In this document: positions 1 through 38,153 of the stretch, in pieces | How positions within the stretch are numbered: position 1 is the first letter of the stretch | Layout of the letters: each line of letters opens with the position of its first letter | DNA from: a virus | Taxonomy: Duplodnaviria; Caudoviricetes | DNA length: 38,153 bases | IMG/VR virus record: IMGVR_UViG_3300025296_000050 | Span: 1-38,153 of that record | Direction: 5' to 3' (one strand) | The notes under the pieces: model-generated | What the model was told of the DNA's origin: nothing | The model's input: the letters and a program-made list of their open reading frames with translations, nothing else | Databases searched by the model: none | Position numbers and translations under genes: made by a program

Positions 1-2
1 AT

Positions 3-320
3 CCCCGGTGTCTGGGGCATACCCCCCGGCAACCCCAGAGATGCGCCTGTGGGGCCATCCTGGGGGCTTGGAAGTCCTAATTTGGTCCGCCACCATTGAT
101 TTTGGGCCAATTTTGCTTCCATCTGACGCTTTTGCATCCGGTAAAGGTCTTGCTGCATCTTAAACTGTTGGGCGTGCTGCATGGCGAGCGGGGCTTGCGC
201 GATCATGCCCAAGCCAGGATTGGGTGCACCATATCGGCGAGGTGCACCGGAGGCCATGAGGCCCGCGCCAAGCTGCATGAGCATCTGCGCCGCGCCGGGT
301 TTCTGGAAAAAATTCGCCAT
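3..320 (-). CDS. N-terminal part of a putative ejection/internal virion protein (runs off the window edge)
   Basis: Translated by hand: ATG at 320, MANFFQKPGAAQMLMQLGAGLMASGAP..., open to the edge; Gln/Met/Ala-rich; follows two other ejection-like genes. Confidence 0.6.
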   Translation of the reverse strand, partial: MANFFQKPGAAQMLMQLGAGLMASGAPRRYGAPNPGLGMIAQAPLAMQHAQQFKMQQDLYRMQKRQMEAKLAQNQWWRTKLGLPSPQDGPTGASLGLPGGMPQTPG

Positions 321-326
321 GCTTAC

Positions 327-1103
327 CTACCAGCCACCGAAGCCCAGATCATCTGGACCGGGTTCACTCCAATCCGATTGGTCCCAACCATCTCCGCCGC
401 CCCATCCACTATCGCCATAGCCCCACCCCGATTGCTCAGGCCCAGTAAGACCGAGTTGTTGCTCCGGCGTCATTGCGGCAAGTGCAGCCGCAGCCGCAGC
501 CCGGTCTTCCGCAACTCCCGCTAGGGCCTGATCATAGACCGATTGCGAGATCGGCGCGTCCATTTCCCGATCTCCAGTCGAGAGCCCCAATTGTCCAGCC
601 AGCGCATTGCCCACCGAAAGTGACGGCACACCCAAACCAAGCTGATTGCCTATCCGAGAACCAATATTCGCGGCCGCATAAAGTTGCCCTATTCCCGGAA
701 TTTGACTAATACCAGCATCTATTAGACCGCCAAAAAGACCTTGCGCATTCAGCCCACGGCCTAAACCAGTATCTTGGAAATTGTATCCGCCAGGCGCATT
801 CAATATCGCCGGATCGCCCCCTGTCCAACCTTCTACTGGATTGGTCCATTCGTAATCGTCGCCGCCGTTGCCATCGTCGCTCTCCGGCCACAGAATAGGC
901 GGCGTGACCGGCTCAGGCGTTGGTGCAACGGGTGCTTCCGGTTCCACGCTCGCAATCTCCGGCACATCGTAAAGCCCCGGCGGCGCCTTGGTCGATGCCT
1001 GAAACGCTGCTTCCAACCCCGGATAATCCTCAAGATATTGTTCGACCCCATACCACGCGGGCGGATTGCCGTAGGGTGTCGCGGGGATGCCAAAGATGCT
1101 CAT
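327..1103 (-). CDS. Putative ejection/internal virion protein (Gly/Pro/Asp-rich)
   Basis: 258 aa; tightly packed in the late operon; Gly-rich hydrophobic segment. Confidence 0.55.
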   Translation of the reverse strand: MSIFGIPATPYGNPPAWYGVEQYLEDYPGLEAAFQASTKAPPGLYDVPEIASVEPEAPVAPTPEPVTPPILWPESDDGNGGDDYEWTNPVEGWTGGDPAILNAPGGYNFQDTGLGRGLNAQGLFGGLIDAGISQIPGIGQLYAAANIGSRIGNQLGLGVPSLSVGNALAGQLGLSTGDREMDAPISQSVYDQALAGVAEDRAAAAAALAAMTPEQQLGLTGPEQSGWGYGDSGWGGGDGWDQSDWSEPGPDDLGFGGW

Positions 1104-1106
1104 GGC

Positions 1107-2057
1107 TCAATACATTCCCAACATTCCGCCGCCGAGAGCGGACGCGCCTATGCCCCAACCGGGCAGGCCAAGCATGGAACCGATGCCGGCGCCCATGGAC
1201 GCGCCGCCGAGAAATGATTGTCCGGGGCTCGATGTCACGGGATAAGTTGACATGCCCTGCCCACCATACCCACCGCCGATCAACGACATGTACTGACCCA
1301 GTTTCTCCGCCGGGAGGTTCTGGTTGAAATTCCAACGATTGACGAGATCGGCAAGCTCAGCCTGCGATTGCGCTTCGCGGCCCGCCCCGACCGCCGCTAA
1401 CTGTTGGGGGTCCGCGTAATCGGCCGCCGCCAGCCCCGGCGCGGCACCAATCATCCCCATTTGGCGTTGGCGTTCGGCTCCGTACTCACCGCTGAGACCG
1501 GCCGCCGCCTGCTGTTGCATGCCGCGCTCTTGCCCGTATTGTCCAAACAGCAAGGGTGCCACGGCGCCCGAGACGCCCCGCGAGATCGCCTCCGCATGTC
1601 CGGGCGAACCGAACCGCCGAGCACCCAACCGGGAAGTATCAATGGAACGCGACACGTCGCCGGTCACGCGATCAATAAGTCCTTGTGTGTAGGGATTGCC
1701 CTGGTTGAGATATTGACCGCCCATCACATTCTGATAATAGCCGGTAGCCGGGGAGGTCATACCTCCACCTTGCAGAGTGCTTTGTGCTTGAGTCTGTGCC
1801 GCACCCAACAGCGGATTGCCGGCCAGTGCCCGGTTCTCGGTCATGCGCAACGCCTGTTCTGTCTGCGGTGCCATGGGAGTGACCGTGCTTCCCGGATAAT
1901 ATTGCGGAACCCCCGACTCATAAATATCCCGCGCTTGGCCGAAACCGAACTTGAGCGGGTCCTGTTGCGGCCCCCACGGATCGCTGGTGGTTTTCTGCGT
2001 GATGTACCTGACATCTCCGCCGCCGCCGCTGCCGCCGCCTTTGAATGGGTTGCCCAT
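1107..2057 (-). CDS. Putative DNA ejection protein
   Basis: 316 aa, Gly/Gln-rich, N-terminal TTSDPWGPQQ motif, C-terminal GGASMGAGIGSMLG glycine-zipper-like segment; podovirus ejection-cassette position. Confidence 0.65.
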   Translation of the reverse strand: MGNPFKGGGSGGGGDVRYITQKTTSDPWGPQQDPLKFGFGQARDIYESGVPQYYPGSTVTPMAPQTEQALRMTENRALAGNPLLGAAQTQAQSTLQGGGMTSPATGYYQNVMGGQYLNQGNPYTQGLIDRVTGDVSRSIDTSRLGARRFGSPGHAEAISRGVSGAVAPLLFGQYGQERGMQQQAAAGLSGEYGAERQRQMGMIGAAPGLAAADYADPQQLAAVGAGREAQSQAELADLVNRWNFNQNLPAEKLGQYMSLIGGGYGGQGMSTYPVTSSPGQSFLGGASMGAGIGSMLGLPGWGIGASALGGGMLGMY

Positions 2058-2058
2058 G

Positions 2059-2454
2059 TCACAATTCCTTCGTCAAGACGGTAGTATAATGTTCATAGCC
2101 CTTGTCCCGCAACGCACGGCCCCAACCGGGCCGCCCGGCTATTTCGGCGCGGGTACAGCCTCGGTCCCGGCCCCATATTTCCACCTTCGCCCCGATTGCC
2201 AGTAATTCGTCCAAATCGCCCGCCGCGAGCCACGCCTGGATCGCACGGGCTTTTTCGTATTGGACGATTTCCGTCACCATGAACGACTTGGCGCCGGGCC
2301 AGAATTGAAACCGCCCTTCCGCAATCCCGCGTGATACCGACCCGATGTCATGGGACGGGTGGTCCTTAAGCGCCCGGTCGATAACCGGGAGCAAACGCGG
2401 GTCCGCGTATAGTTCGTTCGCGTCGCGCGTATCAATTAAAGATAACGTAGTCAT
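2059..2454 (-). CDS. GNAT-like phage protein preceding the ejection cassette
   Basis: 131 aa; GCTRAEIAGRPGWGRAL motif; position typical of podovirus acetyltransferase-fold genes. Confidence 0.55.
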   Translation of the reverse strand: MTTLSLIDTRDANELYADPRLLPVIDRALKDHPSHDIGSVSRGIAEGRFQFWPGAKSFMVTEIVQYEKARAIQAWLAAGDLDELLAIGAKVEIWGRDRGCTRAEIAGRPGWGRALRDKGYEHYTTVLTKEL

Positions 2455-2797
2455 ACGTTTTGTCCGTGGCGGCGGTGTTCGTGTGCGTCAACGTAGCGCT
2501 GTATTGGTCCTTGGCGGTAACGGCGGGAACGCCGGCCGCCCGTGCGTTCTCCGTCGTCGGCGAAAACATGACCTTGGAATTGCCGCCTAGCCGGCGGTCG
2601 GAAAGCGTCGTCGTCGTCGTGCTGGCCGTTAGGGTAACGGCCCCCTTGGCATTGGCCGCGCCCGTGTTCAAAATCTGGTTCACGCCGAGCGCGATTTGCC
2701 GCAACCATTCGCCCAAATCCTCCATGCCCCGGACACGCCAGAAGGCGGGGACGGAATGGCCCCGGATCGCCGTTGCGCGGGGGGACGTGATTGCCAT
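2432..2797 (-). CDS. Hypothetical virion/tail protein
   Basis: 121 aa, Thr-rich beta-type C-terminus; packed between tail genes. Confidence 0.55.
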   Translation of the reverse strand: MAITSPRATAIRGHSVPAFWRVRGMEDLGEWLRQIALGVNQILNTGAANAKGAVTLTASTTTTTLSDRRLGGNSKVMFSPTTENARAAGVPAVTAKDQYSATLTHTNTAATDKTYDYVIFN

Positions 2798-2798
2798 A

Positions 2799-4379
2799 TC
2801 AGTAGACGCCTTCGCGTGTCGTTAGGAGTTCAAGCCCCTGGGCGTGGTTCCACGACGCGCCGGCCGCGACGATCATTCGCCCCCGGACGTACCGGCTTGA
2901 ATTGTTCGCCGGGATGATGCCGTCCGTGTTGAGCGATTGCGCCGTATCGAACGAAACGCTATCGACGGTCCGGTTGCGCCCGCCGATGGCCCCCGTGATA
3001 TTGGACGCGGCGGCGTCAACCATCGGAAGCATTCCGGTTGTCCGGGTGAAGTATCCGGGGTTGAGCATCTTTTCCCCGGTCGTCAGGGTCGCCGCCAAGT
3101 TGGCCCCGTCAAAGAAGCCGTACAGGTTGGACGTATTGAAGCCGGCCAACTTGAACGTGCCGCCGGACCAGGCGCGGGAATCGAGGCTAAAGGCAAGCGC
3201 GTCAAGGTCGGTCGATATCGTGTCCAAACCGTCAAGGGTCAATCCTTGCGTCATCGAGCGCAACAGGATTTCGTGAGTGATTTCGGCCTCGCCCCATTTG
3301 TCCTCGACGTAGTTATAGATCGCCAGGATATTCGGCGTACCGCCCGACGAACCCGTACCGGGAAATCCCCAATACACCAACTTGCGGAGCGGGTCGATTG
3401 CCGCCGTGACGCGCGAGCGGTACTGCAAATCGAACTGGTCGTCGAACCACTTATCGACGCGGCCATGGCCGATGGGGATGCTCTCGCCCGTCCCCTCGGT
3501 CATCATAAAGCCTTCCGGGGAATGGTAGAATACGCGGCGGCCCTGGGCGATGACGCTGCCGGGGATTTCCGTGCCGCGCTTGCGGTCAATCCGGTTGAAG
3601 CTGAAAATCTCGCCGCCCCCGACGAAATCCATCCGTTCAATGGCGTTCTCGAAAAACACCAGCCCGTATTCCACGCCCCCGACTACCTTCTGCGCCCAAC
3701 CCGCGCCCTTCACGTCTTGGAAGTCGCAAAGCGTCGCGGCGTCCGGGTCCGCGTCCGTGGTGTCCCCCGCCGCCGACCACCAAACACGGGACGGCTTCAC
3801 GCCGTCGGTCGTGTCGTTCGTGTTCGCCATGACCAGGAATTGATCGCGCACGATATCAATGTGCCGCGCCTTGGGCTTGTTCGTGGACGTAATATGGTCG
3901 GCGAACAACGTGGACGTGCCAAGGGTGAACGATTGGATTGCGTCTTCGTAATTCGTGGCAATCACGGTCAGGTTATCGAGGGTGAATTCCCAACCGCCGT
4001 CGTCCGCGCCGTCATATCCGCCGGACTTCGATACGTTGGACACTTCCGCCGCCGCGTTGATATAATAGAGTTTCTTGTCGTCGCCGGCATGAACGAACAC
4101 AACGCCTTCCGAATTCTGCGCCGCCGACAACCCCCGCGCCCGTCCGTCAAGCGCCGTTGATGTGTCGGCGCTGAAATCCGCCTGCGGGCCGAACCCGTCC
4201 GGGACGGGAACGCCGTTCGTCAACGTCGGCGAACCGGGCGAACCAAGGGGCGCGCGGTCGGGCTCGAAGGATTCAAATTCCAGGACCGGCCCCGGTACGT
4301 CGCTGTCCGCCAATATCGGGCGGATCGCCGCCAACCGAGCGGCGAGGGATTTTGGCGGCGGGGCGTAGAATTGGGGCAT
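2799..4379 (-). CDS. Tail nozzle/DNA-stabilisation protein (P22 gp10 / tail tubular B-like)
   Basis: 526 aa, beta-rich, RVWWS motif, directly after the adaptor. Confidence 0.7.
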   Translation of the reverse strand: MPQFYAPPPKSLAARLAAIRPILADSDVPGPVLEFESFEPDRAPLGSPGSPTLTNGVPVPDGFGPQADFSADTSTALDGRARGLSAAQNSEGVVFVHAGDDKKLYYINAAAEVSNVSKSGGYDGADDGGWEFTLDNLTVIATNYEDAIQSFTLGTSTLFADHITSTNKPKARHIDIVRDQFLVMANTNDTTDGVKPSRVWWSAAGDTTDADPDAATLCDFQDVKGAGWAQKVVGGVEYGLVFFENAIERMDFVGGGEIFSFNRIDRKRGTEIPGSVIAQGRRVFYHSPEGFMMTEGTGESIPIGHGRVDKWFDDQFDLQYRSRVTAAIDPLRKLVYWGFPGTGSSGGTPNILAIYNYVEDKWGEAEITHEILLRSMTQGLTLDGLDTISTDLDALAFSLDSRAWSGGTFKLAGFNTSNLYGFFDGANLAATLTTGEKMLNPGYFTRTTGMLPMVDAAASNITGAIGGRNRTVDSVSFDTAQSLNTDGIIPANNSSRYVRGRMIVAAGASWNHAQGLELLTTREGVY

Positions 4380-5275
4380 CAGGCTACCGCCACTTCCGAA
4401 CGTATCTGCGACCGGCCACGCGGGAACCGCCCGGCCTTGAAGGCGTTGCTATGGGCGTCAATCCGTTCTTGGTACAACGTCGCGTATTCCAACGCCCGCA
4501 TCCCGTTCGCCAGGAACGAATGGGCCTCGACCAAGGAGGCGTAGAGATAAATCCCCGGCGCGTTGGTCAGAATCCAGTTGGTGTCGCTATCGGCGGATAG
4601 GGCCGCGAACCGGCGGAAGAACAAGAACTTGCCGAAGTATTCCTTGTCCATCAAAGGCGAGAAAATTATGTACGGCCCTTCGACGGTGTACATTTTCGGT
4701 TGTGCGGTTTCGGACGAACCTTTGCGAATCCAGAATTGTTCGGGCGTCATGTAGTCCAGTTTTTTGTTGCCGTCCACGTCGAGATAGACGCGCCGTTGTT
4801 CGACGTACCGGGACGGCAACGGATAGCCGCCACGGGGGACCCACACGAACTGGGTCCCGTCATAGACGATCTCCACGGTATTGCCGTCGATCCAGTCCTC
4901 GTTTTCAAGTTCGTCGCCCGCGTCCTCGCCCTTCTTTACGTCCTTTTCGCCAAGGGACGATATGTTGACGTTGACCGCGCCGGTATTGGTCCCCGCCAAT
5001 TCAAAGTTGTAGCGGTCGCCCAGGGTATAGGCCGTCGCCGCCGTCGATGGGGTCAACAAGACGGTGTTCGTCCCGGAAACGGTCGATACCGTCGTCGCGG
5101 CGGTCAGGCGCAAGTCGATGTGGGCTTCCATCGACCGGACCCGCAAATCGGTATAGATGCGGTCTTCGGCCAGGGTCACGAATTCCTTTAGGCGGTCATC
5201 CGCGACCTGATTGCTATCGCGCTTCAACCAGTTGGATATCGCGCTCCGCAATAGGGTGAAGGTATTGATCGCCAT
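4379..5275 (-). CDS. Head-tail adaptor protein with an inserted tail-fibre-like domain
   Basis: 298 aa; MAINTF..AISNWLKR..FVTLAEDRI..DLR N-terminus and NWILTNAPGIYLYASL C-terminus; about 90-aa insertion at aa 58-148. Confidence 0.75.
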   Translation of the reverse strand: MAINTFTLLRSAISNWLKRDSNQVADDRLKEFVTLAEDRIYTDLRVRSMEAHIDLRLTAATTVSTVSGTNTVLLTPSTAATAYTLGDRYNFELAGTNTGAVNVNISSLGEKDVKKGEDAGDELENEDWIDGNTVEIVYDGTQFVWVPRGGYPLPSRYVEQRRVYLDVDGNKKLDYMTPEQFWIRKGSSETAQPKMYTVEGPYIIFSPLMDKEYFGKFLFFRRFAALSADSDTNWILTNAPGIYLYASLVEAHSFLANGMRALEYATLYQERIDAHSNAFKAGRFPRGRSQIRSEVAVA

Positions 5276-5278
5276 CGG

Positions 5279-5659
5279 CTACGCCCCCGGCAACAGTAGC
5301 GCCGGCCCGGCCCCCGTGTAACTGGCTTTGCGCGTCGGCTCGGCCGTCCGCAATTTGTAGGTGTCCCGGTCTTGCAAAATCTTGTAGAAGATCGCGTCCC
5401 GCTCCCGCCGGCCCAGGCGGCGGAACTGGTAGTAAGTCAACCCGCGTTGCTTCAACAGATAGCGCAACAAGACGAACGGGATGGACCCCTTCATCCGGAA
5501 GTTCCCGGTCGGAACGCTATCGGCCCGAGTCCGGGCGTTCTGCGCCAGGTACGGCCCGGCGTTTTGGGTATCGTTCAAGGCGAACGAATCGTTGCTTTCG
5601 TCATACTCGAAGGTCGTGACGATCCCGCCGTGCGCGTCGAATAGTCGCCGTTGTGCCAT
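5279..5659 (-). CDS. Conserved phage hypothetical protein upstream of the adaptor
   Basis: 126 aa; in-operon. Confidence 0.6.
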   Translation of the reverse strand: MAQRRLFDAHGGIVTTFEYDESNDSFALNDTQNAGPYLAQNARTRADSVPTGNFRMKGSIPFVLLRYLLKQRGLTYYQFRRLGRRERDAIFYKILQDRDTYKLRTAEPTRKASYTGAGPALLLPGA

Positions 5660-5701
5660 TACCGCGCCACCTTAAATAATCCTTTTACTTCAACCGGTTG
5701 T

Positions 5702-6079
5702 TCACCGGCTCATCTCCGTTATAAATAGGATGCCGCCCGACGATTCCTGGATGGCCGAGACAATGGCAAGGCCCGGCGCTAAGACCAGCATGGGCACGTT
5801 GGCCGGGAGCGAAAACGATGTCGTCGATTCCGCCGACGCCGCCGATGTCGCGTCCGCTGATATTTCTTGGCTCGATGAAATCGCCACGTAACAGGCCGTC
5901 GTACACATCAAACGCAAGTGCCGGATGAATTCGCCGGTCCTGTCCGTCGCGTTGAGCGACGTATTGTGATAGTCAAGCCATTGGGTCTTGACCGGCCTTA
6001 GCGGCTCGCCTTGTTGCGCCGCCGCCGGCAACGCTACGGCCACCAGCATCGCCGCAAGGATTATCTTGATTCGCGTCAT
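5702..6079 (-). CDS. Putative virion surface protein with Sec signal peptide and Ser/Ala-rich loop
   Basis: MTRIKIILAAMLVAVALPAAA|QQG; beta-rich mature part ending GILFITEMSR; ATGA-coupled to the upstream ORF. Confidence 0.65.
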   Translation of the reverse strand: MTRIKIILAAMLVAVALPAAAQQGEPLRPVKTQWLDYHNTSLNATDRTGEFIRHLRLMCTTACYVAISSSQEISADATSAASAESTTSFSLPANVPMLVLAPGLAIVSAIQESSGGILFITEMSR

Positions 6080-6651
6080 TGTTCTAACCTTTCAACAAGT
6101 CTTTGAAACCGTTGGCCGTTCGGCAAGGCGAGGCCCCGTCGGATCGCTTCCGTCATCCGGGCGGCGTCGCCGAGTAGATTGGCGTAGAGGGTTTCGGCCA
6201 TCCACATTTCCGGTTGAGCCGCCGCGATTTGTTGAACCCGCGCCATCAACGTCGCCATTTCCGGTTCGCGCCATCGGTTGGAGTTTATCAGGTATTCCGC
6301 CCGCGTTATCAACAAGGCGGGGGCGTGGGGCGCCGCCGTCGCGGCAATCCGATATGCCTTGTCCGCCGCGCCGGGCGATACGGCGACGCATTTCCTCTTG
6401 GAGTCGGTACAAAGCCCGGATTTTGCCATCAACCGGCCCAGGGTCAACATAAGTTGCTTCCGCGTCTGTCCGTCCCAGTCCCAAGTAGCGACCGCCTTCA
6501 CATTCGCTATCCATGCCGGGTCCGGCAAGTCGTGGTTTTCCAGCAAAACGCGCGTGTTCGAGATATACGCTTGGGACAAATACCATTGCGGCACGGCCCA
6601 ACCAATCCAGGCCGCTAACAACAAAGGGATGAGGGCTAGAACGCGAAACAT
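6076..6651 (-). CDS. Membrane-anchored helical (TPR-like) protein; probably the C-terminal domain or partner of the ligase
   Basis: 191 aa, N-terminal TM segment then Ala-rich helices; its stop overlaps the ATG of the next gene. Confidence 0.55.
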   Translation of the reverse strand: MFRVLALIPLLLAAWIGWAVPQWYLSQAYISNTRVLLENHDLPDPAWIANVKAVATWDWDGQTRKQLMLTLGRLMAKSGLCTDSKRKCVAVSPGAADKAYRIAATAAPHAPALLITRAEYLINSNRWREPEMATLMARVQQIAAAQPEMWMAETLYANLLGDAARMTEAIRRGLALPNGQRFQRLVERLEQ

Positions 6652-7711
6652 GCAACCCCACCGCCGCCATGATGACGAACGCGCTGGACGGGAAGTGAAG
6701 CGGGAACCCGACCATTGAGAGCACCCCGGCCACGGCCAGGGTCACGGCCGGCGGCCCCCCGGCGCGGCCCATGAACAAGACGCAAATCACGGCCAGGGCC
6801 AGGCCGACCAACCCGATTTCTGAAACAATCTGTAACAATTCGTTGTGAGCCAGGCCCGCGTCTATCGCCAGCCGTTCCATCAACGTCGTACCCAAGTACG
6901 GCATATGGAATTCGCGGAACAGATCGTAATTCCAATCGAACCCGCCGAGGCCAACCCCGACCCACGGCGCCGTTGACCAGATTGCCGCCGTGTTGATCCA
7001 GATTTCGGCGCGGGCCAGCACGGACGCCCTGGGGTCGCCAAAGGCCCCCATCCAGAGCGCGCCGTTGACGACGACTAGCGCCAGGACCGCCAGGGCGAAC
7101 CATTGCCGGCGGCGCACAAGCCAAGGGACCGCGCAAACGACGGGGACGGCGAGCAACAGCCATTTCGCGTTGGACCCGGACGTTGCGACGTGCCAGCCGC
7201 CCAAGACGACGGCGGGGATGGCCGCCCAGCCCATCGGCCGGCGGACTATCGCCCAAGCGGCCAACGGCAAGGTAATTGCCACCCATTCCAGGAGCCAATT
7301 CGAGTTGCCGAACCCGCCGGATATACCCGGCCGGGCCGCGTACAAAAGCATCACGGCCAACAGGGTCAGATTGGCGCATACCGGGATCCAGGTTGCCAAA
7401 CGTTCCGGCGAAGCCCTTGAGAACGCAAACACGAGAACGCCAAGGGCGACCGCCCTTTGCAATTCGAGCAATCCTTGACGGTAATCCGAGGACCACGTAA
7501 CCGACAGGGCGATCCAGCCTAGCAAGGCCAAGAGCGCCCAATCGAACGGCCGGAAGGTGGGCCGGGCGCGGTATAGCCAACCGGTGCCGGCGAGCAAGAG
7601 AATAATCGTGAAGGTGAATATCGCGGCCCATCGCGGCACCGTCGGGTCAGCCGTATAAATCAAGAAGGTAAGGGACGCCGCCGCGAAAGCGGCGCCCCCA
7701 ACCCAATACAT
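6092..7711 (-). CDS. O-antigen ligase / O-oligosaccharyltransferase (Wzy_C/PglL-like) family membrane protein; credible to about 6652, then apparently out of frame
   Basis: About 11 hydrophobic segments; motifs GFGNSN, R-x2-IW..PWVGVGLGGF, AHNELLQIVSEIGLVG, FPLH. Confidence 0.8.
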   Translation of the reverse strand: MYWVGGAAFAAASLTFLIYTADPTVPRWAAIFTFTIILLLAGTGWLYRARPTFRPFDWALLALLGWIALSVTWSSDYRQGLLELQRAVALGVLVFAFSRASPERLATWIPVCANLTLLAVMLLYAARPGISGGFGNSNWLLEWVAITLPLAAWAIVRRPMGWAAIPAVVLGGWHVATSGSNAKWLLLAVPVVCAVPWLVRRRQWFALAVLALVVVNGALWMGAFGDPRASVLARAEIWINTAAIWSTAPWVGVGLGGFDWNYDLFREFHMPYLGTTLMERLAIDAGLAHNELLQIVSEIGLVGLALAVICVLFMGRAGGPPAVTLAVAGVLSMVGFPLHFPSSAFVIMAAVGLHVSRSSPHPFVVSGLDWLGRAAMVFVPSVYLEHARFAGKPRLAGPGMDSECEGGRYLGLGRTDAEATYVDPGPVDGKIRALYRLQEEMRRRIARRGGQGISDCRDGGAPRPRLVDNAGGIPDKLQPMARTGNGDVDGAGSTNRGGSTGNVDGRNPLRQSTRRRRPDDGSDPTGPRLAERPTVSKTC

Positions 7712-8247
7712 TATTTCGGCTCGATAGTGATCGTGAACTGCGCCGCCGCGCTGCCGTTATCCGCCGCCGGCCCGCCGTCGGACGAGATGGCGATAACGTC
7801 GCCGGTGTGTAGATGGTTGTTGTCGGTCAACCGAACCGGCGTGTAGGTGTCCAAGATGCCAACTTCGTCGCCCGCCGCAAGGTTCGCAATCGTCATATGG
7901 GCGGTTCCGTTGGACACGTTGGCATACGCCGTCGCGTCGCGCATGATCGTAATCTGGATCAGCGCGTCCGCCGTCCCGATGTTGTCCAGCATGACCGATT
8001 GCACCAGGGTTATCTGGGCGTTGGTCACATCGACCGGAACGTAGGTCGTGGAGTATTGAGACACGTCCGTCAGCCGGACGGTAAGGAAGTGCCGCCCGAC
8101 CGCGAACGTCTCTTGTTCCAAGGACGGCCCGGCCCGGACCCAATCCGACGTGCCGTCGGCGTTATGGCGCAGTTGCCATTTCGCGTATGCCGTGCCGGCG
8201 GACACCAGCAACGCGAGAACGAGCAGGGATTTCAGGAAGTTTCGCAT
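7711..8247 (-). CDS. Putative capsid decoration protein with Sec signal peptide
   Basis: Immediately after the MCP; MRNFLKSLLVLALLVSAGTAYA|KW; beta-sandwich-like mature region; SD AAGGAG. Confidence 0.65.
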   Translation of the reverse strand: MRNFLKSLLVLALLVSAGTAYAKWQLRHNADGTSDWVRAGPSLEQETFAVGRHFLTVRLTDVSQYSTTYVPVDVTNAQITLVQSVMLDNIGTADALIQITIMRDATAYANVSNGTAHMTIANLAAGDEVGILDTYTPVRLTDNNHLHTGDVIAISSDGGPAADNGSAAAQFTITIEPK

Positions 8248-8274
8248 GGCGATGTCTCCTTTCCGTTTCCCCGC

Positions 8275-9213
8275 TTACGACGTGGTGAGGTCGGCGATGA
8301 ACCCGTGCGCGGCCTCGTTGCGGACTTCCATGGTGTATTCGACGAGCAACTGGACCCGCTCGCTGTCGCCGGTTTTCGCCAATTCCCAGTAGCGGAATTC
8401 GCGGAGGTAGGCCACGGCCAGCAACTCGGTTTCGACCAGGAAGCAATCACGCGCCCGCATGAAACGGTCGGGAATCACCTCCATGGTGCCGAAGTCGGAA
8501 TCGTAGAGGTCGATGGCGGCCTGCAAACGGCGGTCGTCGCTGTCCTTGTACCGCGTTGCGTTGCCGGTGAACGTGGACATCACTTGCTTGTTGAACGAGC
8601 CTAGGTAGACCGTATCCGGGTCGCCGCCGGCGTCCCAACAATTCTTGATCTGGGCTTGCAACAGGGTTTCCGAGAACGCCCGTTGGGTCCCGTTGGTCGC
8701 CGCCGTTGTGCCGGTGGCGCCGGCCGAACCGCCCGTCCCGCCGCTATAGTTGGTGGCGATCCACGTCGGCATCCCGCCAAGTTCCCGCGCCGTGCCGGAC
8801 GAACCCGTGACGATGATATTGTTAAGCCACAGGTCGTTTTCCATATCGCGCTTGAGCTCCTTGGCGCGGATGGCGATCTGGTAGGAAAGCTCGTCCCGCC
8901 GGCCCGCCTTCGCCACGGACTGGACGGTCCCGGACACACGCGGCACCTTGTCCGAAATCTGGGTTGTGTTCGACAACCGTGTGGTCGCCGTCGCGGCGTC
9001 CGTGGTGGCGTCGTCGCCTTCCGCCACGATGTTCTGGGTCGCGCCGGACAGGGTGTCGGTCTGCCATTCGTGGGTGATGAACGTCGCGTCCACGCGCGGG
9101 ATGCTGTTGAGCAACGGCGTGTCCGTCGGGGCGATGTTGTAGATATCGTCCGCGAGGTCTTCACGTTCGCCGATTGCGGCGTACGTCTCAAATGTGTTTG
9201 TGGGAACGCCCAT
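8275..9213 (-). CDS. Major capsid protein (DUF5309/SU10-like, HK97 fold)
   Basis: 312 aa; REDLADDIYNIAPTDTP, HEWQTD, KELKRDME, YDSDFG, LAKTGD motifs; SD AAGGAG. Confidence 0.92.
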   Translation of the reverse strand: MGVPTNTFETYAAIGEREDLADDIYNIAPTDTPLLNSIPRVDATFITHEWQTDTLSGATQNIVAEGDDATTDAATATTRLSNTTQISDKVPRVSGTVQSVAKAGRRDELSYQIAIRAKELKRDMENDLWLNNIIVTGSSGTARELGGMPTWIATNYSGGTGGSAGATGTTAATNGTQRAFSETLLQAQIKNCWDAGGDPDTVYLGSFNKQVMSTFTGNATRYKDSDDRRLQAAIDLYDSDFGTMEVIPDRFMRARDCFLVETELLAVAYLREFRYWELAKTGDSERVQLLVEYTMEVRNEAAHGFIADLTTS

Positions 9214-9234
9214 GGGAAGTCACTCCTTTGTGGG

Positions 9235-10380
9235 TCATTGCATTCGGGCTCTCAACACAGCGGCGAGACTTTCCACCGAACCCGTCTTCGAATGGGCGGC
9301 TCGGGCCTTTCGCACCTTGCCCTCGTTGGCGGTCACGGGCCTTTCGGCGGCCCCCGCCCGTACCGACTTGGGCTTCGTTCGCACTTCCTTGACTCGCTTG
9401 TCCCGGTTCTCGACCAACTTCCGGTACTTCATGGCGTCACGGGCCGCGAGAATGGCGCCGGAGCGATATTCGGCGTCGATACTCTCACGCGGTAAACCGT
9501 AGGTCTTAGCCGCGAAGTCCTTGATCTCGGCAATTTCCTTCTTGCCTATGGCCGGGTCTTTGCCCCACGCCGGGACGGCCTGGATAAGTTCCAACGCGTT
9601 GCGTTCGATATCCTGGCTTAGTTCCGCCTGTCGGGTTTGCGCGTGGCGCTCCCCGATGCGCTGTTGTTCGGCCGCCGCCGCCGCAAGTCTTTCCTTGCGT
9701 TGATCGACGTAGGCTTTTTGGCGGTGGTATTCGGTCGGGTCCTCGGCAAGAAGCTGTTGGAGATAGGCATCTTCGGCCCTCACCATTTCGCCAAGTTCCG
9801 CGACCAACGGTTCAAGGTTTTGTGCGTAGTGCTGTCGTTCGGCTTGCACGGCCGCCCGTTCTTGATGGGCCGCCTTGCCTTGTTCGGAAAGTTCCGCCGT
9901 TTTCTGCCGATAATCCTCCAACCGCTGATTGCCGTCCCGCGCCTCGCGGATGGTTATCGCCTCGTCCTTGCCGTTGACTTGCCGGGTAATCGTCATGTCC
10001 AGCAAGTTGTCAAGCGTGATGCCGGCCTTGGTGGCTAGGGCATCGAAGGTGGTCGGCGGTCCATCGTCTGGCGCGGTTGCGGTTGCGGGGTCGTCGGCGG
10101 CCGGCGCGTCGTCGAAATCCGCGTCCGTAAACTCGGGCTCGGGTTCCTTGGCCGGCGTCTGTGTCGGGTCCGGTGCAACGGCCTTGCCGGCAGGCTTGTC
10201 GCCTTCCGGCTTGGCAGGAGCGCGATTGTCCGACTCAGGTTCGTCGCCAGGGCCGATTGTCGGGGGCGTTCCCCGGTCCGGCGCAATCTTGGCGGCGATA
10301 GCCTTGGCGGCTGCTTCGATGCCATGCGGTCCCGGTCCCGCCACGGGTACGGTCGGGTTATCGGGCATCGTGTCAGCCAT
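9235..10380 (-). CDS. Capsid scaffolding protein
   Basis: 381 aa; acidic/Pro-rich N-terminus, DYRQKT motif, coiled coil; directly upstream of the MCP. Confidence 0.8.
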   Translation of the reverse strand: MADTMPDNPTVPVAGPGPHGIEAAAKAIAAKIAPDRGTPPTIGPGDEPESDNRAPAKPEGDKPAGKAVAPDPTQTPAKEPEPEFTDADFDDAPAADDPATATAPDDGPPTTFDALATKAGITLDNLLDMTITRQVNGKDEAITIREARDGNQRLEDYRQKTAELSEQGKAAHQERAAVQAERQHYAQNLEPLVAELGEMVRAEDAYLQQLLAEDPTEYHRQKAYVDQRKERLAAAAAEQQRIGERHAQTRQAELSQDIERNALELIQAVPAWGKDPAIGKKEIAEIKDFAAKTYGLPRESIDAEYRSGAILAARDAMKYRKLVENRDKRVKEVRTKPKSVRAGAAERPVTANEGKVRKARAAHSKTGSVESLAAVLRARMQ

Positions 10381-10708
10381 TCAAGTTCTTTCTTTTTTCC
10401 GTGATTTGTTCAATCGCCAAGCGGGCGGTTTCGGCGCCCTGGGTATACGTCTTGAAAGCCCGGCGAATGACCTTCAACACCCGGATCGTGACGTGTAAGC
10501 GGTCCCGGTCTACCGGGTTATCGCAATTTTCCCACGTCGCGACGGTTTGTTTTTCCAGGTCATCCATAACCTGGTTGAAAAACGGATCGTCCAGAATTCC
10601 CTTCGCCGCCTCGGCGACCCGCAAGTGATCGCGGTTCGCCTGTTCGATATCGCGCAGCGACTTATCGTTGGTGACGTGCGCGATGTCCTGGGCGGTCGTC
10701 GGGATCAT
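10373..10708 (-). CDS. Conserved small head-module protein
   Basis: 111 aa, helical; between portal and scaffold. Confidence 0.65.
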   Translation of the reverse strand: MIPTTAQDIAHVTNDKSLRDIEQANRDHLRVAEAAKGILDDPFFNQVMDDLEKQTVATWENCDNPVDRDRLHVTIRVLKVIRRAFKTYTQGAETARLAIEQITEKRKNLNG

Positions 10709-10711
10709 GGC

Positions 10712-10972
10712 TTAGTAACCGCTTTTCATCCGTTTCTTGAAATTCGGGGTCTTGCTACCGCGCGGACAACCGCCCGCCGGTAATCGGGTTTCCCGGACGC
10801 GGGCATTGGACCCGTATTCGGGGCTTCGCAGACCGGTTCCGCCGGCCGTGGCCGTGCCGTAATCGCCGGCTAGCGAACGCCCGCCGCCGCCGGATGACTT
10901 GGCGGCCTTGGCGACTTTTCCCCCGCCTCGTGGCGAGGAATTGGCGTTCTTGTACTTCATACCCTTTGGCAT
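10712..10972 (-). CDS. Small basic Gly/Lys-rich protein
   Basis: 86 aa from ATG 10972 (MPKGMKYK...), SD AAGGAG upstream. Confidence 0.6.
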   Translation of the reverse strand: MPKGMKYKNANSSPRGGGKVAKAAKSSGGGGRSLAGDYGTATAGGTGLRSPEYGSNARVRETRLPAGGCPRGSKTPNFKKRMKSGY

Positions 10973-11024
10973 GGTGGTTTCTCCTTCCGCTTGGTTTACG
11001 GTCTTTCGTGAGATATCGCCGGCA

Positions 11025-11053
11025 AGGTTGCTTACGTTTTTCGGAAACGTCAA
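11025..11053 (-). promoter_or_regulatory. Putative late promoter for the scaffold/capsid genes
   Basis: TTGACG-17 nt-CAACCT; shares AAAACGTAAGCAACCTT exactly with the 13.9 kb site. Confidence 0.6.
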
Positions 11054-11063
11054 GCGGCGCGGG

Positions 11064-13340
11064 CTAATGTTCGTGTTCGTGCTCCTGTTTCGCCAGCGCA
11101 ATCGCCATGTCGGTTTCCTCCTTGCGCTTGGCAAGGTCGATATCGGCGGCCGTCTTGCCGGCGTCGATGGCGAGGCGTTGCTCGGCAAGTTCGCGTTCCA
11201 TCGCTATGCGGGCGGCCATTTCGTCGCGTTTCATGCCGATTTCGGCCTGCATCCTTTCCATATCGCGTTGGTGTTCCAACTGCATCTTCTCGGTTTCCAG
11301 TTGGGCCTTTTGCGCCGCCTCCGCCTGCTTGATCTGGGCGTTCTGTTGGACCTCCGCTTGCTTCATTTGCAACTCGGCCTTCTTCGCCTCCAAATCGCCT
11401 TGAATCTTCATCATCGCCGGGTCGGGCTGCGGTTGCTTCTGCGGCAACTGCGTCCCTTCCTTGACGCGGGCGAAATACGGCTCCGCGCTGCGGAAGCCGA
11501 ACCCTTCCACCACCGCTTCCAATCCGTTGCTGACATGGTGCGGCATCACGAACGGGCCTTCGATACCTTGTTGCAATTCGACGATCCCGCGTTGCAACTG
11601 GATGATCGCGTTGGCCCCTTCCTGGCGCGATTCCGGCGTCCCGTAGCCCAGCCCGACGTTGACGATCAGGTCCATGTCCGCGTTCCATTCGCGGGGGTCG
11701 AAATCGACCCATTCCTTGCCGCGAAGGCGGACGGCTCGCGCCTCGTCCTGGTGTTCGATGACCTCCGCCAGCGTCTTTTTGAACAGGTCCTTGACGCCGC
11801 TCTCGGCGAACAGGCGGGCGACCAGTTGGATGCGCCGTTGCGTCCGCGCCATGATCCGGGAAATCCCGGTGGCCGTCTTGTTGAGCGAATCGGCGTCAAG
11901 CCCTTGGCTGTATCGCGTCACGCCGGTTCGCGTTTCGCGCTGCGTCTGGACGTGTTCAATCAGCGGCAACGCCATCGGCCCAATGGGCTGCGTCACCAGG
12001 GGCATCACCGCGTCGCCGACCGGGGCGCTACCTTCCGCGAGAACCGTCCCGCCGATGATGTTGGACAACATATCGTCCATGTCGATGCGTTCGTTGATGA
12101 CCGTCCGCGCGTTGTTCAATTGGTACATGTTGTCGAGAACCTGGCGCCAGATTATCGTATTGATTAGCTGCAAATCGGCGACGAGTTCGGCGAAGGCGCG
12201 GCCAAAGAACTTGTGCGGTTCGCGGATCGGCGTGACCGAACAAAACGGATTGCGCGCGACTTCTTCGTTGTACAAGATAGTGTATTCGCCGCCGGCGACG
12301 ATAATTTTCCGGTATTCGGCCAGCCCGTCGCCGTCGAAATCCACGTTGAGGTAGCATTCGATAACCCAAATCGGGCGCGTCGTCGCGTCCGGGCTGTCGT
12401 CTTCGTAAGGGTATTCGTCGTCCCGACTGAACCGCGATACCCGTTCCGAATTGAACTCCGATTCGTCGAACGACGGGATTGACCGGACGAGTTCCGGATC
12501 GAACCCTTCCTCGATCAACTGGCTTTCAGTCTTGCGGACCTTGTGGCCGATGAAGTTGTTATCGTCCGTGGTCTTTGACCTCCGGGCGATTATCAGTTCT
12601 TCGGGCGGGATCGGTTCGACGACGACACGGCCCTTGTTCATGGCGCGAACGCACTCAACGTTGAACACACGGACGGTCGGCCGAATTTCCTCCGGGACGT
12701 TGGCCTCGACGAACGCCTCGATATCCCCGATCTTCTGCCCTTCAAGGTCGATCCCAAGTTCGTCGGCAACGCGCGTCAAATCGTCCGACACGCCTTCGTC
12801 TTGGGAAACGACTTCAACCTCGTCGTCTTCGACCAGTAAGGCCAGGTCGTCGGCCGACAAGTTTGAATAGCGGTAGGTTTTCCGTTCCTCGCGGTCGGAC
12901 CAATAGACCTTGACGAAGCCGTTGATTTGAACCAGCGCGTCCTTGAACCAATCGTAAAGGATTGTCCAGCCGGGGTTGTCGCGCATCACGATGAAGTTGA
13001 TGTAGTCGGTCGCCTGTTCGCTAAACTTTTCGTCGCCGCGTTCTTGCGGAACGAACTCGACGACCTTATCGCCGGCCGTGAATACCTCCATCAAATCGGG
13101 CATCATGGCTTCGATGGTGTCGAACATATCCGACGTGACGACTTGGGACCGGCCTTCGACCTCGATATTGTACGGTTCCGACCGATACTGTTCGAGCAGC
13201 TTCCGCCTATCGGACGTAATTTCGCCGCCGACGTGCCCTATCGCGGCGTCCACCTGGCGTTGCAGGATATTCTTGAGTTCGTCGTCCGTAAGCGGCCGGT
13301 TGACGCGCCCATGGTTGCCCGCGTTGTCCCGGTAGGCCAT
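11064..13340 (-). CDS. Portal protein (P22-like, C-terminal coiled-coil barrel)
   Basis: 758 aa; GRSQVV, DALVQINGFVKVYW, PHKFFG, RTGVTRYSQG, TATG motifs. Confidence 0.92.
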   Translation of the reverse strand: MAYRDNAGNHGRVNRPLTDDELKNILQRQVDAAIGHVGGEITSDRRKLLEQYRSEPYNIEVEGRSQVVTSDMFDTIEAMMPDLMEVFTAGDKVVEFVPQERGDEKFSEQATDYINFIVMRDNPGWTILYDWFKDALVQINGFVKVYWSDREERKTYRYSNLSADDLALLVEDDEVEVVSQDEGVSDDLTRVADELGIDLEGQKIGDIEAFVEANVPEEIRPTVRVFNVECVRAMNKGRVVVEPIPPEELIIARRSKTTDDNNFIGHKVRKTESQLIEEGFDPELVRSIPSFDESEFNSERVSRFSRDDEYPYEDDSPDATTRPIWVIECYLNVDFDGDGLAEYRKIIVAGGEYTILYNEEVARNPFCSVTPIREPHKFFGRAFAELVADLQLINTIIWRQVLDNMYQLNNARTVINERIDMDDMLSNIIGGTVLAEGSAPVGDAVMPLVTQPIGPMALPLIEHVQTQRETRTGVTRYSQGLDADSLNKTATGISRIMARTQRRIQLVARLFAESGVKDLFKKTLAEVIEHQDEARAVRLRGKEWVDFDPREWNADMDLIVNVGLGYGTPESRQEGANAIIQLQRGIVELQQGIEGPFVMPHHVSNGLEAVVEGFGFRSAEPYFARVKEGTQLPQKQPQPDPAMMKIQGDLEAKKAELQMKQAEVQQNAQIKQAEAAQKAQLETEKMQLEHQRDMERMQAEIGMKRDEMAARIAMERELAEQRLAIDAGKTAADIDLAKRKEETDMAIALAKQEHEHEH

Positions 13341-13562
13341 TTAGGCGGACTCGCTATTCCCCGCCGTCGCCGTCATATCCGGGTCCGTGGTTTCCGCCTT
13401 GCGCGGGCGGCCGGGCTTCTTCGCGGACGGTCCCAAGATGGTTGTTTCCATGACCGCTATCCGGGCGTCCAATTCGAGAACGGCGTCTTTCACCAACCGC
13501 TTTTGGGCGTCCCCCAACCACCCTATCCGCAATCTTTCGACGGCGGTTTTGTCGGCGGTCAT
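13341..13562 (-). CDS. Hypothetical protein with AT-hook-like GRPRK motif
   Basis: 73 aa; coupled to neighbours. Confidence 0.55.
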   Translation of the reverse strand: MTADKTAVERLRIGWLGDAQKRLVKDAVLELDARIAVMETTILGPSAKKPGRPRKAETTDPDMTATAGNSESA

Positions 13563-13849
13563 GCCGCTTTGGCCTTCTTCGCCTTCGCCTTGGGCGCGGC
13601 CGGGGCCTTCGCCTCGACGGCGTGTTCGCCGGCGGACGATAAGTCGCTCCCCGTGCCCTTGGGTTGGCTGAAATCCGGTTCGGCGCCGCCGATATCCAGG
13701 ACCATCGCGCCGCCTTCGTTGTAGATCGCCGCCATGGCGCCGGCCGCGACCGGCTTGCCGGCAACGCGAACGTCCAACGGGGTCGCCGGGTTGCGCGACC
13801 GGATTTCGAGGGTCAACGCCGCCATGTCTTGCAACGGAATCATCGCCAT
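13559..13849 (-). CDS. Hypothetical protein with Lys/Ala-rich C-terminus
   Basis: 96 aa; ATGA overlap with the next gene. Confidence 0.55.
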   Translation of the reverse strand: MAMIPLQDMAALTLEIRSRNPATPLDVRVAGKPVAAGAMAAIYNEGGAMVLDIGGAEPDFSQPKGTGSDLSSAGEHAVEAKAPAAPKAKAKKAKAA

Positions 13850-13891
13850 GGGAAAAGCCTTTCGGACAAGTCGCGGGAATTCGTCGGCGAA

Positions 13892-13920
13892 AGGTTGCTT
13901 ACGTTTTGGCCGCTTTGCAA
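13892..13920 (-). promoter_or_regulatory. Putative late promoter for the portal genes
   Basis: TTGCAA-17 nt-CAACCT; 17-bp identity with the 11.0 kb site. Confidence 0.6.
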
Positions 13921-14291
13921 GGGCGGTAATAGCACACCGCGTGATGGGCCGCGCAATACGGCCCGCCGTTGGCCGTCGGCGCCCCGCAATATTCGCCCGA
14001 CGTTTCGTCTATCCCCCATAACGGATACCGACAGTTGGCCGGGCGCGTCCCCGCCCCAGCCGACAGCCGTATACCGCCGGCGCGGTATTCCGCCTTGCCG
14101 TCCGGCCGGGCGCGCAATATCCCGATAACCGGGTCCGTTGCCTTGCTATACGGCGGCAAGCGCATGGCGGCGCGGGTATTGGACGCGTGGTTGTAGGAAA
14201 TCCCGCACAGCTGGGCAACGTACCGCACGGAATGGCCGGCCTTGAACAGACTGAACATGTATTGTTGCTGGCCCTGATAACGCCCGCTCAT
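13899..14291 (-). CDS. gcrA: GcrA-family transcriptional regulator
   Basis: N-terminal HTH-like helix (GHSVRYVAQLCGIS) and C-terminal CRYP..G....YCG......PYCAAH...Y motif. Confidence 0.75.
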   Translation of the reverse strand: MSGRYQGQQQYMFSLFKAGHSVRYVAQLCGISYNHASNTRAAMRLPPYSKATDPVIGILRARPDGKAEYRAGGIRLSAGAGTRPANCRYPLWGIDETSGEYCGAPTANGGPYCAAHHAVCYYRPCKAAKT

Positions 14292-15631
14292 ACAATCCCC
14301 CGCGCCGGGTGACTTTCCGGCAAATCGTCAATCCGGCGCGGCGGGCGCTTCCCCTTCCGTGGCGGCCGGTAGAGCGCGCCCGTCCGTATCGCGTCGGCCC
14401 CGTGGGACGCCCAATCGTGCATCGGCCGATCTTGGAACGCGCGCTTTTTCTCGTCCCATTCCCGGCGGTACGCCCGCAACGCCTCAATGCCTTCCTTGCA
14501 AGCCGTCTTGTCGAACCATCCCATAGGCAACAGCCGGCGGACGGCGTGTATCCCTTCGTCAACGGCCTCGCGCGGCATCACGCGAATGGGAAACCCCAGC
14601 CCCTTCATCGTATCCGCCCGCGATTGCCCGGTGGATAAATCCCGCGCAGCGCCGTCATGGGGCCAGACATGTTCGCCCCAAACCCAATCGCCGGCCGCCG
14701 CCTTTTCCTGCAACATCCGGGCATAGTGCGGCAAGCCGTGACCGTGGGATTCGTAATAGTCGATGAACTGGTATTGCACCCCGACCCGTTGAACAAACCA
14801 TATCGCCGTCGAATCCCCGACGCCCAGGTCCCACCATGTTTCGACGTTGGCGTTCGGGTCATGCGGTACGTCCGTCAGGCGCCCGTCCCGTTCGGCGTCG
14901 GCGAGCATACGGCCATAATAGGACCCGACCATGGCGACGTTGAAGTCGCAATAGTATTCCTGCAAGAACCGGCTTTCGCCGTCATCCGGGCCGAATTCGC
15001 GGAGGTATTCCGTCCGTTCAACGCGCAACTGTTCCGCCGTGAATACGTCCGTCTCGTCGGCCGTCAACCGTTCGGTGAACCAGTGTTCGTCGTCAAGGGT
15101 CGTCTCGTAAAACGTCGCCCCGTGGTTCCGCCCGCGCGGCGTGTAGATGAACACGGCCCAACCGTCATTCTCCGCCAGGATCGGGCGGAGGTATGCCCAG
15201 GCTTGCGGGTCCGCCAATGCCCATTCCGAGAACACGATACCGATGGGCGGCGACCCGACAAGGGAATCGTAGTTGTCCGACCCGATCACTTGCCACGTCG
15301 AACCGTTGGTAAACCGGATCAACATCTCCTGGTCCCGCGTCACCGACCGCAAGGCCGGCGGGAATGCCTCGTCAATCCGGCGCAACCCGGTTTTCGGGTT
15401 TACCGCGTCCCAAATCGCCTTGCGCGCTTGCTTGCCGATTGGGAGCATATGCCAGTAGTTCCCGACACGCTGTTGCGCCGCCACCGCCGTCCAGTGAAGG
15501 ATCACGTCATCCTTGCCGGCGCGTCGGTGCCATACGCCGACGGCCCGCTTCCCGCCGCGTTCCAAGTAGTTCCACAGCGCGAGTTGGTACGGCCGGGGAT
15601 TCCAGTTATTCGGGAGCCTTAGTTTCGGCAT
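14288..15631 (-). CDS. terL: Terminase large subunit
   Basis: PRPYQ, Walker A HRRAGKD, IVFSEWA, TPRG, WDLGVGD, HDWASHGADA; start placed at ATG 15631. Confidence 0.95.
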   Translation of the reverse strand: MPKLRLPNNWNPRPYQLALWNYLERGGKRAVGVWHRRAGKDDVILHWTAVAAQQRVGNYWHMLPIGKQARKAIWDAVNPKTGLRRIDEAFPPALRSVTRDQEMLIRFTNGSTWQVIGSDNYDSLVGSPPIGIVFSEWALADPQAWAYLRPILAENDGWAVFIYTPRGRNHGATFYETTLDDEHWFTERLTADETDVFTAEQLRVERTEYLREFGPDDGESRFLQEYYCDFNVAMVGSYYGRMLADAERDGRLTDVPHDPNANVETWWDLGVGDSTAIWFVQRVGVQYQFIDYYESHGHGLPHYARMLQEKAAAGDWVWGEHVWPHDGAARDLSTGQSRADTMKGLGFPIRVMPREAVDEGIHAVRRLLPMGWFDKTACKEGIEALRAYRREWDEKKRAFQDRPMHDWASHGADAIRTGALYRPPRKGKRPPRRIDDLPESHPARGIV

Positions 15632-16001
15632 ATTTGACGATAGTGAGTTCAATGGGGCCGTCAATTTCGGTGCGTGTCGGCGCGTCCGCCCCGACCTGTT
15701 TGGCGATATCGTTCAACGCCGCTAGGCGAACCCGGCTGGCGTCGGTATCGCCCGCCTCGCTCGCCTCGACGTGAGCCGCATTGATCGACACCCGTTCGCC
15801 GTAAAGGAACGCCCGCGCCTTCTTGATATCGGCGAACCCCCTTTTTGATCGTTCGTGATGAAGGACAATATTGGTCACGCGGCGGGCGGTGGCCTTGACC
15901 GCCTTAGCTATCGCCGCCGCGTTTTCGCCGGCTTCGTACCTGTCGATGATTTCGAGCCGCTGCGCCCGTTCCGACGAGCCGGGCGGTGTCCGTCCGGGCA
16001 T
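15606..16001 (-). CDS. Putative terminase small subunit (HTH)
   Basis: 131 aa from ATG 16001; HTH-like N-terminus; overlaps the terL start. Confidence 0.6.
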   Translation of the reverse strand: MPGRTPPGSSERAQRLEIIDRYEAGENAAAIAKAVKATARRVTNIVLHHERSKRGFADIKKARAFLYGERVSINAAHVEASEAGDTDASRVRLAALNDIAKQVGADAPTRTEIDGPIELTIVKYAETKAPE

Positions 16002-16663
16002 CAGCCCGGCTCCGCCGCCGTGACCGCCATCACAAGCGCGAATATCAGCCCGCGTATCCGGTTGTCGTCGCAAGCGCCCAGGTCCGGCGGCGCCGATGAC
16101 AGCCGCAACTGCGCCTGTTGGAACGACGTAAGGTCCGCCCCGCTTAACGGCTTGTACACTACCTTTTCGTCGTCGCCTTCGTTGCGCGACGCCGGTCCCA
16201 TTATCCGCCCCACGCGCACCGTTTCCGGCATCACGGGCTTGACCGTATCGGGCGTTACCGCTTCCCAGGTTTCGGCAATCCGCACGGCGATGTTGACGAT
16301 TTCCGCCAAGGCGACGTTGCGGCCTTCCGCCTTCACGGACAGCCATTGTCGGGCCATGTCCGGCGGCCCCATCTTCGGGTCAAGGCCCGCCAAGTCGCGG
16401 CCATGCCGGACGGGCGTGAATAGATCGTAAAACCCGCGCAGCGCGGCAATCTCGACACGGGCGTCGGCGGCGGATACGAACTCCGCAACCGGCGGGTTGT
16501 CGCCTTCCGGTTCGGCCGCCGGGCGCGTCGCCATGTTCTCCAACGTCTCGGCGTTGAGCATCAACAATTCCATAATCTCGCCGGGATTGTGCAGTTGCCC
16601 GTTGCCGTCAATCGTCGAGGCAAGGTCGAGGTTTTGCATCGCAAGGTCGGCCGGGTCAATCAT
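16001..16663 (-). CDS. Hypothetical protein
   Basis: 220 aa from ATG 16663; start/stop overlaps on both sides. Confidence 0.6.
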   Translation of the reverse strand: MIDPADLAMQNLDLASTIDGNGQLHNPGEIMELLMLNAETLENMATRPAAEPEGDNPPVAEFVSAADARVEIAALRGFYDLFTPVRHGRDLAGLDPKMGPPDMARQWLSVKAEGRNVALAEIVNIAVRIAETWEAVTPDTVKPVMPETVRVGRIMGPASRNEGDDEKVVYKPLSGADLTSFQQAQLRLSSAPPDLGACDDNRIRGLIFALVMAVTAAEPG

Positions 16664-16815
16664 GGGCGGGATAGGTCCCGGTTGACGCGCCGCCGTTCTG
16701 ACCAAGCCCAATAGGTCCGTCCTATATCGAAGGCCACCGCCGTTATGACCAGGATCCCGAACACCACGCCGGCGGCGATGCCGAAATACACTATCGCACC
16801 AAGAAGCCAGTTCAC
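16660..16815 (-). CDS. Small membrane protein (51 aa, not in the ORF track)
   Basis: GTG start after GGAGG; MNWLLGAIVYFGIAAGVVFGILVITAVAFDIG..; ATGA overlap. Confidence 0.55.
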   Translation of the reverse strand: MNWLLGAIVYFGIAAGVVFGILVITAVAFDIGRTYWAWSERRRVNRDLSRP

Positions 16816-16981
16816 CTACCGCGCCTCCGTCGCCTCGCGGCCTTGCCTTCCTTCGGCATTCAAATATCCGCCCGCTAGGGGCGCCGCTGTCGCGCCGGGA
16901 CAGGAAGGCCGTATGCGGACCGGGCCGCGCGGTCGCAGTAGGAAGGGACAGCGGTAAAACTCAGTGCAGGGCATTGGAAAA

Positions 16982-17010
16982 ACTTTCCGCCTATTCGTTC
17001 GATTTGTCAA
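16982..17010 (-). promoter_or_regulatory. Putative promoter upstream of the packaging genes
   Basis: TTGACA-17 nt-GAAAGT followed by about 165 nt of GC-rich leader. Confidence 0.45.
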
Positions 17011-17725
17011 GATATCCGAACCGTTCCATCATGGCACGGTTGACGGTTTCGATCTTGCGCGCCTGGGGCTTGGTCAGCACGTTGCGCCAGCCGCCCGCCT
17101 GGCCGCGCCGAAAGAAACGCTTGCACGACGGCGGCCGTTCGGCAAACCCGTCGCGGTCCTCTTGCGCCTGTAGTTCGTGAAACCGGGAATGGTCGATGGC
17201 GCGCGCAAATTGTTTGCGGTCAAAACCGGGAGCAAGAACCGACGCGATCAGGTTAAATGCTAGGCCGTTCCGATTGCCAAGTATGGTTTCATATCGCATT
17301 ACCAAACCCGAAGGTACGACGGTGTTTTTTGTCCACGCCTTGACGTGCCCGGACCATGACCCGTCCGCCGTCTTGGCCGGTGGGGTCACAACGCGGTCGG
17401 CGCGCGGCGCCATCGGTTCTTTGCTGTTCAACGTCCTGATCGCCCGGCTTATCGTCACGCCGTAATGGGCGGCCCAGGACACGGCAACGTCGCGGGGGTC
17501 GCGGACGATGTAGACGGTGCGCGGCGGGATGGTCAGGCCATGAGGCAAGCGGTGTATCCTCACCATGTCGCCGTCCGCTAGGTTGCCCACGTCCTTGTGG
17601 TAGACCTTCCACAAGTCCACGATTTGTTGCAGGCGCAACGGTTCGGCGCCGCCGTGGAGCAAGTTCGCCAGAAATGCCCGGACCCACGTCGAGCCGGACT
17701 TCGGATAGGACGCGACCCAAATCAT
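16991..17725 (-). CDS. PAPS-dependent sulfotransferase (Sulfotransfer_1-like)
   Basis: 5'-PSB motif SYPKSGSTW, 3'-PB motif YIVRDPRDVAVS, RYE, FFRRGQAGGW; start ATG 17725. Confidence 0.88.
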   Translation of the reverse strand: MIWVASYPKSGSTWVRAFLANLLHGGAEPLRLQQIVDLWKVYHKDVGNLADGDMVRIHRLPHGLTIPPRTVYIVRDPRDVAVSWAAHYGVTISRAIRTLNSKEPMAPRADRVVTPPAKTADGSWSGHVKAWTKNTVVPSGLVMRYETILGNRNGLAFNLIASVLAPGFDRKQFARAIDHSRFHELQAQEDRDGFAERPPSCKRFFRRGQAGGWRNVLTKPQARKIETVNRAMMERFGYLDKSNE

Positions 17726-17871
17726 CCGAACACCCCGGCCATCCATTGAAGGATCATCCCGACGATTGCCGCGACGGCGATTATCGGCGGGGCGACGACG
17801 ATAGCCGCCAATAAGTAAACCCACCATCGGGGCCGCGCCGGCGGCGGGTTGATGTCGTCAAAGATCGTCAA
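17722..17871 (-). CDS. Small membrane protein (49 aa, not in the ORF track)
   Basis: TTG start; WWVYLLAAIVVAPPIIAVAAIVGMILQW; overlaps both neighbours by 4 nt. Confidence 0.5.
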   Translation of the reverse strand: MTIFDDINPPPARPRWWVYLLAAIVVAPPIIAVAAIVGMILQWMAGVFG

Positions 17872-18101
17872 TCCCTGTCCTCCTCGGCTTCGCGCATACG
17901 CACGGGGTTATCTTGCCCGTCCGCGTCCAGGGCCGCTTCCAGGGCGGCAAACTGCGTGTCATCGATATAGCTATCCCGGTTGGCCCGTCGCAAATCCCGC
18001 GCCGCCTCGGCGACGGCGAGTAGGTAAATACTTTCCTCAACGCTGGGGACTGTACGGTTCTTTCGCCATCGCGCCCGTATCTCGTCTATGCGGTCGCTCA
18101 T
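17868..18101 (-). CDS. Hypothetical protein
   Basis: 77 aa; coupled. Confidence 0.55.
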   Translation of the reverse strand: MSDRIDEIRARWRKNRTVPSVEESIYLLAVAEAARDLRRANRDSYIDDTQFAALEAALDADGQDNPVRMREAEEDRD

Positions 18102-18277
18102 GGCTCCATCGCCCGTTTCAGGTAAACGGCCATGTCAAGGGCCTCTTCGTAAGCATATTCCAGCCATTTGCGGTGGGACAGCGGGTTGTCGCCGACGTGA
18201 ACGCCGTACTTCAACTTGCCCTTCTCCGAACGCCGGCTCAGGTCGGCCTTTACGGCCTCGACGATGCGGTCGGTCAT
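18098..18277 (-). CDS. Small all-alpha phage protein (MazG/NTP-PPase-like pattern)
   Basis: 59 aa; KYG...WLEYAYEEALDMAVYL. Confidence 0.55.
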   Translation of the reverse strand: MTDRIVEAVKADLSRRSEKGKLKYGVHVGDNPLSHRKWLEYAYEEALDMAVYLKRAMEP

Positions 18278-18516
18278 TTCAGGGCCTCGTCGATCATGAC
18301 TTGCCATACTTTGTCGGCATCGTGGTCAGACCAATGGCCCGCTTCATCGCCGGCATGGCCCATCGCCTCGGTCGGCTCCCGCATGGCCTCGATAGCGGCA
18401 CGGGCCTGGGCTTCATACCGCTTCCAATATGGGCCGCCGTTCGCCCCAATCTCGTCCGGGTCGTGTGGGCCAGTCTTGCATAGCGCCCTCTCCACCCGCT
18501 CCACCATCTCGCTCAT
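18274..18516 (-). CDS. Hypothetical protein
   Basis: 80 aa from ATG 18516; ARAAIEAMREPT..W..MID pattern common in alphaproteobacterial phages. Confidence 0.6.
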   Translation of the reverse strand: MSEMVERVERALCKTGPHDPDEIGANGGPYWKRYEAQARAAIEAMREPTEAMGHAGDEAGHWSDHDADKVWQVMIDEALK

Positions 18517-18740
18517 CGTTCCTTCTCCCGCACTAATCTGCACCCAAGTGCGCCAGCACACTTTCGTAGATTACGCAATTCGGCGCCATCTCGGTGCCTG
18601 AAGCAGTTGCCGAAAATGCACCGGCCTTGATAGCAACATTCCCCGCTCGCATTTTCACAACGCATCATGGCGCGAGCGAACTTCTCGTGGTCCTCGTTGT
18701 CTATCCGCAGCCACGATTCACACGCCCGGCCCATATTCAT
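18513..18740 (-). CDS. Cys-rich hypothetical protein
   Basis: 75 aa; ATGA overlaps. Confidence 0.5.
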   Translation of the reverse strand: MNMGRACESWLRIDNEDHEKFARAMMRCENASGECCYQGRCIFGNCFRHRDGAELRNLRKCAGALGCRLVREKER

Positions 18741-19080
18741 TCTCCCTCGGCTATCATGGCGTCGGCTATTTTGAAGGCGTATTCGGCAACCTGTTTCATG
18801 CCTTCCGGCCCGTACCGCCCGCCGTTGTCATAAACCGCCGCCAATGCCTGGCCCGCGTACCACTGGCGAAGGGACATGCCTGTATCCTCCGCCGAAGGGA
18901 CATGCCTGTATCCTCCGCCATGGGCGGTAGCGGGAAAGCCGGCCCGCCGTCGCGTTGCGGGGCCTCGTCGATAATCGTGACCCCGGCTATCTTGGAGGCC
19001 ATCGTCTCCTCCTCGGTCAGTGATAGCCGCTTGGTCAGTGCGTCCACGTCGCCGGTAATGCCGTCGTCTGTCTCGCTCAT
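18737..19080 (-). pseudogene. GGPAFP..GMSLR.WYAGQAL..ADAM-family phage gene frameshifted by a 26-bp duplication
   Basis: Removing one copy restores ...DGGPAFP..GMSLRQWYAGQAL...AFKIADAMIAEGE* with ATGA overlaps at both ends. Confidence 0.75.
18867..18918. repeat. Perfect 26-bp tandem duplication
   Basis: CGAAGGGACATGCCTGTATCCTCCGC x2. Confidence 0.95.
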
Positions 19081-19985
19081 GTCCCCGCTCCTTTCATTTG
19101 CCTGTCGATGGCGTACAGCGCGTCCGTCGCCCATTTCTCTCCCCGTGTCACGGCGTCGCCAATCCGCTCGGCCTCCTCGTTGCCCCGTCGCCGCTCGATT
19201 TCCCGCAACATCCGGCCACGCCACGCCAGCAACGCCGGTTGGGATTTCCCCACCACGTCGGCATCACCCGGCGTTAGCGCCCGCGTCCGGAACCAGTTTT
19301 CCAGCCATGCGACCGGATCATCCGGGACACCCTCCGCCCGCAAGTCCACGGTGCCGAATGCGGCGATGACCCGCGCCTCGCCATGGTCGCGACACCACCG
19401 GCCCAAGAGCGACCGCAAACCGTCCGGCGGCTTGTCCAGCCAAGCGGCCAAGGCGGATAGGCATTCGCCGAAGACGGTCCCCTTCAAGTCAGGGGCGACG
19501 TGCGCGGGCCGGTCGAGTAAATTTTCGTCGGGCGGAACGCCCTCAGAAGCTTTAGCTTCTGGTCCTTCTTTAAGGGGTTGGGGTTGGGGGTTGCCCTTCC
19601 GTTGACCGTTCTGTTGCGACGGAACTGGAACGTCCGTTGATGTAGTCTGTTGTCGTTTCAACGCACTAGCCTTCCCGGCTTGCGACTTTTGTAGGCGCCT
19701 TTCCTCTACATACTTTCGTTCAACTATCAACCGTTTTTGTGTCCATTTCCCGTCAATTATGGTGAAAAACGTCTCTACCACTGGCCGCAGTTGGGACTGC
19801 CACCGCCGCTCTGTTACGCCCAACATGCGGGCCAACCGCCGGTCGTCATCATCAAGAACGCCATCGGGCGAGCGCCATGAGAGCATCAACAGCATGAGAT
19901 AGGCCCCATGCTCCTCAAGCGTCAGGTGCTTGGTATCGGCGATATAGTCGCCGCAGAATAGGGGCATGGACGGCGCTCCGCTCAC
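19077..19985 (-). CDS. Replication initiator-like protein, DUF1376/YdaU family
   Basis: MPLFCGDYIADTKHLTLEEHGAY..LL...W motif; GTG 19985 overlaps the upstream stop. Confidence 0.8.
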   Translation of the reverse strand: MSGAPSMPLFCGDYIADTKHLTLEEHGAYLMLLMLSWRSPDGVLDDDDRRLARMLGVTERRWQSQLRPVVETFFTIIDGKWTQKRLIVERKYVEERRLQKSQAGKASALKRQQTTSTDVPVPSQQNGQRKGNPQPQPLKEGPEAKASEGVPPDENLLDRPAHVAPDLKGTVFGECLSALAAWLDKPPDGLRSLLGRWCRDHGEARVIAAFGTVDLRAEGVPDDPVAWLENWFRTRALTPGDADVVGKSQPALLAWRGRMLREIERRRGNEEAERIGDAVTRGEKWATDALYAIDRQMKGAGT

Positions 19986-20389
19986 CCCATATCCTCCGCA
20001 ATCGCCTCGACGGTGGCGCGGAAGGCGGGCTCGCGGGCCATGCGTTCTTTGGCCCGTTTGATGCCGACCAAAATTGTGCTGTGGTCCCTGTCGCCGAAGT
20101 ATAGGCCGATCTCCACCGATGAATGTCGGGTCAACGTGTGGGCCAACAAATAAACCGCGTGGCGGGCGCGGACGATGAATTGATGGCGCTGACGGCCGAC
20201 AAGTTGTGCCTGGGTCACGAGGTATGGGCCACCGTCCTCCCACCACACTGCCCCCAATACGCGGCGGATAATATGGTGCATCTTTGGGTATGACATCTTT
20301 TGTGGCGGCCGGGCGCTCCAATCCCAATCCCACGAGATGGCGCCGATCTCCGGGAACGGCGTGAAGCCGTGGGGGAATGCGTCATTCAC
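19982..20389 (-). CDS. DnaA C-terminal (domain IV) HTH-like protein
   Basis: R....ARH..YL......S..EIG..FGDRDHSTI motif; GTG start after GGAGG. Confidence 0.8.
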   Translation of the reverse strand: MNDAFPHGFTPFPEIGAISWDWDWSARPPQKMSYPKMHHIIRRVLGAVWWEDGGPYLVTQAQLVGRQRHQFIVRARHAVYLLAHTLTRHSSVEIGLYFGDRDHSTILVGIKRAKERMAREPAFRATVEAIAEDMG

Positions 20390-20516
20390 GGTCCGCCTCC
20401 GTCGCTTCCTCGGGGTGCTCGGCCAGATAGCGCCGTCGCATTGCCGCGATAGCAAGATACCAGCACCGATGGGAATTAAGGTCCGGGTCATAGTCGGGGG
20501 CGGGATCGGGGATCAT
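20382..20516 (-). CDS. Small hypothetical protein (44 aa)
   Basis: MIPDPAPDYDPDLNSHRCWY..; fills the gap with an ATGA overlap. Confidence 0.45.
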   Translation of the reverse strand: MIPDPAPDYDPDLNSHRCWYLAIAAMRRRYLAEHPEEATEADRE

Positions 20517-21397
20517 GCGGCGTCACCAAATAGATCAAGCTGATTTTCCTCTGCCTCCATGTAGCGGCCGGCCTGTTGGAAATAGCTCTCCTTCAATTCA
20601 ATGCCGACGAACTTGCGGCCAAAGTGGAGTGCCGAGACGCCCTCCGACCCTACGCCCATAAAGGGGGAGAGAATCACGTCGCCAGGGTTCGACCACATGG
20701 TCAATGCGCGTTCGATTACGTCCAGTTGTAACGGGCAAAGATGTCGCTCGTCGTGCGCCGACTTGGCCGCTTTTACGTTGAGAACGCGCGTCTGGTTGAC
20801 CGTCATCCAAACAGGCGATGCCCATTCCTGCCATTGTTCGAGCGGGAAATCTTCTGGCGTGTGCTCAATTGGGCTCTCGTTTTCGCCCGGCTTGATGAAG
20901 GTCAGAAGGTAGTCCGGCATCCCGCCGCGTGATTTTGAACTGTCCTTACGCAGTTGCTTGTAAAGGAGCCCGACATGCTTGGTCCGCGTCATCTCGACAA
21001 CCGGGCATTTCCAGATCGTCCGGCGGCCGTGGTAGATCCATCCTGCATGTTCGTGAGCGGCGATAATCTGACCGGAAAAGTCCTTGATCCCGACGGCGCC
21101 GTCCTTCCATTTTGTCATCGGGAGGTCGGAGCAATGAACCGCAGTCAGGCGCCCCGGCTTGGTGATGCGGAGTTTCTCGGCGACCGCGAATGCGTAGTGT
21201 TCGGCGAATTCCGCGTCGGTGGAATTGCCCATGTCGGCCACGCTCTCGGAGTACACGAACAGCGAGCCGAACGGCGGGGAGTAAACGGAAAATCCTATGC
21301 TCGCCTCGGGGATTTGGCGCATAACCTCGACGCAATCGCCTTGATAAGCCGCCCATGATTTTCCCTCATTGGAATTCAGGCATCGGATGTTAGCCAC
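20513..21397 (-). CDS. DNA amino-methyltransferase (N4-C/N6-A, beta class)
   Basis: Catalytic SPPF motif before SAM-binding SPFMGVGS; GRKFVGIEL. Confidence 0.88.
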   Translation of the reverse strand: MANIRCLNSNEGKSWAAYQGDCVEVMRQIPEASIGFSVYSPPFGSLFVYSESVADMGNSTDAEFAEHYAFAVAEKLRITKPGRLTAVHCSDLPMTKWKDGAVGIKDFSGQIIAAHEHAGWIYHGRRTIWKCPVVEMTRTKHVGLLYKQLRKDSSKSRGGMPDYLLTFIKPGENESPIEHTPEDFPLEQWQEWASPVWMTVNQTRVLNVKAAKSAHDERHLCPLQLDVIERALTMWSNPGDVILSPFMGVGSEGVSALHFGRKFVGIELKESYFQQAGRYMEAEENQLDLFGDAA

Positions 21398-22752
21398 GGC
21401 GGCAGTCCTCCATGGTGGTTCGGTTCATAGGCAATCTTGCGGTCAGACGCCGCGCTTTTGTTGCGCGCCATCGCTGCCAGCATCGCCGACTTCATTTCAA
21501 TATGCTCCCGGGCCTTGCGGTCGATCACTCGGCCGATTTCGCGTTCCCCCTCGGCAAGTATTAGATGAACGGCGACAGGATGCTTCTGTCCGTACCGCCA
21601 GCACCGCCGCACGGCTTGGTAGTAAGTCTCATAGGAATAGCTGCGTCCTACAAACGCCATACGCGCGCAATGTTGCCAGTTGAGCCCGTGCCCGCACATC
21701 GCGGGCTTGGCGATCAAGACCTTGGCATCGCCCGAGGAAAAAGCATCAAGCAGTTGTTCCTTCTGATCAATGGATTGCGACCCACGGACTTCAATTGCAT
21801 CAGGCATCGCGGCCTTTAGGGCGTCGGCTTCGTAATTAGTGTCGCACCACAAAACCCAGGGCTCGCCATTAACCAAGGCGGCCGCCGTTTCGGCTCGGGC
21901 CTTGACCGTCTGGCGTTTCACGTCGTGCATCGTGGTCGCGCTCATTGAGACGGCCGCGAACAATCCACCGTCGCTCGCCTTGATCTGGCTATCCCGTGAA
22001 CGGTGTATGTGGACGTTCAACGCCGGCAAATCGAAGCCTGAAATATCGTCGCCAAGATCGGCCGGGCTTTCGGCCATGCGCGACCAGGACGCCATCCAGT
22101 CCCAAAACGCTATCTCCCCGTGCCGTTTAAGCCGCCATTCCTGGCTGGCGGTCGATGTATCGTTGATGAAAAACCGCGACAACATTTCAACAGCCGAAAG
22201 CGTGTTCAAAAATTCGGCGTAGTTACCAAGCTCCATATGGTCATTCGGCGCCGGCGTCGCTGTCGCCGCCATCTTCCACTTGTGGTCGGACAACGAATCG
22301 ATCAACGCCCGGGTCGTCTTGCCGGTGAATGATTTCAGAATGCTCGCCTCGTCTAATGATACAGCACCGAAAGCGCCCAGATCCAACTTGTCGAGGCGGT
22401 CATAATTGCAAATGCTGATACCGTCTTTCACATCGGACTGATCTCGAACCACCCGCACCGGGTAGTCGAACACACGGCCCTCGCGCTCGATCTGGCGGGC
22501 GACGGCAAGAGGCGTCAGGATCAAGGCGCGGCCGTTCGACGCGGCCTCTGCATGGCGCGCCCATTCCAACTGCACGAAGGTCTTGCCGAGCCCGGTGTCC
22601 AGGAAAATGCCGGTCCGGCCTTGGCGTAGGGCGAATTCAACACAATGAGATTGGAACGGGAACAGATAGTCAGCCAACGGCGGGATACTATCCATCCCTC
22701 GCGATTCGGCGCGAACCGCCTTGCGGGCCAGGAAATCCTGATATGGCACCAT
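21376..22752 (-). CDS. SF2 (SNF2-like) helicase
   Basis: LFPFQ, DTGLGKT, LDEAS, TATPAPND, GLNWQ, QAVRRCWRYGQ. Confidence 0.9.
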   Translation of the reverse strand: MVPYQDFLARKAVRAESRGMDSIPPLADYLFPFQSHCVEFALRQGRTGIFLDTGLGKTFVQLEWARHAEAASNGRALILTPLAVARQIEREGRVFDYPVRVVRDQSDVKDGISICNYDRLDKLDLGAFGAVSLDEASILKSFTGKTTRALIDSLSDHKWKMAATATPAPNDHMELGNYAEFLNTLSAVEMLSRFFINDTSTASQEWRLKRHGEIAFWDWMASWSRMAESPADLGDDISGFDLPALNVHIHRSRDSQIKASDGGLFAAVSMSATTMHDVKRQTVKARAETAAALVNGEPWVLWCDTNYEADALKAAMPDAIEVRGSQSIDQKEQLLDAFSSGDAKVLIAKPAMCGHGLNWQHCARMAFVGRSYSYETYYQAVRRCWRYGQKHPVAVHLILAEGEREIGRVIDRKAREHIEMKSAMLAAMARNKSAASDRKIAYEPNHHGGLPPWLTSDA

Positions 22753-22753
22753 G

Positions 22754-23131
22754 CTACGCCACCCGCCTTGCCGCGCCCTGGCGGTCAATGGGGCCGAGCC
22801 AGGCGTCGAGAGTGCCCTGCACGGCTTCTAGGCTGTCGCAGATAGCACATAGGGCGCGGTGGTCTTGCAGCCGGAATATCGTGTGGACCTGATTCTTCGT
22901 TGCTGGCCGCCCCGGCGACTTCAATTCGATGAACGCCGCTTTGCCGCCCGGCAACACCATCCCGATATCCGGCATTCCGGCCCGCACACCCTGACCCTTG
23001 AATATGGCGGCCTCGACACGGCTTCGCTTGCCGCCGTTGGGGATGGCGTAGAACATCAGCCGGCCCTGGCGTTCCAGGATCGCGAGGTATTCCACCACGG
23101 CGCGCTGTAGGGCTTGTTCGGGGCGGTTCAA
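22754..23131 (-). CDS. VRR-NUC nuclease
   Basis: E..LQ, IPNGG, GVRAGMPD, FIELK..G....NQ; SD AAGGAG. Confidence 0.85.
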   Translation of the reverse strand: MNRPEQALQRAVVEYLAILERQGRLMFYAIPNGGKRSRVEAAIFKGQGVRAGMPDIGMVLPGGKAAFIELKSPGRPATKNQVHTIFRLQDHRALCAICDSLEAVQGTLDAWLGPIDRQGAARRVA

Positions 23132-23151
23132 CGCTCACTCCTTAGTTGCGG

Positions 23152-23279
23152 GGTGCGGGCCGGGCGCTACTCCGGCTCAGGATGCCCGCCAACAGCGACG
23201 GACGGCGATCTCCGAGGACTGCATGACCTCATCGATTCCTGCATTCGAAAGGCATGTCTGCTTTCCACGCTGCCGCGCC
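23152..23279 (-). ncRNA. Candidate tRNA-like structured RNA (not a canonical tRNA)
   Basis: Acceptor-like GGCGCGG/CCGCACC, D-arm-like GCGUG-GAAAGCAGA-CAUGC, T-arm-like GCCGG-AGUAGCGC-CCGGC, large branched central domain. Confidence 0.4.
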
Positions 23280-23299
23280 ACGTCCCGCCGAAGCGGAAC

Positions 23300-23329
23300 T
23301 GAAATAAAGGACTGGGGCCGAAGCCCCAG
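23300..23329 (-). terminator. Possible intrinsic terminator/attenuator
   Basis: CUGGGGC-UUCG-GCCCCAG followed by UCCUUUAUUU. Confidence 0.45.
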
Positions 23330-23406
23330 CCAAGGTGCCCGGCGCGATGCCGGGTCAGGGAGGAACTGAATTGTCGGCACTGCGTTCTCAATGGGCAAAG
23401 AGCTGT

Positions 23407-23604
23407 TCACGCCGCTCTCCGTTCCGCTGCGGCAATGATGTCTGCGGGCTCACAGGGGCGTTGGTCGAGCATCCATCGCCGAGACCGGCCACCGTAATAG
23501 GCGCGGATCGGCCCCAATTTGATCGCCGCCTGAAAAACCTTGATCCTCCGGCGGTGGTTCCACCACTGCGGTAGCCCGTGTGCCCATGATAGGCTGCGCT
23601 TCAT
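23407..23604 (-). CDS. Hypothetical protein
   Basis: 65 aa; coupled. Confidence 0.5.
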   Translation of the reverse strand: MKRSLSWAHGLPQWWNHRRRIKVFQAAIKLGPIRAYYGGRSRRWMLDQRPCEPADIIAAAERRAA

Positions 23605-23810
23605 GCCGCTCCCCGTTCCAAATGCGCGGCGCTATCGGCGAAGGCAAACGCTCGTTGCGGCGGCAACCGCGCCTCGATGTATGCGGCCAGCTCCGCGTTG
23701 ACGGCCGCCCGCAATGCCTTGGCGTGGCCGGTGATGGTGCCGTCCCGGCGCTGGCGGGCCAGAGCCAACTTACGTTGGGCTTCGGCGACGCCATCGCTAT
23801 AGACAGGCAT
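23601..23810 (-). CDS. Hypothetical protein
   Basis: 69 aa; coupled to the cro-like gene. Confidence 0.55.
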   Translation of the reverse strand: MPVYSDGVAEAQRKLALARQRRDGTITGHAKALRAAVNAELAAYIEARLPPQRAFAFADSAAHLERGAA

Positions 23811-24007
23811 TACCCATCCCTTTTCGTCGGGAAATCGGCAAGCCCGACTGACCCATTAGTCGCCGCGATAATTCGGCGCATCGCCGAGAGCGACGGCAAG
23901 CGGTCATCCTTGCACCAGCGGGTAACGGTGGCGCGGCTAACTGCAACCCGGCGGGCGAATTCCGCCGCCGATATTCCTTGCTTTCCGAGGTACGTTTTTA
24001 ATTGCAT
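23810..24007 (-). CDS. Cro-like HTH regulator
   Basis: 65 aa; SAAEFARRVAVSRATVTRW..RLP...I...TNGSV...DF. Confidence 0.85.
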   Translation of the reverse strand: MQLKTYLGKQGISAAEFARRVAVSRATVTRWCKDDRLPSLSAMRRIIAATNGSVGLADFPTKRDG

Positions 24008-24013
24008 AATTAG

Positions 24014-24043
24014 ACGCTACCAAAAAAGTTTCCGCCGTGTCAA
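24014..24043 (-). promoter_or_regulatory. Leftward early promoter (probably leaderless cro mRNA)
   Basis: TTGACA-18 nt-TAGCGT, 6 nt before the ATG; no SD. Confidence 0.6.
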
Positions 24044-24051
24044 CAATTATC

Positions 24052-24080
24052 TTGACATGGCGTTTCCCATTAGGTAACGT
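24052..24080 (+). promoter_or_regulatory. Rightward early promoter
   Basis: TTGACA-17 nt-TAACGT; spacer overlaps the imperfect palindrome GTTTCC-N5-GGTAAC. Confidence 0.65.
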
Positions 24081-24097
24081 CATAAATATCAACCCAC

Positions 24098-24339
24098 CCA
24101 CGGGCGATGGAGGAATAAATGATTTACCAAAAAATGATCCGCGAAGACTGCCCCGACCATGACCCCACCGAGGTCGAGGCATATATGCGGCTGGAATTCG
24201 GAACCCTCGACCACCTGCCCCGCGACCAGTTCCGCCGTGAGGCGCGTTTGGCCGCCCGGTGCGTAGACGCCGACCCTCGCCAAGCGAAGGCGTTGGTAGC
24301 GTCCTACGGGCTTTAGTAACACCACGGGCGATGGAGGAA
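24098..24339 (+). repeat. 18-bp direct repeats flanking the first rightward gene
   Basis: CCACGGGCGATGGAGGAA at 24098-24115 and 24322-24339. Confidence 0.85.
24119..24316 (+). CDS. Hypothetical early protein
   Basis: 65 aa; GGAGG SD. Confidence 0.7.
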   Translation: MIYQKMIREDCPDHDPTEVEAYMRLEFGTLDHLPRDQFRREARLAARCVDADPRQAKALVASYGL

Positions 24340-24343
24340 CGGG

Positions 24344-24649
24344 ATGAGCAAGCATACGCCATGGTATATCCACGCGGCTGATGATCACATTACCATCCGC
24401 GCGGAAGACACGGACGGCATAGTCGCCACCATCGAGGATGGCGGGCTGTTGATCGACACCGCGCCACCAACCTTTAGCCGCGAGGAAATGGACGCTCACG
24501 CCCGCCTAATCGCCGCCGCGCCGGACTTGCTGGCGGCGCTGAAAACGCTCCGGCCCATGGTCGGCTCCCCGGACGGCCACACCGTCGGCGACGTGTGGCG
24601 GGCGCAGAAACAGGCCGACGACGCCATCGCCAAGGCACAGGAGGAATAA
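24344..24649 (+). CDS. Phage hypothetical protein (KHTPW..ARLIAAAPDLL family)
   Basis: 101 aa; recognisable motif; GGAGG SD. Confidence 0.75.
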   Translation: MSKHTPWYIHAADDHITIRAEDTDGIVATIEDGGLLIDTAPPTFSREEMDAHARLIAAAPDLLAALKTLRPMVGSPDGHTVGDVWRAQKQADDAIAKAQEE

Positions 24650-24895
24650 ATGATTATCAGCAATGCACACGACCACGAATTCGCCGAGGGCTTGTACAAA
24701 AAGGCCGTGCGTCTGGTGGGCTTGCTCCGCGAGGCGGAACAAATCGCCGGCGAGTTGATGAACGAGGGCGAAATGGCCGACAACAATGGCCTTTTGGATT
24801 ACGAAAAAACCCTCGAAGATGCCCTGGACGCGGCGGGCGTCGCCCAAGACAACATCGATGCCGCCATCCGCGAATATCTGCGGGACGCCGCGTGA
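24650..24895 (+). CDS. Acidic helical hypothetical protein
   Basis: 81 aa; GGAGG SD. Confidence 0.65.
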   Translation: MIISNAHDHEFAEGLYKKAVRLVGLLREAEQIAGELMNEGEMADNNGLLDYEKTLEDALDAAGVAQDNIDAAIREYLRDAA

Positions 24896-24999
24896 TGGCC
24901 CGCTTGTTCGCCTGGCTGTTCCGCCGCCGCGCAACATTGGCCCAACGGCTTCTGGCAGTCAGCATCGCCAACGCCACGGATAGGAGCGTGTTGCGATGA
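24895..24999 (+). CDS. Small hypothetical protein (34 aa)
   Basis: MARLFAWLFRRR..; overlaps on both sides. Confidence 0.45.
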   Translation: MARLFAWLFRRRATLAQRLLAVSIANATDRSVLR

Positions 25000-25274
25000 C
25001 TGATCGCATGGTCAAGGACATAGTGATGGCGGCGGCGGAGCCTTGGAAGGTGTACGTCCGGGACCTACAACGCGAGCGGGACGAGGCGCTGGAGGAATTA
25101 AAAGACCTCGCGACGTGGGGCACAAACTTTTACGCCTATGTAAAAGGAGAAAGCCCGTCCTTGGTTGGCGGCGAGAGCGAGGTCGATAACAACGTCTACA
25201 AATTCTATTTTGCGCTTGAGAGTGCCCGTGCCTTCCTTGCCCGCATAGTCCTCGCCAAGGAACTCACGCCATGA
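24996..25274 (+). CDS. Hypothetical protein
   Basis: 92 aa; coupled. Confidence 0.6.
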   Translation: MTDRMVKDIVMAAAEPWKVYVRDLQRERDEALEELKDLATWGTNFYAYVKGESPSLVGGESEVDNNVYKFYFALESARAFLARIVLAKELTP

Positions 25275-25471
25275 CCAATGAACAGATCAAAAACACTTTA
25301 GCGCTTATTCAACGGTCCCCTGACCATGGCGATGGATGGCGGTCCTGCTCGGCAGCCTGTTGGCACTTAATACAAGACCTCCCCGACACCCTCGTGGAGC
25401 GTAAACCATCCGATGCAGGCGGGCTTGTAAGAATGACGCAAAACGGCGTTGCCGTTTTGGTGTTCGGATGA
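25271..25471 (+). CDS. Hypothetical protein
   Basis: 66 aa; coupled. Confidence 0.6.
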   Translation: MTNEQIKNTLALIQRSPDHGDGWRSCSAACWHLIQDLPDTLVERKPSDAGGLVRMTQNGVAVLVFG

Positions 25472-25632
25472 CCTGCCGCGCCCTTCCCCGCAAGGTCGCC
25501 GACATGGGCCGCGCCGAGGCTTTGCGCATCCTGGACGACAAGAAAGCGTCCATAGCGTCGAAAAAAAAGGCGTGGCGTATCCTCCGCGATCTCACCAAGC
25601 CAGCGCCATCGGATAAGGGGGACTACCCATGA
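25468..25632 (+). CDS. Small basic hypothetical protein (54 aa)
   Basis: Translated by hand; ATGA overlaps at both ends. Confidence 0.5.
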   Translation: MTCRALPRKVADMGRAEALRILDDKKASIASKKKAWRILRDLTKPAPSDKGDYP

Positions 25633-26036
25633 AAGAGCTTATCGCACGGTTGGCGGTGACGGAGGGGAACCGGGAGTTGGATTACGCGATTCACGGCACC
25701 TTATTCCCTCGCCCACCCGCACCTGTGAGCGAGCATGTTGACTTACCAGTTGGCTTCGGGACAGGGGCTTTCGCCGACGCGCTGGACCCACGCCCCGACT
25801 ACACCACCAGCAGAGACGCCGCCGATACGCTGATGCCGGATGGGTGGACGTGCGAAATTCTGCTGTGGTTCGATAACCAGTACGGCGTCCCCGCTGTTGA
25901 AGTAATAGCACGGAAAAAGGACGCAATGGTTGAAGTGACAGCGATTACGCATGGCAAAGACGCTGAAGCCCGCGCCCGGTGCATAGCCGCCCTACGCGCC
26001 CGGGATGCAGGGGATGACCATGCCAGCCAAGAGTGA
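25629..26036 (+). CDS. Phage hypothetical protein
   Basis: 135 aa; RELD..I, P.YTTS.DAA, A.CIAALRAR pattern. Confidence 0.65.
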   Translation: MKELIARLAVTEGNRELDYAIHGTLFPRPPAPVSEHVDLPVGFGTGAFADALDPRPDYTTSRDAADTLMPDGWTCEILLWFDNQYGVPAVEVIARKKDAMVEVTAITHGKDAEARARCIAALRARDAGDDHASQE

Positions 26037-26949
26037 GGGCATCAGCGCGCCGGGCGTCTATGACATCCCCATCGACGCCTACCACGCTGACCCGCGGCCC
26101 CCGTCCATGTCGTCGTCGGGCGCGCGCACGATCCTCAACCGTTGCCCGGCGGTCTTCCGCTATCAACAGGACAACCCGCCGGCGCCCAAGCGTCATTTCG
26201 ACATCGGCCACGCGGCCCATCGGGTCCTTCTTGGCCTTGGCGCGGAACTCGTGGTTCTCGACCCCGCCGACTTCCCGTCCAAGAACGGCAATCTCCCGGA
26301 TGGCTACACCAACGCCGCCATGCGCGCCGCGCGCGACGACGCCTATGGCGCCGGCAAGGTGCCGTTGCTCAAGGCCGAATTCGAACAGGTCCAGGCGATG
26401 GCCCAGGCCGTTGACGACCACCCGTTCGCCGGCAAGTTGTTTCGCAACGGCGTCGCCGAACAATCGCTTATTTGGCAAGACGATGAAACGGGCGTCTGGT
26501 GTCGGGCGCGGCCCGACTACCTAGTTCACGAAGGCCGCATCTTTCCCGACTACAAGACGTGTCAGTCGGCCAAGCCGGACGATCTCCGCAAGTCCTTGTG
26601 GAACTTCGGCTACCACCAGCAATGTGCTTGGTACCAGGATGGCATCCGCGCCCTTGGCATCCACGACAACCCGGCCATGGCCTTCGTGTTCCAGGAGAAG
26701 GAGCCGCCCTACATCGTCACCGTCGCCATCCCCGATGCCTACGCTCGCGAATGGGCGCACATGCAGAACCGCAAGGCGCGGGACCTGTTCTCTCAGTGTT
26801 TGAAGTCGGGCGAGTGGCCGGCCTACGCCGATGACGTGGTGACGCTGGAACTGCCCGGCTACGCCGAAAGCCAGTTGCAGCAAAAGCACGAGGCCGGGGC
26901 TTTCGAACTTTCCATGGCCTACCACAAACCCCTTGATGCAGCGGAGTAA
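26020..26949 (+). CDS. RecE/exonuclease VIII-like PD-(D/E)XK nuclease
   Basis: YHAD..SSSG, G.AAH, EQS..W, RARPD, DYKT, GYHQQ.AWY; adjacent to RecT. Confidence 0.85.
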   Translation: MPAKSEGISAPGVYDIPIDAYHADPRPPSMSSSGARTILNRCPAVFRYQQDNPPAPKRHFDIGHAAHRVLLGLGAELVVLDPADFPSKNGNLPDGYTNAAMRAARDDAYGAGKVPLLKAEFEQVQAMAQAVDDHPFAGKLFRNGVAEQSLIWQDDETGVWCRARPDYLVHEGRIFPDYKTCQSAKPDDLRKSLWNFGYHQQCAWYQDGIRALGIHDNPAMAFVFQEKEPPYIVTVAIPDAYAREWAHMQNRKARDLFSQCLKSGEWPAYADDVVTLELPGYAESQLQQKHEAGAFELSMAYHKPLDAAE

Positions 26950-26954
26950 CGATC

Positions 26955-27848
26955 ATGGCTGATACCCGGGTTTCCACACGGGACGACACCGCCGACAAGC
27001 TGGCAAAGGCGGAATTGAACACCGGCGGGCGCGTCGCCGCTATCGTGCCCCAGGACGCCGAACAGGCGTACCGCATGGCGCAACTCATCCTCCGATCCGG
27101 CGTCGCGCCTAGGGACATGCAGTCGGCGGACAAGATCGTCACCGCCATTTTCCACGGCCTCGAAGTCGGCATGAAGCCCATCCAGGCGGTTCAGTCCATC
27201 GCGGTCATCAACGGCCGCCCGACCCTTTGGGGCGACGGCGCCCTTGGCGTGGTCAGGGGCTCCGATCTGGTCGAGGACTTCGAGGAAACATTCAAAGGCG
27301 AGTTCCGGGTCGGCCCGGAGTGCCCCGACGACTTCCGCGCCGTCTGCCGCATCAAGCGCAAGGACAATGCGAGCGACATCGTGCGCGAATTCTCGGTTGC
27401 CGATGCCAAGGCGGCGGGTTTGTGGAGCAAGTCCGGCCCGTGGAAGACCTATCCCAAACGGATGCTTCAAATGCGCGCCCGGTCGTGGGCGCTGCGCGAC
27501 GGCTTCGCCGACGTGCTCAAGGGCCTCGGCATCACCGAGGAGGTCCGCGACTTCCATTCCGTCACCGCCATGCAGGACGTGACGCCGGTCACCGCCGACG
27601 CCATTGCCGAACAGGCGACCGAGGCGGAAGCCTACAAGGAGCCCGTGACCAGAGACGAGATCGAACAGCCCGACGCCGACGCGCTCATTACCGCCATCGT
27701 CGAATGCGCCGATGTCAAGGCGCTCAACGAGTGGAAGCGCGGGGCCAGCCTCGATGCCCTGCCGGCCAAAGAGGTCAAGCGCGTCGAGAAAGCCTACGCC
27801 GACCGCTATCAGATGCTCGGCGAGGGCGGCGAGGAAACCATGTTGTGA
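26955..27848 (+). CDS. recT: RecT-family single-strand annealing protein
   Basis: GLEVGMKP.Q....IAVINGRP.LWGD, W..YPKRML..RAR..ALRD.FADVL.G. Confidence 0.8.
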   Translation: MADTRVSTRDDTADKLAKAELNTGGRVAAIVPQDAEQAYRMAQLILRSGVAPRDMQSADKIVTAIFHGLEVGMKPIQAVQSIAVINGRPTLWGDGALGVVRGSDLVEDFEETFKGEFRVGPECPDDFRAVCRIKRKDNASDIVREFSVADAKAAGLWSKSGPWKTYPKRMLQMRARSWALRDGFADVLKGLGITEEVRDFHSVTAMQDVTPVTADAIAEQATEAEAYKEPVTRDEIEQPDADALITAIVECADVKALNEWKRGASLDALPAKEVKRVEKAYADRYQMLGEGGEETML

Positions 27849-28174
27849 CCAAGCGCCGCGCCCTTTCCGTATCCCAAAAAGCCGCCGTCATCAAACGGCA
27901 GGACGGCAAGTGCGCCAAGTGCCGCGCGCCGTTCGGTGACGTTCTCGCCATCGAGTTCGATCATCGGATCAGCTTAGCCATGGGCGGCGCCGATCACATC
28001 GACAACATCGACGCCCTGTGCCGGCCCTGCCATCGGGCGAAGACGTACACGCCCATCAACGGCGACATATCCAAGATCGCCAAGACGAAGCGCATCCAGG
28101 CCCAGGACGGATTGATGAGAAAGAAGCCGAGCGCCCAGGACAAGGCGTTGCGCAAGATGATGGAGCGGACATGA
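27845..28174 (+). CDS. HNH endonuclease
   Basis: CAKC..EFDH...LAMGG....N...LCRPCH..KT; GTG start. Confidence 0.85.
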   Translation: MTKRRALSVSQKAAVIKRQDGKCAKCRAPFGDVLAIEFDHRISLAMGGADHIDNIDALCRPCHRAKTYTPINGDISKIAKTKRIQAQDGLMRKKPSAQDKALRKMMERT

Positions 28175-29121
28175 GCAAGATCGAATGGACCGACCGGACG
28201 TGGAATCCCATCGTCGGGTGCTCCGTCGTCTCGCCCGGATGCACCAACTGTTATGCGATGAAGCAGGCCGCGCGGCTTTTGGATAAGCCCGGCTCCCATT
28301 ACGAGGGGACGACGGAGCCGAGCAAGGGCGGGCAGGTCTGGACCGGCAAGGTGGCGAGGGCGCCGGAAAAGACCTTGGCCGCGCCGCTGCACTGGCGGAA
28401 GCCGTGCCGGGTGTTCGTGAACAGTATGGGCGATCTGTTTCACGAATCGGTACCCGACGAATGGATCGACCGGGTGTTCGCCGTTATGGCCCTCGCGCCG
28501 CAGCATACGTTTCAGATTCTCACCAAACGCGCCAACCGGATGCGGGAGTATGCGGAACGCGCCGACGAAAGCTTGCAAGAACTCGATGGCCTGTGCACGA
28601 GCGGGGGGATAGCGGCCAAGGAAGTTCACCGGGGCGCCCGATGGTGGCAAAACAAGAAGTCCGTCCCCAGGTGGCCTCTCCCCAACGTCTGGCTCGGCGT
28701 CTCGGCCGAGGACCAGGCGCGCGCCGACGAGCGAATCCCGTTGCTCCTGGATACGCCCGCCGCTGTCCGGTTCATAAGCTACGAGCCGGCGCTCGGGCCG
28801 GTGAGGCTCCAATGGTCCTGGATTGATCGGATATCCCATCGCCAAGAAGGAATCGAAGACCCGAGTGATGGCTATCTCGACCAGATCATCGTCGGCGGCG
28901 AGTCCGGGTCGGCGGCGCGGCCATGCGATATCGACTGGGTGCGGAGCATCATCAACCAGTGCAAGGCGGCTGGCGTCGCCGTGTTCGTCAAACAACTCGG
29001 CGCGCGTCCTCGCCAAGACATTGCCGGACGCCGGATGGTGTTCAACCTCCGCGACCGCAAGGGCGGCGACATGTCCGAGTGGCCGAGCGATTTGAGGGTC
29101 AGGGAGTTCCCCGATGCCTGA
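28171..29121 (+). CDS. DUF5131 (phage Gp37/Gp68) family protein
   Basis: SKIEWTD.TWNP..GC..VSPGC.NCYA, FVNSMGDLFH, LTKR, SYEPALG, GGESG, FVKQLG. Confidence 0.9.
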   Translation: MSKIEWTDRTWNPIVGCSVVSPGCTNCYAMKQAARLLDKPGSHYEGTTEPSKGGQVWTGKVARAPEKTLAAPLHWRKPCRVFVNSMGDLFHESVPDEWIDRVFAVMALAPQHTFQILTKRANRMREYAERADESLQELDGLCTSGGIAAKEVHRGARWWQNKKSVPRWPLPNVWLGVSAEDQARADERIPLLLDTPAAVRFISYEPALGPVRLQWSWIDRISHRQEGIEDPSDGYLDQIIVGGESGSAARPCDIDWVRSIINQCKAAGVAVFVKQLGARPRQDIAGRRMVFNLRDRKGGDMSEWPSDLRVREFPDA

Positions 29122-29833
29122 CTGGCCCATCATATTCAACGGCCCGATGGTCAAGGCTCTCCTGGCCGGGAGTAAGACGCAGACGCGCCGGCTGGCTTGG
29201 CGTGAACGGATTGTTGCGCCACCATCCGACGGGACCCTACGCCCCACCCTCTGGCGCCCCACCGTCTGGCAAAAAGTCACGCCGGGGGACAGAATGTGGG
29301 TGCGGGAAACCTTCGTCATGGAAAACGACATGATGTACGGGCCGAATCTGCCGACCGACGGGCGTCCGTTCAAGACGGTGGACGCGGGGCCGGATTGGGG
29401 AGAGTACAACCTGATCCCCCACTACCGGGCGACCGAGCCCGAGCCGCACATCGTTCCCGCCAATTTGGATGACGGCGACGACGACCGGACCCGGTGGTCG
29501 TCGCCCATCTACATGCCCCGATGGGCGTCCAGGATAACCCTCGCCGTCACCGCGACGCGGATGGAACGGGTGCAAGAGATCAGTGAAGAAGACGCCGAAG
29601 CCGAAGGTATAGCGGCATGGAATGAACCAACCGGCGGTGGAGATTTCCAAGACTACTGGTTTAACTACTCCAACTCGGATGAGCCATTTGAAGGTGACCC
29701 GAGAGCGAGTTTCGCGTCCCTCTGGGACACCCTCCACCCCAAGCCCGGCGATGCTTGGGACGACAATCCGGAGATCGTGGTGGTCGGCTTTGCCGCCCAG
29801 CATCGCAACATAGACGCGGGGGACGAACCTTGA
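29114..29833 (+). CDS. ASCH/PUA-like phage protein
   Basis: PIIFNGPMV.A.L.G.KTQTRR, GDRMWVRE, W.SPIYMPRWASR, W..NP. Confidence 0.75.
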   Translation: MPDWPIIFNGPMVKALLAGSKTQTRRLAWRERIVAPPSDGTLRPTLWRPTVWQKVTPGDRMWVRETFVMENDMMYGPNLPTDGRPFKTVDAGPDWGEYNLIPHYRATEPEPHIVPANLDDGDDDRTRWSSPIYMPRWASRITLAVTATRMERVQEISEEDAEAEGIAAWNEPTGGGDFQDYWFNYSNSDEPFEGDPRASFASLWDTLHPKPGDAWDDNPEIVVVGFAAQHRNIDAGDEP

Positions 29834-30021
29834 CCGATGATGATGACGTAACCACTTGCGACGTTTGCTCTGGATGCGGCGAATATCCCATATTCAATCA
29901 GTTTAGCCAGCACCTGTATTCAATTCGCTGCCCGGAATGCAACGGCTCGGGCGGAGTGCTGGCCGGTCCAAACCCGCCCGACAAGCCGACGGCGCGGCCG
30001 CCTGGGGAGTCGCCGGGGTGA
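29830..30021 (+). CDS. Small zinc-finger-like protein
   Basis: CDVCSGCG...CPECNGSG; TTG start. Confidence 0.5.
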   Translation: MTDDDDVTTCDVCSGCGEYPIFNQFSQHLYSIRCPECNGSGGVLAGPNPPDKPTARPPGESPG

Positions 30022-30047
30022 GAAACCACGCATAGGAGGGCGAAGCG

Positions 30048-30374
30048 ATGACACGGCGATGCAAAACCTGCGGACAACCGCTGCCGCCGAAGTTATTAAA
30101 CTCAGCCGCCTTACTAGACCTTTTGCGCCACGCGCAGCCGCACCGCGAGGTTTATCAAGCGCAAAGAGGCGGCTGGTTCATATCGCATGGTGGGGGTGAG
30201 ACAACCGAGTCAGCCGTTCGGCGTCTTGTTGACGCCGGGCAAATCCAATCGGTGTACTCCAATTGCCCGGATGCGGCTTACCATATTGGGCGCACCTGGG
30301 ATTGCGAGAGAACCTTGGAAGCCCGGAAGCGATTGGGCAAGGCGGCCCCGAACTATTTTGTGGGGGACAAGTAA
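30048..30374 (+). CDS. Hypothetical protein
   Basis: 108 aa; AGGAGG SD. Confidence 0.6.
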   Translation: MTRRCKTCGQPLPPKLLNSAALLDLLRHAQPHREVYQAQRGGWFISHGGGETTESAVRRLVDAGQIQSVYSNCPDAAYHIGRTWDCERTLEARKRLGKAAPNYFVGDK

Positions 30375-30375
30375 G

Positions 30376-30702
30376 ATGACGCCAGAGGAAAGGGCGCGGG
30401 CGCTCTGGGTAGATGCCTGGGGCGAGGATGCTGAAGCCAAATATACTCAGCCAATGGTCACCGCAACAGTTCTGGCTGGACTTGCTGGCGCCATCCGAGC
30501 CGCCGAGCACGACGCGCTGGAACAGGTGGCGAAGTGGGCTGATGAACGCGCTGAACAAGTCGCGGAGAACGTGAAGGACGACAAAGCGACGCTTGGCAAC
30601 ATGTACGACATGAACAATTACGGCGCTGGGTTTGATGAAGGACAAAAGTCTGTGGCAACCAAGTTTGCCCACATGGCCCGCGCCCTCAAGGAGCAACCGT
30701 AA
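30376..30702 (+). CDS. Hypothetical protein (MTPEERA...)
   Basis: 108 aa from ATG 30376. Confidence 0.6.
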   Translation: MTPEERARALWVDAWGEDAEAKYTQPMVTATVLAGLAGAIRAAEHDALEQVAKWADERAEQVAENVKDDKATLGNMYDMNNYGAGFDEGQKSVATKFAHMARALKEQP

Positions 30703-30896
30703 TGGACTATGAAAGTTGGCGCTGCAAGCACGACGACAAGATATTCTGCCCCGTTGAGGGATGTCCTAAGTACGTCCGAAGCCCGCATTCCAGCGAATGG
30801 ATGATCTACGGCTGTGCTCGCGATCATGGATGGACGCCTGACCAGCCTAGCCCCAAAGCGTGTACTCATAACATACTAGATCAGGAGCAATCGTGA
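30702..30896 (+). CDS. Small Cys-rich hypothetical protein
   Basis: 64 aa; AAGGAG SD. Confidence 0.5.
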   Translation: MDYESWRCKHDDKIFCPVEGCPKYVRSPHSSEWMIYGCARDHGWTPDQPSPKACTHNILDQEQS

Positions 30897-30989
30897 TGGA
30901 CTGGAAAATCACGCCGAGGGAATCAAGTGGGGCGATGAATATTTCTGGACGCGTATGTAAACGTGACACGCGTAGGGTGCTGAGTCAAG

Positions 30990-31658
30990 ATGAGAGGGAT
31001 GATCCAAGGACGCCATATGCTTCCTCCGCTGATTCTGGCGATCATCGCTTGGGGGGTTCCCTTGGGCGTTGATGCTGGCATTTGGAGCGTTGACCCACGG
31101 GCCGGTTGGGTTGTTCTCCCTATCTTCGCATTGGCTGTCGCATGGTTGGTGTGGATATGGACCCACAATGGACTGGAATTGGCGATTGCAAATGGTTGGT
31201 CCATCCCACAAGCAGGCGGTCGCTCCATTCAATTCGTTGTCCCGTTGTTAGCCGCTGCGGGATTCTTTTTCTTTTTTGATTTGCCCCCGCTCAAAATTCC
31301 GGATTGTGCGCCGAAGGTAGAATGGTCAAGCAGAGTAGATATAGGATTTAACGAGGATCTTAATTTGCCATCAAAGACCCAGTATTTAACATTAACGCCA
31401 TATGGACCTGAGCCATATTGGATGAATGTAAGGGGCGATTTTGGGGGTTTAAGCGGCTTGGAAGCAAAAGGGCACCGCTTTAGTGACAAGGGTGAACGAG
31501 TTGAATTGGAAAGCATACCGTGGCAAGACCGCCCGCGAGGTATCCGCACTCGTCTAAAGCACCCCGTAGGAATGGTCAGCATTGAATTGGTCGCTGAGGA
31601 CTTGAGTCGAGTGCAGCTGGATGATCCGGTTTTTGAGTGTGTAGATGGCCCGAGGTAG
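30990..31658 (+). CDS. Membrane protein (about 3 TM plus soluble domain), AT-richer accessory gene
   Basis: 222 aa; visibly lower GC than its flanks. Confidence 0.6.
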   Translation: MRGMIQGRHMLPPLILAIIAWGVPLGVDAGIWSVDPRAGWVVLPIFALAVAWLVWIWTHNGLELAIANGWSIPQAGGRSIQFVVPLLAAAGFFFFFDLPPLKIPDCAPKVEWSSRVDIGFNEDLNLPSKTQYLTLTPYGPEPYWMNVRGDFGGLSGLEAKGHRFSDKGERVELESIPWQDRPRGIRTRLKHPVGMVSIELVAEDLSRVQLDDPVFECVDGPR

Positions 31659-31881
31659 ATATCTCAGCCTCGAAGAAGCCCGTAAGGGCAAAACTAGGGG
31701 CGCCACGATAGCCCGTTTCTGCAAGGAACATCCGTCCCAAGCGGACGAGCGTTTCTGGCCGCTTCTAAGGGCTGCGGCTACAGGGAAGCCAGCAGATCAG
31801 CAAACATCGTCTGCGGGCGCTTCCGGCGGTTATAGCGATACTCGAACTCCCCAAGGTACTTCGAAAGATGCTTCGGACTGA
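31645..31881 (+). CDS. Small protein overlapping the transposase 3' end
   Basis: 78 aa; coupled to the upstream gene; antisense overlap with the transposase. Confidence 0.5.
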   Translation: MARGRYLSLEEARKGKTRGATIARFCKEHPSQADERFWPLLRAAATGKPADQQTSSAGASGGYSDTRTPQGTSKDASD

Positions 31882-32431
31882 CATGGATATGCGTTCCCCG
31901 GATCGACCGTTTGAGCATGGACCAGAAGGCTTCGAGCGTGTTGACGTGGGTATCTCCGTTCGCCCAATTCTTGGCGCCGTGATCGACCGTGTTGTGGTCA
32001 TAGCCGAGCGCCCGAAGAACGCGATAAGGCGACCATTCGTCGGAACTGATACGCGTTCCCGTGGGAACCTGGCGCGTAATTTCCGGGATCAAGGTAGCGC
32101 GCTTCGCGTCGGGGACGACCTTGGAGTACATTTCGCCGTCGCGCTCCAAGATACCGAACACAACCGACTTGCCCGCCGCGCCGCGTCCCCGTTTGCCGGG
32201 TCGCTTGCCGCCGATATACGTCTCATCGACTTCAACATGGCCGGTCAGGGGCGGCTCGCCGTCCAGGTTGCCCATGTATTCCCTGATCTTGTGCGACATG
32301 CGGAAGGCGGTCGGGTAAGAGACGCCCAACTGGCGCTGCAACTCCTTCGCCGGGACGCCATGCCGTGTCGTGGTGAACAGGTACATCGCGTAGAACCACT
32401 TTTGCAGCGGAACATGGGAGCGGTGAAACAT
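31778..32431 (-). mobile_element. IS1595-family DDE transposase, N-terminally truncated
   Basis: ELQRQLGV HTH, VEVDETYIGG, GRG, SDEW, HVNTLEAFWS.LKR, EFEYRYNRR; no zinc-ribbon N-terminus. Confidence 0.85.
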
Positions 32432-32487
32432 GTAACAGTGTCCATTGAACCCATCGTGAATCATAACTTCGCTGAGGAGCCCACCGC

Positions 32488-33540
32488 ATGAGCAAGCGCA
32501 ACCCTAAGAACGAACGGATCAAGCGCCAATATCGTGAGTTCCTGAAGCACGCAGATGGCAAAGCGGAGACGACGATCCGGCAGGTCGAAAAGGCGATCCA
32601 GCGTTACGAGGTGTTCACCTCCTCGGCTGACTTCGCAACCTTCGATCAACGTCGGGCGCGGGCATTCAAGTCTCACTTGGTTGAGCGTGGCCTGTCAAAG
32701 GCCACCATGCTTTCGAGCGCCACAGCACTGAAGCGATTCTTCGGCTGGCTTGCCCACCAGCCAGGGTACAAGTCCCGGATCGCATTTACGGACATCGAAT
32801 ATCTAAACCTAGCCGACAAGGACGTCCGTGCAGCGAAGGCACCGACGGAGCGCGCATATCCAACCATTGAGCAGGTGGAGCATGCGATATCACGGATGCC
32901 CGTGCGCACCGATATCGAGCGTCGGGATCAGGCACTCATCGCCTTCACGGCCATTACCGGAGTACGAGACGGGGCACTCATTTCCCTACGGGTAAAGCAT
33001 GTTGATCTGGTTCGGCTGCGGGTGCTTCAGAATCCAAAAGAGGTTGCGACCAAGGCCAGCAAGCGAATCGACACGTTCTTTTTTCCGGTGAGTGACATTT
33101 GCGAGCAGATTGTTCTCGAATGGCTGCGCCATCTCCGAGAGGCGCTCCTATTCAGCGATGACGATCCCCTCTTCCCTAAAACCCTAATGGGCCAGGACGC
33201 CAATGACTGCTTCATTGCCAACGGTGTATGCCGGGAGTTTTGGGCCAGTGCGGCGAGGGTCCGCGAGGTCTTCAATACAGCGTTCAGGAATGTGGACCTT
33301 CCCCCGTTCACGCCGCACTGCTTCCGCCACATGCTGGCGCACCTTGCCTATTCGCATTGCAGCGGCCCGGAATCAGTCAAAGCCTGGTCCCAGAACCTCG
33401 GCCATGAAAGCCCTCTCATCACGTTCACCAGTTACGGCACCATCGCGACGGACCGACAGGGCGAACTGGTGCGCAGCGCTCGCCCGAAGGCCCCCGACGC
33501 AGACATCATAGCTCAAATTCGGAGTCTGGTAGTACATTAG
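32488..33540 (+). CDS. Tyrosine recombinase/integrase
   Basis: Catalytic set TGVRDG, TK, PHCFRH, LGH, SYG; GAGGAG SD. Confidence 0.9.
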   Translation: MSKRNPKNERIKRQYREFLKHADGKAETTIRQVEKAIQRYEVFTSSADFATFDQRRARAFKSHLVERGLSKATMLSSATALKRFFGWLAHQPGYKSRIAFTDIEYLNLADKDVRAAKAPTERAYPTIEQVEHAISRMPVRTDIERRDQALIAFTAITGVRDGALISLRVKHVDLVRLRVLQNPKEVATKASKRIDTFFFPVSDICEQIVLEWLRHLREALLFSDDDPLFPKTLMGQDANDCFIANGVCREFWASAARVREVFNTAFRNVDLPPFTPHCFRHMLAHLAYSHCSGPESVKAWSQNLGHESPLITFTSYGTIATDRQGELVRSARPKAPDADIIAQIRSLVVH

Positions 33541-33849
33541 CACGACCACCACCGTGGCCGAACGCGTCCCTGACCCAGTTACTACAGTTCCAGTGGGGGT
33601 AGGCTACGCCGAGTTGCGAAATGACAACCGCTCTACAAGCCGACGATCTATGATGGATATCCATTTCGTGCAAGAATCGAGGTCATTGGCGGTGAAGACG
33701 GCACTGTGGAAGTGCGATGTAGTGACGGCCAACTTGTTGTTGAACCGCGAGTAACTAACGAGGTCAGCATCCGAGCGACGATGCGTTTGTGACCGCCGCC
33801 ACGTACCCCGCCATCCGGTGATTGAGGAACCTGTCCGCCGCGCCATCAC

Positions 33850-33877
33850 ACCATTTTGTTGGCCTCAACAAAATGGT
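33850..33877. repeat. 28-bp palindrome (11-6-11)
   Basis: ACCATTTTGTT-GGCCTC-AACAAAATGGT between convergent operons. Confidence 0.85.
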
Positions 33878-33927
33878 CGCGCGGGTCCCATCATTTTGTG
33901 CACCAACGCAATTTGATGTGACGGGTG

Positions 33928-34311
33928 TTAATCCCACGTCGGCCCGAACCACCGCACCGCGTTCGCCATGATCTTGCGCTTGAACGCCGGCACCCCCGCC
34001 GCAATCATGGCCGCCTCAAAGATGTCCGCTGCGATGGCCGATGTCCATAGTTTCAGGATGCAAAGATCATCGTGGACCACCGCCGCCTCGATATGTGAGT
34101 CCACCTTCTGCGCGATCCACTTCGGTACGATGGATGGAATCGACGCCAGGTCCGTCTCTCGTCCCTTGCCGACGGTGTAGACGACAACCTCGCCGTCCTT
34201 CACAAACTCGACCGTGTAATGCCGGTCCACGATGAACAGCGCGCCGTCGCCCTTCACTTCGCGGCGAAGGTAAAGCGGCTCAACGTAGCGGAAGGCAGAT
34301 ATTGCTGTCAT
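33928..34311 (-). CDS. DUF1353-family protein
   Basis: V..G.ETDLASIP, AAVVHDDL, AD.F..AM...GV....R..M..AVR.FG. Confidence 0.8.
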   Translation of the reverse strand: MTAISAFRYVEPLYLRREVKGDGALFIVDRHYTVEFVKDGEVVVYTVGKGRETDLASIPSIVPKWIAQKVDSHIEAAVVHDDLCILKLWTSAIAADIFEAAMIAAGVPAFKRKIMANAVRWFGPTWD

Positions 34312-34343
34312 GGCTGCGCTCGGCGACGTAGAGAGGGGTCATG

Positions 34344-34514
34344 TCAGCGAGGTTCCCGGCGCGCTGGCGGAGGACTAGCGCGAGGCAAAGTGCCGGTTAA
34401 TGTTCCGCTAGACAAATTGTTGGGCACCGTCACCGTCACGTCGCCCTCGACGCGGACCACGACCACCGTGCAAGCGGCCAGGAACAGGGCTAGGGCGACG
34501 GCCGACACGCGCAT
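34344..34514 (-). CDS. Small lipoprotein (spanin candidate, 56 aa, not in the ORF track)
   Basis: MRVSAVALALFLAA|C lipobox, Pro-rich tail; directly after the endolysin. Confidence 0.55.
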   Translation of the reverse strand: MRVSAVALALFLAACTVVVVRVEGDVTVTVPNNLSSGTLTGTLPRASPPPARREPR

Positions 34515-34517
34515 TAT

Positions 34518-34916
34518 TCAGTACCCGAACGCATTTTGCGCCAACCCGGCCAAATCACGGCGATCAAGGTGGACGCCCCAAGGAGCCACGCCAACCGACC
34601 AACCCAATTCCAGGGCGTGGCGCAGTAAATCGACCTTATCGAAGGTTGAACCGGGCCAGGCGATGTCAATCGCCGCCGTGCCGCCGACCGGATGGTGCGG
34701 TTTGTCAAAGACATGTAGGGAGCGCTCATGGCCGCCAACCTCCATATTATGGGCTTTGGACCGACAACATGAATTGACAACCATGGGCCGCCCGTAAGCC
34801 AATCGAAGTTCAAGAAGCCAGATAGCGAATTGCGGAACGAGTTTGGCAATGCCGGTCGCGGGGCACCGTAATTCATGGTGTGTAAAATACACCGCCCCGC
34901 CACGTTCGATGTTCAT
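34518..34916 (-). CDS. Endolysin, peptidase M15 family
   Basis: YF...EL.C, VNS..R...HN..VGG...S.H, AAIDI, VHLD. Confidence 0.85.
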   Translation of the reverse strand: MNIERGGAVYFTHHELRCPATGIAKLVPQFAIWLLELRLAYGRPMVVNSCCRSKAHNMEVGGHERSLHVFDKPHHPVGGTAAIDIAWPGSTFDKVDLLRHALELGWSVGVAPWGVHLDRRDLAGLAQNAFGY

Positions 34917-35224
34917 CAAAACCCGAGCGGGTGATAATTATGGCCGGACCCATAGTAGCAGGCCATTCCCCGACCATCGACGAGGAAAATAGTAAACGTT
35001 CCCGCCGGGCTCACGTGCATTTCCATCATCAAGCCGTTGTCGAGCAACGCGACCCATGCTTGTTTTTCGCCGTGCCTATCGTGTAGCGCTTCCACCATGC
35101 TCGCATGGATGCCGCACACCGACATGGCGACTTGCATGGCCTTCGTGGAAGATTCCGGTTTCCCCGATTGCGGCGTGGCGACGCACCCGCCAAGAAGCAT
35201 CAGCGTGAGGATGATGCACTTCAT
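34916..35224 (-). CDS. Lipoprotein
   Basis: MKCIILTLMLLGG|C lipobox; 102 aa. Confidence 0.7.
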   Translation of the reverse strand: MKCIILTLMLLGGCVATPQSGKPESSTKAMQVAMSVCGIHASMVEALHDRHGEKQAWVALLDNGLMMEMHVSPAGTFTIFLVDGRGMACYYGSGHNYHPLGF

Positions 35225-35556
35225 TTCTGCAACTTGTTTTTGCGTTCCAAAAGCCTTTTATGCTGGCGCTTCTGGTCCTCCAACCACCTGTAACCGTCTA
35301 CGGTCGGGTGGGTTTTCATGCGGTTTTCCAATTCCCACATAGACCGGCGTAGGGCGTCAATCTGTATCTGGATAATGGCCGACCTGTTCTCGCGGCTTTG
35401 CCCCGCCACTTCCAGATTTTCTTGGACGTGTGGCGCATACTCCGACATCCAGACCGGGCGGTCTACGGTGTAGCCAAAGGTGGTCCCCCCACCAATTACC
35501 ATCAAGACTAGCAAATACCAGAACTTGAACTTTTCGGCGTGTTCCTTGATGCTCAT
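35221..35556 (-). CDS. Single-TM coiled-coil protein (holin/i-spanin candidate)
   Basis: 111 aa from ATG 35556; FWYLLVLMVIGGG TM segment then coiled coil; lysis cluster. Confidence 0.55.
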   Translation of the reverse strand: MSIKEHAEKFKFWYLLVLMVIGGGTTFGYTVDRPVWMSEYAPHVQENLEVAGQSRENRSAIIQIQIDALRRSMWELENRMKTHPTVDGYRWLEDQKRQHKRLLERKNKLQK

Positions 35557-36002
35557 TCGTAAACCTTCCGCATATCCTTCAACCGCCCGGAATAGTCGCC
35601 CTTGCTTTCGTTCGGCAAGGTGATCTCGCCACGGATAGCGCGGTGAAGCTCCCACAAGGCGTCGCGCATGGCTTTCATGTTCTTCTTGTTCATATCGGCT
35701 ACCGCCGCCGCTTCTGATCGTCGCGGCGGGAGTCCCGCTAGCATCGTATTATATGCGGCTTCCTGGGCCTCGATTTCCGCCGCCGTTACAGGCGCGCCCG
35801 ACCACTTGGCCGCACGGTCAAGATACGCCTGGCGGTTTTCTACGCCATCCCATGCCTCGGTCAGGTGAGAGAGACGGCCAGGGAAAGCCCATTGCAACAC
35901 CCGGCGAAATACCTTGTGGTCGTTGTTGAATGGCGCCGCGCTAACAAGAACCGGCTGCCAAAACAAGATTGCCGCCAAAGCAAGGATCGAAAGAGTTCTC
36001 AT
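35553..36002 (-). CDS. Putative tail-fibre assembly protein with Sec signal peptide
   Basis: MRTLSILALAAILFWQPVLVSA|AP; KWSGAPVTAAEIEA motif; immediately downstream of the fibre. Confidence 0.55.
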   Translation of the reverse strand: MRTLSILALAAILFWQPVLVSAAPFNNDHKVFRRVLQWAFPGRLSHLTEAWDGVENRQAYLDRAAKWSGAPVTAAEIEAQEAAYNTMLAGLPPRRSEAAAVADMNKKNMKAMRDALWELHRAIRGEITLPNESKGDYSGRLKDMRKVYE

Positions 36003-36020
36003 GTTACCCCCATGTTACCC

Positions 36021-37319
36021 TCATGTGCCATCGACCACTTCCACCAGGAACCGCGCCGTCCGTGTGGTCCCCGTCACCGTGATTTCGCCGGTTTGAGACA
36101 CGACATTATCGCCCAGCCATACCTCTACATCCTGAGACCCCGTGGACATGCTGTTCCCAACAATGTCCCAGGTGAAGACCATGGGCATAGAAATCGAGCC
36201 GATGCTGTTCCCCCACCCCCCAGGCCCCTGTATTGACCCGGTAACGCTCGCGTCCGGTTCGGCAACCACCATATATTCGAGAGTGCCGGCCTCATTGTCC
36301 GCTGATGCCCAAAGAAGGGAGTCGGTGCCTATCTTTATGGCGATGCCGGCGGCGGAGTTGCCGCCCTCGGTTTCGTCAACCTCCATCGTTAGAACAGTGA
36401 CCCGGACAGCCCCCGCCGTAGGGATGGACAGTGAAACGGCGGAGCCCATCTGACTGCCGCCGGCTGCTTGTGTGGCAAGCGCCGTGTCTGATGTGTGGGT
36501 GATTGAGCCGACGGCCGATAGCTTGCCGCCGGCGGCCGCCGCCTGGAATGTCGGCGCGGCCCCCGCCCCGTTGGACGTGAGGACTTGACCGGATGTTCCC
36601 GTCGCCACGCCCGCCGCGTTGCCGCTTGAATTCCAGGTGATAAGTTCGCCGTCCTCGTTATCACCGATGTTCGCGAACGTCAGTTTCGACCACGACGTAT
36701 CCGTCCCGTCGGTAATGACAACCTGGTCCGCCGTCCCGACCGCAAGCCGTTCGGAATTGCCGGAACTATCGCCGCGTACCAAGTCGCCCCGCGTGGTGAT
36801 GGGATCCGTGTAGGTTGACGGCGCGTTGGCAAGCCCGGATAGAAGTTGGAAAGCGTCCTGTTGCGCGTTGTAGACGACAAGGATTTGCGAACCCGCCTCA
36901 AGGTCACCGCTGGCAAGCGCTTGGTCCCGCGACTTCAAGATGTTCTTGGCGGTCAGCGCGCCGATTGCTAGGGTGGTCGCGCCCGTGTTCGCCGTGGTGA
37001 CTTCGATTGCGAATGTGTGGCCGTTGGCAAGCGCGCTAATGGTCCGGTTCGGCGTGACCTTGACGGAATTCGCGGCGGCCGAATAATCCGACAGCGAACC
37101 ATCCCAGTCCTTGTGCCACCGTGCGAGGATGCCCTCCAAGGCACGGGCGGCGTTGTTCACGTCGGACGGTGGCATGTTCTCCGGGAAACCGGCGTTCGCG
37201 GCGGTGCCCGTATTGTTGGCGTCCGTCGTGTCCAGATCGGTGATTTCGGCGGCACGCAAACCGCCCCAGATCAATCCCGCCGCCAGCAACGCCAGTAGGC
37301 TCGTTTTCCACTTTCGCAT
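36021..37319 (-). CDS. Tail fibre/spike protein with Sec signal peptide (432 aa)
   Basis: ATG 37319 after AAAGGA; MRKWKTSLLALLAAGLIWGGLRA|AEI; FPENMPPSDVNNAARA anchor-like motif; two GT.GQVL-type fibre repeats. Confidence 0.75.
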   Translation of the reverse strand: MRKWKTSLLALLAAGLIWGGLRAAEITDLDTTDANNTGTAANAGFPENMPPSDVNNAARALEGILARWHKDWDGSLSDYSAAANSVKVTPNRTISALANGHTFAIEVTTANTGATTLAIGALTAKNILKSRDQALASGDLEAGSQILVVYNAQQDAFQLLSGLANAPSTYTDPITTRGDLVRGDSSGNSERLAVGTADQVVITDGTDTSWSKLTFANIGDNEDGELITWNSSGNAAGVATGTSGQVLTSNGAGAAPTFQAAAAGGKLSAVGSITHTSDTALATQAAGGSQMGSAVSLSIPTAGAVRVTVLTMEVDETEGGNSAAGIAIKIGTDSLLWASADNEAGTLEYMVVAEPDASVTGSIQGPGGWGNSIGSISMPMVFTWDIVGNSMSTGSQDVEVWLGDNVVSQTGEITVTGTTRTARFLVEVVDGT

Positions 37320-37388
37320 TGTCTTATCGTCCTTTATATTCGCCCCATGATTTGGCGATATGGAGCGGGGATCATATTTGGCACCTTG

Positions 37389-37418
37389 ATGATGAGCCTT
37401 GCGCTTTCCCTCTGGCAA
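37389..37418 (-). promoter_or_regulatory. Possible late promoter for the fibre/lysis genes
   Basis: TTGCCA-18 nt-CATCAT; spacer AAAGCGCAAG resembles AAAACGTAAG. Confidence 0.35.
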
Positions 37419-37420
37419 TT

Positions 37421-38152
37421 CTAACGGTTTATTAGTTCACCCGCTGCCCCACCAGCCTGTTGACCTGCGCCAACCAACACCCCGCGAATGAACAAGTCGA
37501 TTTGCTGGGTTTCCGCTTTCGTCGGCACCCGGCTTCCCTCCAACACGTCCAACAGACGCTGGTTCATCGATTGATTACGGTTGAACAGCATCCGGGCAAG
37601 GGCCTGATTGTATTCATCGGAACCACCGCCAATCAGGCTTTGCGTTAATCGTCGTCCAATGCCGGCGCGAACCAGATCATGCCCACCTAGCGGCAGGGCG
37701 GAGCCGAGAACGGCGCCAAAATTGCCGAGACTGCTTTGCACACTAGCAACTTCCTCGGACATGGGTACCGTGCGTGAACCAGCGCCGATGGCGGCCTGGG
37801 TTTCGGCAAACTTGGTTTCGGCGACCATGGCACGACGGAATTCCGTATAGGCGCCTTGCGAGGGGAATAGCTCGCGGACTTTACCACGCAATAGGGTGTT
37901 CCCGAAGATGCGCCGCGCCGCGCTAGCCTTGTCGCCCGCCGCGTTCACTTTGTCCATCAAGGCACGGACGGCGCCGGAACGATACGCTTCTTGCGCGGAT
38001 GGCGATAGCTTGTCGATCTCGCGGCGGATGACTTCACGGTCAAGTTTGAGGAAACCGCGACCTTCTTCCAAGGCACCCAAAACCTCGGCATCGGAGCTGT
38101 AGATGCGCCGTGCCTTGGCATAGGGCGATGCCTTGCCACCCGTTGCCTTGTC
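37421..38152 (-). CDS. C-terminal part of a large ejection/internal virion protein (enters from the window edge)
   Basis: Open frame from the edge (DKATGGKASPYAKARRIYS...); helical; precedes the tail fibre. Confidence 0.65.
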   Translation of the reverse strand, partial: DKATGGKASPYAKARRIYSSDAEVLGALEEGRGFLKLDREVIRREIDKLSPSAQEAYRSGAVRALMDKVNAAGDKASAARRIFGNTLLRGKVRELFPSQGAYTEFRRAMVAETKFAETQAAIGAGSRTVPMSEEVASVQSSLGNFGAVLGSALPLGGHDLVRAGIGRRLTQSLIGGGSDEYNQALARMLFNRNQSMNQRLLDVLEGSRVPTKAETQQIDLFIRGVLVGAGQQAGGAAGELINR

Positions 38153-38153
38153 C

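What the first reader, a model, noticed from the sequence alone, without database searches (positions are those of the whole stretch)
35553..37319. Tail fibre and its putative chaperone both carry Sec signal peptides
Seen: the fibre begins MRKWKTSLLALLAAGLIWGGLRA| placed directly in front of what looks like the normal fibre N-terminus (AEITDLDTTDANN..FPENMPPSDVNNAARA). The next gene begins MRTLSILALAAILFWQPVLVSA|. Portal, scaffold, MCP, adaptor and nozzle lack such leaders, so the pattern selects outer-surface components. Inference: the fibre folds with its chaperone in the periplasm and joins the virion only after the inner membrane is breached. Alternatively it blocks receptors in the infected cell. 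This is a second locus supporting the same system.
Basis: partly seen in the sequence, partly recalled or inferred. Interest (0 to 1): 0.88.

Follow-up and report, generated by a model that had tools for sequence, protein, structure and literature searches.

The report
Phage exports and sugar-coats virion parts
This marine phage puts export-type signal peptides on its tail fibre and likely head-surface proteins, and relatives do so only when they also carry an O-antigen-ligase-like membrane enzyme, so these parts are likely sent to the periplasm, likely given a sugar coat there, and would join the particle only at lysis.

Summary
The leaders are real. Among 49 homologues carrying the fibre's N-terminal domain, 17 have a signal-peptide-like leader ending in Ala/Ser right before it; 32 start there at Met. 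The 149-aa neighbour also has a leader, but no homologue, so 'chaperone' is unproven; chaperone-like genes behind exported fibres in relatives lack leaders.

The leader belongs to a larger system. Next to the capsid gene lies a Wzy_C membrane protein (WaaL fold plus TPR domain), flanked by two small genes with leaders (DecA, DecB). DecA had a leader in 16/16 Wzy+ versus 0/79 Wzy− loci, and in 24/24 loci found later by the enzyme alone. Fibre leaders: 7/10 Wzy+ phages versus 0/44 Wzy− loci. Exported DecB mostly gains a CxxxC pair. Only 4 independent tree pairs support the link (p=0.125).

Best reading (~0.6): outer virion parts are exported by Sec, glycosylated in the periplasm by a phage-encoded oligosaccharyltransferase, and added at lysis. 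Export, glycosylation and late assembly are all untested. I found nothing like it in ten literature searches.

The parts
36021..37319 (-). Tail fibre, 432 aa; the only fibre-like gene found in the structural region
   Evidence: Family profile matches gp47 tail fibre 9B45, E 6e-14; homologues hit tail/fibre PHROGs; N-domain conserved
37251..37319 (-). 23-aa Sec-type leader of the fibre; predicted cleavage before Ala24
   Evidence: 17 of 49 homologues have such a leader ending at the same position
35553..36002 (-). 149-aa orphan with a 22-aa leader (35937-36002); predicted helical at low confidence; chaperone role unproven
7711..8247 (-). DecA: likely head-surface protein directly after MCP, with a leader (8182-8247)
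   Evidence: Leaderless orthologue is HTVC106P gp61; leader in 16/16 Wzy+ and 0/79 Wzy- loci
6092..7711 (-). Wzy_C membrane protein, WaaL-like core to about 6653, then an out-of-frame run-on tail; candidate oligosaccharyltransferase
   Evidence: PF04932 E 5.6e-12; family versus 7TPG E 2e-5; homologue model versus WaaL Z 15.5
6076..6651 (-). Separately encoded TPR-like C-terminal part of the enzyme, with its own N-terminal hydrophobic segment
   Evidence: Same split in G007 and G009; no indel in 4 runs; variants conservative in this frame
5702..6079 (-). DecB: likely small head/vertex protein with a leader (6017-6079) and a CxxxC pair
   Evidence: Leaderless orthologue HTVC106P gp60; weak match to phiM5 virion protein gp13; CxxxC 9/11 versus 1/40
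4379..5275 (-). SU10 adaptor without leader, carrying an inserted copy of the fibre's second domain
8275..9213 (-). SU10 major capsid protein, no leader

Best explanation
The fibre, DecA, DecB and the 149-aa orphan carry Sec-type leaders and are likely exported to the periplasm late in infection, where the phage's Wzy_C enzyme likely transfers a lipid-linked host glycan onto them, and they would bind to finished capsids once lysis opens the inner membrane. Shown: the leaders, their exact position before the natural N-terminus, their absence from core parts, their restriction to phages with the Wzy_C gene, and the WaaL fold and conserved Arg/His of that enzyme family. Inferred: export and cleavage, protein as acceptor, Und-PP-glycan as donor, assembly at lysis, and the purpose (most likely a host-like glycan coat that shields the particle or changes its adhesion). 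DecA is the constant client; DecB and the fibre are recruited in most, not all, lineages.
For: Leader ends Ala/Ser at the domain start in 17 of 17. Wzy_C was found in 4 of 8 records with a leader-bearing fibre (the other 4 are 5-15 kb fragments) and in 1 of 42 with a leaderless fibre (50 of 80 loci tested). DecA leader 16/16 Wzy+ versus 0/79 Wzy-; DecB 13/13 versus 0/79 (not dereplicated). Out-of-sample: of 59 loci pulled by an enzyme motif, 29 held the family, and all 24 with detectable DecA had the leader. One of these has an unrelated head module (L343). Fibre leader in 7 of 10 Wzy+ phages and 0 of 44 Wzy- loci, although the fibre lies 9-12 kb from the enzyme gene in relatives. The fibre leader changes state 6 times (4 forced by starred branches) on an 83-row tree. 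Exported DecB has CxxxC in 9 of 11 versus 1 of 40, as expected for an oxidising compartment. Enzyme: WaaL fold Z 15.5 plus TPR domain; R215 100%, H272 99%, G233/G235 100% of 138; weak TfpM O-OTase hits in 6 of 18. O-OTase genes mostly lie next to their target genes (PMC3643930, passages). The N-domain scores alike in exported and leaderless fibres (median 128 versus 133 bits).
Against: No experiment. On the MCP tree there are only 4 starred independent pairs, all concordant, sign test p=0.125. For fibre leader versus Wzy there is only 1 such pair. DecA-Wzy-DecB are adjacent and can move as one block. 3 of 10 Wzy+ phages have a leaderless fibre (G009, G052, L345), and DecB is leaderless in 2 Wzy+ phages. 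The PglL_A motif and model are not matched (0 of 18), and TfpM scores are far below cut-off, so LPS/EPS ligase or polymerase activity is open. No sequon or Ser/Thr enrichment separates exported from leaderless DecA/DecB; only a longer, often S/T/A-rich loop in DecB (17-28 versus mostly 15-20 aa). Virion location of DecA is inferred from gene position; of DecB, from a weak match (E 0.005 among 13 proteins). No isolated phage carries the enzyme.
Confidence: 0.6

Rival explanations
1. The parts are exported and added at lysis for folding, disulfide formation or timing, while the Wzy_C enzyme separately remodels host LPS or capsule, like known prophage Wzy polymerases; the two travel together as a cassette.
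For: Nearest solved structure is WaaL. PglL-specific models are not matched. Prophage-encoded Wzy changes capsule in Acinetobacter (PMC13228068, abstract). DecB gains a Cys pair.
Against: Leaderless orthologues fold without export in 79 loci and in an isolated phage. No leader-bearing DecA, DecB or fibre was seen in a head region lacking the enzyme. The enzyme gene sits inside the late operon, between two exported genes. Chaperone-like genes behind exported fibres lack leaders.
Confidence: 0.17
2. The exported proteins, glycosylated or not, no longer serve the virion; they act in the envelope of the infected cell or lysogen as receptor blockers or decoys.
For: The phage has an integrase and an integrated relative exists (G053). 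Export separates these proteins from the assembly site.
Against: This is the only fibre gene found; L128 shows ejection-type genes, not a fibre, in 1.9 kb of the roughly 3.6 kb missing from the window (the rest unseen). The virion-docking N-domain is as conserved as in leaderless fibres. The genes keep their late-operon positions.
Confidence: 0.1
3. Two forms are made: a cytoplasmic form, from an internal start or leaky export, builds the virion, and the exported form is secondary.
For: In-frame TTG at 37259 with a -4.7 kcal/mol anti-SD duplex. An ATG/GTG lies 4-5 codons before the domain in 3 of 6 distinct viral fibres with a leader.
Against: No start codon near the end of the leader in the other 3. 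The position is not conserved. It does not explain the coupling to the enzyme.
Confidence: 0.1

Closest known systems
Bacterial O-linking oligosaccharyltransferases (PglL, TfpM; Wzy_C PF04932)
   Same: Wzy_C core, conserved Arg/His, periplasmic route, gene adjacent to exported candidate targets (PMC3643930 passages)
   Different: Phage-encoded, in a late operon; candidate targets are virion parts; PglL_A model not matched; TfpM far below cut-off; often split into core and TPR ORFs
WaaL O-antigen ligase (7TPG/7TPJ)
   Same: Fold of residues 1-350, Z 15.5, rmsd 4.1 over 326 residues
   Different: 14-16% identity, added TPR domain, not in an LPS locus
Virion glycosylation in mycobacteriophages (Freeman et al. 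2023; seen only as cited in passages of PMC11256854 and PMC10877033; the paper itself was not held)
   Same: Phage-encoded enzymes put glycans on virion proteins; proposed glycan shield
   Different: Described as glycosyltransferases modifying capsid and tail tube; that they act in the cytoplasm without export is my recall. Here the enzyme is a membrane Wzy_C protein and the clients have leaders
Prophage Wzy polymerases of Acinetobacter (PMC13228068, abstract)
   Same: Phage-encoded membrane enzyme acting on lipid-linked host glycans
   Different: Those convert the capsule in lysogens; the abstract mentions no link to structural genes or signal peptides
SU10/LUZ24-like podophages: Pelagibacter phage HTVC106P, Sinorhizobium phage phiM5
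   Same: MCP 42-46% identical; same gene order; HTVC106P gp61, gp60 and gp54 match DecA, DecB and the fibre N-domain
   Different: All leaderless; no Wzy_C match in the isolate collection

Membership tests
Sec/SPase I signal peptide (fibre, g149) | Basic n-region, hydrophobic core, small residues at -1/-3 | tested here: met
   Own heuristic, not SignalP; -1 is Ala/Ser in 17 of 17 fibre homologues; window fibre has Leu at -3
Sec/SPase I signal peptide (fibre, g149) | Start codon upstream of the hydrophobic segment is the true start | tested here: met
   RBS at 37319 and 36002, none at 37418; leader conserved in type across homologues; internal TTG not excluded
Sec/SPase I signal peptide (fibre, g149) | Export and cleavage in vivo | not testable with these tools
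   needs fusions or N-terminal proteomics
Tail fibre | Homology to characterised fibres and position after ejection genes | tested here: met
   9B45 gp47 E 6e-14 for the family profile; PHROG tail hits of homologues
Tail fibre assembly chaperone (Tfa/DUF4376/XkdW) for g149 | Sequence or profile homology | tested here: inconclusive
   No Pfam hit at E<=1; best local cluster profile 4.2 bits among 25 clusters, not significant; no homologue
Wzy_C / WaaL-like superfamily | PF04932 above cut-off | tested here: met
   46.1 bits versus 31.7; 18 of 18 family members hit
Wzy_C / WaaL-like superfamily | WaaL fold with conserved Arg and His of the periplasmic region | tested here: met
   Z 15.5 on the model of the G005 homologue; R215 and H272 align to Arg/His of 7TPG and are 99-100% conserved; no conserved Arg matching the third residue was identified
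PglL O-OTase | PglL_A motif (H400, E404, P406; PF15864) | tested here: not met
   0 of 18 hit PF15864; the apparent equivalent is LxxxG/E-FP, without His (mapping by motif, inferred)
PglL O-OTase | PglL_B residues Q178/N180 and G316/G318 | tested here: inconclusive
   N-x-N (98%, 94%) and G-x-G (100%) present, but mapped by motif only, and G-x-G also occurs in WaaL 7TPG
TfpM O-OTase | NF058641 above cut-off | tested here: not met
   15-19 bits versus 600; 6 of 18 weak hits
O-OTase (functional class) | Transfers glycan from Und-PP to Ser/Thr of a protein | not testable with these tools
   PMC3643930 notes that simple sequence analyses cannot separate WaaL from PglL

The most novel reading that the evidence does not exclude
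A widespread group of tailed phages has evolved a secretory glycoprotein pathway. Fibres and head decorations go through Sec, are glycosylated in the periplasm by a phage-encoded oligosaccharyltransferase using the host's own O-antigen or capsule units, and are mounted on capsids only at lysis, giving virions dressed in host glycan. Substrates are recruited simply by gaining a leader, which has happened or been undone several times on the fibre.
Probability: 0.55. Interest if true: 0.93.

Novelty: categorically new. Interest (0 to 1): 0.86.

Why it matters
Tailed phages are thought to assemble wholly in the cytoplasm (textbook knowledge, recalled). Export of the tail fibre and head-surface proteins would add a trans-membrane step and make lysis the last stage of morphogenesis. 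A phage-encoded O-OTase would be a second, mechanistically separate route to virion glycosylation. The family is large: 310 clusters at 50% identity with E<1e-30 (how many are phage-borne was not determined). It could supply new glycoengineering enzymes with their acceptor proteins encoded next door. The claim is testable by plain co-expression in laboratory E. coli.

Tried and rejected
g149: no homologue in two searches; Atlas gave nothing above TM 0.5; single-sequence AF2 pLDDT 55, not searched further; phmmer over all loci then held gave E>1; singleton among 303 post-fibre genes. Complex prediction of fibre tip x3 with g149 x3: no verdict, score 0.00. No RNA holder listed for the locus. The start at TTG 37418 was rejected: no RBS, and no counterpart in homologues. 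An assembly-error explanation for the Wzy split was rejected. A C-terminal or compositional glycosylation signature in DecA/DecB was sought and not found. DecA and DecB have no PDB sequence match. The viral fold library gave no match at E<=0.001 for the enzyme. No isolated phage matched the enzyme or the fibre. The four fragments with a leader-bearing fibre, plus L009, lack the enzyme but are 12-37% complete and uninformative. The promoter/terminator scan was at chance level. Ten literature searches (open-access PMC and bioRxiv only) listed no paper on exported virion proteins or a phage O-OTase; I judged listings and abstract starts only, plus passages of PMC3765740 (SAR endolysin only). Subscription papers and supplements were not seen. 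The tool for contigs encoding an exact protein was closed, so the 16 other leader-bearing fibres have no genomic context, except those also met in loci (P0010 = G001). That last-added podovirus parts can attach to finished heads in vitro is recalled; one search found no paper for it.

Full report
Setting. The window is a whole 38,153-base virus record: an SU10-type podophage with portal, scaffold, MCP, adaptor, nozzle and ejection genes on the minus strand and an integrase. About 3.6 kb are missing against the longest known contig (41,781). L128 covers 1.9 kb of that gap with genes continuing the ejection region. 14 runs hold half or more of the sampled words; all are labelled marine metagenome 2017 and may be one campaign.

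Observation. The fibre starts at ATG 37319 and the next gene at ATG 36002, each with a basic n-region, hydrophobic core and Ala at -1. Both starts have ribosome-binding signals; TTG 37418 has none. SignalP was not available. My heuristic marked 7 of 26 window genes tested (fibre, g149, DecA, DecB, the Wzy C-terminal ORF, two lipoproteins), against a background of 14 of 447. Three of four runs laid reproduce both genes without change.

The fibre leader in homologues. Of the 120 proteins listed, 49 carry the N-terminal domain. 17 have a leader that ends in Ala or Ser exactly where the domain begins, and 32 begin Met-Ala/Ser/Thr there. Cleavage would therefore give the same N-terminus as Met removal does in leaderless forms (inference). 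In 80 viral loci, 8 had a leader (6 distinct phages), 2 were cut at the contig start, and the rest start at or within a few residues of the domain. The family profile matches tail fibre 9B45. On an 83-row tree the leader changes state 6 times, 4 of them forced by starred branches.

The second gene. g149 has no homologue, family or reliable fold. In relatives with an exported fibre, the chaperone-like genes lack leaders: DUF4376 in G053, and a 151-aa gene in G001 that I judge chaperone-like by eye. LIGFGAG-type proteins, one with a LamG domain, have leaders in G001 and G006 and none in four other loci. So g149 is an exported-type orphan; a structural partner is as likely as a chaperone.

The system. 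After the MCP the window encodes DecA (leader), a Wzy_C protein, and DecB (leader). I searched 50 of the 80 fibre records: the 8 with a leader and 42 long ones. Wzy_C was in 4 of the 8 (the others are short fragments) and in 1 of the 42. Among 180 MCP loci, 148 reached the adaptor and 18 had the enzyme. Counting only loci that reached the adaptor or held the enzyme, and in which the gene was scored, DecA had a leader in 16/16 versus 0/79 and DecB in 13/13 versus 0/79 (not dereplicated; the profiles were seeded partly from these loci). As an out-of-sample test I pulled loci by enzyme motifs alone (two already known records left out). 29 of 59 held the family, and DecA had a leader in all 24 where it was detected. 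Two more had another leader-bearing gene upstream, two were cut, and one was uninformative; that is 19 distinct phages by my count. One (L343) has an unrelated head module. DecB had a leader in 7 of 10 loci (one by eye). The fibre has a leader in 7 of 10 Wzy+ phages (window, G001, G005, G006, G007, G053, G054; not G009, G052, L345) and 0 of 44 Wzy- loci. Kinship weakens this: the MCP tree needs 5 changes and gives 4 of 4 concordant starred pairs, p=0.125 (63-row version 3 of 3). One member is integrated in a 355-kb contig of a Rhodospirillales MAG, which points to a diderm alphaproteobacterial host for that phage; the window's own host is unknown.

What DecA and DecB are. Their leaderless orthologues are HTVC106P gp61 and gp60. 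DecB weakly matches phiM5 gp13, annotated as detected in the particle proteome. Atlas neighbours of DecB are mostly viral, unnamed clusters. Exported DecB has CxxxC in 9 of 11 versus 1 of 40 and a longer following loop. No sequon emerged.

The enzyme. An unsplit homologue (G005) was modelled at pLDDT 96.8. It matches WaaL over residues 1-350 (Z 15.5) and TPR proteins over about 380-549. Arg215, His272, Pro230 and Gly233/235 are 98-100% conserved in 138 sequences. PMC3643930 (passages) says PF04932 holds both WaaL and PglL, that simple sequence analyses cannot separate them, and that O-OTase genes mostly sit beside their targets. PglL_A is not matched; TfpM only weakly. It therefore works like a Wzy_C transferase but is not a PglL or TfpM member. 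In the window, G007 and G009 the TPR part is a separate ORF with its own hydrophobic start. Four runs show no indel, and four variants are silent or conservative in the TPR frame but all change the run-on frame.

Mechanism. Shown: leaders only on non-core parts, coupled to the enzyme gene. Inferred: Sec export and cleavage; transfer of an Und-PP-linked glycan to Ser/Thr of these proteins; binding to capsids when the holin opens the inner membrane. The last step rests on recalled knowledge that decorations and podovirus fibres are added last. I put this at 0.6, against export for folding with a separate LPS role (0.17), envelope blockers (0.1) and dual forms (0.1).

Novelty. Ten searches of the open-access library listed nothing on this. 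Known neighbours are mycobacteriophage virion glycosylation (seen only in citing passages) and prophage Wzy capsule conversion (abstract).

Noticed in passing
window 4379-5275 (-), residues about 70-150: The adaptor carries an inserted copy of the fibre's second domain (28% identity, E 4e-6). Seen in 8 of 15 Wzy+ and 1 of 129 Wzy- loci; the one exception (L282) looks like a fibre gene mis-hit.
   Followed up: partly
window 6076-7711 (-): The enzyme is naturally split into core and TPR ORFs, with a roughly 185-aa out-of-frame run-on tail. Whether there are two proteins or a programmed frameshift is open.
   Followed up: partly
window 16991-17827 (-): Sulfotransferase (PF00685, E 9e-21) upstream of the terminase genes; it might tailor a glycan or surface. 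Co-occurrence was not tested.
   Followed up: no
L173:13731-14453, L120:11041-11826, L123:11932-13446, L203:3839-5185: Anp1-like proteins (one Wzy+, one Wzy- phage) and TPR proteins occupy the same MCP-to-adaptor slot in relatives, hinting at a cytoplasmic modification route in this family.
   Followed up: partly
L343 (about 9021-11281 on the reversed strand): The same enzyme with an upstream leader-bearing gene sits in a podophage with an unrelated head and tail module.
   Followed up: partly
L368: The enzyme is flanked by two leader-bearing genes directly after a terminase-like gene, without SU10 MCP in view.
   Followed up: no
window 5667-5711: A 43-base deletion variant overlapping the last codons of DecB and the gap before g126 occurs in 3 of 4 runs.
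   Followed up: no
window 37371-37556: 15-16 substitutions cluster in the end of the ejection gene and the gap before the fibre in three runs, while fibre and g149 are invariant.
   Followed up: no
window 35993-36023: A GGGTAACATG repeat after the fibre stop makes a 4-codon mini-ORF whose stop overlaps the g149 start, possibly translational coupling.
   Followed up: no
window 33928-35553 (-): Lysis-type block: one-TM 110-aa protein, two lipoproteins (102 and 56 aa), leaderless M15 peptidase, DUF1353. The timing of outer-membrane rupture would matter for late assembly.
   Followed up: no
L314, L316/L345: MCP genes are interrupted by insertions, one with a homing-endonuclease-like ORF.
   Followed up: no
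L154:6990-8132: An ART-PolyVal domain protein lies directly after the enzyme gene in one phage.
   Followed up: no
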